Assembly (NCBI GenBank): GCA_951406725.2
Contig: OX597814.1
Location: 60,946,001 to 61,010,000, forward strand
Direction of reading: 5' to 3'
DNA length: 64,000 nucleotides
DNA from: Octopus vulgaris
Lineage: Eukaryota
The notes under the pieces were generated by a model, which saw only the letters and a program-made list of their open reading frames with translations, made no database searches and was not told the origin of the DNA. The position numbers and the translations under genes are program-made. Positions 1-64,000 of this stretch are shown here, piece by piece; the first letter of the stretch is position 1; every line of letters starts with the position of its first letter.

Positions 1-400
1 CTCTGTATGAACAGCTATGCTACATGGCAATAACACATGGGCTGTGACTATAGAAGACATGCAAAGACTTACAAGAAATGAAGCCAGCATGTTCCATGAG
101 ATGGATAATGTCACTGTGTATGTATGTCTAAGTGTAAATGATTTAGGAGAAAAATTGGGTATAAGAGGCATCAGATGCAGTGTGCAAGACAGAAGACTGT
201 GGTGGTATGGTCATGTGATGCATATGGATGAGGTCAATATTTAATTGTGGAGAGAACCAGTGGAAGGGGTAAACCTAGGAAGATGTAGGACATAGTGGTG
301 AGAAATGATCTTTAGATGTTGAACCCCACAGAGAAGACAAGGGACCAAGTTTTCTTGTGATTTATTGTACTTGAGAATTCATGTCGCGCTATGTAAAATT
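1..400 (+). mobile_element. Decayed 3' coding fragment of an RTE-clade LINE (window starts inside it)
   Basis: The translation MLHGNNTWAVT...EASM...IRCSVQDRRLWWYGHVMHMDE matches the C-terminus of the RTE ORF at 23855-24517 (MLHGSETWAVT...ERRLRWYGHVARMDE). It has stops and indels. Confidence 0.85.
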
Positions 401-967
401 GTGGGCATCTATACATACAGGCATATCATTTACGACCAAACCCCCCACACACACACATAATCTTTCCTCTGTTAAAATACTACTATGACCCATCTTCCCA
501 ACATACCCCATCCCACTACCTATAATCGCCACCCGCTACAGGCCCCCTCCACTTTCCCTCATGTGTCTATCAGCACTCTCTCCCTGTTCTAACAGATCTA
601 CCATAACCACCTCCCAGCCTCTCCATTTTCTCTCACCATCACTCACTACAACCATGTCTTTCCCATCCCTCAAGACCTCCCTCCACACTCTTCTCGAATA
701 TCCATCTCTATCCCCTCTGTACTTCTTTTATTCACCCGCCATTGTTCCCTATTGATAGGCTCCAATATATCTCCAACACCTATTTCTCTCACTCTTTCAA
801 TCTAATTGCCTCCCTAACTCTCTCTCCCCTTCCTCTCCTTCCTTGTCCTACTGGGGTAACCAAGTATCTCCTCTATAGTATGACAACAATTTCTGCCCCT
901 CTATTATACCCTTACCTCTCAACCTGGCTCACAGCCACTTCCCTCAGTTCCAATCCCTCTCTCAGCT

Positions 968-1170
968 GAGAGGTCTTTGTCTTGCAAGGTACTTGGCAAC
1001 ACCACTAGTTCCACATAAAAAGCACCCAGTACACTCTGTAAAGTGGTTGGCATTCAGACGGGCATCCAGCCATAGAAACCATACCAAAACAGACAAAGAG
1101 AGCCAGCTCCTGTTGAAACGTCCAACCCATGCTAGCATGGAAAACAGACATTGAAAGATGATGATGATGA
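968..1170 (+). mobile_element. RTE 3'-UTR fragment ending in a (GAT)n tail
   Basis: The sequence gggcatccagc...ccaacccatgctagcatggaaaac...gatgatgatga is the reverse complement of the RTE 3' end at 23228-23400. Many similar copies occur across the window. Confidence 0.8.
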
Positions 1171-1561
1171 GACAAACTAGAGTTAGAAGAGTTTATGATT
1201 TGATCATAGTTGATCTAATAGATCAGGGCTGTAAAGTCAAGACTGGAAGCAACTGTTGGATTACTGGATCAGAGTTGATAAAAATGTACCAACTCCAAAT
1301 CTTACAAAATGTAAACTGTAATATCACCGTATCCACCAGACTATCAGATGTTGTTATACACCACTGATCATGATGCACTTTTTCACAGGGTTACCGATTT
1401 ATAGCTGAGTCAGCTGGAGCAACATATAATAAAGTGTTTTGCTCAAGAACACACTGCGTAGCCAGTCTGGGAAATGAAATCACAATTCTGAGATTCTGAA
1501 TACAATTCTCTAACCACTAGTCCATATACCTTCACAAATTGTTATATACCACATTAAAATA

Positions 1562-1970
1562 AGGCAGTGAGCTGGCAGAATTATTAGCATGCCAGACAAA
1601 ATGCTTAGTGGCATTTCATCTGTCCTTGGGTTCTGAGTTCAAATTCCACCAAGGTCAACTTTGCCTTTCATCCTTCCAGGGGTTGATGTAATCAGCTTAA
1701 CCCTTTCCCCAAAATTGCTGGGCTTGTGCCAAAATTTGAAAGCATTATTTATATATGAGATAAGCTGGCAGAATTGTTAGCTTGCTGGGCAAAATGCTTA
1801 GTGGCTTTTTGTCTGTTTTTACGTTCTGAGTTCAAATTCCACTGAGGTCACCTTTGCCTTTCATCCTTTCAGGGCTGAATAAAATAAGTACCAGTTGAGC
1901 ACTGGAGTATATGTAATCAGCTTAGCCTCTTCCCCAAAATTGTTGGCCTTGTGCCAACATTTAACACCAA
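1562..1970 (+). mobile_element. Two tandem tRNA-derived SINEs with a Meta/Sauria-like central domain
   Basis: Each has a tRNA-like head (gagctggcaga...gagttcaaattcc, B box) followed by gcctttcatccttt...aaaataagtaccag. The family recurs dozens of times in the window. Confidence 0.75.
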
Positions 1971-3083
1971 TATACTACATTAAAATAGTTTTCTATGAAG
2001 AACAATCTGGTTGAGCAATTCTTTGTTTAAAAGCAAGATGCTAGAAAATTTGGGATTTGGATTTGCGATTTTAAACCATATGTTACCATATTCCTGTCTA
2101 TCTACACTACCTTTGTTTCAATTACTTTTCAAAATAATGAAGAATTTCGTAAAATAATTTGGTCATCATTAAACAGATAATTGGAACTGAAATTAACATA
2201 AAATTTTATTGTTAGATTTTTATTCAATTAACTTTTAAACAGGAAGTTTGTATCAGAGAATCAATAGCAATCTCAGGCAAGTTGGTCCCCTATTCTATAA
2301 ATATAACATTTCTTTAATAGATTTTGTAAGGACAGGCATTTCATTCCTATACAATATAATTTTTATTTCATTTAACATAATCTTTCATTCTACATTTACT
2401 TTAATTTTATATTCACACAATGCTGGCACAGGTGTGGCTATGGGGCAAGAAGTTTGCTTCCCAATCTCATGGTTCTGGGTTCAGTCCCATTGCATGGCAG
2501 TTTGGGTAAGCATCGTCTACTATAGCCTTAGGCCGACCAAAGCCATATGTGTAGGTTTAGTAGATGAAAAACTGAAAGAAGCCTGTCGTGTGTGTGTTAG
2601 TGTTTGTCCCACACTAATGCTTGATAATCAGTATTGACGTGTTTATATCTCTAACTTATTTCGGCAAATAGTATAAGTACCAGATTTAAACAAATATGTA
2701 CTGGGATTGACTCATTCAAGGCAGTGTCCCAGCATGGCCACAGTATAATGACTGAAGCAAGTAAAAGACATAAGAAGAATGCTTTAATCTCAAAAGCAAA
2801 GTGTTATGAATCTATTTGAGTTTATTTCTTTTAAAATGGTCATTTGTTAATCTTTTAGATTTAATCTTAATGTACTTAGATTTATGAACTGGTAAACAAG
2901 GATTTCCTTGATTCCTTTTTATAATACTTCTTAGTTTATTTCAGTTATATCCTTAGAGATGTTTGTAACTTCTCTGATAAATCGAAACCACAACCCAACC
3001 TGCTAAAGTTTGGGTTTTAAAGCTAAAGGTATGCTATCATCATCATTTAACATCCGTTGTCCCTGCTGGCATGGGTTAGCATA

Positions 3084-3121
<38 letters not shown>

Positions 3122-3430
3122 GGTAGCCATGCACCTCCTCTGCAGCAAGACACCTGTTTCTGTCTCTCTATCACATTCTCATCTTTCATCATCTGGCAAG
3201 AGATCGCCTCCTCCAATATCCCCTCCCCTCTCGAAGGATCTTTATCTTGCAAGTTACTTGATGGCCCTGCCAGTGCTGGTGCCACCTAAAAAGTCCACAC
3301 TGTAAAGTTGGTTGGCATTCGGAAGGGCATCCAGCTGTAAAAACCATGCCATCTTCTGCCTGGCCAGATCCTGTCAAACCATGGAAAGCTAATGTTAAAT
3401 AATAATGATGATGATATATATACATACATA

Positions 3431-3646
3431 GTTAATCCAAAACAAAAACAACAAAGAAAAAAAACAACAACGTGAGGACATGGCACATGCAAAGTATTAA
3501 AAGTCACTCAGGGAAGGAAAGAAAGGGTGTTTTACATTTCGAGCAAAGCTCTTCTTCAGGAACAGGAGACAGAGAAAAGTTCAAGAGAAGAGGAAGACAG
3601 AGGAAAAAAATTGCCAACAATCCACATGTAATTACAAGACACCCAC
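3431..3646 (-). mobile_element. Penelope-like terminal-repeat remnant with a minimal hammerhead-like motif (3529-3563)
   Basis: The minus strand reads gttc CTGAAGA a GAGC ttt GCTC GAAA tg TA aaac. The element is flanked by (TA)n. Related copies lie at 22300-22485 and 39875-40070. Confidence 0.6.
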
Positions 3647-3678
3647 ATGTATGTATGTGTATATATGTACATATTATA

Positions 3679-3722
<44 letters not shown>

Positions 3723-4851
3723 ATGTATATTCATGCATGTTTGTGAGGGCTCATGTTTTAGTAGTTAGGATATGTATGTATGCATGTATGTGTGTATGTA
3801 TGTGTATATGTATGTATAAGAAGCTAATTTTATATTCAAACAATGTAGGTTTAGGTATTTCTATGTAATAAGAAGTTTACATCCCAATCACATGGTTCTA
3901 GGTTCAGTCCCACTGCAGTAAGTGTGTTCTATTATAGCCTTGGGCCAACCAAAACCTTGTGAGCTAATGTTCAGTAAGTGGAATATTGGATGTGGATGTT
4001 TAGAGGATATCAAGTTTTACAAAATATTACTTGTATAACGACACTGCTCTAAGTTCTTCATTGTATAAGCTCTAAGTTATTATGTGCAAAGACTAAGTAA
4101 ACACTCTCATATATGTGGCTAATATAGCAGAAAAAAAATAGTAGTAGTAGTAGATATATCTTCTACATCTATCCTCCTACACTTTCTCTTCATCATCTTA
4201 GCCACACACACCACCACCACCACCTCACCTCATCTGCCAGATTGAAAAATTAACTCAAGGGAAACATTTGATAAAGGCTGTGCTGTTGTTTTATCTTGTT
4301 CATTACTGTCGCTTCTGAAATAGGTATTGATTTCTTTAAGCGTATGAAGAGAATGGCTAGGTTCATTATAGTCAGACAGGCTGCAGGACCATTAAGTCAG
4401 TGCCACTAACTTAGAACTGTGGCTGCATAGCAGAAGAAGACCAAATTATGTTTAGTCAATATTGTGTAGTCTTACAATAAAGTCATTCTTTTTCATGGAA
4501 TTGCAACAAACTATAAATGGTTCACTCTATGTGTGCTCATGCACAATACACACATGCACATACATATGCAAATATATATATAGTTAAATAAATATATATG
4601 AATATAAATATATGTGCATACATACATGTGCACAACTATTTTCATAATTAAATTTCTTCATAATTGTGCATATTTTTGGTTTGTGCAAATGTGTGTGCAT
4701 GTACATGTGTGTGTGTGTGTGTGTACATACATGCATACATAAATATTTACATATATATAAATAGATATACACTCATGTACAGATGCACTCACATTCATAT
4801 GTGTATATGTTCAGTTCTCTCTCTCTCACTCTGTCTCTCTCTTTCACTATA

Positions 4852-4910
<59 letters not shown>

Positions 4911-5289
4911 CACAGAAGAAGGTGTATGGTGTTACATTAAATAACAGACAATAACTTTGAAGTGTTGAGAAGTAAGGTTTTTCAAATTGCAGTGAAAATA
5001 TAATCGTTTCATATAGAGAGACATTAGAGATATTGAAGACTGAAGAGGTCAGTATTAAAGGTTAAATGGAATTTGATTTTAAGTATAGATAATTTAGAAT
5101 GGGTTGGCCATTGTGTAATCATCCCTTATATAATTATACCTCTTATCTCCTCTCATAGCCCCTATCCACTCTGGCCAAACCAAATAGTTCTTCATTACTT
5201 TTTCATGAGTAATTCCACTCCATTCATTATGGAGACCTCTTGAACCATAAAAATTGTCCTTAGCCTTTGGGTGTGCATATGTGTATGTA

Positions 5290-5326
<37 letters not shown>

Positions 5327-5649
5327 TTGTATTTGTGATTGTTTAATGTCCATTTGTCCTTGCTTGTACAAGTTAGATGGAATTTGTTAAAGTAGATTTT
5401 CTATGGCCAGACAGCCTTCCCATCACCAACCCCGTCCGTTTCCAAGCAAGACAACATTTTCCCATATTTTTCCACGGAAGTCTGGAAACAAAGTGCATCA
5501 CTTGTATCATGGTGATGCTCAGTTACAACCATTACATGATGTCAAGACAAGGATAAACATACACACATACACACACAGACATATATATGTATCTGTCTAT
5601 CTTGCTGTCTGTTTCCTCTCTCACTCTCTCTCACTCTCCTTCCCCATCA

Positions 5650-5681
<32 letters not shown>

Positions 5682-7002
5682 GTTACTCGTTTCTGTCATT
5701 AGACTGTAGCCATGCTGGGGCACTGCCCTGAAGAATTTAAGTTGAACTTATCAACCCCAATACTCATTTTTTGTAAAGCCTGGTACTTATTCTATTGGTC
5801 TCTTTTGTCAAACCACTTAGCTACAGGGACATAAACACACCAACATTGGTTGTCAAGTGGTGGTGGGGAGTACAAAGCCCCACCATAAAGACACATGCAC
5901 ACAGATATACATATGCATATATATGACAGGGTCTCTTTCAGTTTCCATCTATCAAATCTGCTCACAAGACTTTGGTTAGTCCCAGGCTATAGAAGAAGAC
6001 ACTTGCCCTAGGTGCCATGCAATGGGACTGAAACCAGAGCTATGCAGTTAGGAAGTAAGCTTCTTACCACACAGCCACACATAATTTTTTTTTCTGCAGT
6101 TCAAAAACTTTGTCTTAATGATACTTTGATGTTGACGTTGATTCATAGAGTGAGTTCTTTAGTCAGCCAATGTCTTTCATTTTTATAATAAAATATATAT
6201 TTTATATTGAAATATATATTGAAATAAAATATCTATATCATTATGTAAATACATTTACTAATGTCTTTGTCAGTCTGGGTGGGCCAGTATTTCCATCTCA
6301 AAAGTTCCTCTCCAAGACACAGACCTAAGCAAAGTTTTATCGCAGAGCAACAGTTGTTTATGCAACAAATCTGCAATATCTTCATCTAACCTATGCGCGC
6401 ATGGAAAAGTAGATGTTAGAACAATGATGATGGTGTGTGTGTCTGTGTGTCTCCTTGTCTTGACATCTTGACATTGCTAGTGTTGTAAATGGATGTCATT
6501 TATTTCCAGTGTTCTGTGAAAATATGTCTGGCCATGGGGAAGTATTACCCTCTATGGAAACATGTAAGGAGTGGTGACAGGAAGGGCATCCAGCTCTAGG
6601 AAATCTTCCTCACTAAAGTCCATCTCACTCATATAAATACCAAAAAGTGGACATTAAAAGGACAATAGGAAGAGAAGGAGGATATATGCATGGATGGATG
6701 GACACACAAACAAACAAGCACTCACATATTAAGGCAGAGTAAATGAGAACATACATATTCTGTGTTAGAACAACTTACTTGTATTCAATTAAGTGTCACT
6801 AACTCATAAAGGTCATTAGGAAAACATCATCATCAATACATGGGAAATCGATAGTTTTCGAAAAGAAGTTAAAAACACAAGACTAGTTTGTGTCACCTGT
6901 TTTATTCTAATTCTTGAAATTTTGCTCAATCAGCCAAACTTCTGACTTCAAAAGATATAATTAATATGTATGTATGTATATATATATACACATATATATA
7001 TA

Positions 7003-7862
7003 CAAGGTGCAATGAATAATCTGTCGTCTAAATTACACAAAAATGAAACTAACACTGACATCTCATTTTAACAGATATATTTACCAATATTACATAAAAA
7101 TATCTTCAAATACTAAAGAGTAAATTTATTCAATAAAATCACCATTGGCTTCAACCATGGGCTCCAGACAACTTCGGAATCTCCTACAGCTCTTCTGGAT
7201 GGTCTCCTTGTTTAAGTTGGTGATTGTTGCCATAATCATTGCCTTCAGTTCATCTTTGGTGTTACAAGGAATTTTGTTGGTTTCTCACTCAACATAATAA
7301 TCAAGGGGGTTGCAGTCTGAGAAGTTAGTGGCCAGATGTTAGGGGTGATGTACTTTGCAGAAATTGTCTGACAGCCATGACCAGGTTCTCCTGCTTGTGT
7401 GGCATGGTGCAGAGTCTTGTTGCCGGACATAGATCTTCCAGCAGCCACCCTCTTGACCCAGGGCAGTACTACCTCCTCCAGGCACTTGATGTAGGCCTCC
7501 ATGTTGAGTCTGAGGCTGTGTAGGAAGATGAATGGAGGCATAACATCATCATCACTAGTGATCATTCCAAACACCATGAAGTTGACTTGATGTTTGATTT
7601 TTATCACTCTCAGTACATGTCCTCATATTGACACCCGAACAGTCTGAAATGTTCATATTTGAGCTTTCAGTGCAAATGCCAAGAAGTACAGCGTGTTGTT
7701 TCCAAATTTCTGGCGGAGTGAATTACGTCATGGTACTGTTTTTCTCACAGATGGTGCCCAATTGACCCTAATATACTGTGTAGTCAACAAAATCAAAAAC
7801 AAAGAATGTGCATGTGCAAAATTAAAAATATAAAATAGTGTTGCTTTTCCCATTGCACCCTG
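7003..7862 (-). mobile_element. Internally deleted Tc1/mariner-superfamily DNA transposon (DDxD type), decayed
   Basis: The termini are TA|caaggtgcaatg and cattgcaccctg|TA. The minus strand encodes transposase remnants: MVFGMITSD..MPPFIF..LRLN.EAYIKCLEEVVLPW, QQDSAPCH-like and NIWP..SDCNPLDY-like motifs across frameshifts. Confidence 0.8.
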
Positions 7863-8167
7863 TATGTGTACATATATATATCATCATTATCATCACTTAA
7901 CATCTATTTTCCATGCTAGTATAGGTTGGATGGTTTGACTGAAAACTGGTAAGCCGGGGAGCTGCACCAGGTTCTAATCTAATTTGACATGGTTTCTACA
8001 GCTGGATGCCCTTCCTAAAACCAGCCACTCCAAGAGCGTAGCAGGTGCTTTTTATATGCCACTGGTGCTAATGATGGACCACCGGCATCAGCTATGACTG
8101 CGATCTCACTTGGCTTACCAGGTCTTCTCAAGCAAAGTATATTGCTAAAGGTCTCAGTCTCTTGTCA

Positions 8168-8204
<37 letters not shown>

Positions 8205-8206
<2 letters not shown>

Positions 8207-8560
8207 CACAGGTGTGGCTATGTGGTAAGAAGCTTGCTTCCCAACAACGTGATTCCAGGTTCAGTTCTACTGTGTGGCTTCTTGAGAAAGTATCTTCTAC
8301 CTTAGCCTCAGGCTGACCAAAGCCTTCTGAGTGGATTTCATAGATGGATATTGAAAGAAGCCCATCAGATATGTGTGTGTGTTTGTCCCCTACCACTGCT
8401 TAACAACTGGTGTTGATGTGTTTCCACCCCTGTAACTTATTGGTTTGTCAAAAGAGACCATTAGAATAAGTCCTAGGCTTTAGAAAAAATATCCTGACGT
8501 TGATTTGTTTGTGCTCCAGCATGGCCACAATCAAATGACTGAAACAAGTAAACAATAAAA
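8205..8560 (+). mobile_element. tRNA-derived bipartite SINE (head, internal TG microsatellite, tail)
   Basis: It starts ggcacaggtgtggctatgtggtaagaagcttgc...ggttcagt (A/B boxes) and ends cagcatggccacaatcaaatgactgaaacaagtaa. Further copies are at ~2425-2770, 8985-9370, 21840-22170 and 56975-57360 (+), and at 5680-6080, 20480-20905 and 62570-62930 (-). Confidence 0.75.
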
Positions 8561-9616
8561 GATATATATATATATATTACATATGTATATATTTGAATGT
8601 ATGTGCATATGTACATGCAGAAATACATTTGTATGTAAGTGTATACATAGACACATACATCCATAGGCACATATATTTGACCTTCAAATCTTTTTCCACA
8701 GTGAATTTAAATCTATAACCTACACTGTTTCTATGATTAGTATTTATTTTCACTCGGGAATTAATTAAGTGAATTTCTAAAGTAATACTTGGAATTATAG
8801 ATGATAAAATAACACCGCAACCATTAATAATGATTGAATGCCACAAAATATGGTTAGAATTAACATAAAAGTTTGATATTCTTTTCTCTATTCTTCTGAA
8901 TGTTTTGTCCATAATTGTTAGAGAGTGTATTACAGTATTATTCACTGATAATCTTTTGTCTGTACAGATATTGTAATCAACAAAGGCACAGGCATGGCTG
9001 TGTGGCAAGAAGCTTGCTTCCCAACCACATGGTTCCAGGTTCAGTCCCACTGCATGGCAAGTGTCTTCTATTATTGCTTGGGATGACCAAAGCCTTGTGA
9101 GTGAATTTAGTGGGCAAAAATTGAAAGAAGCCTGTCATATATATATGTGTGCGTGCTTGTGTTTGTCCCCCACTACCACTTGAATACCGGTGTTTGTGTG
9201 TTTACATCCCTGTGAGTTAGGAGTTTGGTAAACAGAGACCAGTAAAATAAGTATCAGGCTTTGAAAAAAAAAAAACATATAAATACTGGGGTTGATTCAT
9301 TTGACTGCAAATTCTTCCAGGTGGTGCCTTAGCATGGCTGCAGTCTAATGACTGAAACAAGTATATGATAAAAAGGTAAAACAATATTGAACTGCAATCA
9401 TCAATCTTCTTGTTGTTATTATTGTTGTTTACCCTGAGATTAACCTTGGTTGAATAGATATGATGGATCAAATGCATTACAACTATTGAGTATCTTGTCA
9501 TTTAAAAAAAAAAATTCTGGCATTTTGTATCTAATACTATTGCTTTCATAAGCATTTAGGTTTGAGTTAAAGAAATTCCTGCTCTTATTTCTAGCAAATT
9601 GAGTGACAATATATAT

Positions 9617-9944
9617 CAGAGGTTCTTAACTGGGGTCCATATGGCCCCTGAGGGTCCTTATTGAATTTTTGGGGTTCAATGAAACAAAATAGTAAATTGG
9701 GAATCCACAATAGTATTTTAAAGGCCCCTGAAAAAATTTTTCTTTAGATGTATGTATTGGTATGTATTGCAAGAAACATCTAGATTTCTTCAACCTACAC
9801 AAGTTAATGTATTAAAAACAAAATAGGAATTTTGAAAGAAATTTCTATAAAACCAGTTTTTAGACATCAAATGGCTATGGGGATCCACCAGAAAAAAATA
9901 GTAATCAAGGAGGTTCATAGATAAAAAATGGCTGAGAACCCCTG
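9617..9944. mobile_element. hAT (Charlie-like) non-autonomous MITE
   Basis: The TIRs are CAGAGGTTCTTAAC / GCTGAGAACCCCTG and the 8-bp TSD is ATATATAT / ATATAGAT. Related partial copies lie near 10728-10975 and 62930-63100. Confidence 0.75.
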
Positions 9945-10105
9945 ATATAGATCCTCTCTTAATGGTTTGACAATGTCAGTTTTTGGTGTTGTGTTTGTGG
10001 ATAAATTAGCATTAATACTGCTTGTCAGAGTACATCCATCTGACAATCAGGTACCATTATGAACAAATGTATCAGTATAAAGTTACACAACTTGCTAAAA
10101 GAAGC

Positions 10106-10169
<64 letters not shown>

Positions 10170-10173
<4 letters not shown>

Positions 10174-10600
10174 CAGTTGTCTTAAAAAAAATTTTCATAG
10201 GACACCCACAATGAAGTATTGACCTCAGATGTGGGATGGTGCTGCTACTGCACACTCTGATATTCTTGGCTACATGCAGAAATGTGCCACCTGATTGTTT
10301 GGCACTAAGCCACTAACAGACATGCTCCAGCCCTTGGCCCACAAGTGTGCAGTATCCTGACTCTGCCTTTTTTACTACTACCACACTACCATAATGGCCT
10401 CTTCTTTTTAGAGCTGGCTAGGCTCGTACCACCTCCATTCAAGCACTCCCAAGCAAGTTGGCTCTCTTCCTCTGGTCCCCCTCATTGTGTTCCATTTTCC
10501 AGGATCCATTCTGGTCACTGTACCCAGTCCTTTCTTCCTAGAACAAGGATAGGCCCTTTGGAATTCCTTCCCTGTTCATATTTTTGCAGCAAGTATTGAC
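10170..10600 (+). mobile_element. Decayed CR1/L2-group LINE 3' coding fragment
   Basis: PTMKY*PQMWDGAA resembles the (Y)KAQ(V/I)RP..EYC.H(I/L)W motif that follows the RT domain in CR1-group LINEs. The same family is at 61740-62085. Confidence 0.6.
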
Positions 10601-13229
10601 TTACAAAAATTCAAGAGGAATATTAATGGTACCAAACTCACTGGTCTATGAGGACATGTGAAGACCATGGTCACCACATCTTCCTCCTGACCTAGTAAGT
10701 TTAAAAAAAAAAAAGGTAACATTAAACCAGCAATTCCAAGCCTGAGTCCATATGACCCTAGGGATGCATATAAGATGTCTTTTTTTTAAATTAATGTTCA
10801 ATAAATTGCTTATACTTCTTCAAACATCAAATATCTTAATTTTTTTATGCAATTCCAAATATTTAATTCTAAAAATATAATAGAATTTTTTTTAAACATC
10901 CAATGGGTACATGGGTCGACTTGAGTAAAATAGGAATCAAAGAGGTTCATAGACAAAAAATGACTGAGACCACTGCATTAAACAATATAGTCTTAGATCT
11001 ACAAAATGATGAGATGGTCATGGTCGGAATGCTTTTCATTATAAGTCTAGTCAAGGCTAATCTGGAGGCTAAACAACAACAAATTCCATTTCTTAAAAAA
11101 TCAAATTTCTTCAATAGTTTGCATAAGTACAAATCAGTAAAAAGAAAAATTGAAATAGGAAAAAGCTGAGAAGAAGGGATAAGAAATTGTTGAAAGAGAA
11201 ACAGTTCTTATCACATAGTTTTGTTACAGGATCGATAAATAGTTGCAAATCTAAAATAAATCTTTGTCTAAATGGTTATTTGAAATGGAGCCATCACAAG
11301 CAGATTTTTGTAACAAAATTCATTACACATTACACTTTACAGTTCAATATTCGTAGATTTGCTTCACTAGCAAAATTTTCATGAGTAGTATTTTTAACTC
11401 CTGGAGGAACACTGAAGAATACTAAAACTGACCCCAGTTGCTAGATATGGCAGCTAAATCTACTTCAAATCAATTCCTACAAATATACTAAATAAAATAT
11501 GCCTAATAATAAGATAGGATGGCCACAGCTTGAATGCTTTTGACCAAAAGCCTTCACAATCTAAGCTACCGATATTGGAGCTCAGCAACAACATTACTGA
11601 AGGAAAATGAAGTAGAAACTGCAAGCCATTTGTTATTAATGTTATTATGGCAAAATCCATATCTGGACCCAAATTATATTCATACATCCATCACAAATAG
11701 CTGTAGCTTCTTTTTTAATCTTTTTTTTTTCATCCTTTCCTTCAAACATGCATCAAAATCAATGAGAGTGACCATCATCATTATTATTGTAGTAGGATGA
11801 GGAGGAGAGCTGGTAGAATCATTAGCACACCAGACAAAATGCTTAGCAACATTTTGTCTGGTTTTACATTCTGAGTTCAAATGCTGCCAAGGTTGACTTT
11901 GCCTTTCATCTTTTCAGGGTCAATGAAATAAGTATCAGTCTAGCACTGGGATCAGTGATTTCAACTTACCCACTTCCCCTAAGATTGCTGGAGTTGTGCC
12001 AAAATTTGAAACCACTATTATTATTAATATTATTTTTATGTTTTACTATCACACATGGCCTAGTGGTTAGGACGTTGCACCCACGATTGCGAAATTGTGA
12101 TTTCAATTCCAAGACCTGGTGGTGCATTGAGTTTTTGAGCAAAACATCATCTCACATTGCTTTGTGATCACTTTGACACCACCCGACATGTGGCACACCA
12201 TGCATATGTACAGGCAATGTCAGTTTGATGGAGGAAGTGAGCTAACGTACAACATACATTTGATCTCTATAAACAAATCACTTGTACAGGTCGTTTGGCA
12301 AAAGCTGAATATTCATACATTGTCTTTGACTGGAGAGTCCATCATTATTACTTTAAATGTGTGGTGGTTGAATCATTCAAGCTTCACAATAAATGCCCTA
12401 TGGTATTTAGTTAAGTTGCTTTTCAGTTTGAGTTCACATCCCATCAAGGGGAAACTCATGATATTTATTATCAAACATGTCACCAGAGGTTGTTGGTTAA
12501 CTTGGTGGTGCAGAAAGGAAATGTTTGGTTAGCATCAGTACTAAAGGGTTATGTAAAGGTATTAACTTATGTACATATTATGTAAAGGTATTAACCTATG
12601 TACATACTATAACAGTATTAACCTATGTACATATTAAGCAACATCATCATCATCATGGTCATCATCATCATAACCATCTTTATAATTCTTTTCTCTACTG
12701 CAATATTGTTGTTTAACTCCAAGCCAACTGTAATCAAGGAAATCCATGATCAGTGGCATTTCAGCCATACCAGCCTAATTTTTCTCTTGCACTTAGTGTA
12801 CCAAGGACTACATTATTCAATGTGTTTATCTCTTTTCATGTATTTTAAGTTCAAATTCCATCAAGTTCAGCTTTATTTTTCAAACTTAAAACCAAAAAAC
12901 AAAGCATTGGAGTGAATTCATTTGACTAAAAATTCTTCAGAGTGATGTCCCAGCATGGCTACAGTCTAATGGCTGAAACAAGTAAGAGAAAGGTAGTGGG
13001 CATAATGCCTTGCCATATTTGTTCCTGATCTTTGCTGTCTGAGTTCTTATCCTGTCATGGGTAGTAGATATACTCCATCACTCAGTTTGATACAGCCACT
13101 TGGTCCATGGCTTCCTTCAGTAGAATCCACTCTGTTGCAATTTTTATCCAGGCCTCTAGTGTAAGGATGCCTTCCTCCCATTACTCTTGGCAGTATATTA
13201 ACCTGGCATTCCTTTGGTTACAAGGAGAG

Positions 13230-13525
13230 TTCTGGTTGATCCAATGAACAGAACAGCTTGTTCATGAAATTAACATGCAAGTGGCTGGTCACCCCACAGA
13301 CATGCATACCCTTAACATAGTTTTGAGGGAGATTCAGCGTGACACAATGTGACGTTGCTAGCCCTTTGAAATACAGTTACAACTAACTTTTGCCAGCTGA
13401 TTGGACTGGAGTAATGTTAAATGAAGTATCTTGCTCAAGAACACAATACACTGCCAGGAACCAAACTCATGACCTTGCAATCATGAGTCAAATACCCCAA
13501 CCACTAAGCCATGGGCCTTCACTTG
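13230..13525 (-). mobile_element. Third tRNA-derived SINE family
   Basis: The reverse complement reads ggcttagtggttggggta...gagtttggttcc...cttgagcaagatact. It is homologous to 55125-55415 (+). Confidence 0.65.
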
Positions 13526-14796
13526 GTGCTACATAAAGTCATGGCTGATGTCCTTCCATTTCGGACTAAGTAATTCTTCATTGTATTTCTTTATAATTAA
13601 TGTTACAAAAATGAGTTTACAGTGACAAAATATTGCCGTGTCAGTTGTACATGAACCATCAACAAGTATGCTGTGACCCTCTCAGTTCACTCTTCTAAGA
13701 GAGACACTCTAATATAATACCAGTGCCACTCACATCTTTGAGTTATTTCTCTCTTATCCATCAGCTAAAAGTAAACTGAATTTAATAAGGGATGAATTCT
13801 GAAAATGGATTTGTCTCCAGTATTAAAATGCGAAACATAAATTCTACTTGCTTTAATCCAACTTGGATAATCCATTTTTCATATGGATCAAGAATTCCTA
13901 AGTAGAAACATTTGCATCTATTCATGGATTAATTGAAAACTGTGTATTCAATGATTTATATTCACTCTCTTATATTCCCTTCATTCTTTCTTTCCTTCTT
14001 CATTCCTTTCAGTTTAATCAATTCTGAGATTTCTTCCATATTAAATATATGTTTAGAATATGTATATTGTCTAAATTTGATTTTCTCATTTGGAGAAAAT
14101 CTGAAATGGAAAATTAGATCTAATTGGAAAAATTTTACAGCAGTATTTAGTTTAATAACACGGGCTGCAGAAAAAAAATCATAACTGCAGCTGTTTTAAC
14201 TATTGCTGCTGATGATTATGGTGATGATGATGACAGTGGCAGCAACAGTTTCTTACTTAGACATTTGGTGGCAAGGAACAGTCAATTATATCAGCCCCAG
14301 AAGGATGAAAAAGCAAAGTTGACTTCAGCTGGAATTGAACTCAGCATGCAAATAGCCAGAACAAATACAAGTCATTTTTGTTCAATGATTTAACAATTCT
14401 GCCAATCCATCACCCAATCAATAACAATAACAATAGTGTTTCTAACTTTGGCACAGAGCCAGCAATTTTGAAGGAAAGGATTTAGTTAATACCATCAGCC
14501 CCCAACAGTATGAAAGGCAAACTTGACTTTAGCAACATTTGAACTCAGAACATAGAGAGCTGAAAGAAATATCGAGTCATTTCATTTGATATTCTAGCAA
14601 TTCTTTCAGTCTATCATTCTAGTCATAATCATCATCATCTCTTCATTTCATATCTGCCTTCCATGCTGGCATGAGTTGGAGGACAAACTGGGCAGCATCT
14701 AGCCAAAGAAAATCTGTCTGTTTCAGGGAATTTTATCTGACCCATGCTAACATGGAAATGTGGATGTCAAAATGATATGATAATTAAATACACACA

Positions 14797-14831
<35 letters not shown>

Positions 14832-14855
14832 GTTGAAGTGACGTGCAGATATTGC

Positions 14856-15028
14856 ATATTAAGGAAAAGGAGACAGAATTTTGGATAATTTTTAGCTCTT
14901 TCGTCCATTCAATTGAACTCTTCAGATATGATGTACAGAAATTTTTTTTATATCTGAAGAGTTTGATTAAATGGAAGAAAGTGCTAATAAAGAATTATCC
15001 AGAATTCTGACTGCCTCCTTCTTAATAT
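14856..15028. repeat. Imperfect ~75-bp inverted repeat, each arm with a hammerhead-like core (Penelope-like pLTR remnant)
   Basis: Plus arm: tat CTGAAGA gtttgattaaatggaa GAAA gtgc TA ata. Minus arm: atat CTGAAGA gttcaattgaatggac GAAA gagc TA. It sits in (TA)n. Confidence 0.55.
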
Positions 15029-15030
15029 AT

Positions 15031-16635
15031 ATAGAGCTGTGCAAGCCATGTACAGGGGTGCTTTCAGTAAGGTGAGGGTTGGCAATGAGTATAATGAAGA
15101 ATTCAGGGTACAAATAGGGGTTCACCAAGGATCAGTCCTCAGTCCCCTCTTGTTCATCATAATCCTCCAGGCAATAACAGAGCAGTTCAAGATAGGCTGC
15201 CCCTGGGAGCTCCTCTAGGCTGATGACTTTGCTCTTATAGCTGAATCACTACCAGAACTAGAGAAGTTTCAGGTGTGTAAGCAAGGTCTAGAATCAAAGG
15301 GCCTTAGAGTTAACCTAGCAAAAGCCAAAGTCTTAGTAAGTAGGAAAGCAAGCAAATCACAAATCCCTTCAGGTAGATGGCCTTGCTCAATCTGTAGAAA
15401 AGGCACAGGTAGAAACTTTATAAGATGTACTCACTGTAAGCTATGGACACATAAGAGGTGCAACAATATCAGAGGAAGGTTAACAGAGAAAATAGTTTTT
15501 GTGTGTGGAAGGTGCACAGGTATAATTAACACTAAAAATGTACAGAAGATAGATTCCATCACATGCCAACTAGAAGTAGTCGATAGCTTCCATTACCTAG
15601 GTGACCAGGTCAGTAGCAGGGGTGGATGCTCCAAGAACATTGCTGCTAGAATATGAATAGGCTGGGCAAAGCTCAGAGAGCTCCTACCTCTACTGGTAAC
15701 AAAGGGCCTCTCACTCAAAATGAAAGGCAGACTGTATGATATCTGTGTGCAAACTACCATGCTACACAGCAGTGAAACATGGGCTGTGAAAGCCAAGCAC
15801 ATGCACAGGCTTGTAAGAAATGAAGCTAGTATATTTCGCTGGATGTGTAATGTCAGTGTGCATGCACAGTAGAGTATAAGCATCCTGAAAGAAAAGGTGG
15901 GCATAAGAGGCATCAGATGTGGTGCACAAGGGAGATGACTGCACTGGTATGGTCATGTGATGTGTATGGACAAGGACAGCAGTGTGAAAAAGTGTCACAC
16001 TCTAATGGTGGGGGAGAACCTGTGGAAGAGGTAGACCCAAGAAGACATGGGACAAGGTGGTGGAGGACGATCTCCAAATGTTGGGCCTCACAGGCAATGA
16101 CAAGTGACCAAGGCCTTTGGCAATATGCCGTGCTTGCAAAGACCCATCAAGCCAAGTAAGATCGTGTTGCGTAACTGGCCTGTTAAAAGCACCCTTCAAA
16201 TGTTGGGCAATATGCTGTGCTTGTGAAGACCCATCAAGCGAAATGAAATCATAGTCATGGCCAGTGCCAGTGCTGTCTGACTGGCACCTGTGACAGTGGC
16301 ACATAAAAAGCACCATTCGAGTGTTGGGCCTCATGGAAACAGTAACAGGTGGGTGAGACCTTTGGCGATATACCATGCTGTGTAGACCTGTCAAAGCAAG
16401 TAAGACTATAGTTGTAGCCAATGTCAGTGTCAGGTCAATGGCACCTGTGGCAGTGGCATGTAAAAAACACCCACTACATTCTCAGAATGGTTGGTGTTAG
16501 GAAGGGCACCCAGCTGTTGAAACCTTTCCAAATCAGATTAGAACCTGATGCAGCTCTCCAGCTTACCAGTTTTCAGTCAAACCACCCAACCCATGCCAAC
16601 ATGGAAGACGGATGTTAAATGATGATGATGATGAT
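15031..16635 (+). mobile_element. 5'-truncated, decayed RTE LINE copy (3' half of RT, PHD insert, C-terminus and 3' UTR)
   Basis: It is homologous to 23228-24990. It retains GVHQGSVLSPLLF and the CSIC...CTHC...HKRC...CGRC finger. The YADD codons are mutated to TAG-GCT-GAT-GAC. It ends in (GAT)n. Confidence 0.9.
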
Positions 16636-17750
16636 ATATCCCTTGTGCTTTTCTTTGTCTTCTTCCCTATCAGTGTCCCTTGTTTAAATGTCATCCGCTT
16701 TAAAAAGTAACTGATGAACTGTCTTGCTATCAGCTTGAAAAATGACAAAAATATATATATATTTATATGTATGTGTATATATATATATGTATGTGTGTAC
16801 CGGTGGGACGTGAACAAAACATTTGAGCGAGGTCGTTGCCAGTGCCACAGGACTGACTCCTGTGCAGGTGTCATGTAAAAAACACCATTTCGAGCATGGC
16901 CGTAGCCAGTACTGCCAGACTGGCCCTTGTGCAGGTGGCATGTAAAAGCACCCACTACACTCTTGGAGTGGTTGGCATTAGGAAGGGCATCCAGCTGTAG
17001 AAATTCTGCTAGATGAGATTGGAGCCTGGTGCAGCCATCTGGTTCGCCAGTCCTCAGTCAAATCGTCCAACCCATGCTAGCATGGAAAACGGACGTTAAA
17101 GGATGATGATGATGATATATATATATAACATAGTCATTTAGCCCATGCTGGCAGGGGAAAACAAATGATGTATCATAAATGCATACATACAGATAGATTC
17201 ACACACACACACACACATGCGTATGCACACAAATATACAAACATACACACTTACACACATATATGTATGCATATATATTTATACAAGATCTAATTAGACA
17301 CCCTACAGTAAATGCAATGCCAACACCAAATACACTGTTGTTATAATGTGGTGTCCAAGCTATTAGCTGAAGCTAATATCATAGTTACAAGAAGTAGTCT
17401 TCCATTCCGCAGGAGATGTGTCCCATTTTGAAGATTGGTTCTTAATTCTTTGCTTAATTATGATTTTTAACTTAAGGAAAAGGCTAGAAGAATGTATCAA
17501 GTGGAAGCAAATTCAATTCAATGAAGCTCAGTACATGCCTTTATACTAATTTTATGAACCCAAGAGAGAGTCAACACCCAGCAGAATTTTAATTCATTAC
17601 ACAGACAATGCTAACGACTGAAGCATATTTTCCTAGCCTTCTGTTGGTTCTGCTACTCTGTAATTATTATGCCAATTTGAATGTTGTTGGTGGGGTTAAG
17701 TTAGTTTAATTAAACTGCCTTGCATTCATTCTCTCTCTCTCTCTCTCACC

Positions 17751-17781
<31 letters not shown>

Positions 17782-20700
17782 ATGCCTCCCTTCCTGTCTT
17801 TCACCCTCCCTATCTCCCTTTCTTCTCACCCCTCCCTCTCTCTTTCTCTCCCACCCCTCCTCCCTCACTGTCTTGCTTTCTCTCTTGCTTACTCTCTCTC
17901 TTTCCCTCTCTCACCCTCCCTCTTTCTATTTTCGTTTGTTTTATTCTCATACATCTTACATTATCCCTACCCCTAATACACACACACACAGAAGCTCAGC
18001 CACATCTTTCTCCTCCATATCTCAATCACTCCCTCAAACCACAACTCCACTACACAATATTCAATCATATCTCTGTGTCCCATACACGCATAAAAACAGA
18101 CACACCAGTCTACATATCAATACAGTGAACTAGATCCCTGTTCATTCAGCATTCTAATCTCTAGTCATACTCTCTCTGTTTTCATATTTACTTTGCTTCC
18201 TCATAATTCACTAAAGGAGAATTTCAGAATTTAGCCTAATACACAATACAGCACAACACAGTACTTTAGGTTAATAGTACTTACATAGTCACTCAAACTG
18301 CTAGAAATAGCAATCAGATCTTTCTCAAATTACATCCTACTGTTTTGAACAATGGATGCATTGAACAATGTAATCCATGATATGTAGTGTCCAAGAGTAG
18401 GATGAGGCGAATATAGGTGAAATGTTTAATCAGATTTGTGGAGCCTATAAGCTCATCTGACTGGAGCTTACCTCAGTATCTAAGACATTAAATAACTAAG
18501 AGTACCCACCCTTCTGATTGAGATGAGAGCCTCTTGTAAGGATATCATCCTCCAAGTGTTATTGCTGTTACTCATTTTCAGCTGATTGAACTTAAGCAAT
18601 ATGAAATGAAATGCCTTGCTCAAGGACATAATGCTCTACTCAGTCCAGCTGTCAAACTCACAATATTACAAGCATGAGATCAACATCCTAACCACTAGGC
18701 CACACGTCCTTCATTCTATCAGGGTTGACCCAGGGCTAAATAATCATCAGGTTACAAACTTACAACCTTACAATCAAATATCCAAAGCCTAATCTACTCT
18801 GCCACTACAACTCTTCATTGATATCAAATAAGCAGATTATTGTATTTGATGAGCATAAAAGTTGCACATGCATATTTGATGCATCATGCTTTCAGCTGTG
18901 TATATTCAAGGAAAATATTTTTAGTGCAGTAAAGTTTATGGGAGACCAAACTTCATTTATAGGACCCAGAATGATGTTTTGAGACACTTTTTTTTACTAA
19001 AAGAAAGGGCATATTATATGCCATCAAATATGGTAATCATACTCCTATCACTGTTAATAATAGCTTCAAATTTTGACACAAGGCCAGCAATTTCAGGGGA
19101 GTGGGTAAGTCAATTACACCGATCCCAACACTCGACTGGTACCTATTTTATTGACCCCTAAAAGGATTAAAGGTAAAGTCGACCTCAACCGAATTTGAAC
19201 TCAGAACGTAAAGACAGACAAAATGTTGCTAAGTATTTTGTCCAGTGTGTTAATGATTCTGCCAACTTGCCACCTTAATGATAGGTGAAATACTTAGCAG
19301 TTTTTCGTCCATCTTTACCTTTCATCCTTTCGGGGTCGATAACATAAGTACCAGTCAAACAGTGGGGTAGAAGTAATCAACTTAACCCCTCCCCTGAACT
19401 TGCTGGCCCTTTGCCAAAATTTGAAACCAATAATAATGATGATGATGATGATGATGATGATAATAATGACAATCCTTTCTACCAAAGGCACAAGGCCTGA
19501 AATTTTTGGGGAGGGGACTAGTTAATTACATCAACCCCAGTACTCAATTTTATTGAACCCCTGCAAGGATGAAAGGTAAAGCTGACCTCAACAGAATTTA
19601 ACCTCAGAATGGACAAAATGCTGCTGTGTGATTTGTCCAGCATGCTAACAATTCTGCCAGCTCACCACCTTTATCACTGTTAATGATGGTATTTGCCCCT
19701 CTGAACTAACTACATACATCCTATCTGTAACCCATGCTAACCCTTTCACTCATCTCCTGTTATCTTTACTGTTGAGACATCCCATTAAACACTAGATTAC
19801 TTTGCTCAATTTCCAAGTATACAAACCTTCAGAATTTCCTTTGGACACTCATTTTGGGGCGTCCTTTTCATCATCATCATTTAACATCTGTTTTCCATGC
19901 TGGCATGGATTGGACAGTTTGCCCAGAGCTGCGGAACTGCACCAGACTCGAGTCTGATTTGGCATGGTTTCTATGGCTAGATGCCCTTTCTAACACCAGC
20001 CGCTTTACAGAATGTGCTGGGTACTTTTACATGGCACTGCATGAGTGCTTTTTGTGGCATCACACAGGTGCTTTTATGTGACACCACTACAAGTGCTTTT
20101 CATTTCTGCTGTTGAGTACAGCAAGATGCCAGGCATCTCAGTCCTTTGTCATCTCGTCTGAAAGGTTCAGTGTCTTGAGATATTTCTTCAGTAGTTCATC
20201 CCATATCCTCTTGGGTCTCTCACTTCCACGTGTTCCATCTACTTTGAGAGATAAGCACTCTGTAATCTTCTTTCTTGCACACAACAATTAATTCCTCTTA
20301 AGCCTAACTTTTCTCTCAGAAAACTAGCACTCTATCAAACATGTATATTTACATTACACATCCAGCAGAGCATACTAGCCTCATTCCTATCTAACATCAA
20401 TCTCACCAGTTTGGGTGGGGTCAGAGGGCTGTGAAGGTCATTGTCTTACTTCCTTTGATTATTGTATCTTCTATCTTTTATTTGTTTCATTCAGTAGACT
20501 GGAACCATAATGGCACACCACCTTAAAGAATTTTAGTTGAATAAATCGACCACAGTACATTTTTTTCTTATTTTGTAAGCCTGGTACTAATTCTATCAAT
20601 CTTTTTTGCCAAACTGCTAGGTTATGGGGATGTAAACATACCAACACTGGTTGTCAATCAGTGATGGAGGACAAACAGACACAAATCACACATGCACATA

Positions 20701-21417
20701 AACATATACATACAAGGAGGATGTTAAACAATGATGATATATGACAGGCTTCTTTCAGTTTCTGTCTACCAAATTCATTCATAAGGCTTTGGTCAGCCCA
20801 AGGCTATAGTAGAAGACACTTGCCCAAGGTACCATGCAGTGGGACTGAACCTGGAACCTTGTAGTTTGGGAAGCAAGCTTCTTACCGCACAGCCACCCCT
20901 GCATGAAAAAAATGTACTTGAAATTATAGTCAAACATCTTGCTGAAAACAGAGAAAACCCCAAATTTCTAAGGTGGAAATGTTTTTAACCACTGAGGATT
21001 GTGTTGTTATTTTTGTATTTGATATTTAGGTCAGGAATTCATTATTATTGTTGTTTGGGTCCCAGATCATCCCAGATCAAGCAGTCCTTGTTGAAAAGTA
21101 TTCCTACCATGACAATCCAACATTTTTAATTTAATTTTTATTTTTACTGGAGTAATTTATCTAGGTTAGTGCTATTCAATGTTTCTTTCCTTTCGAAGGC
21201 GATGCAGCTAGGTTTGCAGGAATAATGGCTGCTATTTCTAGCAAGTCAACTGACCATGCAGAAACTCCCTTGTTAGCTGGAATCCATTAAGAATTCATTT
21301 TTCATCAGTGTTACTCTCAGTAAACACTGATTCCTCTCTTCCTTTGCATCTACTTTTTTTTTTTGTTTCTTACTTCAAACCCATTACAATCCATTAACTG
21401 TACAATCAATTATTAAA

Positions 21418-21594
21418 CTACACATCAGTCTCTGTCTCACTGCAATACTGATTGCACCTCATACAATGAGTTACTGAACATTGATGTGTGCAGTATAGTT
21501 TCTTAGTTAGATATGGAGATGGTATATCTAGGACAACAGATCTATGTGTCATGCCTTGTTGTTCGTCCAACTGCCTGTGTGCCATAAGTCTGCT
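21418..21594 (-). CDS. Possible terminal coding exon of an unidentified minus-strand gene, ending in ETDV (class I PDZ-binding motif)
   Basis: It is non-repetitive, follows an acceptor tttacctgttgcag, and reads 58 codons (SRLMAHRQLDEQQG...CSETETDV) to TAG. I recognise no homology. Confidence 0.35.
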   Translation of the reverse strand, partial: SRLMAHRQLDEQQGMTHRSVVLDIPSPYLTKKLYCTHQCSVTHCMRCNQYCSETETDV

Positions 21595-21734
21595 CTGCAA
21601 CAGGTAAATATGGATTACACATCAACAATAACAACAATAGCTAAATAACAAACTTCTGCAAAATAAAATCTAACGATCAATGTCAAATCAATTCCAAAAC
21701 ACATACACATATGTATATATCATCATTTTATATA

Positions 21735-21767
<33 letters not shown>

Positions 21768-21772
21768 GTGTG

Positions 21773-21838
<66 letters not shown>

Positions 21839-22513
21839 ATAGGCTGTGTGGTAAGAAACTGGCTTTCCAACTATAAGGTTCCAGGTTCAATCTCATTACT
21901 TGGCACATTGGGCGAGTGTTTTCTTCTATAGCCTCAGGCCAACCAAAGCCTTGTGTGTGGATTTGGTAGATGGAAACTGAAAGAAGCCTGTCATATATAT
22001 ACATATACATGTTTGTGTGTGTGATTTATGTCTCTGTCTGTGTTTGTCCCCCACCACTGCCTAACACACTGTTAGTGTATTTACATCCCTGTAACTTAGT
22101 AGTTTGGCAAAAAGAGACCGATAGAATAGATCCCAGGTTTTAAAAAAACAAGTACTAGGGTCGATTCTTTTAATGTCCAGTCGCCCATCCTTACATGACT
22201 CTGACATACACTTACAACTATTACATGAAGTCAAGGCAAGGAGACAGTAACACACACACACACACACATACATTCATATATATATATATATATATATAAA
22301 GTTAATCCAAACAAGAAAGCACAAAAAAACACAACAACGCGAGGACGTGGAACAAATATAGTATTATTGGACGCTCAGGAAAGAAGGAAGGTTTAATGTT
22401 TCAAGCGGAGCCCTTCATCGGAAACATAGGAGAAGGGAAGACAGAGGAAAAAAATCGCCAACGGTACACACGAGGTCACATTTTGGTTACATATATGTAT
22501 ATATATGTATAAA

Positions 22514-22705
22514 CTTTATTTAAAAGCAGCAGAAATATAACAAAAGCTGTTACTTAGAGTTTCACATTCCCATTCGTTGGACAATTTTGTTAAAATTTTA
22601 ACAAAACTGTCCAACGATATTTCTGCTGCTTTTAAATAAAGCATATTACTCTACCTCTGGTATTTGAGTACTCTTTTTTCCATCTTGTTTCACATTTATG
22701 CACTT
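22514..22705. repeat. Nested inverted repeat, probably a Penelope-like terminal remnant
   Basis: The outer arms are ctttatttaaaagcagcagaaatat / atatttctgctgcttttaaataaag, with an inner near-palindrome tcgttggacaattttgttaaaattttaacaaaactgtccaacga. It is flanked by (TA)n. Confidence 0.55.
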
Positions 22706-23178
22706 ACCCTGGTATATATATATATATATTGGAGAACTGGAAACAAACAGCACTGTTTAAATGAGGCTTTGTTTACAGAGATCACACATGCTTTCATGAT
22801 AGACTGCCGACAAAAGAAATCATCTGTATGAAGAGTGAAGCATTTGTTTATAATTGGCAAACACACAATAATAAATGACAACAATCTCATTATCATACCT
22901 AGCAACGTTAGTGGATTTGTTAGGATTCTACAGCTATGGATATGGTAGTGGGGGCTCAGGGAGTATATATCCTAAATTTGCAGAAGAATTTGTTGTTGGG
23001 GCAGTTTAGCTTAAAGGTAGTGCACTAAGATGTGTAATCACAGAGGTGTGAGTTCGAGTCTCATGGCTGGCTGCCAACACATTTTTCTTCAAAATATGGG
23101 TAGTTTATTCTGTTCATACTGTATTATTAGCATTATCCTGCATTCGAGAATAAATAATTACTTCCATATATATATGTG

Positions 23179-23217
<39 letters not shown>

Positions 23218-23404
23218 GTGTATATATATCATCATCATCATCATCATCATCGTTTAACGTCCGCTTTCCATGCTAGCATGGGTTGGACGGTTCAACTGGG
23301 GTCTGGGAAGCCCGAAGGCTGCACCAGGCCAGTCAGATGTGGCAGTGTTTCTACAGCTGGATGCCCTTCCTAACGCCAACCACTCCGAGAGTGTAGTGGG
23401 TGAT

Positions 23405-23690
23405 TTTATGTGCCACCGACACAGGTGCCAGACGAGGCTGGCAGACGGCCACGCTCGGATGGTGTTTTTTATGTGCCACCGACACAGGTGCCAGACGAGG
23501 CTGGCAGACGGCCATGCTCGGATGGTGTTTTCTTATGTGTCACCGACACAGGTGCCAGACGAGGCTGGCGGATGGCCACGCTCGGATGGTGTTTGTTACG
23601 TGCCCTCAGCACGGAGGCCAGTCATTGCGGTACTGGCTACGGTCACGTTCGGATGGTTTTCTTATGTGCCACCGGCACTGGTACCACAAG
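23405..23690. repeat. About five ~63-67-bp tandem repeats in the RTE 3' UTR
   Basis: Units starting atgtgccaccgacacaggtgccagacgaggctggc... begin at ~23408, 23471 and 23535, with diverged units at ~23598 and 23665. Confidence 0.85.
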
Positions 23691-23854
23691 GATACAAATT
23701 CCATTGGTGTTCATCTATTTTGATTTGGTTCGATTTGATTCGATATGATTCGATTCTCACTTGCCTCAACAGGTCTTCACAAGTGTCACAAGAAGGAAGG
23801 TATGCACAGGTGGACTGACTACGTCCCAGGTAGGGGCCACGGATTATGGCTTCA

Positions 23855-26800
23855 CTAGTCTTGCCGGGTCTTCTCACGCACAGCATACTTCCATAGGTCT
23901 CGGTCTCTAGTCATTTCCATGGTGAGACCTAACGTCCGAAGGTCGTGCTTCACCACCTCGTCCCAGGTTTTCCTGGGTCTACCTCTTCCACGGGTTCCCT
24001 CAACTGCTAGGGATTGGCACTTTCTCACACACCTATCTTCATCCATTCTCGCCACATGACCATACCAGCGCAATCGTCTCTCTTGCACACAACAACTGAT
24101 GCTTCTTAGGTACAACATTTCTCTCAAGGTACTAACGCTCTGTCGAGTAAGTACACTGACATTACACATCCATCGGACCATACTGGCTTCGTTCCTCACG
24201 AGCTTACGCATGTCCTCAGCAGTCACGGCCCATGTTTCACTGCCATGTAGCATAGCTGTTCGTACACATGCATCATACAGTCTGCCTTTTACTCTGAGCG
24301 AGAGGCCTTTAGTCACCAGCAGAGGTAAGAGCTCCCTAAACTTTGCCCAGGCTATTCTTATTCTAGCAGTTACACTTTCAGCGCACCCACCCCCACTACT
24401 GACTTGGTCACCTAGATAGCGGAAGCTATCAACTACTTCTAGTTTTTCCCCCGGAAAGTGACAGAAGTTGTTTTCTGCAGATTTTCGGAGGTCAATGCTC
24501 CAGAGCACCTGCCACATACAAAAACTATCTTCCCAGTTAGCCTACCTTTGACATTGCTGCACCTCTTATGTGTCCATAGCTTACACTGGGTACATCTTAT
24601 AGAGTTTCTACCTACACCTTTTCTACAGATCGAGCAGGGCCATCTTCCTGAGGATAGTTGTGGGTTTTCTACCTTTCTACTTATTAGTACTTTGGTTTTA
24701 GCTAGGTTGACTCTAAGGCCCCTCGATTCTAAATCCTCCTTCCACACCTGGAACTTCTCCTCCAGTTCTGATAGTGACTCAGCGATTAGAGCGAGGTCGT
24801 CAGCATAGAGGAGCTCCCAGGGGCAACCTGTCTTGAATTCCTCCGTTATTGCCTGGAGGACTATGATAAATAGGAGGGGGCTGAGTACTGAACCCTGGTG
24901 GACCCCAACCTCTACTTTGAATTCTTCTGTGTACATGTTGCCAACTCTAACCTTACTTACGGCATCTCTGTACATGGCTTGCACAGCCCTCACCAGCCAT
25001 TCATCTATCCCTAGTTTCCTCATTGACCACCAGATGAGGGATCGGGGGACCCTATCAAAGGCTTTCTCCATGTCAACGAAAGCCAGGTACAGGGGCTTAT
25101 CCTTGGCTAGGTATTTCTCCTGCAGCTGCCTTACTAGGAATATAGCATCAGTGGTGCTTTTCCCTGGGACAAACCCAAACTGCATCTCATCTAAACTAAC
25201 TCTCTCTCTAATTAGTTGGGCTATGACCCTCTCCGTAACCTTCATTACCTGATCCAACAGCTTGATACCTCTGTAATTATTTGTATCCAGGGCATCACCT
25301 TTGCCTTTGTAGCAGTTGATTAGTATGCTGCTACACCAGTCATTGGGTATGACTCCTTCGTGTATCACCTGGTTGACTATACGGGTGACTAGGTTATAGC
25401 CGACACTGCCAGATATTTTGAGCATCTCTGCAGTAATTCCTGATGGGCCTGGGGCTTTCCCTGTCTTCATGCTTCTAATTGCCTTAGCTACCACGGAACT
25501 ATCAACTCGGATAGCTGGTCCCTCTGTTGGGTCAACATTTGGCAGACTCTCTTTATCCCATTCATTTTCTTTATTCAGCAAACTTTCATAGTGGCATCTC
25601 CAAACCTCTCTCTTTGCATCCTCATTTAGCGCAAGTGAACCATCATCCATGCGAACACACTTCTCTCCTACCACATCACGATTCTCTCTCACACACTGTC
25701 TTGCAACACGAAATACCTCAAGTGTTTCATCCTCACGGCTCAGAACATTGGCAAATTTTTTCTTATCCGCTTCCCCTCTGGCTAAATAAACCTGTCTCCT
25801 AGCTTCCCTTTTGGCTGTCTGATACAATTCCCTGCTACCACCGTTCTTCCAGTCCTTCCAAGCCTGTCTCTTTTGTCTAATAGCCCCGTCAACCACCGTG
25901 TTCCACCACCATGTAACTCTGGGTCGAGATGGTACTTTGCTCCATCCACAGATCTGGTCAGTGGCTGTCAGCAGATTGTCCCGTAGGAATCTCCAGTTGT
26001 CTTCCACATTAAGTGAAGCTATATCCCCTTCTATTTCGTCAGAGGCTTCGAGTAGTATGTCTCTAAATCTCTGTCCATTTGCAGGATCTTTAAGCTTCCA
26101 GACCCTTCTCCTCCAAGCTGGTCTTCTTCTGGGCAACCATTTAGCTCTGATCCTGAAGTCGCTAACTACTAATCTATGTTGGGGAGTACATTCTTCGCCT
26201 GGGAAGGTTTTGGCATTTATAATCAGCCCTCTTTCCCTTTTTCTGGCAAGGATGTAGTCAATCTGGCTGGTGTGTCTGCCAGAACGGTAGGTGACTAGGT
26301 GAGAGGTGGGTTTCCTGAAGTGGGTATTGCAGACCATAAGGTCATTTGCATCGCAGAACTCCAGCAGCCTGGTTCCCTCCTCATTTCGAGAGCCAAAACC
26401 GTGGCCTCCATGGATGCCATGGAAGCCCCTGACATGTCGTCCAACATGTCCATTGAAATCACCTGCCACGAAGAGAAGGTCACTGTCATTTGTCAATGAG
26501 GTAGTCCGCAATAGGGTGTCATAGAATTGGTCTTTTTGTCCTTCCGGTAGCCCTGGTTGAGGGGTATATGCCGAGATGATGGTAGCTGTCCTATGGTGAA
26601 GAACTAATCTAATTTTAATTACTCTGTCACTTACTCTGACTACCTCGATTACCTTACCTATCCATTTCTCCGCAAGAAGTATACCCACGCCCCCGACTCC
26701 GTCAATGTTCCCTGCCCAGAAAATCTTGTACCTGTGTTCCTTGCCCGTGAGGAGCCTAGCAGAACCTCCTCTCCACCTTACTTCCTGGATACAGCATACA

Positions 26801-26973
26801 TCCACACGTCTCCGTTCAAGCAGCTCTACAATCTCTCCAGACCTACCTTTCAATGTGCCAACGTTGAGCGTGCCAACTCTGAGGGTTTGGGAGGTGTGGG
26901 CATCAGAGACCCTGGGACGAGGGACAGCAGTGTCATGTACCTGAAAAGAAAGCTTGCATTTGGCAGATTTCAT
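23855..26973 (-). CDS. RTE LINE ORF: AP endonuclease + reverse transcriptase + PHD-finger insert, with one frameshift near 24450
   Basis: APE motifs: GTLNVGTL, IQEVRW, AGDFNGHVG, IDYIL, QHRLV. RT motifs: KAPGPSG, QFGFVPGKST, FVDMEKAFD, GVHQGSVLSP, LYADD, FRYLG. It has the RTE-type C-terminal RGRGRPRKTW. The 844-aa ORF continues into the downstream ORF after a shift in a G/A run. Confidence 0.93.
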
Positions 26974-27122
26974 ATGGAAACTCTAGACTACAACCTGCAT
27001 ACTTTTCACAATTTTGCGCTATATGTTCAGATAAGCCCTACATAGGTGCTAGTGGGGGAGGGGGTAGTTTCCGGTATTTGGGTAGAAACTTCCGGTATTG
27101 GGGGTGGGAGGGTGGGCGACAA

Positions 27123-27665
27123 AATCGAAGCAACTAGTTTGAATACTATATTTGAGGGGGAAAAATAATTAATTAGATAAATGACTGAATGAAAGCCAGA
27201 GAGAGAATGAAAATAGATAAATAATAAAAAATACGGTAGAGAATGGAAATAGATAAATAATGAAAAAAAAAAAAAAAATACGGTAAGAGACGAGGGGGCA
27301 TATTTCGGAGGAGAATGGGATAAACATCGAAGAATGGCACTGAAGGAAAATAAACTTTAAAAATGCAATGCATGAAGTCGCCATGTTTAGAGAATAGAGG
27401 AACGAAGGGAGAACAGATCAAGCTATCCAAACAAAACGCTTAAAAATATGAAAAGAGCAGGATGAGATTGACTTAGCTGGCCATTTTTGGAAGTCTGTGT
27501 TTTCTCTGAAGGTGTAGCGAGTGAATAGGGATCAGATACGATCGCTCGCTGGCTTTTATAAGGGTATTAGGGAGGGGGACGGAAACACATTGGGAGGGGG
27601 ACGGAAACACGAGAGAGAAGAAAGAGAGAAGAGAGAGAGAGAGAAACAATTAAGGAGGGACGGAA

Positions 27666-27695
<30 letters not shown>
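27123..27695 (-). repeat. Tandem ~573-bp monomer, copy 1 (uninterrupted, empty Tx1 target at 27514-27530)
   Basis: The unit starting aatcgaagcaactagtttgaatac recurs at 27696 and 38801. It contains (GA)n, repeated gacggaaac motifs and TATAAAAG on the minus strand. Confidence 0.9.
27554..27560 (-). promoter_or_regulatory. TATA box of the monomer (second copy at 38739-38745)
   Basis: It is a consensus TATAAAAG with a CT-rich upstream region and a pyrimidine-rich, Inr-like CCCTATTCACT starting 30 nt downstream. It is conserved in both monomers. Confidence 0.6.
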
Positions 27696-27696
<1 letters not shown>

Positions 27697-28144
27697 ATCG
27701 AAGCAACTAGTTTGAATACTATATTTGAGGGGGAAAAATAATTAATTAGATAAATGACTGAATGAAAGCCAGAGAGAGAATGAAAATAGATAAATAATAA
27801 AAAATACGGTAGAGAATGGAAATAGATAAATAATGAAAAAAATACGGTAGAGAATGAAAATAGATAAATAATGAAAAAAAAAAAAAAAAAATACGGTAAG
27901 AGACGAGGGGGCATATTTTCGGAGGAGAATGGGATAAACATCGAAGAATGGCACTGAAGGAAAATAAACTTTAAAAATGCAATGCATGAAGTCGCCATGT
28001 TTAGAGAATAGAGGAACGAAGGGAGAACAGATCAAGCTATCCAAACAAAACGCTTAAAAATATGAAAAGAGCAGGATGAGATTGACTTAGCTGGCCATTT
28101 TTGGAAGTCTGTGTTTTCTCTGAAGGTGTAGCGAGTGAATAGGG
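27696..28144 (-). repeat. Monomer copy 2, downstream part (interrupted by the Tx1 elements, resumes at 38699)
   Basis: It is nearly identical to 27123-27530, with one extra internal ~38-bp subrepeat, and ends at the target GTAGCGAGTGAATAGGG (28128-28144). Confidence 0.9.
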
Positions 28145-28351
28145 TATTTCTTTATTATGATTATAAAAATCGATTACACAGAAGGACAAATACAGGACAT
28201 ATATACAAAAAAAACATTTAAGAGATTCGATTAAAAATTTTCATTTACATTGGGATTATTCATTATAACATAAATGTCCTTTACATAACCCGTATAACAA
28301 ACATCAGTACATGAACTTATAATCTCACTGGAGTTTTTACACCCCGGCAAT

Positions 28352-31300
28352 TTATGAGGCCCTGCAGCTTTTATTTCCTCTCCTTCCTCCATGGTCAAGC
28401 TGGGTTTCTGACACCCACCTTTTTTCCACTTCCTTCCATCTTTTCTCATACACACCCCGCGGTAAGATCCTCTTTTCCAGCCCCATTTTGCTCTTCAGAT
28501 GATATCTGAAGTAAGTGAGCAAGCCGGGGCCGGAGACAAAGGATCCTATCGCGGCTCCTTCCATTCTCGTTCTCCACATACATTCTTTTACTACTGCAAC
28601 CGTGCAGTGGAAACATGCCTCACCTTCCTTCGAGAGTCCAGTTGGCGGTATCATCTTAATCATAGACTCAGCCGACAGCTGTACTCGTCCCAGATGCGAT
28701 AACACGTGTTCTGCGTAACTTATCAAGTCGGACAACTTCCGACAGTGAACAAAAGCGTGCTGGACGGTTTCATCGTCCAACTCGCACCTTGGACACGTCG
28801 GTGGCACTGAAACTCCGTGCCGCGATAACTTCTCGCGAACAGGTAAAGCATTCCTATAGCACTGCCAGGCCAGGGATCTTTGGAAATTATCCAAATACCC
28901 CGACCTGAAAGTTTTTTTAAACAGGTTGGTAAGCTGGTCTTCGTCAAACCCCAGAGCCCCTCCTAGGACGTCGTCGTTTTTTAACTCTACCAGCTTTCTA
29001 TAAAATACCGAGGTGGTATTTCCGCAGCCGGCCTTGCCCGCCTTGTGGATCAGCGTGAGTGCCTGTCGGCACTCCTTTTGCCATGGAGTCAGTTTCCATC
29101 TTTTGATGTAACCGGGTTTAAAATTCACTAAGGAGGCCGGTCTCGGGAAAAATCCCCCTGCCAGCGGACTCCACACCTTATCACCCTCCAGGTGGTGCCA
29201 GAGATGCCTTAGCCTCAACGCATGTCTGCGCATCATCAACCAAGGCATTCCTAACCCACCCTTTAACGGTTCCTGGCAGCAAACGGAGCGCCTCACAAGT
29301 GGCCTTCCTCCTTTCCACAAAAAGCGGAAAAGGATTCGCTCCAACTTGTTAAGCCATGAATCGGGGCAGGGGACAACGGTCAGGTGGTAGGTGATTACAG
29401 ATGCAATGAACATCTGCACCACCTCCGCCTTTCCTTTCAAGGACAGAAACCTTCCGGACCAGGTCCGTACTATGGCTTCCACCTTGCTTGTCACCTCACT
29501 CCAGTTCTTCTCCGTTTGGGAGTCTGGCCCAAACCAAACTCCCAGCAACTTAACAGGGCCATCCGTCCAGTGTCCCACGACACTGGACGATATCGACTTG
29601 CTCCTCCAGGTGCCGAGGCGCAAGCCAACCGATTTGTCCTTGTTAACCTTTGCTCCTGCCACCGCCTCGTATCCTCTGATAGCCTCCTCTACACAAGGTA
29701 GTTGGGCCTCTTTGGACACGATGAGGGTGACGTCATCCGCATAAGCAGTAACCGTCCTCCCACCTCCGATTTCATCCGAGTTACTCCCCAGCCTCTCCAA
29801 CCTTCGCAGCAATGGCTCAAGAGCCAATACGTACAAAAGTGGTGACAAGGGGCACCCCTGACGCACTGAACACTCGATCGAAAACGGTTCCGTTAGGTAA
29901 CCGTTTATCTGGACGGTGGACTTGATGCCGCTATACATAGCGGAGATCCACCCGCGAAATTCAGGGCCCAGCCCAGCCGCTTCGAGGACCGTCGCCAGGT
30001 ACCCATGGTCTACCCTATCGAAGGCTTTACTTTGGTCTAAATGGACCATTACCCCGCCTTTGCCGGCTAATTTACCCACCCTATCTAAGGTGTAGCGTAT
30101 AAGGTGAAGGTTGTCCTGGATCGACCTGCCTGGAATTGCACATGTCTGTGCTCTCCCTACAAGTTTCTCCACGACAACCGTCAACCTTTTTGCCAACACC
30201 TTGGCCAAAATCTTTAACTCTACATTAAGTAGAGTTATGGGCCTGTAGTTACTGATGTTATCCCCCTTGCTCGGGTCTTTCTGGATTAGCGTCACCACTC
30301 CCCGGCTTACAGAACTGGGAATTCTCCCATTCTGCTGCCAGTTCGTGTAGACGCCCGCCAGTATTTCCCCGAACAAGTCCGGCATACTTTGGTAAAACTC
30401 GTAGGGCAGACCATCCAACCCCGGCGACTTCTCCCCGGCGCATCCGGCCAGTATCTCCTTTATCTCCGCGGGAGTGATCGCTCCTTCACAGCACTCCACC
30501 TCACGCCCCGCGGGCCGCGGTCCGCCGGCTAGGAAGTCCTTTAAGGCTCTCCCCCGATCCAGCGGACCACCACCCCCGAACACGCGGGCGAAATGCTGGT
30601 GAAGAAACTTTTGCATCTCCTCCTGTCCATAGATCTTTTGTCCCTGTTCGTCAGTCAAAGATTTGATTGAGGCTCTGTTGCCTCTCTGACTCTCCACACG
30701 ACGGGCCCATCCGGCCACGTTAATACCTTCTCGTTTCCCAGCGCGCAGCTTAGCTCTGACTCTGCAACCTTCGTGTTTGGAGTTAAGGTGACGGTACAAT
30801 ACCGTCCTTGCCGCCAACACTCCGGATGCAGAGCCAGCTTCCATTGCCTTGTCTAGATTCTTAACTAAATCGCCCTCTAGACTAGCCCTATCTATCCTTA
30901 GCTGATTGCTAAATCTAACGGACTCTAAACGAATGGCTCTTTTGAGGGCGTGCCACCATCTATTGTTAATGATGGTGCCTCACAATGCCCTCTGAACTAA
31001 CACCTTAATCCGGGTACGGAAGTCTTCACAATTCAAAATAGCCTTGTTCAGCTTCCAGTACCCGGGTCCCTGTCTATGACACTTGTCTAATTGCATCTCA
31101 CACGTCACAAATTTGTGATCCGAGTAAGGTACAATATGAAATTGTGGACAACTAAACGTATCCTTATCTCTTTTCTTAATAATTATCCTATCTAGATACG
31201 ATCTGTGTGAGCCGTCGTTGTTACTCCACGTCCACTGTGGAACGCTCGGCTCATCCAGTCGGTAACGGTCCACTAGATCAAAGCTCTCTAGTAGACCCTT

Positions 31301-31784
31301 GAGGCTAGGGTTCCCCTTCTTATTGGTTGAGCCAACATTGTCGATGTGCGCTTCAAGGACAGTGTTAAAGTCCCCTACTAGGATTACTGTTTTCGACGTC
31401 GCTAAAAAGGGGCTCCAGGTTCCGAAAAAGACCAGTGTGTCTACCCTCGTTCGGGGCGTAGACAGCTACCAACCTGAAGGACTGTTTACTTACGTGAGTC
31501 ACATCCAGGACAACCAGCCTGCCTTCTGGGTCCAGAAAGACAGTACTTACCTGCAAGTCCAAGCTCTTCCTGATGAAGACTGCCACGCCTCTGCCTCCTC
31601 CTCGGCTAGGAGAAATAAATTTCTCGAAACCATTTAGAAGAGGCAAGAACGCTTGGGTCTCGCTCATCTTGGACTCGGTTGCAATAGCAATATCTACACC
31701 ATGTGTCGTGAGGTCGTTCAGGAAACAAATTTGTTTCCGTTTCGACCCCATTCCACGTACATTTATACAACCCAGCTTAGCCAT
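28352..31784 (-). pseudogene. Tx1 ORF2 copy A (APE endonuclease, RT, C-terminal CCHC), interrupted by a +1 frameshift near 31410 and a TGA at 30980
   Basis: APE motifs: GCINVRG, ATES, VYAPN, GDFN, YLDRI, SDH. RT motifs: GYWKLN, KSPGLDGLP, LDQSKAFDRVDH, VRQGCPLSPLLY, AYADD. Zinc motif: CPRC-x8-H-x4-C. Confidence 0.9.
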
Positions 31785-31812
31785 TGTAGGTTAGAGAGAA
31801 AAATAAATGTAC

Positions 31813-33231
31813 TTACGGTTGGGAAAGGGAGCATGACAGTTTAAATCTGCCTGCTTCCCCTTCTTCCGCTGCTGCAGGGCTCTTGACCGGCGTTGCCACT
31901 GGGCTCTGGGTGGGTGTGGTTGCCGGGGTTATTATCAGTTTGCCCTCCATTACCTCTTTGGTTACGTCTCTTATCAGTCGGCTCCTCAGATGCTCCTGAA
32001 GAACCTCCTCTCTCCACTCGTCCTCCCCCACCTTCGCGAAGCGAGCGGTCGCCTTCACGTCTGTGGCTCTACTAAACAATGCAAATCTTGAGAATTTGCA
32101 ACAATTGTACACTCTTTCGTTGTTCTCGTCGAAAGCTATGATCCTCTCGTTCTTCTGTAAACACTTTTTTATGTCTTGTTTTATGGGGAGGGGCTTGGCA
32201 AACTGTTTTCCAATGAAAACAGTGCCATGGGGGTAGGGTTGGGGGATTTGCTTGGTGTGTGTGTCTGCTGTGTTTGCTGTTTTTTTCTTTGTTTGGGGAG
32301 GGGAGTCCTGGGTATTATCCTTTTTTCTTTTATGAGTGACTTGTGTGTAGTCCATTGGTTCTGTATGGTCCGTTTTTGTTTCCGTATTCGTCTTTTTGTT
32401 GTCTTTTCCTGTTTTCTCCCCTTCAGTGTTGGGGACACTTTGGGGAGGCGCTTCTTCTGTTCTCTTCTTTTTTATACAATTTGATCGGACGTGACCCTTC
32501 TCTCCACACTTGAAGCATCTGGGTCTACGTCCCTCTACCGAAACTCTCATGGACGTACCGTCCTCATTGAAGATTCTATCTGGCAGGTTTTCAAGGATTT
32601 TGTTCTCCGCCTGCACGAGGAGTTCTAGGGTCTGACCCTTCCACCGCACCACCTCTTTCCTTCTCATCTGCAGTATCGATATTTCTCGTTCAATGTTGTG
32701 CAGGACCGCCGCTGCTACCCACATGATGTCGTACCCTCTGGGTATGTCTTCTACCAGTAACTTCGCTGTACACTTCCCCATGTACGAGGGTAGCAGCATG
32801 ATGTCGTCGTTTTTTAGGGTCAACGACGACACCTCTCTCGCTACCTCGGCTGTGTCGAAATGTGCCTCGACTGTAGCACTGTGTGCACCTCTAACGACAT
32901 GACGAATTTTGTCCCACACCGGGGACAGGCACTTTTCTACCATTTCATTCTTTACATCCATTATCTTCTTTTCTTTAAAGCTGTATACCTTGTAGATAAC
33001 TATTCTTTCTTTAATTTCTTGTACCTTTGCCTGCGGCGGTACAAGCCTTATCTCGCCTCCTTCCACTTTTACTAGGTTCCTGAATTCATACAATTGTTCG
33101 ATTTTAAACTCGACATCCATCATGGCGCCGCCCACCGCGGCCGAGAATGACTGTTTGGGTACTTCCTTTTCCATATTTTCACTTTTTCCCATCACGGGAA
33201 AATCCTTCTTCGACGTCAAGTCGAAATCCAT
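31813..33231 (-). CDS. Tx1 ORF1 copy A (gag-like nucleic-acid-binding protein, ~472 aa from the first ATG)
   Basis: The ORF is intact from MDFDLTSKK and contains the zinc knuckle CFKCGEKGHVRSNC and a basic, low-complexity C-terminal half. Confidence 0.88.
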   Translation of the reverse strand: MDFDLTSKKDFPVMGKSENMEKEVPKQSFSAAVGGAMMDVEFKIEQLYEFRNLVKVEGGEIRLVPPQAKVQEIKERIVIYKVYSFKEKKIMDVKNEMVEKCLSPVWDKIRHVVRGAHSATVEAHFDTAEVAREVSSLTLKNDDIMLLPSYMGKCTAKLLVEDIPRGYDIMWVAAAVLHNIEREISILQMRRKEVVRWKGQTLELLVQAENKILENLPDRIFNEDGTSMRVSVEGRRPRCFKCGEKGHVRSNCIKKKRTEEAPPQSVPNTEGEKTGKDNKKTNTETKTDHTEPMDYTQVTHKRKKDNTQDSPPQTKKKTANTADTHTKQIPQPYPHGTVFIGKQFAKPLPIKQDIKKCLQKNERIIAFDENNERVYNCCKFSRFALFSRATDVKATARFAKVGEDEWREEVLQEHLRSRLIRDVTKEVMEGKLIITPATTPTQSPVATPVKSPAAAEEGEAGRFKLSCSLSQP

Positions 33232-33516
33232 TACCTCGAAGGTAATAAAAACGCAGGTAATACAAAATTTTCTGCCCCGTAGGGCGAAAATTACCGTTAT
33301 ACAACGGGCACTGTTCAAAACAGTTAGCACAAACAATAATAGTACAAATCCGAACTCTCTTAAATGAAGGCAGCAATTTTCTCACAACGCAGATGAACAG
33401 TAACTCGAGAACAGTAGCGAGTGAATAGGGTATTTCTTTATTATGATTATAAAAATCGATTACACAGAAGGACAAATACAGGACATATATACAAAAAAAA
33501 CATTTAAGAGATTCGA

Positions 33517-36500
33517 TTAAAAATTTTCATTTACATTGGGATTATTCATTATAACATAAATGTCCTTTACATAACCCGTATAACAAACATCAGTACATGA
33601 ACTTATAATCTCACTGGAGTTTTTACACCCCGGCAATTTATGAGGCCCTGCAGCTTTTATTTCCTCTCCTTCCTCCATGGTCAAGCTGGGTTTCTGACAC
33701 CCACCTTTTTTTCCACTTCCTTCCATCTTTTTCTCATACACACCCCGCGGTAAGATCCTCTTTTCCAGCCCCATTTTGCTCTTCAGATGATATCTGAAGT
33801 AAGTGAGCAAGCCGGGGCCGGAGACAAAGGATCCTATCGCGGCTCCTTCCATTCTCGTTCTCCACATACATTCTTTTACTACTGCAACCGTGCAGTGGAA
33901 ACATGCCTCACCTTCCTTCGAGAGTCCAGTTGGCGGTATCATCTTACTCATAGACTCAGCCGACAGCTGTACTCGTCCCAGATGCGATAACACGTGTTCT
34001 GCGTAACTTATCAAGTCGGACAACTTCCGACAGTGAACAAAAGCGTGCTGGACGGTTTCATCGTCCAACTCGCACCTTGGACACGTCGGTGGCACTGAAA
34101 CTCCGTGCCGCGATAACTTCTCGCGAACAGGTAAAGCATTCCTATAGCACTGCCAGGCCAGGGATCTTTGGAAATTATCCAAATACCCCGACCTGAAAGT
34201 TTTTTTAAACAGGTTGGCAAGCTGGTCTTCGTCAAACCCCAGAGCCCCTCCTAGGACGTCGTCGTTTTTTAACTCTACCAGCTTTCTATAAAATACCGAG
34301 GTGGTATTTCCGCAGCCGGCCTTGCCCGCCTTGTGGATCAGCGTGAGTGCCTGTCGGCACTCCTTTTGCCATGGAGTCAGTTTCCATCTTTTGATGTAAC
34401 CGGGTTTAAAATTCACTAAGGAGGCCGGTCTCGGGAAAAATCCCCCTGCCAGCGGACTCCACACCTTATCACCCTCCAGGTGGTGCCAGAGATGCCTTAG
34501 CCTCAACGCATGTCTGCGCATCATCAACCAAGGCATTCCTAACCCACCCTTTAACGGTTCCTGGCAGCAAACGGAGCGCCTCACAAGTGGCCTTCCTCCT
34601 TTCCACAAAAAGCGGAAAAGGATTCGCTCCAACTTGTTAAGCCATGAATCGGGGCAGGGGACAACGGTCAGGTGGTAGGTGATTACAGATGCAATGAACA
34701 TCTGCACCACCTCCGCCTTTCCTTTCAAGGACAGAAACCTTCCGGACCAGGTCCGTACTATGGCTTCCACCTTGCTTGTCACCTCACTCCAGTTCTTCTC
34801 CGTTTGGGAGTCTGGCCCAAACCAAACTCCCAGCAACTTAACAGGGCCATCCGTCCAGTGTCCCACGACACTGGACGATATCGACTTGCTCCTCCAGGTG
34901 CCGAGGCACAAGCCAACCGATTTGTCCTTGTTAACCTTTGCTCCTGCCACCGCCTCGTATCCTCTGATAGCCTCCTCTACACAAGGTAGTTGGGCCTCTT
35001 TGGACACGATGAGGGTGACGTCATCCGCATAAGCAGTAACCGTCCTCCCACCTCCGATTTCATCCGAGTTACTCCCCAGCCTCTCCAACCTTCGCAGCAA
35101 TGGCTCAAGAGCCAATACGTACAAAAGTGGTGACAAGGGGCACCCCTGACGCACTGAACACTCGATCGAAAACGGTTCCGTTAGGTAACCATTTATCTGG
35201 ACGGTGGACTTGATGCCGCTATACATAGCGGAGATCCACCCGCGAAATTCAGGGCCCAGCCCAGCCGCTTCGAGGACCGTCGCCAGGTACCCATGGTCTA
35301 CCCTATCGAAGGCTTTACTTTGGTCTAAATGGACCATTACCCCGCCTTTGCCGGCTAATTTACCCACCCTATCTAAGGTGTAGCGTATAAGGTGAAGGTT
35401 GTCCTGGATCGACCTGCCTGGAATTGCACATGTCTGTGCTCTCCCTACAAGTTTCTCCACGACAACCGTCAACCTTTTTGCCAACACCTTGGCCAAAATC
35501 TTTAACTCTACATTAAGTAGAGTTATGGGCCAGTAGTTACTGATGTTATCCCCCTTGCTCGGGTCTTTCTGGATTAGCGTCACCACTCCCCGGCTTACAG
35601 AACTGGGAATTCTCCCATTCTGCTGCCAGTTCGTGTAGACGCCCGCCAGTATTCCCCCGAACAAGTCCGGCATACTTTGGTAAAACTCGTAGGGCAGACC
35701 ATCCAACCCCGGCGACTTCTCCCCGGCGCATCCGGCCAGTATCTCCTTTATCTCCGCGGGAGTGATCGCTCCTTCACAGCACTCCACCTCACGCCCCGCG
35801 AGCCGCGGTCCGCCGGCTAGGAAGTCCTTTAAGGCTCTCCCCCAATCCAGCGGACCACCACCCCCGAACACGCGGGCGAAATGCTGGTGAAGAAACTTTT
35901 GCATCTCCTCCTGTCCATAGATCTTTTGTCCCTGTTCGTCAGTCAAAGATTTGATTGAGGCTCTGTTGCCTCTCTGACTCTCCACACGACGGGCCCATCC
36001 GGCCACGTTAATACCTTCTCGTTTCCCAGCGCGCAGCTTAGCTCTGACTCTGCAACCTTCGTGTTTGGAGTTAAGGTGACGGTACAATACCGTCCTTGCC
36101 GCCAACACTCCGGATGCAGAGCCAGCTTCCATTGCCTCGTCTAGATTCTTAACTAAATCGCCCTCTAGACTAGCCCTATCTATCCTTAGCTGATTGCTAA
36201 ATCTAACGGACTCTAAACGAATGGCTCTTTTGAGGGCGTGCCACCATCTATTGTTAATGATGGTGCCACACAATGCCCTCTGAACTAACACCTTAATCCG
36301 GGTACGGAAGTCTTCACAATTCAAAATAGCCTTGTTCAGCTTCCAGTACCCGGGTCCCTGTCTATGACACTTGTCTAATTGCATCTCACACGTCACAAAT
36401 TTGTGATCCGAGTAAGGTACAATATGAAATTGTGGACAACTAAACGTATCCTTATCTCTTTTCTTAATAAATATCCTATCTAGATACGATCTGTGTGAGC

Positions 36501-37070
36501 CGTCGTTGTTACTCCACGTCCACTGTGGAACGCTCGGCTCATCCAGTCGGTAACGGTCCACTAGATCAAAGCTCTCTAGTAGACCCTTGAGGCTAGGGTT
36601 CCCCTTCCTATTGGTTGAGCCAACATTGTCGATGTGCGCTTCAAGGACAGTGTTAAAGTCCCCTACTAGGATTACTGTTTTCGACGTCGCTAAAAAGGGC
36701 TCCAGGTTCCGAAAAAACCCGTCTGTCTACCCTCGTTCGGGGCGTAGACAGCTACCAACCTGAAGGACTGTTTACTTACGTGAGTCACATCCAGGACAAC
36801 CAGCCTGCCTTCTGGGTCCAGAAAGACAGTACTTACCTGCAAGTCCAAGCTCTTCCTGATGAAGACTGCCACGCCTCTGCCTCCTCCTCGGCTAGGAGAA
36901 ATAAATTTCTCGAAACCATTTAGAAGAGGCGAGAACGCTTGGGTCTCGCTCATCTTGGACTCGGTTGCAATAGCAATATCTACACCATGTGTCGTGAGGT
37001 CGTTCAGGAAACAAATTTGTTTCCGTTTCGACCCCATTCCACGTACATTTATACAACCCAGCTTAGCCAT
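33517..37070 (-). CDS. Tx1 ORF2 copy B (APE-RT-CCHC), with homopolymer frameshifts near 36715 and near the C-terminus (~33710-33730)
   Basis: It comprises a 126-aa N-terminal piece and a 1014-aa open frame with the same motifs as copy A, and it lacks the nonsense codon. Confidence 0.88.
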
Positions 37071-37098
37071 TGTAGGTTAGAGAGAAAAATAAATGTAC

Positions 37099-38516
37099 TT
37101 ACGGTTGGGAAAGGGAGCATGACAGTTTAAATCTGCCTGCTTCCCCTTCTTCCGCTGCTGCAGGGCTCTTGACCGGCGTTGCCACTGGGCTCTGGGTGGG
37201 TGTGGTTGCCGGGGTTATTATCAGTTTGCCCTCCATTACCTCTTTGGTTACGTCTCTTATCAGTCGGCTCCTCAGATGCTCCTGAAGAACCTCCTCTCTC
37301 CACTCGTCCTCCCCCACCTTCGCGAAGCGAGCGGTCGCCTTCACGTCTGTGGCTCTACTAAACAATGCAAATCTTGAGAATTTGCAACAATTGTACACTC
37401 TTTCGTTGTTCTCGTCGAAAGCTATGATCCTCTCGTTCTTCTGTAAACACTTTTTTATGTCTTGTTTTATGGGGAGGGGCTTGGCAAACTGTTTTCCAAT
37501 GAAAACAGTGCCATGGGGGTAGGGTTGGGGGATTTGCTTGGTGTGTGTGTCTGCTGTGTTTGCTGTTTTTTTCTTTGTTTGGGGAGGGGAGTTCTGGGTA
37601 TTATCCTTTTTTCTTTTATGAGTGACTTGTGTGTAGTCCATTGGTTCTGTATGGTCCGTTTTTGTTTCCGTATTCGTCTTTTTGTTGTCTTTTCCTGTTT
37701 TCTCCCCTTCAGTGTTGGGGACACTTTGGGGAGGCGCTTCTTCTGTTCTCTTCTTTTTATACAATTTGATCGGACGTGACCCTTCTCTCCACACTTGAAG
37801 CATCTGGGTCTACGTCCCTCTACCGAAACTCTCATGGACGTACCGTCCTCATTGAAGATTCTATCTGGCAGGTTTTCAAGGATTTTGTTCTCCGCCTGCA
37901 CGAGGAGTTCTAGGGTCTGACCCTTCCACCGCACCACCTCTTTCCTTCTCATCTGCAGTATCGATATTTCTCGTTCAATGTTGTGCAGGACCGCCGCTGC
38001 TACCCACATGATGTCGTACCCTCTGGGTATGTCTTCTACCAGTAACTTCGCTGTACGCTTCCCCATGTACGAGGGTAGCAGCATGATGTCGTCGTTTTTT
38101 AGGGTCAACGACGACACCTCTCTCGCTACCTCGGCTGTGTCGAAATGTGCCTCGACTGTAGCACAGCGTGCACCTCTAACGACATGACGAATTTTGTCCC
38201 ACACCGGGGACAGGCACTTTTCTACCATTTCATTCTTTACATCCATTATCTTCTTTTCTTTAAAGCTGTATACCTTGTAGATAACTATTCTTTCTTTAAT
38301 TTCTTGTACCTTTGCCTGCGGCGGTACAAGCCTTATCTCGCCTCCTTCCACTTTTACTAGGTTCCTGAATTCATACAATTGTTCGATTTTAAACTCGACA
38401 TCCATCATGGCGCCGCCCACCGCGGCCGAGAATGACTGTTTGGGTACTTCCTTTTCCATATTTTCACTTTTTCCCATCACGGGAAAATCCTTCTTCGACG
38501 TCAAGTCGAAATCCAT
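37099..38516 (-). CDS. Tx1 ORF1 copy B, with a 1-bp homopolymer frameshift near 37755
   Basis: It encodes essentially the copy A ORF1 protein, split just after the CCHC knuckle where an A-run is one base shorter. Confidence 0.85.
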
Positions 38517-38698
38517 TACCTCGAAGGTAATAAAAACGCAGGTAATACAAAATTTTCTGCCCCGTAGGGCGAAAATTACCGTTATACAACGGGCACTGTT
38601 CAAAACAGTTAGCACAAACAATAATAGTACAAATCCGAACTCTCTTAAATGAAGGCAGCAATTTTCTCACAACGCAGATGAACAGTAACTCGAGAACA

Positions 38699-38770
38699 GT
38701 AGCGAGTGAATAGGGATCAGATACGATCGCTCGCTGGCTTTTATAAGGGAATTAGGGAGGGAGACGGAAA

Positions 38771-38801
<31 letters not shown>

Positions 38802-38860
38802 ATCGAAGCAACTAGTTTGAATACTATATTTGAGGGGGAAAAATAATTAATTAGATAATT
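38699..38860 (-). repeat. Upstream part of monomer 2 (target, TATA, (CT)n) plus ~60 bp of a truncated third monomer
   Basis: It matches 27514-27695 and then 27123-27180, and ends against a (TA)n tract. Confidence 0.88.
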
Positions 38861-38880
38861 ATATGTATATATATATATAT

Positions 38881-39334
38881 ATCGTTGCAGAACGACCTGC
38901 TGTGCTTACCTTGCATCGTAGGGTGACCTGCTGTGCTTGAGCAGACCTATTGAGTCAAGTACATCAACATCGAAATATATGCCAAATGGAAATTGTAGTT
39001 GTGATACCTGTGCCGGTGGCACGTAAAAAGCACCATCCGAACGTGGCCAATGCCAGCGCCGCCTTGACTGGCTTCTGTGCCAGTGGCACGTAAAAAGCAT
39101 CAACAGATCATGGCCACTGCCAGTCTGCCCTGGCACCTGTGCCGGTGGCACGTAAAAAGCATCCACTACACTCATGGAGTGGTTGGCGTTCGGAAGAGCA
39201 TCCAGCTGTAGAAACACTGCCAGATCAGACTGGTGCCTGGTGCAGCCTCCTGGCTTCACAGACCCCGGTCGAACCATCCAACCCGTGCTAGCATGGAAAA
39301 CGGACATTAAACAATGATGATGATGATGATGATA
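38881..39334 (+). mobile_element. RTE 3'-UTR-only copy with a (GAT)n tail
   Basis: It contains repeated cctgtgccggtggcacgtaaaaagca units and the conserved 3' terminal segment. Confidence 0.8.
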
Positions 39335-40174
39335 TCAAAAGCTGTGGAAGAGAGAGACCTAGCAAGAGATGGGATGAAGTTTTGATGCTGAACTTTACGA
39401 AGATGACAGAAGATCAAGATATGCAGCACATTGCTCTACTTGAGAATACCAGCCCACCACAACAGAATCGAGATCCTAAAGCCAAGGTGCCATGTAAAAA
39501 GCACTGGTGTTGGTAGCACTTAAAAAAGTATCTGTGATGATGCCACATAAAAAAACACCCATTACACTCTGTGTAACGGTTGGTGTTAGGAAGGGCAACC
39601 AGCTGTAGAAACCAAGCCAAAGCAAATTATGGAATTTAGTGTGGCCCTTAGCCTTACCAATTGCTATCAAGTCATCCAACCCATCAGAAATGGACATTAA
39701 ATGATAGGATGATGATTAATATTTGTTTTTATATTCAAAACAATTTTACATTAATCTGATGGGATACTCTATACTTTTGTAGAGTACAAATTTATTATTC
39801 TTGCCCAAGAATGTTGTTGACTGTAATTTCAAAGTCTTGGCCAGCTAATCCATCATCAAATATATATATATTATAGTGAGAATTTACAAAAAAAACAAAA
39901 GACAAAGACAGGTGTGTAAACAATAAACAGATGTTTTAGTTTAATGCTCAGGAAGTGAAAAAGTCTTTTACGTTTCAAGCCTATGCCCTTCAACAGAACG
40001 GAACGCAGAAATAAACAGGGAGAGAAAATAATAAAGGTTTAGTGGCTAGCGATCTATAATGGCGAATGATTATATATACGCAGCTGTATGTTCTTGTTGT
40101 TGTTTATGTTGTTTTGCAAAACATTATTTCATTCAGAATCATTCTCTGTTTCTCATTATGTTACTATTGCAGTA

Positions 40175-40299
40175 ATGGCTACAGTCGAAAAGCTTCCCAC
40201 TGTAATTAGAAAGTTAGATGAAGTGGTCATCAACCGTATAGCAGCTGGGGAAATCATCCAACGTCCATGCAATGCATTGAAAGAAATGATAGAGAACTG
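40175..40299 (+). CDS. MLH1: DNA mismatch repair protein MLH1, first coding exon
   Basis: [41 protein letters not shown](C) matches the MutL/MLH1 N-terminus (human [33 protein letters not shown]). A phase-2 donor AACTG|GTAAGG lies at the position of the first intron of human MLH1. An acceptor ttgcag ends 2 nt before the ATG. Confidence 0.92.
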
Positions 40300-43200
40300 G
40301 TAAGGATTTTTGCTTCATTTTCTCTTTCTTTTAAACCTATTCATAATTATATTTCTAATGAAATAAGGTTATAAAAAGGTTTACCAATGTTTCATAAATA
40401 ATTTAGATAATAATGAAGTATTTAGAGTGATTTGGTAAAATAACCGACTTTTTCATTATTAAGTTGATTTTTGTAACATAATTTAACCTCATAACATCTA
40501 CTATTAACTCTTGATACTTCAAATACTAAGATCTTATTGAAGAAAATGACAAACTTCAAAGCGTGGATGAGTTCTAATGATTCTTTATATTTGAACAACA
40601 TTATTGCATACAAGCAATTATAATATCTCACAGATGTTGCAACTTCTCAGTCAATGTTTTTAAACTAGCCAAAGTTTAATTTTATGCATATTGATAACTT
40701 AGACAATGCAGAGTTAGCAAAAACAAAATTGTTAACTCTAAAATCACAATAGAACAGTTTAATTTAAACATGAAGACTTTCAAATAGGTTGTTTGTGGGA
40801 TCCAAAGTGGTTTGATACCCAACATGTTAAATGTAACTGTTCTGTTAATTTGAGTTGCTAAATCTACTTTAGTTTTGTTTTGGCTATGAGCTTGTTTGTT
40901 TTGTTTTGCTCTTGTTGTTTAGCTCCAGATCAATTCTTATCAAGCAGAACAATGATCAAAGGCACTCTTACATTGACCATCCTGTCTTTTAGAAGTATAT
41001 CTAGAACTACATTATCCAATGCCTTTTCATTATTTAATACTTTAGCATTTAAACCACCCATATTCAGCCTAAATATTCCTGTTTTTATGTTCAAACTAGC
41101 TAGATCTGGCTTCTCTCACCTACCCTACAATGTCATTCTAAAAATAAACAATCACTTCATTGAAATCTTGATGCTACGAGGTAAAGCATGACTGACTAAT
41201 TCAAAACTATGTGAATGATAAAAAAAAAAAGGCATCGGAGGGGTGATGTATACCCTACACACACACAAGAATAAAATAGAATTTAATTTGATAAATATAT
41301 TCTCAGATGAATTTATATTTCAACAAAATGACATCAATAGTTATTTCTCCTGCTTAATGTTTATGCTTATGTAACAAAGAAAAAAAACACTTTGATTCAC
41401 CCATCTTCCAGTTTTGAAGATAATCAAACCAAAATTTAATGAGCTCAAGCTACTCACCCAATGAGTATTTCTGCCAAATTTGGTGAAAATCGATTCAGCC
41501 ATTTTCCAGTAATTTTGCAAACACACAAACACACTAAACGAGCAACTGCAATAATCTTGCTTCGCTTATGCATGCATGGTTAATTATAAAGCATTACATT
41601 GGATAGATAGAGTAATCTGAATGTTAAAGTGTTAAGACAAGTAGAGTGCTATATGAAGAAGATTTGGTTGCTATTTCAGGCACATCAAGCAACCATAGAG
41701 TCTTCTTCATTGGCTTTCCCCCATCCCAGCTGATCTAATGATCTATGATCAAAGAACTGTGAAATGCAACAATTCTGCTCTTTTTTTTTTCACTATGTTG
41801 TTGTTGCATAATACATTTTTACTTAGGTGTGATTTGAAAGAGATTTGGCTACTCTTTCTAATAAATCAAATGACTGTACAGAGACATCCTTGTAGATTGA
41901 TTTTATTAAAGTGAAAGAATGAACAACTGCTTCTGACTTGTAATATTTAACTTACTTACCATCATATTTCTAGTAAATACACAACTGCTTGTATGTAATA
42001 TTGAAGCTGTTTATTACTATATTGCTAATGTTTCAATAAATGTTCGATATAATCAAGAATTTGGCAATGTTTAGTATATCTGTAACTTAATGTATTGATA
42101 TATTTTTGTTTTTACGTGGGTGTTGACCAATTGAAATTTCATTTCATCGTATTCATATTTTATTGAGATTTTAATTGAAATATGAACAATTTAGTATATT
42201 CTTGTATTCTTTTTTTGCTCATTTCCGTCATTAGACAGCAACTATATTAGGGCACTAGTATTTGGACCCCAGCACTAATTTCACCATTTTCTTAAGATGC
42301 AAAATGCAAAGTGAGCCTTGGCATGATAGGGTGTAATTTTGTCAGATGAGAATACCATTGGGTATTTTGATGATGAAGTGTTAAGACTACATCCTCTAGT
42401 GAAGGGGATTGGCCTGCAAGAGTCCTGTGCTGGTACCACAAAAAAGCACTCATGTCAGTGTCACATAGCAGCACTTGTGCATAAAGACACTTATGCTGGT
42501 ACCATGTTAAAATCACCTAGCACACACTGTAAAGTGGTTGATGCTAGGACGGGCATCCAGCCATAGAAACCAAGCCAAATCAGGATGGAACCTGGTGCAG
42601 CTCTCCTATTTGCCACCTCTGGTCAAACTATCCAACCCATGCCAGCATGGAAAATAGACGTTAAAAGATGATGATGGTGGCGGTGGTGGTGGTTGTGGTG
42701 GTGGTGTACCAGTTTTCATCTCACATATATAAGCACATGCACACACACACATTTGTTTTACATCAATTTTTTAATACCAATGTTAGTTAGATGGGTACTT
42801 TATTTGGGGCAATATTTTTATATTTTTATACTGAGTGTTTTCCTTGTGACCAACCCTTTCCTGTTTCTATAATGAAGCAAGTTTATAGTCCAGTATTTTG
42901 AGGCCTCTGAGCTATAGGGCATAATGTTCTCCAGGATGTACTCACATCATTATTTTTTTCACTCAGTCAATCTCAGGTGAGAAGTAGAGAGTACAACTTT
43001 CATGGATGCATATATATTTGCACTGACAAAAACATATGTGTGTGTACCATATCTATTGAAATATTTCCATCAACTGGTTCGTATTTTGAAATGTTTTAAC
43101 TGTGAACAGTCTTGCATAATGTATGCATTTCCTGTTGTAGATTATGCAGACCTGAAACTTATGTATTAAGTAATTTCAAAATATCACTATTTGATTTGAC

Positions 43201-43641
43201 TTCATTATTACAACTTACATATATAACACCCATTTTCCATTCTGCCATGGGTTGAATAGTTTGTCAGGAGCTGACCAGCTGAAGGGTTGTTCAGGCTCCA
43301 TGTCTGTTTTGGCATCATTTCTATAGCTGGATGCTCTTCCTAACATAAGCCACTTTACTGAATGTACTGGGTGCTTTTTACATGATACTAGTACTTACAA
43401 GCCCACAAGATTATGGATGCTCAGCTGGGGAGGGTTGCAAGGTCAACCATGCTTTCACTCAGCTTGACATGTCTTTTCAAGCACAGAAAACCACCAGGAG
43501 TCTTGGTCCCCTGTTATCCCTTCTGTGAGTCCCAATGTTTGTAAATCCTTTCTCACCACTTCGTCCCACATCTTCCTGTGTCTACCTCTTCAACACATAC
43601 ACACACACACACATACATATATGCATACATACATACATACG

Positions 43642-43795
43642 TATTTTATTTGTGTATTAAGGTTACCATTTGTGTATTAAGGTTTCGTGTTAAGAAATAC
43701 CTCAAACACACATGTTCCATGTGATAGGCTTAATAATTGTTGAGATATTCCTTAACATAAAACCAATGGTAGCCTTAATGCACAAATAAAGAAAT
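43642..43795. repeat. Imperfect inverted repeat with a degenerate hammerhead-like motif (Penelope-like remnant)
   Basis: tttatttgtgtattaaggttaccatt...ggtttcgtgttaagaaatacctcaa mirrors ttgagatattccttaacataaaaccaatggtagccttaatgcacaaataaa. Confidence 0.5.
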
Positions 43796-44289
43796 TTTAT
43801 CCACCAATGTGGTGTTGAGCATCATTGTTATTGTTCAATATTTGTGTGTGTGTGTATGTATAATCATCATCATTTAACGTCTGTTGTCCATGCTGGTATG
43901 GGTTGGACAGTGTGACCAGAGCTGGCAAGCCATTGGCTTGCACCAGAATCCAGTCTGATTTGGCAGAGTTTCTATAGCTGGATGCCCTTCATAATGCCAA
44001 CCACTTTACAGAGTGTGCTGGATGCTTTTACGTGGCACTGCGTGGGTGCTTTGATGTGGTACCACATGGGTGCTTTTACATAGCACTGCACAGGTGCTTT
44101 TGCATGACACTGCATGGGCTCTTTTACATGTCACCGCATGAATGCTTCTATGTGTTGCCGTACAAGTGCTTTCTTATGATACTGCCAAGAGTTCTTTACA
44201 CAACCAGAAGGATTAGTCTTAACATGTCTGTTGCAGGGTGCAGGTCTTCTTGAGTGTGGCCAGGCACCAGGTATCTCATTCCCATATTT

Positions 44290-44336
<47 letters not shown>

Positions 44337-44577
44337 TACACACACATACATACATACACATGGTGGATTTCTATACAGTTTCCATCTACCAATTTCGTTC
44401 CCAAAAGGTTGGTTGACCCAAAGCAACAGCCGAACAAGCATGCTCACTTACTGTACAATGGGACTAAACCTAAACCAAGTGTTTGTGAAGTAAATTTCTC
44501 AATCACAGAGCCATGTCTGCACACACACATCCACACATATACATATCCTCATCATCATCTGATGTTGGTGGTGGTGC

Positions 44578-44578
44578 C

Positions 44579-44670
<92 letters not shown>
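44578..44670. repeat. Compound microsatellite (GTA)n(GCA)n
   Basis: Directly visible. Confidence 0.95.
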
Positions 44671-46058
44671 TGTAGTAAATATATTTTTACAGAGTTAATT
44701 CTATTTCAATTCTAAGAGAATCTGATCAAACGTAGGCAAAATTTAATTAATCAATATATATATATATATAAATTCAAGTCATTGGGAGAGGGTGAGATTG
44801 TATAGTATCATGAAGTTTTGAGTGGGTGTATAAAGAATATAGCACATTCTATACTTCCTGAAGTATTCCTTTATTTTGTATCAGGAAATGTTCTTATAAG
44901 CAAACACATAGGAATGTGTGTGTGTATGTGTGAGAGAAAGAGAGAGAGAGAGATGAGCTTTCACAGAGTTTCCGTCTACCGAATTTCATTCAAAAGTTAT
45001 TGGTTAATCAGAGGCTACAGTAAAAGATTCTTTACCAAGATGTTGTGTAGAAAGATGAAAGCTACACTTGTCGGTTACAAACTAAACATTTTAACTAAAT
45101 GGCAATACCTATAGCCCGGTATTATCTCAGATCATTTAAGGCTTAATCTTTTTGGTACCAACCTTACCAAGAGCATGGTTCTATGATACCAACTTTCTGT
45201 TTTAACATGATCAAAATTAAAACCTTCAATTAAATTTTCATGTTAATTTATGTTCTAAGCACCAATTTAATAATGACTAAATTATTTTAGTAAATTCTTC
45301 ATTATTTTTTAAAGTAATTGAAACAAAGGCAATGTATATCACCTGTTTTATGTTCAAACTGGTCAAATCTAGTCTTTCACACCAACCTTACAATAACAGG
45401 GTAAAGACCCCCTTCAGTCATGAATGACCATGGGATTGCACCTAGAAAGTTACCCACTGAGACACAATTCTGGACAAGGTTGTTTATGGAAGACCAGCAG
45501 TCGCCCATGCATACCAGCCTTCTTGCTCAAGAATACAACACACAGCCCAGTCCGGGAATCAAACTCACTACCTCATGATTGTTCTAACCACTGAGCCATG
45601 CGCCTTCACTCACCTTACAATATCATTCTAAAAATTAAGTTACCTCATCAAAATCACCAGACTCCGGTCTTATTTGGCATGGTTTTTTTACGGCTGGATG
45701 CCCTTCCTAATGCCAACCACTCTGAAAGTGTAATGGGTGCTTTTACATGTCACTGGCACAACACCAGTATCTGCCACTACAGTGAATTTGCTAGTCTTGA
45801 TGGGTTTTCTTCTCAAGCACAACATAATGCCAAAAGTCTCAGTCCTTGCCTTCATGAGGCCCAACACTCAAAAGGAACTCAGCCACTTGTCTTCCTGTGG
45901 CCCAACGTATATATATATTCTCAGCCAAAACTGTCCTACAAATGGAAACATGAAACCCTGAGTAACAGTTTTTGTTATGTCTTTTCAGCTTTATTAATAA
46001 GGTATATATATGTAAATATACATACATACATACATACATATATATATAGAGAGAGAGA

Positions 46059-46280
46059 GGCGGTGAACTGGCAGAAACGTTAGCGCACCGGGCGAAATGC
46101 TTAGCGGTATTTCGTTTGTCGTTATGTTCTGAGTTCAAATTCCGCCGAGATCGACTTTGCCTTTCATCTTTTCGGGGTCGATAAATAAAATACCAGTTTC
46201 GCACTGGGTCAATGTAATCGACTTAATCCTGTTGTCTGTCCTTGTTTGTCCCCTCTATGTTTTAGCCCCTTGTGGCAAGA
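46059..46280 (+). mobile_element. Well-preserved (CpG-rich, young) tRNA-derived Meta-type SINE
   Basis: It reads ggcggtgaactggcagaaacgttagc...gagttcaaattccgccgagatcgactttgcctttcatcttttcggggtcgataaataaaataccag. Confidence 0.8.
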
Positions 46281-46457
46281 AATATATATATATATATACA
46301 TTTATATATGACAAGCTTCTCTTGGTTTTTGTCTACCAAATCCTACTTGGTTGGCCTGAGGCTATAGTGGAATACATTTGCCCAAGGTGCCATGCAGTGA
46401 AACTGAACCCCAAACTTTGTGGTTGGAAAACGAACTTTTTATCACACTGCCATGTTG

Positions 46458-47075
46458 GCTCCTAATCACTTGGTTCACTTTTGTGCATGAGCAACATGAG
46501 AAGTATCTGTACATGTTGAGTAGAATAAATATCATATGTTATTTTTGTTTGATGCACCAGTTTATCAGCAATTTTCTCTCAGATGTCTATATCTTTCATC
46601 GATATATCGTTCATTGATATGCACATGTTGCTAGTGACACGATATGAACTAGCAACCGTTTTCTCTTAATGTCTGGCTTTCTACTTAGCTAGCTGAAACC
46701 TCTACCAATGTCTATAATGAAGTGTGATTGACTCACCCACCTCTATCCTCCTCCATACTCTCTCTTGCTCCTAATCACTTGGTTCACTTTTGTGCATGAG
46801 CAACATGAGAAGTATCTGTACATGTTGAGTAGAATAAATATCATATGTTATTTTTGTTTGATGCACCAGTTTATCAGCAATTTTCTCTCAGATGTCTATA
46901 TCTTTCATCGATATATCGTTCATTGATATGCACATGTTGCTAGTGACACGATATGAACTAGCAACCGTTTTCTCTTAATGTCTGGCTTTCTACTTAGCTA
47001 GCTGAAACCTCTACCAATGTCTATAATGAAGTGTGATTGACTCACCCACCTCTATCCTCCTCCATACTCTCTCTT
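46458..47075. repeat. Tandem duplication of a 309-bp unique-looking unit
   Basis: 46458-46766 is repeated at 46767-47075 with no differences I could see. Confidence 0.92.
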
Positions 47076-47199
47076 GAAGTGAAGTTTATTGTCAATTGAG
47101 AATAGCAGTTTGAGGAATTCCTGCATTGATGCAGTGAGTCGCTAAGTCAGATGATTTGCAACAGTTGTTTGGGAAGAAATCTTTGGGGTATTTAACCAG

Positions 47200-47780
47200 C
47201 AATAATGCTGTTGATGTTGATATTTACTTGAGAGTAGGTGGCAGGTGCAATAACGACAGTGTTAGTGATAGGTTTGCTGCTGGGGGTAATAATAACAGTA
47301 ACCATGCCAGTGTTGCTGGTGGTCATGGTAGTGGTGGTGGTGATGGTGGTGGTTGTCATCGTCATTAGCATGAGGGTAACAGTCTTGGTGATGTTAGTGG
47401 CGGTGGTCATCACAGTTATGATTGTCATGATGGTAATGTCATGGCACTGGTGTTGATGACAGTGGTAGTGGTGGTCGTGGTCATGGTGGTGGTGGTTATC
47501 GTCATCATCATCTTTGTCATCATTGTCACCATTGGTGTCTTTTGTAATGCTAGTGGTGGTTGTTGTCATTGGCATTGTCATGATGGTGGTGGTGGTGGTG
47601 GTGGTGGTCTTCATCTTCATTGTTGTTGTTGTGGTGGTGGGGGGGGTTGTGCTTGTGGTGGTAACAGTACTAACTTTGATGTTATTGGTGTTGTTGGTTA
47701 TGGTCAAAGTAGTGGAGTTAGTGTTTGTTGTTGCTGTTGTGGTGGTGGTGGTGGTGGCAGTGGGGGTGGTAATTAAAATC
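47200..47780. repeat. Degenerate trinucleotide low-complexity tract (GGT/GAT/GTT/CAT)
   Basis: It is open in most frames as poly-V, poly-T or poly-G. Confidence 0.85.
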
Positions 47781-47927
47781 ATTGAAAGGCTGAAAGATTG
47801 ATTGAAGAGTTTCAGCTACATGATTCAGAGATAAAACCAAACCAAACATTTCATCTTATTTCATCTTGTTACTGTTGTTACTGTTCTTTTTGTTGTTATT
47901 CTTCTTTGTGTTGTTGATATAATTTTA

Positions 47928-47962
<35 letters not shown>

Positions 47963-48024
47963 GTTATTATTATTATTATTATTATCATCATTATTATTGT
48001 TGTTTTTATTATGATTATTACATA

Positions 48025-49180
48025 ACGGCATTGATTGATTGACTGAATCGGCAGAGCATCAGATGTGGTGATTTGTAATGTTTGGTTACATTCAGAGTTC
48101 AAATTTAAATCCTACCAAGGTCAGCTTCCTCTTTCATCCTTTTGGCCAATCGATGAAATAAGTACCAGTCAAACACTGTGGTCGATGTAATCAACCACAC
48201 TTCTTCAAATTGATTTGTGGTCTTTTAGCTTATATTAAAATCCATTAAGGGTAGTGGAGCGGCACAATTGTTAGAGAATTGGTAAAATAAAAAATATGCT
48301 TTGTAGCATTTGAATTAGCTCTTTCTCAGTTCAAACTCTGGTACGGTCAACTTAGCCTTTTATTCTTCTGGAGTCAATGAAATAAAGTAACATTCAAATA
48401 TTAATGTTGATAGTACCGAAGGTATTAACTTAACCTTTTCCCTGGACTTGTTCCTAAATTGGAAAAAAAATTAGTGAGTCTGATAAAATGCTCAGTGGCA
48501 TTTCTTCCAGCTCCCTTACATTCTGGGTTCAAATTCCACCAAATCAACTTTGCCTTTCATCCTTTCAGGATCGATTAAAAATGAAAGTACCAGTTGAACA
48601 CTGAGGTTTATGCAATTGATTGACACCTGCTCTTAAAATTCCTGGCCTTGGGCCAAACTTTGAAACTATTATCATCATCATCATTATTACTATTATTATT
48701 ATTATTATTATTATTATTAAGGTAGTGAGCTGGGAGAGTCATTACTGCGCCAGGCAAAATGTTTAATAGTATTTCGTCCCTCTTTACATTCTGAGTTCAA
48801 ACTCCACAGAGATCGACTTTGCCTTTCATCTTTTCAGGGTTGATAAAATAAGTACCAGTTGAAAACTGGAGTCAATGTAATCAACTTACCCCACCAAAAA
48901 CAAAAAAAATTGCTGGCCTTGTGTCAAAATTGGAAATTATTATTGTTGTTGTTGTTATTGTTATTGTGACAAGCTAGCAGACACGTTAGCACAGTGGACA
49001 AAATGCTTTGCAGCCTTTCTGCCAGCTCTTTCCATTCTAAGTTCAAATTCCACCCAGGTCAACTTTGCCTTTCATCCTCTCGGAGTTGATAAAAAAAGTA
49101 CCAGTTGAACACTGGGGTTGGTGTAATTAGTGAGCCCCATCCCCAAAATTTCAGGCCTTGTGTCTAGAGTAGAAAAGATA
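48025..49180 (+). mobile_element. Stack of about five head-to-tail Meta-type SINEs
   Basis: Heads are near 48025, 48248, 48470, 48719 and 48968. Each has gttcaaa and a (g)cctttcatc-like core, and several are separated by (ATT)n or (GTT)n tails. Confidence 0.75.
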
Positions 49181-49364
<184 letters not shown>

Positions 49365-50171
49365 ATTCAAGCATGATTGTGCAGTTAAAAACTTTACTTC
49401 AAAACAAAATGGCCTCAGGATTGATTCCACTGACTGCATAGTACCTTGAGCAAGTGTCTTTTACCATAGACTCAGCTTAACCAAATATTTATGACTGAAG
49501 TTTGGTACATGAAAACTTTGTGTGTGTAAAAAATGTGCAATATATACATATAAAAGATCAATAATTTCTCATTTAAACAAGGTATGCAGTATAGACCTGA
49601 AAAGAATCTCTCATGTAAATAAGGTGTGCTGTGTATGCTAAGAAGCAACCAACCATTGGCTTTCAAATGGAACAGATTCTGCTTCTTTCAAGCGCAAACT
49701 ATGTTTAGAGAAAGTTTCTGTTATATCTCTTTTCAAGTTTCTTTAGAATGTGAATATTTTAAAAGAGTTTCTGATTAGGCCAATATAAGATCTAAGAGCA
49801 GGGTAGTTGTTGAAGTGGATTATATATGTGTGTATATGTATGTATGTGTGTGTGAAGATGCATGATCTAGTGATTAGTGTGTTGCATTCATATCATAGGA
49901 TTGTGGTTTCAATTCCTGGACCCGCTCTTTCATTGTTTTCTTGAGTAAAGCCCTTCACTTCACATTACTCTGCAATTCCTCCAGGATCTGACCTGTGACA
50001 CACCATTTGCCTGGACAAGCAAGATTGAATTTGATGAAGTGAGTGAGTAAATGTACAGCGCAAACATTTGATCACTATAAACAAATCATCTGTACAGATT
50101 CTTCAGCAAGAAGTTGTGGAACCCTCATCTATCAATTACTGCAAGAAATTATAGCAAACACATATACGTAC

Positions 50172-50241
<70 letters not shown>

Positions 50242-50242
<1 letters not shown>

Positions 50243-50931
50243 CCCCCGCAAGCCGGGACAAGGCACCTGAAGACATATGCTTCTGAGTGTATTGCTCATC
50301 GTCAGTCCAGGGTAGCCTGCCTCGCTCGCTGAGATGACCACAACCTCTCTGCAAATATATCATATTATCAGTAAAATTTATGAGCAATACACTCAGAAAC
50401 ATATGTCTTCAGGTGCCTTGTCCCAGCTTGCGGGGGTGATTGCCTCCCCTTTGCAAATATAAGGACACAGAAAGTGTGTCAAAGCCAACAGGAGACGTCG
50501 ATGTTTCCTAGGGCTAAATGGTGGTGGTGTAATTCCCTTACGGGACTGTCACATTGAGTTGACAGTATACGACCACTATATCACTCCACCACCGCTTATG
50601 TCTCTCTGAGACATTTAGAAATTCAATATTTCTAATTTCGGTGATCAGTAAATAAATTTTACTGATAATATGATATATTTGCAGAGAGGTTGCAGTCATC
50701 TCAGTGAGCGAGGCAGGCTACCCTGAACTGACGATGAGCAATACACTCAGAAACATATGTCTTCAGGTGCCTTGTTCCAGCTTGCGGGAGTGATTGCTTC
50801 CTCTTTGCAAATATAAGGACACACAAAATGTGTTAAAACCGACAGGAGACAGCGATGTTTCCTAGGGCTAAATGGCGGTGGTGTAATTCCCTTACGGGAC
50901 TGTCACATTGAGTTGACAGTATACGACCACT
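50242..50931. mobile_element. Penelope-like element terminal repeats (inverted plus direct pLTR arrangement)
   Basis: 50242-50380 is the reverse complement of ~50652-50790, and 50380-50580 is a direct repeat of ~50734-50931. It is flanked by (TA)n and contains hammerhead motifs. Confidence 0.8.
50722..50767 (+). ncRNA. Minimal type I hammerhead ribozyme
   Basis: Stem I CCTGAA/TTCAGG, core CTGACGA, stem II TGAG-caataca-CTCA, GAAA, palindromic stem III A-CATATG-T, and cleavage triplet GTC (cut after 50761). Confidence 0.82.
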
Positions 50932-50944
50932 ATATATATATATA

Positions 50945-52202
50945 TCAGGTCGTTAAGAATGAAATATCCAATTTTCAACTGAAAGTTTATTTTACTTTAT
51001 CTCAACAAAAAGCAATGCAATTAATCAAATTATCAACACAATTTTGCCATTTTATCGGTAGCTTATTTATGCTGGCAGAGAAGAACTCTGGCGGGCAAGA
51101 GGTGATGAAATCACGAAAGGCTGTTTTTGCATCTTCTTCAGATTTGAAGTCTTTTCTTGCAAGAAGTTGTCTCATGCCTGCAAACCATGATAGTCAGTTA
51201 GTGCAAGGTCTGATGAATATGGTGGATGACTGAGTACTTCCAACTTCAGTTCCTGTAACTTGAGTAGTGTTCTTTGTGCAACATGTGGTCAAGCATTGTC
51301 TTGCAAGAGAACTGGCCTGTCTCTATTGACCAATCGCAGTTGTTTAATTGCAAGTTCACTCATTAGTTCATCCAATTGGTTAATGTATACATCCGCTGTA
51401 ATTGACTTACCAGGTCTCATGGAGCTGTAGTGGATGACACTAGCGCTGGACCACCAAACAGACATCATTAGCTTTTATTGGTGAATATTCTTTTTTGGAT
51501 TGTGTTTTGGCACTTCATCTCTATCCAATCACTGTGCAGAACGCTTGCTGTTGTTGAAAAGAATCCATTTTGCATCACATGTAACAACATGATGCAAAAA
51601 TGGTTCGCTTTTATCCCATAACAGCAAAGAACAGCAAGTTTCAAGATGACATGTCATTTGATGCTCATTCAGTTCTTGTGGTACCCACTTGTCCAGCTTC
51701 TTTATCCTGCTGATTTGTTTCAGATGATCCAATACAGTTGGAATTGAAACATCAAACCTTGCTGCTAACTCACGCATAGTTTGAGATGTATCCGCTTCCA
51801 ATACAGTTTCCAGCCCATCATTATCCACCTTGGTCTCTGGTCTACCATGGGGCTGATTTTCAAGAGTAAAGTTACCAGACAGGAACTTCTCAAACCATCG
51901 ACATACAGTGCACTTATTCGCCAAACACCTCATTGATGTTTCGAGCTGTCTGGGATGCATTGGTTCCATGACAGAACTCATATTCATAAACAACACAAAT
52001 TTTTTATCTATCCATGGGTTCACAAAAATTGACTTACAAGAGAAAACTCAATATAATCAGACACCATGGATTGCATTTCAAAATGTGAAGATGTAATTCT
52101 TCAGTGTTGTAAAACAAAGAATTGTCAGGGTAAAACACTAGAGTTAATGACTGTCAAACTTGGTGCATAAAAAAATCGGACATTTCATTCTTAATGACCT
52201 GA
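50945..52202 (-). mobile_element. Full-length decayed mariner transposon (~1.26 kb)
   Basis: The ~30-bp TIRs tcaggtcgttaagaatgaaatatccaatttt / aaaatcggacatttcattcttaatgacctga are flanked by TA. Transposase remnants include TVCRWFEKF..G, GRP, WVPQEL and VTCDAKWI, with stops and frameshifts. Confidence 0.92.
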
Positions 52203-54865
52203 TATATGTGTGTGTGTGTGTGTATGAGAGAGAGAGAAACAGAAAGAGAAATACATGTGTTTGTGTTGCTATGTGTTTATGTATATGATGTATGCATGGT
52301 TTTGTTATCACTGTATTCCATATTGGTTATCTATGTTTTTTTTATTTTCAAACTTCTGTTAAATCCTGTGCTCATGTGTGTGTTTTTGTTGTTGTTGGTG
52401 GTGGTGCTGGCACTACCAGTGTTGGTGTTGGTGGACATGGACATGTTGGTGGGAAGTGGGAAAGGTGGTAGGTGAAAGAGTCTTTCTTTAAATTTAAACT
52501 GGCAGAATTAATTCTCAATTTATGATCTCTTGAATTTGATTGACTTCTCCAACTCAAAAGAATTATTTTCTTTCTTTTCCTTTTCTTTTTCTTTTCCTTT
52601 GTGTGTGTGTGTGTGCGCACACGTTTATGTGTGTGTGTGTGTTTGTGCGTCTCTGTGTGTATGTATTTGTGTGTCTTCTCTTGTTTTCCAGCTTTGGTTT
52701 GTATTTGTTAACAAGAGTTTGTGCTGCTGCTGTGAGACGAAGAGATAATTCTTTCATGCCATCCCTCATTAAAGCTACTTCAGAGTCAGATTCAGACACT
52801 AAAGTGACTTTAGATCTAACTGTTACCATTCTGTCATCTTTTTTTTAAAGCAACACTGTGCTTTCAGGTTAAGATAAAAATCAAAAAAAGGAAATAAAAG
52901 AAATAAAAATTCAAGAAAAAGGACTGAATATTGCTGCAACAAAACATTTGTTTATTTATGAGTTTGTTTTGTTCTTGTGGCCATTTATATGTTCTATTTT
53001 TATTTTATTCTTGCTTTTGTCCTCTAGAAATAAAAGAAAGCTTACAAAAAAATTGTACAACAAATCGTAAAATACAAAGATAATAATTTCTGTCACTCTT
53101 CACTGCATTTCCATTCTTCTGTGATTTCTCATTTAACATTAGTTTTATACATAGAAAGCAAGTGTGTGTGTGTATACAATAAAAAGCACAACAATACATA
53201 TATACATTTACCCAATTGTACATACACACACATGCTTATAATAATGCATACAATACCTAGAACATGTATACATACACATGTCAACATCATCATCATCATA
53301 TAGCATCCATTTTGCATACTAGCATGGGTAAGACAGTTTGGCTGGTCTGGTAAACTGGAGGGCTGCACTGGGCTCCAGTCTGTTTTGGCTTAGTTTCCTT
53401 CCTAATGTCAACCACTCTATAGAGTGTACTAGGTGCCTTTCATGCCCCACCAACAAAGCACAGCAAATTGCCAAAGGTTTTGGTCACTTGTCATTGCTTC
53501 ATGTGACTCAACATCCAAAGATCACATTTCACCATCTCATCCTATGTCTTCCTGGGTCTACCTCTTCCACAGGTTCCCTCCAAGTTAGATTATTTAATAT
53601 CCGTGTTCCATGCTAGCATGGGTTTGGCAGTTTGACAAGAGTCCAATGAGTGAAGGACTGCATCATACTCCAGTGTCTACTTGGGCATGGTTTCTAATGG
53701 TTGGATGCCCTTCTTTATGCCAACCACTTCACAGTGTCTACTGTGTGGCTTTTGTTTTGCCACCAGCACTAGGTCACCATGTAACTCACAAGTCTACAAA
53801 CTCAAGGAGGGAGGATGTTGCCTCCATGCATTAGCTGAAAGTTAAGATATGAGGGAAGAGGTTGGGGTAGAGCAGGTTCTTGTTTTAGAGCAGCTATGTG
53901 TCTACTCACATTTTGGGGGAGAGAGTAAGAATGAATATGCATATACAGACATACAAGTCTACACACACATATTCCTACAAGGAGTACAAGCATGGCTGTG
54001 TAGTTAAGTTTACTTTGTAAACACATGGTTTTGAGATCAATCACTCTGCATGGCACCTTGCGTAACTTATTTTCTACTATAGCTACAGATTGACTAATAC
54101 ATTATATTAGTATCATTTGGCTGTCAGAAATTGTGTGGAAGCTGTCATTTGTATGTATATCATGCAATATGTATACCAGGTATGGCTGTGTGACTAGAAA
54201 GTTGGAACAAATATAACAAGTGTTCTATTTAAGGCTATAACAATTCTACCAACTCACTACCTTATACAAGACCAGGTGGATAGGCAATAAGAAGCCATCC
54301 AGCATTGTCTTTCACTAACCCTTAAACATCATAGTATCTGGTATGCATGACCTATAGCTTCTAGTTGTCTAATTGTCTGTGTTTAGATTTGCTCTCATAA
54401 AGCTGGCCTAAGCACATGAACTATAGCAGAAACAAAGGAGCCTCTATCCTTATTACTTGAATTGATAAAATAGTTGGTAAATCTTTCTCAAATCGTAACC
54501 TATTGTCTTTAATAAATTGGACAATGTGGTCCCTGACATACAGTTTGATATACATAATTTGGAGATATCCTTCCACCCTTCTTAGAAAACTCAACTCCTA
54601 ATGGATTCATAAGGGTGCTGTCCTGACACGCAATATGTCTTTAGTTCTTTAAACCTGGTGGAACCTATCCCTCTCCATGTTTGAACACTGCCAGTTTCTT
54701 CCTGGGAGAGTGGGAAAAAAAGTGCTAGCCCCAATACTGAACACGTACTTTATTCATTAACTTCTGAAAAGATGAAAGGTAAAGTTGATCTTGATAGGAT
54801 TTGAACTCAGAACACAGAGAACTTGAATGAATATATACAACTTATTCTAGAATCCACCAACATTA

Positions 54866-55049
54866 CCGTATTTTCTGGCATTGCAAGTTGAAGATTTCAA
54901 ACTAAAATTTACAGCCAAAAAAGTAGGTCAACTTACACAGCAAGACAACTTTGCAGGACCAAAAATTCTATGTGAAATACTACAGGATTTGGAAACATAG
55001 TAGCAATGTCTGTATTAAACTATGTTGACTTGTATGCCAGAAAATACAG
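54866..55049. mobile_element. pogo/Tigger-like MITE
   Basis: The termini TA|ccgtattttctggcat and atgccagaaaatacag|TA are inverted repeats with a TA target. The interior has repeated caactt/ttgact motifs. Confidence 0.7.
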
Positions 55050-57379
55050 TATTTAAATATACGCCTGTCTCTCAAATTGTTCATAAGAGACACATGTTTC
55101 TTTTATCTGTACATACTTTTTCTAAGTGTGGCTTAGTGGTTAGGGTATTTGGGTCATGAGTTCAATTCCCAGCAACATGTTCTGTCCTTGAGCAAGACAC
55201 TTTATTTCATATTGTTCCAGACAATGCAGCTAGCAAAAATGAATTGTACCTGTATTTCAAAGGGCCAGCGTTGTCACATTCTGTGTCATGCTAAATCTCT
55301 CTGAGAATTACATTAACAGTACACATGTCTGCAGAGTGCTCGAGTACTTTTGCGTTAATTTCACAAGCAAGCTATTTTGTTGATCGAATCAACTGGAACC
55401 CTCGTTGTCGTAGCCAGTTACTTTTTCTTTTTATCTGTATTATTTTGCCCAGTTTAACATGAATGTTTGGTTCCTTTGAGTACTTTTAGTAGAGTTCACT
55501 CTGTTGGAAGGTAGTCAAGCCAGATTTCTGTTTTCAGGATAACTACATCCAACCAGTGTCAGAAGCCCTAAAAAGAGATATCAGAGCTTCTCTTTTCTCA
55601 GCACTTAAAGAAACTTCTAAAAAAAAAAAGACACACTCACATATAATAAGTCATTTTCAGAATGATCACACCAGCAAAATCTTTTCCATTTCATGAGGTG
55701 AAATTCAACCAAGAATTAATTATCACTGTTGCCATTATTTAATATCTCAGGTCAGCCTTGATCAAGCAGACCTATGACCAAAGGTGTTCCAGGTATTGCT
55801 GTCTTGTTTTCAGATACAAGGTATCTTAGACTGCATTATTCAATGTACATTTGCTTGTTTAAGGTGGTTAAAGTGAGATTTGATAGAGTTAGAGATTTGA
55901 TTGCTATTTCTAGTAAGCCAAGTGACCATGTAGAGGTTCCTCATTGACACATCCTGGACTTAGCTGGACGAGGTGGGGTGGAATGTCTTGACTAAGAAAG
56001 CAGTAGATAACTTACTAGTAACTGCCTAAACCAGTTCAATGAAGCAGCATAAATCTATCAGAATGAGAACATTTCTCAAGATTAATTATAACTGACAGAA
56101 TATGACAGCTTTCACTCCCTATCAAATGTAATACAACTTTATATGTCTTGTAAGAATTGAATAAGAGATTTAGTAAGTATGAGAGAATGTGTGGGAAACA
56201 GAAGATGAAATTTCATTTGATTCAATATCGTGCAAAGTAGAAAGAATTCTTAAGGAAATATACAGCCTCTGCTGTTGTTGTCTAAGCTCCAGTGCAGTTG
56301 TAATCAAGCAGATCTATGATCTAAGCTATTCCAGCTTTAGCTATTAAGTCTTTTATTTTTTCTTCCAGTATCTAGGGCTACATTATCAACTATGTCCTTC
56401 TTTTTGTAGTATTATTTGAGAGAGATTTTGGCTAGTATTTGTATTATATTGAATGATTTCATAGTGGTTCTCTCAATTGCCTTTTCATCATTGTCCTTTA
56501 ATGTCCCATTTTCCATGCTGGCATAGGTTGAACAGTTGGACAGTTGCACCAGGTTCCAGTCTGATTTGGCTTGGTTTCAATGGCTGGATGTCCTTCCTAA
56601 TACTAGCCACTTTACAGTGTGTTGGGTGTTTTTAACATGGCACCAGCTTATGTAGCCACTTTTTTTCTTTTTTCTACTTAGTGGCATTTCTTCCAGCTTT
56701 ACATTCTGAGTTCAAATTCCACCAAGGTTGACTTTACTTTTCATTCTCTCAAGATCAATAGAAGTACCAGTTGAATACTGGGGTTGCTGTAATAGACATA
56801 CCCTCATCACCACAGCCCATCCTCAAAAAAATTCAGACCTTTTGTCTATAGTAGAAAGAGTTATTTATTTGGTCTGAAGAAAAAATCGTGCCAATGACAT
56901 TCACAAACCAATGAGACTAATGCAGCTACCATTTCTCTTGAACAGTTGCAAATCAACAACACCATAAAAAAACACAGGTATGACTGTGTGGTAAGAAGCT
57001 TGTTTCTCAATCATGTGGTTCTGGGTTCAGTCCCACTGTGTGGCACCTTGGGCAAGTGTCTTTTACTATAGCCTAAGGCAGGCCAAAGCCTTGTGAGTGG
57101 ATTTGGTTGACAGGACCTGAAAGAAGCCCATCGTGTGTGTAGTTGTATATACTTGTGTGTTTGAGTCTGTGTTTGTCCCCCACCATCACTTAACAACCAA
57201 TGTTGGTATGTTTTCTTCCCTGTAACTTAGCAGTTTGGCAAGAGAGACTGATAGAATAAGTGCTAGGCTTACAAAGTCCTGGGGTTGATTGTTCGACTAA
57301 AACCCCTTGTGCTCCAGCATGGCCACAATGAAATGACTAAAACAAGGAAAAGAATAAAAGTAAAAGAATGCAAGGTGGA

Positions 57380-57720
57380 GGAGAGGGATTTCCAAAAGGT
57401 TGATGTTCTTTGGCGGAAGAACTAACTGTGTAGTGGTCAGTCGAGTATTGGTAATGTCAGTTGAACTTGGTGAGGCAGTATGGATAACAAGAGGAGGAGA
57501 GACAAGAGAGATGGTATGTATCCAGCTAGTTCAGAAGAGTAGATGCTATTGTAGTAAAGAACAGATTGAAAAGACAGCAGTTACATGGGATAAATGTTGC
57601 AATGTGTTGGTGAGTCTTTATACATTCAATCTGTCCTAAATGTAAGAGCGGTATTCTGTTGTAAGTTTTATTTGAGCTTTGTAAAGAGCTGGAGTATATG
57701 GCTATCAGAGTTAGTTTCAG
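57380..57720 (-). mobile_element. Decayed CR1-group LINE fragment
   Basis: The minus strand translates ALYKAQIKLTTEYRSYI*, the same motif as at 61840-61890. Confidence 0.55.
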
Positions 57721-58338
57721 CTATTGCATGAATTAAATTGGTTTACTTAGTTGAATAATTTTTCATCACAACTACTGCTAATTATTAAATTACATATTGG
57801 TCCCTGTGGAAAATCCATACATGACAACTATTTAGTTATGTTGTTAATTACGTATGGCAAAGTGTATTGAAAAGGATAGTTGAATAAAGTACATGTTCTT
57901 CTTTATCATTTAATAAATAATAAAATATATGCATAAAAAATATATCATTAGCATCATTTTACGTCTGCTTTCCATACTGGCGTGGCTTGGACTTTTTGAT
58001 AGAATCTAGAGGTTGAAGGCCCATGTCTTGCTCCAGTGTCTCAGTTTTGACATGGTTTGCCTTCCTAGTGCCAGCTTCTTTACAGAGTATATTGGGCGTT
58101 TTTATCATGGCACCAGCTCTTGAGATATTGCCTTGTAACTCACTAAACTATGTCTATATTCATATCTGCAGTCTATACATGTATGCATGTGAATGAACAA
58201 GCAAAAAATGTGGCACTCGGCACATTTGTTAGGAATTACATATATTATATAACTACAGTTAAATGATAACGGTTATCTAACTCTCAAGAGCTATATTCAT
58301 TTTTACAAGCTCACAAAGTTGCATGGAGCTTATTGAGC

Positions 58339-58389
<51 letters not shown>

Positions 58390-58481
58390 ATATAATTGAG
58401 GTTCAGTTGAATTAAGTACTTAAGTTGAAGCACCAAGTCAGTCTGGTATTATCTGCACACCTCAAAGTAAGGGGAATATGT

Positions 58482-58522
<41 letters not shown>

Positions 58523-58596
58523 TAGATAAACTTACCTAGAAATGGATGTGTGGTGTTCAATCCAATAATAATATAAATGATATATATATACATATG

Positions 58597-58633
<37 letters not shown>

Positions 58634-59241
58634 TCTTAGGGAATAATAAGTATTCCAGGTTATCAGGACATTTACTATTTTACACTTTACTAATGTGCAA
58701 TGTAAACAGTATCATTTATAATATTATTACAAACTTGGGATTTTTACGGATAGATTTATGTTATTCCCTTAATACTTAGCGCATGACAGATGGAGTGGCC
58801 ATTTACACATGAATGAGGAGTAAACATGTCGATAAGTATTCTTCCTCTGTTAAACTTTTTTACTAGTTTCATTCAATACTTATAACGTATATAGTGATTT
58901 TTACTAAGTAATCTTTTTAAACACTATTAACTTACATTTGACATTAAAAAATGGTAATATTTACTTCTATAGATAGGGATAAATCTTACACTAAATTATT
59001 AAATCCTGTAGGATTTGATGAGTTTATAATATAGTCGTTGAGGATTTCCTTAGGTTTAGCATTTTCTATATATATTAGAATTGTAATTTAGATGTTTAAT
59101 TTTTTTTAAATGTTTTTAAAATATATTTGTACTTGATATATTTTTATTACATTTTTATTCTTATTCTTATTTTTCTATTTAATATGACTTCTAATATGTA
59201 TTTTTAACTTTGACCCATTAATGATAATAACAATAAGATAA

Positions 59242-59328
59242 ATAGCCTGAGGATGCACTGGTGGATTTATGCATTAGGTATAGCCTTGATATACACTCCA
59301 CCAGTGCAGAAACACATAGCGTTGATTA
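59242..59328 (+). ncRNA. Degenerate hammerhead ribozyme with a long stem II
   Basis: CTGAGGA is followed by a perfect 12-bp stem TGCACTGGTGGA/TCCACCAGTGCA, then GAAA and CAC-ata-GCG-TT. Stems I and III have mismatches. Confidence 0.55.
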
Positions 59329-59490
59329 GAAATAACTTCTTCCCCACAGACTAATAAGAGGTAAGTTACATATATGTTTTTCATCTACTTTTATTGTATT
59401 TTGTAGTAGGTTTGTTTAACTGCTTATATTGTTTTATTGAATATAACTTTCTATGTGTATCCCATACAATAAGATGATCCTGAAATAGGA

Positions 59491-59523
<33 letters not shown>

Positions 59524-59643
59524 AAAAGTTCAGGATTCAAGTGGATCAGGTACCTAAATAGTAAGACACCAAGCCAAGGAATAATTAAGAGACACATAAT
59601 GTTGGTTCTTGAAATGTTTTTTTAAAATGTTTAATTCGTGTAT

Positions 59644-59733
59644 ATTCACCTGATGAAAACAAATTTATTCCTCATGATATAATAACTCTGTTCTTCGATA
59701 AAAAAAATCTCGTTTGAAACAGCTGTAGTGAAT
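59644..59733 (+). ncRNA. Type I hammerhead ribozyme with palindromic stem III and an extended loop II
   Basis: Stem I ATTCAC/GTGAAT, core CTGATGA, stem II AAAC...GTTT enclosing ~50 nt, GAAA, A-CAGCTG-T, and cleavage triplet GTA (cut after 59727). Confidence 0.75.
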
Positions 59734-61227
59734 GAACTAATATCTGTCTGTTGTTAGTTGTTTTTGTATGTATGTATACACACATAACTATATACATATA
59801 TATATACACATGTATATATGTGGCTGTGTAGTTAAGAAGCTTGCTTACCAACCTTGTAGTTTAAAGCTCAGTCCCTTTGAACCTTGGACAAGTATCTTCT
59901 ACTAGATCCCTGGGCTAAACAAAGTCTTGTGAATGATTTTGGTCAAGGGAAACTGGAAAAGAAATTCATCACGTGTTTGCATGTGTGTGTGTGTGTGCCC
60001 GCATGTGCTTGATTCATTTGTGCTTCTCCAAAAAACTTGTTCAGCTATGAGCCATGAGATTGCTCTCAGTTCCCCCTTGTCAGTGGCTGACCACTACCTT
60101 TGCACTGCCAAAGAAATGTGGAATAAAACATCCCTTGCTTGAAATAAAGAAGCTAAGAGACAGCAACAAAAGTCATCTACCTTTAAAACAATACCTCTAT
60201 AATATATTCACATAACGCATGTCAGCTGGATATGACCTGTGTATGGAAAACAGATATAAAATATGAACATATTTCCAATTCATACAAGGGCAGTTAAATT
60301 CATTTTCAGTCATTATTCAGCTAACTAGACAACTTGTTAGCATTTCCATGAAATTCAGTTATAATGAATGTACCATAGCTCAGCTAACTAGATGTCAGCA
60401 TTTCCAGAAATACAGACATATTGAAAGTACCATTGCAGCTAATTGCCTTTGATGTGCATGTCAGATGGATGGACAAATACAGATGGAGTCACACAGCTAA
60501 TTAGTGGATTATTAAATGCTTCCAATTATATTTTGGAGGGTGAGGTTCACAAATAGTGGCGTTACAATTTCTAAACTTAAGGCCTTGCGGTAAGTAGTCC
60601 ATTTCTTTAGGTTCATGAAGTGTCATTCCTCATATATCCTAACCACTGTGCTATTGCAAGTTCTCATTTTTCTGTCTAAAGGAAACCTTGTTTAGTGGAG
60701 TAAATTATCATTTTCTCTTTTTGTTTTGTTTTATTTTGTTTTGTTTGATCATGTGGTACAAGATATTGTTTAAGAGGCAGGCTATGAACACTGAACTCTG
60801 AGTTTATAACAAACTGTTTTTAACTATCAGCCACCAGCTCTCCACATCTCATCCAATGACAATAGAAATGTAAGCCTATGATTATTGCTGCTGGGAGGCA
60901 TTGTTGGGAAGATGACACATTTGAATAAATATTGAGATAGCTAGATAGATAAAGAAAGTGAGAGAGTGAGAGGGAGAGAAAGACATGCTAGCCGTGTTAG
61001 ATAACAAATAAACACAAAGAAAAGGTCTTCTCTTTTTCTAGAATAATTTTTCACAATTCTTCTGGCTGTCTTATGATACACAGCTCCATTTTCCTGCTGT
61101 CAACTTTTGTGTTCTTTCTTCCATTTGTTCTTTAATCTATCTTATCACAGCTTCCTGTTTCCCATTTATGAAATTATCCAATCACATCACCCCTGCTCGA
61201 CAGAGCCTCCACCACACAATCACTGCT

Positions 61228-61289
<62 letters not shown>

Positions 61290-61739
61290 ATCTATCTATC
61301 TATCTGTATCTCTCTCTCTCCTATCTCCCTCTTTTTCTCTTTTTCATCTTCAGATGCACAAAGCTGTGTGTGTGTGTGTGTGTGGTGAAGTGTGTTCGAG
61401 TCTCCATCCTTCACTATCTCTAAATATGTACATTTTTGTATGTACGTGCTCTCTCAGCTATTTAACTGACAGTATTTCTTTATAACAACAACACTGACAA
61501 TAAAAGAAACAGCAGCAATTGTATTGAATCCATGGAAACTAAAACCCGCCCAGAAGAAAGACCATGGATACCAGAATTACTGTTCATAGATAAAAAGAAA
61601 AATATCAGAAATAATAAGACTGTTTAATGAAGTAATTCAACAAATTTTACAAGACATTGACAATGCGGCTTGATATATCTGAGCTAATTTCCTTACCACA
61701 GTGTTACATATGGACATCATCATCATTGTTATCATCAAC

Positions 61740-62085
61740 ATAGTCAGAGAGAGTCTTCTAGACTTGTTCATTGTAGAGGAGTCAGATTAAGAGCTGATCT
61801 TCACATGGTAATTCTCTTTAGGGCCTCCCAGTAATTGCCAAGCTCAAGTGAGACCCAAAATAGAGTATTGCCCTCACATCTGGGATGGTGCTGCTCTCAG
61901 ACATCTGAGGTTGCTTTCAGAAAAGAGTTACCCATATGATTGGCACTGAATCATTCAGAGACAGGCTCCAGTCCTTGGCCCTCAGATACACTGTCTCTTT
62001 TCACTGCTTTTTTCAGTCGTCTCTGCCCTTTATACATTGCTGGCACATGCTACCTCCTCTCAAAAATTAGCATCCTATTCATCTC
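61740..62085 (+). mobile_element. Decayed CR1-group LINE fragment
   Basis: It translates AQVRPKIEYCPHIWDGAA, the post-RT motif of CR1/L2-group ORF2. Confidence 0.65.
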
Positions 62086-64000
62086 TCCAAGGCAACAAAC
62101 TGGCAGAACTGTTAGCATGCCAGGTGAAATGCTTAGTAGTATTTCGTCTGCCTTTACATTCTGAGTTCAAATTCCACCAAGGTGGACTTTACCTTTCGTC
62201 CTTTCAGTGTTGAAAAATGAAGTACCAGTTGTGTATTGGGTCGATCTAATCGACTAACCCCCTCTACCAAAATTTTGGGCCTTGTGCCTAGAGTAGAAAA
62301 GATCCTATTCATGTTTCCCCCTTTCATCATTTTCGTTTTTTATGCAACCTCTCTGGTGCTGCACTAATCCTTATGCCCAGGCATTCCTTCCCAGTATGCC
62401 ATCCCTCTGGAATCCCCACACACACACACACCTGTTCATGCTTTGCTTGAAGATGTTGACTTACAAAGCAGTGATTCTCAACCAAGACTTTGTTGTTAAA
62501 ATTTATCTGCAATAAATTTTAACAACAAAATAAATTTGTTATACTTCTACAATATCTTTTATCTTTTATCTCTTACTTGTTTCAATCATTAGACTGTGGC
62601 CATCTCCTTGAATAATTTGTAGCCGTACAAATCACCCCAGTACTTACTTTTAAGCCTGATACTTATTCTATTGGTCTCTTTGCCAAACTACTAAGTTACA
62701 GGGATGTAAACAAACCATCAATGGTTGCCAAGTGGGGATGGGAGACAAAAGCAGACACAAACACACACATATATACACATACACACGGTAGGCTTCCATC
62801 TACCGAATCCACTAACAAGACTTTGATTGACCCAAGGCTATAGAAGAAAACACTTGCCCAAGGTGGAACAGAACCCTTAACCATGTGGTTGGGAAGCTAG
62901 CTTCTTACCACACAGCCATACCTGCACCTAAAATACATGAAATATTTTCAGAATATTTTTTATCTAATTTCTTAATAATGTTTAATTATTAAAAAAATCT
63001 ACAATAGGATATTTTTAAACATCAAATGGCTCTGGGGATCCATCTGAGTAAAACAGGAATCAAAGAGGTCTATAGGAAAAAAATGGTTGAAAAGCACTGT
63101 GCTTAAGGGAACAGTAGTGACATAAATTTCCCTGTTCTTCGAAAACCTGTTAAAGCCAAAGGTACTGCTTCCTTTTTCCAGAGACAAGTGCAAACAAAGC
63201 AGAAAGCAAGTGAAAAAGTATGATCACTCTGAAGTGGTTTCCCATTCTGAAGATTAGAAAGCAGGAGTTGAACTCAGCACTGTTTTAAGGCCTCCATCAG
63301 CCAGAGTTAAACATGTATGTGCTCCAGTATGTGCAGGTCTGGGGCAAAGTTTATTTTGTATTATACTAGCAGTGGCTGATGCATGCAAAATTCTCTTCTC
63401 CATGCCACTAATGTTGTCCAAGAGAACGGCTAAACAAAGTCCAATAATAGACTTCAATGCTGTCACAGGCATTGCTGTCAGAATTTCAAAGAAGGGATAG
63501 AACAAGTACCACAAGATGTACCATCTATTTCTCTAAACTCTGCTGCCAGTCCATCAGCTTGGGCTCATAGTTTTTCTACCAACTCCAAAAGGATGAAGGG
63601 CAAAGTTGACCTTGGTTGTATTTGAACATAAAGCTCAGAGAGTTGGAACAATTACCATAAGGCATTTTATCCAATGCTGGAGTCACTCAGTTAATTCAGC
63701 ACCTTAACACTACAAGCTAACAAATACAGGAAATTCAACAATAAGGATGAGGTTGAAAGCAGGTGCAGGGATATTTTGTCTCAAAACCAGTCACATGGTA
63801 TAAGCATGGAATTGAGCTTCTGGCATAACAACGGTAACAAACAATACAATATGATGGGATATATTCTGATGAATAAATGCTTTTTATATGTAATTTGTTT
63901 GAACTATTAATTAAAGCTTAAAATATGAAACAAAATTTGACTCATCCTGGTATATACATATATATAGACTGATAGATAAATAGATAGACAGACAGATATC

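Follow-up and report, generated by a model that had tools for sequence, protein, structure and literature searches.

The 64,000-nt stretch of Octopus vulgaris DNA analysed here, hereafter the window, contains two 5.27-kb APE-RT elements arranged head-to-tail, with a 17-bp target site duplication (TSD) at all three of their junctions. Exact copies of this 17-mer start at four positions (27514, 28128, 33414 and 38699), and a search of the 64,000 nt for further copies with up to three mismatches found none. The copies at 28128, 33414 and 38699 confirm the tandem arrangement reported in a preliminary description of the locus, which was also right to read the 17-mer as the TSD. The two elements (28145-33413 and 33431-38698, both on the minus strand) are 99.5% identical over 5.3 kb; each consists of an ORF1 with a CCHC knuckle and an ORF2 with RT and zf-RVT domains, and three of these four ORFs carry frameshifts. 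The features of the locus are as follows:

23720..27122, minus strand: body of the host RTE-like LINE, the same body as in other fetched loci
within 23720..27122, minus strand: unique part of the 5′UTR of the host RTE-like LINE
24439-26973, minus strand: APE-RT-PHD ORF of the host RTE-like LINE, 844 aa
23855-24517, minus strand: frameshifted C-terminal piece of the host RTE-like LINE
near 23722-23755, minus strand: short-repeat tail of the host RTE-like LINE
27123..27695, minus strand: RTE 5′UTR monomer 1, unoccupied
27554..27560, minus strand: monomer 1 TATA box (TATAAAA), its first T lying 30 nt upstream of the unoccupied target
27514..27530, minus strand: empty target site in monomer 1, where RTE 5′ ends cluster; its first base or two may be the transcription start
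27696..28144, minus strand: RTE monomer 2 downstream of the insertion, including the TSD copy 28128-28144
28145..33413, minus strand: Tx1-like LINE, promoter-distal copy
31813-33231, minus strand: ORF1 of the promoter-distal copy, 472 aa, CCHC
31365-31784 and 28352-30844, minus strand: ORF2 of the promoter-distal copy, in pieces
33414..33430, minus strand: TSD copy between the two Tx1-like elements
33431..38698, minus strand: Tx1-like LINE, promoter-proximal copy
37467-38516 and 37099-37803, minus strand: ORF1 of the promoter-proximal copy, in pieces
36690-37070 and 33517-36384, minus strand: ORF2 of the promoter-proximal copy, in pieces
38699..38715, minus strand: TSD copy at the 5′ junction, putatively the first transcribed bases
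38739..38745, minus strand: TATA box (TATAAAA), first T exactly 30 nt upstream of the TSD; candidate promoter of both Tx1-like copies
38716..38860, minus strand: remainder of monomer 2 (38716-38801) and truncated monomer 3 (38802-38860), forming the 5′ end of the RTE copy

The preliminary description, whose interval begins at 27123, had called the target a tandem repeat and put the monomer at about 573 bp once the elements are removed. The restored monomer is in fact about 535 bp long (27696-28144 plus 38716-38801) and 91% like its neighbour, and the array is no free-standing repeat but continues past 27123 into an RTE-like LINE. Copies of the monomer are spread over numerous chromosomes. They form arrays, the largest with 16 TATA-bearing units, and each array has one variably truncated end and one fixed end that runs into the same unique sequence. 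In six of the six other loci that were followed, this sequence is the APE-RT body found in the window at 23720-27122 (98-99% identity), and 34 array-to-body junctions matched an exact pattern. Since the arrays have a fixed end leading into the RTE body, we conclude from this layout that the monomers are the 5′UTR of the RTE-like LINE; a free satellite and a Helitron were considered for the monomer and rejected because the arrays run into that body. The host element has a single APE-RT ORF and a short-repeat tail, as in the RTE clade, to which we presume it belongs from its architecture and motifs. Tandem TATA-type 5′UTR monomers (window 27123-27695; G000:C5:94289047-94297147) occur in at least four RTE subfamilies with diverged monomers. 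The mouse L1 5′UTR likewise consists of tandem promoter monomers, a comparable means of retaining a promoter upstream; those of the octopus element differ in being of the TATA type and in belonging to an RTE-like element. The accessible part of PMC9115989 describes RTE-clade LINEs active in octopus, without mention of Tx1, and gives RTE-2_OV an ORF of 1109 aa, compared with 1012-1040 aa for the unbroken ORFs of the sister RTE subfamilies found here. An older RTE-like fragment lies in opposite orientation at 15033-16157 of the window and is 77% identical to 23854-24990.

Each RTE monomer carries TATAAAA 30 nt upstream of the 17-mer; the earlier identification of the target as a TATA promoter was correct. 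The 5′ ends of the RTE arrays were mapped in 42 stretches, 36 of which were used after removal of one assembly gap, one microsatellite call, one array continuing upstream, two Tx1-junction calls and one no-call. Seven of these 36 ends fall within +4..+15 of the start of the 17-mer (P = 1.3e-4; the expectation for +1..+17 is 1.15), and the interval -42..0 is empty. If a transcript began at the 17-mer and were copied nearly in full, its insertions would be expected to cluster in this way, suggesting that transcription of the host element starts there.

The inserted family has an unbroken ORF2 of 1129 aa, with its APE domain, in ten stretches elsewhere. Pfam assigns this protein an N-terminal APE domain (Exo_endo_phos), RT (RVT_1) and a C-terminal zinc-binding domain (zf-RVT), and its best PDB match is human L1 ORF2p (E 2e-64, residues 8-866), with R2 at 4e-24. 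The family also shows L1-group traits, namely a separate ORF1 (472 aa, zf-CCHC), TSDs, variable 5′ truncation and a fixed 3′ end, which reads AATAAAGAAAT(A). A Tx1 label is plausible; no Tx1-named relative was found among the database matches to the family's protein, and the nearest named relatives were unannotated proteins, an octopod one at 64% and those of sea cucumber, coral, lancelet and fish at 37-42% in the RT region. Thirteen recently active L1-Tx1 families have been reported in Octopus vulgaris (PMC13282606); the accessible text uses neither the word promoter nor the word nested, and the repeat library and supplements behind it may hold the families described here.

To define where the family inserts, we gathered its 3′ ends by a DNA search (40 of 220 candidates scored), a 5′-end search and three exact patterns, which makes the resulting set a lower bound. 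Tandem copies were scored once per locus, and the near-identical segmental copies L259, L260 and L271 were left out, as was L255, which has no visible element. Because the 3′ end of C8:109.75 coincides with a gap, the flank of C3:97.87 stood in for it; for C9:59.20 the inner junction was used. At least 66 loci were obtained, 54 of them with a TSD, mostly of 15-19 bp. RTE monomers of four related subfamilies, with RTE ORFs downstream, account for 12/66 loci, and a single site in a 1.2-kb Helitron-like repeat, whose termini were read from the sequence, for another 12/66. A family of C2H2 zinc-finger gene promoters was hit at seven loci with a TSD and three without, and zinc-finger arrays lie downstream in five. 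The remaining targets are singletons, some of them LTR-like as read from their sequence; for classes b, h, i and k, the 10 kb downstream held no informative ORF. The family falls outside the sequence-specific Tx1 group, the 17-mer being at the 3′ junction of only 4/66 loci and the biggest target classes, at 12/66 each, being just under the 20% cut-off given in the accessible part of PMC4494074. As for the known Tx1 RNA-gene targets (U2, U5, tRNA and 5S), the window gave no Rfam match of any kind at the gathering threshold, and matches within 26900-28300 were at chance level only (E >= 4); a small-RNA gene as the target was rejected for lack of Rfam support.

Several loci have features of their own. 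The zinc-finger cluster at G000:C27:22.8-23.4 Mb (L263-L269, L165/L189) contains at least eight paralogous promoters with an element at the putative start site, some insertions being stacked with another Tx1-like family. At L299 (near 447-490; G000:C3:128.218 Mb), the insertion lies at what is likely a host first exon, with CCAAT boxes and a TATA variant upstream and a 37-nt exon-like stretch followed by a consensus splice donor. At L153 (G000:C1:114.657 Mb), a truncated copy of 80 bp is accompanied by a duplication that, at about 78 bp, is unusually long, and at least five Tx1-like elements of different families lie head-to-tail over about 40 kb at G000:C7:13.48-13.52 Mb (L191, L086, L171). 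The Helitron-like repeat (L156, L188, L193-L222), of which 305 or more copies are empty, is a landing site common to two Tx1-like families and includes a fragment that looks like a Tx1 5′UTR/ORF1 start.

The hypothesis of a TATA box at -30 was written down before the 5′ flanks of the other loci were fetched. When homologous targets were collapsed, 27 non-homologous classes with a TSD remained, and in seven of them (RTE, E, H, I, K, b and i) a TATAWAW motif starts exactly at -30 from the TSD, with that of class i lying within a (TA)n run. By comparison, every other distance from 7 to 119 yields at most one class. The background is 0.5% per position, or 0.2-1.0% when matched for the first bases of the target, and even at 1% the signal at -30 has P = 7e-9 (8e-7 after correction for 110 positions; 2e-7 without the RTE class). 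The stricter motif TATAWAA is found in 5/27 classes against a background of 0.06%. BLAST detected no similarity around the site among the seven classes, and all insertions with a -30 box are in the sense orientation. Widening the interval to -31..-28 gives 8/27 classes, and allowing one mismatch 12/27 classes and 30/54 sites; the zinc-finger promoters have a TATA variant at -28 to -33, the range over which the spacing also wobbles in RTE-B and RTE-C. Class H has, further upstream, what we take to be CCAAT boxes and E2F-like sites. The signal includes the 5′-truncated copies C9:89.34 and C1:66.30 (classes K and i), which cannot be sources; selection for active donors therefore fails to explain the position. 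In canonical TATA promoters the first T lies at -30 or -31 from the start, and the TSD would accordingly lie at or next to +1. At the zinc-finger locus L268, contigs from four runs, whose RNA status is a guess, span the element together with the sequence immediately downstream of the TSD and are sparse upstream (275-822); as contigs cannot show starts, they were given no weight.

This fixed distance to a promoter element across unrelated targets, a trait of the Ty3 and TRE5 type, is found at part of the loci only. In 15/27 classes no TATA-like box is present at -31..-28, even with one mismatch allowed. The Helitron-like site has an exact TATA at -30 in only 1/12 loci, and 9/11 of the Helitron-like loci compared belong to a variant without the TATA-like segment, a variant that makes up 4/30 of the empty sites examined out of 305. 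Amplification of the element as a passenger inside this repeat was rejected, the hosts being 3% apart and 10/11 elements 0-0.5% apart, with uncorrelated distances. Likewise, none of six TSD-bearing copies with a CAC prefix that share one 3′ signature has a TATA box, and the truncated CAC-prefix copies look like short-match insertions. At C14:37.12 and C27:23.38 the site shifts along with the TATA box, but a rule based on the target prefix fits both shifts equally, so these loci do not separate the two models. Taken together, the TATA-less classes, the Helitron-like site and the short-match copies lead us to conclude that the family uses both position and short homology.

The source of this homology is suggested by the ends of the elements. 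At C7:13.50, a copy that is not in an RTE monomer has the complete 17-mer, first base included, at its 5′ end; RTE-C bases are found at the element 5′ end at the inner junction of C7:109.68, the first bases of class E are carried at three unrelated sites, and the copy at C2:182.80 has a pyrimidine-start 5′ extension with an extra G. For one carried-over 5′ sequence, no donor site was found in the assembly. These first bases, carried over from other targets, indicate that the donor transcripts started at the TSD. At the other end, 3′-end subfamilies each favor their own first 3-5 target bases (CC, TCT, CAC, TAC or TGG/TAG), with signatures assigned by flank lookup, in which loci with identical flanks can be confused, and at six or more 3′ junctions the first base follows the subfamily prefix rather than the target. 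The prefixes differ even though the endonucleases of six unbroken copies across the prefix subfamilies are 94-98% identical, suggesting RNA-DNA pairing, in which read-through RNA would pair with the DNA at the nick.

A sister Tx1-like family, with 61% ORF2 identity, behaves differently. Among the 40 of its 225 3′-end matches that were examined, 25 have a candidate TSD and 11 of these are stacked on other elements; none of the 14 unstacked loci has an exact TATA at -31..-28. This family follows the target sequence, with TATAAAG at -33 or -36, and the -30 rule is not shown to be clade-wide. Short sister-family copies of 1.78 kb, likely non-autonomous, form head-to-tail arrays of at least 16 units (G000:C7:100088860-100115618 and C1:118744535-118751697).

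The case for start-site targeting is statistical and drawn from sequence comparison. We consider it probable that the family inserts in the sense orientation, with its TSD 30 nt after the TATA box of many unrelated promoters, at what is likely the Pol II start and likely via the transcription-initiation complex. The element would have no promoter of its own and would be transcribed from a captured one, from the first base or two of the TSD. Transcription would pass the element's AATAAA into the 3′ TSD, so that the RNA ends in a few bases of the last target. A TBP-containing complex, or the DNA melted by it, would then guide ORF2p to the start site, where ORF2p would nick the template strand. 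Reverse transcription would be primed by pairing of the read-through bases with 3-5 nt at the nick, and the TSD would result from another nick, about 17 nt downstream. With the start site regenerated upstream of each insertion, every later copy would land ahead of the earlier ones and head-to-tail arrays would grow, and the same pairing could account for TATA-independent homing into copies of old targets and for short-match insertions elsewhere. In the window, the victim would be the monomer promoter of the RTE-like LINE. Our judgement tilts slightly towards the fuller picture, in which the Pol II initiation complex serves an animal LINE as a ruler for reaching +1 of TATA promoters with base-pair precision. 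Such a LINE would have lost its own promoter, would parasitise transposon promoters and those of octopus C2H2 zinc-finger genes and would retarget via read-through RNA rather than via its endonuclease, making it the animal equivalent of Ty3, target-primed and acting at Pol II promoters.

RNA-guided homing alone, in which the read-through 3′ end pairs with any match and start-site founders are amplified since only promoter-driven copies are transcribed, is unlikely, even though it accommodates the subfamily-specific prefixes of 3-5 nt, the 12 independent insertions at the mostly TATA-less Helitron-like site, the short-match insertions within other elements and a sister family that tracks sequence instead of TATA distance. 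Matches of 3-5 nt are only a few hundred bases apart. Even so, an exact TATA stands at -30 in the unrelated classes E, H, I, K and b, where the prefix-matched background does not exceed 1%, and one member of the -30 set, a truncated copy of 200 bp, could not have served as a source. Still less probable is recognition by the APE of initiator-like or TCT-like DNA in a nucleosome-free promoter, with no ruler provided by the initiation complex. The first base of the TSD is C or T in 23/27 classes and the second A or C in 26/27, a composition that resembles initiator motifs. Open promoter DNA spans 100-200 bp, however, and would not yield one sharp peak at -30, and the prefixes vary by subfamily while the endonuclease barely does.

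The proposal of the preliminary description, that the endonuclease recognises the 17-mer within a tandem repeat of TATA promoters, has become very improbable. It agrees with the known occupation of 5/56 TATA-bearing monomers (found by exact pattern) and with the 12/66 loci in monomers of the four related RTE subfamilies, but the flank table largely refutes it: the 17-mer, expected at the 3′ end of most copies, is at the 3′ junction of only 4/66 loci, and elements 99% identical to the window copies occupy other sequences. Nor is a sequence specificity encoded by the APE supported, given that endonucleases 94-98% identical pair with different target prefixes. The same description had held that unrelated flanks at other copies would point to one random insertion later duplicated by recombination between the TSDs; such flanks were found, but the duplication is scarcely credible despite the adjacency and 99.5% identity of the window copies, which differ by 19 substitutions from each other and by 18-19 each from a copy on another chromosome, while the same site is occupied on other chromosomes and some arrays mix subfamilies. 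Because the two copies are no closer to each other than to that third copy, the window pair most plausibly reflects two separate insertions into one regenerated site, in line with the re-insertion proposed earlier. Overall, the earlier interpretation is partly supported.

The accessible text of PMC4494074 lists U2, U5, 5S, satellites, microsatellites, DNA transposons and LTR retrotransposons as Tx1 targets, with Xenopus Tx1L in Tx1D piggyBac, Keno in U2, Kibi and Koshi in microsatellites, Tx1-Mar in Mariner-N4, Tx1-8_Crp and Tx1-4_AMi in LTR retrotransposons and Tx1-9_AMi in Harbinger. It discusses a dependence on flanking transcription for SINEU and R2, and neither a LINE promoter nor a Pol II start site was found among its Tx1 targets. 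The octopus family is like these target-specific elements in being a two-ORF APE-RT LINE with a fixed 3′ end, TSDs, tandem insertion and insertion into transposons; unlike them, each of which has one sequence or repeat family as its target, it enters many unrelated sequences at a fixed TATA distance. According to the accessible part of PMC5911963, Ty3 integrates at the start sites of Pol III genes, where a TBP-containing factor sets the position. Insertion at a transcription start site, putative in octopus, is a shared feature, but Ty3 is an LTR element that uses an integrase and reaches Pol III genes via TFIIIB, whereas the octopus family is a target-primed LINE found in sense orientation at Pol II-type TATA promoters. 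That source also describes Dictyostelium TRE5-A, TRE3 and NLTR-A (L1 clade), which target tRNA or 5S genes; the TRE5-A ORF1p binds TBP, Brf1 and Bdp1 (TFIIIB contacts), and TRE5 inserts 44-54 bp upstream, in opposite orientation and with its own promoter. These are, like the octopus family, APE-RT non-LTR elements whose insertion is position-specific rather than sequence-specific; unlike TRE5, the octopus family would sit at +1, with a promoter apparently borrowed. A preference for Pol II promoters is shared with Tf1 and Tf2, from which the octopus family differs by keeping a single-base TATA distance. Tf1 and Tf2 are LTR elements spread over promoter regions and are not known to keep a single-base distance to TATA. 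Their preference in S. pombe is given in the accessible part of PMC4600332.

In the accessible literature searched, base-precise position targeting is described for Pol III genes (Ty3, TRE5) and Tx1 targeting as sequence-based. Searches of the open full-text literature found no LINE described as inserting at Pol II start sites, nor one that enters the promoter monomers of a second LINE. Our verdict is that the octopus family would give Tx1-like LINEs a mode of targeting that is new, close to that of Ty3 but directed at Pol II-type promoters. If true, the targeting of Pol II start sites by a LINE would widen the range of targeting modes and offer a direct test of target-primed insertion steered by a host complex together with RNA-DNA pairing. 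Each insertion would then flag a start site active in the germline, in a genome where few promoters have been mapped. The family could also serve as a transposon-on-transposon brake and as a mutagen of the expanded octopus zinc-finger clusters, since its insertions part RTE and zinc-finger promoters from the genes behind them.

Two further features were seen elsewhere in the window. A 152-aa ORF on the minus strand (51529-51987) resembles what we take, from its motifs, to be a mariner transposase fragment, and 46458-47076 holds a perfect 309-bp tandem duplication in two copies, which may be recent or an assembly artefact.

Follow-up and report, generated by a model that had tools for sequence, protein, structure and literature searches.

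Two copies of a young L1-group (Tx1-like) LINE lie in tandem and in sense orientation behind the TATA box of a repeat that is likely the promoter monomer of another LINE, in the 64,000-nt stretch of Octopus vulgaris DNA analyzed here (contig OX597814.1, positions 60,946,001 to 61,010,000; hereafter the window). Judging from sequence, we see the chances as evenly balanced that the inserted element seeks start sites rather than any one fixed target and would borrow the promoter on which it lands. We advance more tentatively, as a possibility we would not yet favor, that the LINE is guided by the RNA polymerase II (Pol II) pre-initiation complex, nicking at active TATA starts of many unrelated sequences, landing in sense, taking over the promoter and priming from a CC match of its own read-through trailer; if true, this would make it a Pol II LINE counterpart of Ty3 that here also parasitizes the promoter monomers of another LINE. 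The evidence for TATA spacing comes from one site. Papers are cited by PMC number, each for the part of its text that was available.

Targeting by APE-type LINEs is usually explained by an endonuclease that reads DNA sequence. A family that switches between unrelated sequences while keeping a constant start-site position would, if real, represent targeting by promoter architecture and a route for Tx1 elements to change targets. Such an element would also rewire or silence active promoters, here those of another LINE, and a sense-oriented, start-site-seeking integrator would be of interest to gene-insertion work. L1-Tx1 elements have been recently active in O. vulgaris, with 13 families and 421 insertions (PMC13282606).

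Target monomer and inserted elements

In the direction of transcription, the features of the locus are as follows.

38716..38858, minus: upstream partial monomer with 58-nt block, (CT)n, GTTTCCG motif and TATA box, after an (AT)n tract
38738..38745, minus: TATA box TATAAAAG upstream of copy A, first T 30 nt ahead of the duplication
38699..38715, minus: 17-nt target-site duplication, 5' copy, containing the predicted start (inferred from PMC1779604)
33431..38698, minus: LINE copy A, 5,268 nt (from ORFs and Pfam)
33437..33442, minus: AATAAA of copy A, whose first base lies 12 nt from the element end, with TGTA-rich sequence upstream
33414..33430, minus: 17-nt repeat separating tandem copies A and B, supported by X3 record 20
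28145..33413, minus: LINE copy B, 5,269 nt, ORF2 interrupted
28151..28156, minus: AATAAA of copy B
28128..28144, minus: 17-nt duplication, 3' copy
27531..28127, minus: rest of the 614-nt monomer, with body, 38-nt internal repeats, (CT)n and three GTTTCCG motifs
27514..27530, minus: empty target site in the next monomer
27123..27513, minus: last, partial monomer, joined to the unique leader of the RTE-type LINE
26974..27122, minus: unique 5' leader of the RTE-type LINE
23855..26973, minus: single-ORF LINE with endonuclease, RT and a weak PHD-like finger, read in two overlapping frames
23228..23854, minus: 3' UTR of the single-ORF LINE, ending in (GAT)n, then an (AT)n tract

From 38858 to 23228 the block that received the insertions keeps one orientation throughout, is bounded by (AT)n tracts and has a (GAT)n end, and by eye its flanks have a low-complexity (AT)n-CATATA stretch in common. 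We take the single-ORF LINE at 26973-23855 to be of RTE type from its anatomy rather than from a tree: it has a single EN-RT ORF, a microsatellite tail and attached monomers, the attachment being seen in one bridging contig of a diverged copy (X1 record 1, which joins monomer to leader at 27123 over 95 and 106 letters). In X2, the sequence at 27123 runs on into the next monomer instead. Microsatellite 3' ends are common in RTE elements (PMC9115989). From these sequence features, the 614-nt unit is likely the 5' tandem promoter monomer of the RTE-type LINE. A second TATA box lies at 27553-27560 on the minus strand, in the rest of the 614-nt monomer, and an X2 contig spans this promoter (27340-27588), which we do not take as evidence on transcription.

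Other identities for the target were tried and rejected. It had no Rfam match as a known RNA gene (one chance match, E 3.1), no strong hairpin on the sense strand as a microRNA cluster (best, -14.9 kcal per 100 nt), and none of its three sense frames contained a histone ORF. The junction 20-mer was absent from viral contigs. The two monomer promoters differ in their number of GTTTCCG motifs, and the copy number of the 38-nt internal repeat (27775-27880) differs between the two monomer units. After the RT of the RTE-type ORF, at 24439-24700 on the minus strand, lies a PHD-like cysteine finger with a Pfam E value of 0.0006, below the cut-off. Elsewhere in the window, 15036-16635 on the plus strand holds the 3' part of an older member of this RTE-type family, 78% alike and with the same 3' module after it; 46458-47076 contains a perfect two-copy tandem duplication of 309 nt, and 50245-50935 a short segment in inverted and direct copies about 94% alike.

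Copy A of the inserted LINE has a 182-nt 5' UTR (39% GC, with no TATA word), a frameshifted ORF1 from 38516 with a zf-CCHC domain, and an ORF2 (37070-33517) encoding an APE endonuclease, an RT and zf-RVT, with a frame break within the endonuclease part. In copy B, ORF1 is open over 472 aa (33231-31813). The Pfam domains of ORF2 (Exo_endo_phos, RVT_1 and zf-RVT) are those of an L1-group or Tx1-type ORF2, and ORF1 is separate and carries a zf-CCHC knuckle in both copies, which is a Tx1-type feature. The Atlas look-alikes of ORF1 are CCHC and ZCCHC3-like proteins (scores, 0.89-0.92), and the best solved relative of ORF2 is human L1 ORF2p (E 1e-56), with R2 at 2e-23. Among 120 listed of 1,292 matches, the nearest named relative is from Argonauta hians, at 55% identity; no named Tx1 reference appears among those 120 or in the 8 clusters looked up. 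On this sequence evidence the element is L1-group; the Tx1 label was given in an earlier sequence-only reading of this DNA and fits the anatomy.

The ORF1 stop (37102-37068 region, minus strand, and likewise in copy B) overlaps a donor-like GTAAGT word, past which a pyrimidine tract and a CTAAC stand just ahead of the ORF2 ATG, with no AG acceptor between. Among more distant relatives, another mollusc, Patella caerulea, has 27 near-identical ORF2 sequences (15 of them listed: P0111, P0134-P0147) at 29% identity to the LINE, and the neighboring locus tags of many suggest a tandem array. The 80 metagenome relatives of the LINE are also distant (25-41% identity). Of 34 selected for the length of their matches, 11 have a repeat of at least 12 nt on both sides of the match and none has a TATA word within 40 nt upstream, a comparison that is uninformative. 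A distant LINE relative (31%) at L003 48-5947 is flanked by a 29-nt direct repeat 5.9 kb apart, again with no TATA word within 40 nt upstream.

Geometry at the TATA box and the predicted transcript

The first T of TATAAAAG lies at 38745 and again at 27560 on the minus strand, and the 17-nt repeat CCCTATTCACTCGCTAC begins exactly 30 nt past it at both places (38715 and 27530), a spacing that the earlier sequence-only reading had reported and that we confirmed. All four occurrences of the repeat in the window are on the minus strand: before copy A (38715), between copies A and B (33430), after copy B (28144) and in the empty monomer (27530). The same reading had also described sense orientation and identical, tailless junctions; indeed, the ORFs of both copies run in the promoter direction, and both element ends read AATAAAGAAATA, fused straight to the repeat without an A tail. 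The identical junctions are not independent, though, as the copies share one site and are sisters, having a window letter in common at 9 of 13 checked positions where public contigs differ, so that the window provides one observation rather than two. If CC belongs to the element end, the boundary between element and target would be ambiguous by 2 nt.

How often such spacing arises by chance was counted on both strands of the window with 23200-38900 left out, which gave 96,478 positions. TATAWAAR precedes 38 of these at -30/-31 and 133 at -28 to -34; the looser TATAWAWR precedes 1,689, a number raised by (TA)n tracts. At CC sites the background for TATAWAAR is about 0.3%. In the 614-nt unit itself, 7 of 1,228 stranded positions fall in the -28 to -34 range. 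The rarity of the arrangement makes a 30-nt spacing unlikely to be chance, but this is one site, and the count followed its discovery.

One alternative is that a single insertion was later duplicated in place between the 17-nt repeats, or that the tandem comes from a template jump between two RNAs or an assembly error; in any of these cases it would be uninformative on targeting. The sister relationship of the copies agrees with this, as do the nearly identical bodies of the two monomers and the fact that four of the five indels between copies A and B fall in homopolymer runs. Against it, there are also 19 substitutions between the copies, and the window's tandem junction recurs in X3 record 20 with 0 differences over 109 letters. 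Such an event would account for the tandem and not for the position of the first insertion, and we consider it improbable.

The sequence-only reading went on to predict a transcript beginning with the 17 target nucleotides. Mouse TATA promoters carry the box between -32 and -29, with -31 and -30 best, and usually start on a pyrimidine-purine pair; if none is closer, the spacing extends to -33/-34 (PMC1779604). At distances 29 to 33 from this TATA box the pairs are AT, TC, CC, CC and CT, none of them pyrimidine-purine, and the first such pair is the TA at 34 nt, placing a predicted start at A38711, inside the 17-nt duplication. By these mammalian rules, applied to octopus, A38711 fits the extended-spacing pattern of PMC1779604. 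A start there would leave a leader of perhaps 13 nt instead of 17. The TCT initiator is another known start motif, and the start may alternatively be a C of that type at 30-32 (C38715-C38713). Since either predicted start falls in the duplication and upstream of the LINE, promoter capture is geometrically sound, and from sequence we regard it as plausible. A Pol II start just ahead of the LINE is likely, though not necessarily at the first base of the repeat.

Cleavage usually follows AATAAA by 10-30 nt, and with the signal of copy A 12 nt from the element end, cleavage would be expected past that end, inside the target repeat, where the first CA lies 15 nt after AATAAA. The last 210 nt of the element contain seven TGTA words against 1.8 in shuffles (P=0.0026). 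The earlier proposal that the poly(A) signal would cut off read-through into downstream sequence is right about a credible signal (AATAAA with TGTA), but the predicted cleavage lies in the target. The intact second TATA monomer (27560) also separates the insertions from the RTE ORF, which leaves the downstream element a way to escape silencing.

Close relatives in other flanks

Contigs of four public runs (X3, X7, X13 and X2) were aligned on the tandem junction, 33330-33520, and the junctions discussed here come from 23 of 28 loose-end rows and 32 of 116 pieces. Rows inside the UTRs and two 5'-side loose rows (X7 33397 and X2 33391) were excluded as uninterpretable, and 3' junctions of the window type align over only about 47 letters, so that some may be missed. 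Rather than a single conserved target, these contigs place close relatives of the LINE in at least five other flanks.

At the 3' junction, the eight loose-end rows listed represent four flank types. Five rows, covering three of the four types, go straight on with CC and no A tail, and three of the loose types among the rows listed have an ATA-CC junction in common; one type (three of the eight rows, from three runs) has a run of five A's and no CC. One CC flank begins CCTCTTC, an exact TCT-initiator match. With the window flank and one flank read from alignment gaps included, five of six listed types start with CC, a pair that begins 3.7% of positions. Initiator-like words are common after CC (38% of CC positions), so their presence at the other targets is weak evidence (P about 0.03-0.07). 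X3 record 22, which has no differences, and X13 records 5-7 pass through the CC and then stop or diverge there.

Among the listed 5' junctions that could be interpreted, four of five show other target sequence, and none of these four contains the 17-mer. The window's own promoter-repeat-LINE junction is found in X2 record 11, with 0 differences over 69 letters and, in addition, 18 promoter letters with one change. Two other targets have both ends visible (the X3 33397 and 33429 rows, and X7 33411 with 33424), and these ends match one another and not the 17-mer; one such duplication is 14-16 nt long. Among the listed contigs, spacers range from about 14 to 27 nt, partly as read from alignment gaps, and by such gaps three X13 tandem-junction contigs differ from the window spacer by about -2, 0 and +10 letters. 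A comparison of junctions across copies, with variable A tails and duplication lengths named in advance as telling against promoter capture, came out divided: duplication length does vary (about 14-27 nt), an A run is present in one of the four listed flank types, and the others are tailless.

These flanks bear on a reading in which the element is an R2-like specialist of one monomer whose RNA has the 17-mer at each end and depends on it for homing. The four exact copies of the 17-mer and the precise junctions in the window would suit such an element, as would occupation of the same site in both X2 and X3, and target-derived leaders do give uniform 5' junctions in R2 (PMC3774820). Against it stand the absence of the 17-mer from four of the five interpretable 5' junctions listed, which does not fit the earlier idea of an R2-like RNA with a 17-nt address, and run X2, which by itself has copies with 0-1 differences over 52-69 letters in three different flanks, two of them other than the window's and each of these with 1 difference. 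We give this reading little credence, although within the monomer family a bias of this kind may exist. Several flanks sharing mostly just CC, together with varying spacers, indicate that the 17-mer is a duplication made from the target and not a fixed RNA address. Two short motifs from the other targets had no real match in the window. Some of the other flanks belong to slightly diverged subfamilies, each of which could have its own sequence-specific enzyme.

The tandem-junction contigs, three of X13 and X3 record 20, carry 28, 21, 21 and 14 letters of the LINE 3' end, below the 31-letter threshold, so tandems in these runs are suggested and not proven. Stacking at one site is seen in the window and suggested with as many as three further spacers. 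Upstream of the other duplications at most 10 letters are visible, and TATA spacing is known for the window site alone.

A different explanation is an ordinary sequence-preferring Tx1 element that recognizes a short CC, pyrimidine-rich word in several repeat families and has an internal promoter, the TATA spacing being due to chance or later selection; in that case the octopus LINE would be a further Tx1 family whose target, the 5' monomer of a LINE, is unusual. Tx1 families often target other transposons, tandem copies around the target-site duplication are known for SINEU-3 (PMC4494074), and Tx1L nicks its own site in vitro (PMC1950540). The single site that supplies the TATA evidence and the frequency of initiator-like words after CC also favor it. 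A two-letter consensus, however, does not explain stacking at one site, the combination of spacing and orientation is rare by chance, and a 182-nt 5' UTR with no TATA word and 39% GC is weak evidence against an internal promoter. On balance we think this explanation unlikely, though well worth keeping in view.

Proposed mechanism and comparison with known systems

In the start-site-seeking reading, an upstream determinant, either promoter DNA or bound initiation factors, would direct the endonuclease to the start site, where it would nick the bottom strand no more than 2 nt away. As this determinant would survive insertion, later copies would pile up at the same position. We infer such a determinant upstream of the nick from the stacking itself, which a two-letter word is too short to direct. 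The captured promoter would then make an RNA with a 13-17-nt target leader, and cleavage after AATAAA, past the element end, would add a short target trailer beginning with CC, followed by poly(A). Pairing of the trailer CC with the GG 3' end of the nicked strand would prime reverse transcription inside the RNA; poly(A) would then not be copied, a match of 2-3 nt would be enough at a new target, and unrelated targets would have just CC in common. A second cut about 14-27 nt downstream would produce the target-specific duplication. What this retains of the original promoter-capture idea is a sense insertion behind a likely Pol II start, and what it gives up are the fixed 17-nt address and the need for a start exactly at the first base of the repeat.

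In the literature covered, no LINE is described as targeting Pol II TATA starts (most subscription papers, Repbase entries and supplements, which could cover the family, lay outside), and within the same limits on subscription papers and Repbase none is described as targeting the monomers of a LINE. The available parts of two octopus papers (PMC9115989 and PMC13282606) make no mention of start-site targeting, and in that of PMC4494074, its supplementary figures S3-S5 being outside our scope, we found no LINE target or start-site rule. Known Tx1 targets are DNA transposons, LTR elements, U2 genes and microsatellites (PMC4494074, PMC4640811). Tx1 LINEs that target transposons, such as Tx1L in Tx1D and the crocodilian Tx1-Mar, Tx1-8_Crp, Tx1-4_AMi and Tx1-9_AMi, resemble the octopus LINE in being APE-type and in occupying a fixed place within another mobile element; SINEU-3 likewise forms tandem copies around its target-site duplication, and transcription from the flank has been proposed for SINEU as it is here (PMC4494074). 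Unlike the listed Tx1 families, the octopus LINE occupies the TATA start region of a LINE monomer and has relatives in several unrelated flanks. The endonuclease of Xenopus Tx1L is sequence-specific on naked DNA (PMC1950540). No tether is thus needed in the best-studied relative.

R2 is transcribed by Pol I, whereas the leader of the octopus LINE is predicted to come from a Pol II start. The two are alike in that R2 in 28S rDNA is cotranscribed from its target and a target-derived leader could give precise 5' junctions (PMC3774820). The nuclease of R2 is restriction-like, its single target is fixed and its 5' end is cut by a ribozyme; the octopus LINE is APE-type, with varied targets, and an Rfam search of 26500-40000 at E<=1 matched no family and showed no 5' ribozyme, although a diverged one could be missed. 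The RNA of R1Bm must include target sequence from downstream, and a 3-nt AGG can prime SART1. Both R1Bm and SART1Bm resemble the proposed step in priming from a short stretch of RNA paired with the nicked strand, but each has one fixed target (28S rDNA and the telomere repeat, respectively), and a poly(A) tail is retained in SART1 (PMC7265360).

Keno, of the Tx1 clade, lies inside Pol II-transcribed multicopy U2 snRNA genes, and a Utopia family is reported to show occasional tandem insertion, like the octopus tandem; Keno and Utopia differ in having one conserved sequence target with a snRNA-type promoter and not a TATA start (PMC4640811). Ty3 and Tj1 use an integrase in place of target-primed reverse transcription, insert at Pol III genes and upstream of the start, and have their own LTR promoter, all unlike the octopus LINE (PMC4600332). 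A set distance and orientation to a promoter element, which in an element of the Ty3 or Tj1 type would have to recur across unrelated targets, is seen at one octopus target, the others having at most 10 upstream letters visible. Ty3 is positioned via TBP and Brf1, and Tj1 is always in sense (PMC4600332). What the start-site-seeking LINE would have in common with both is integration placed at the transcription starts of unrelated genes (PMC4600332).
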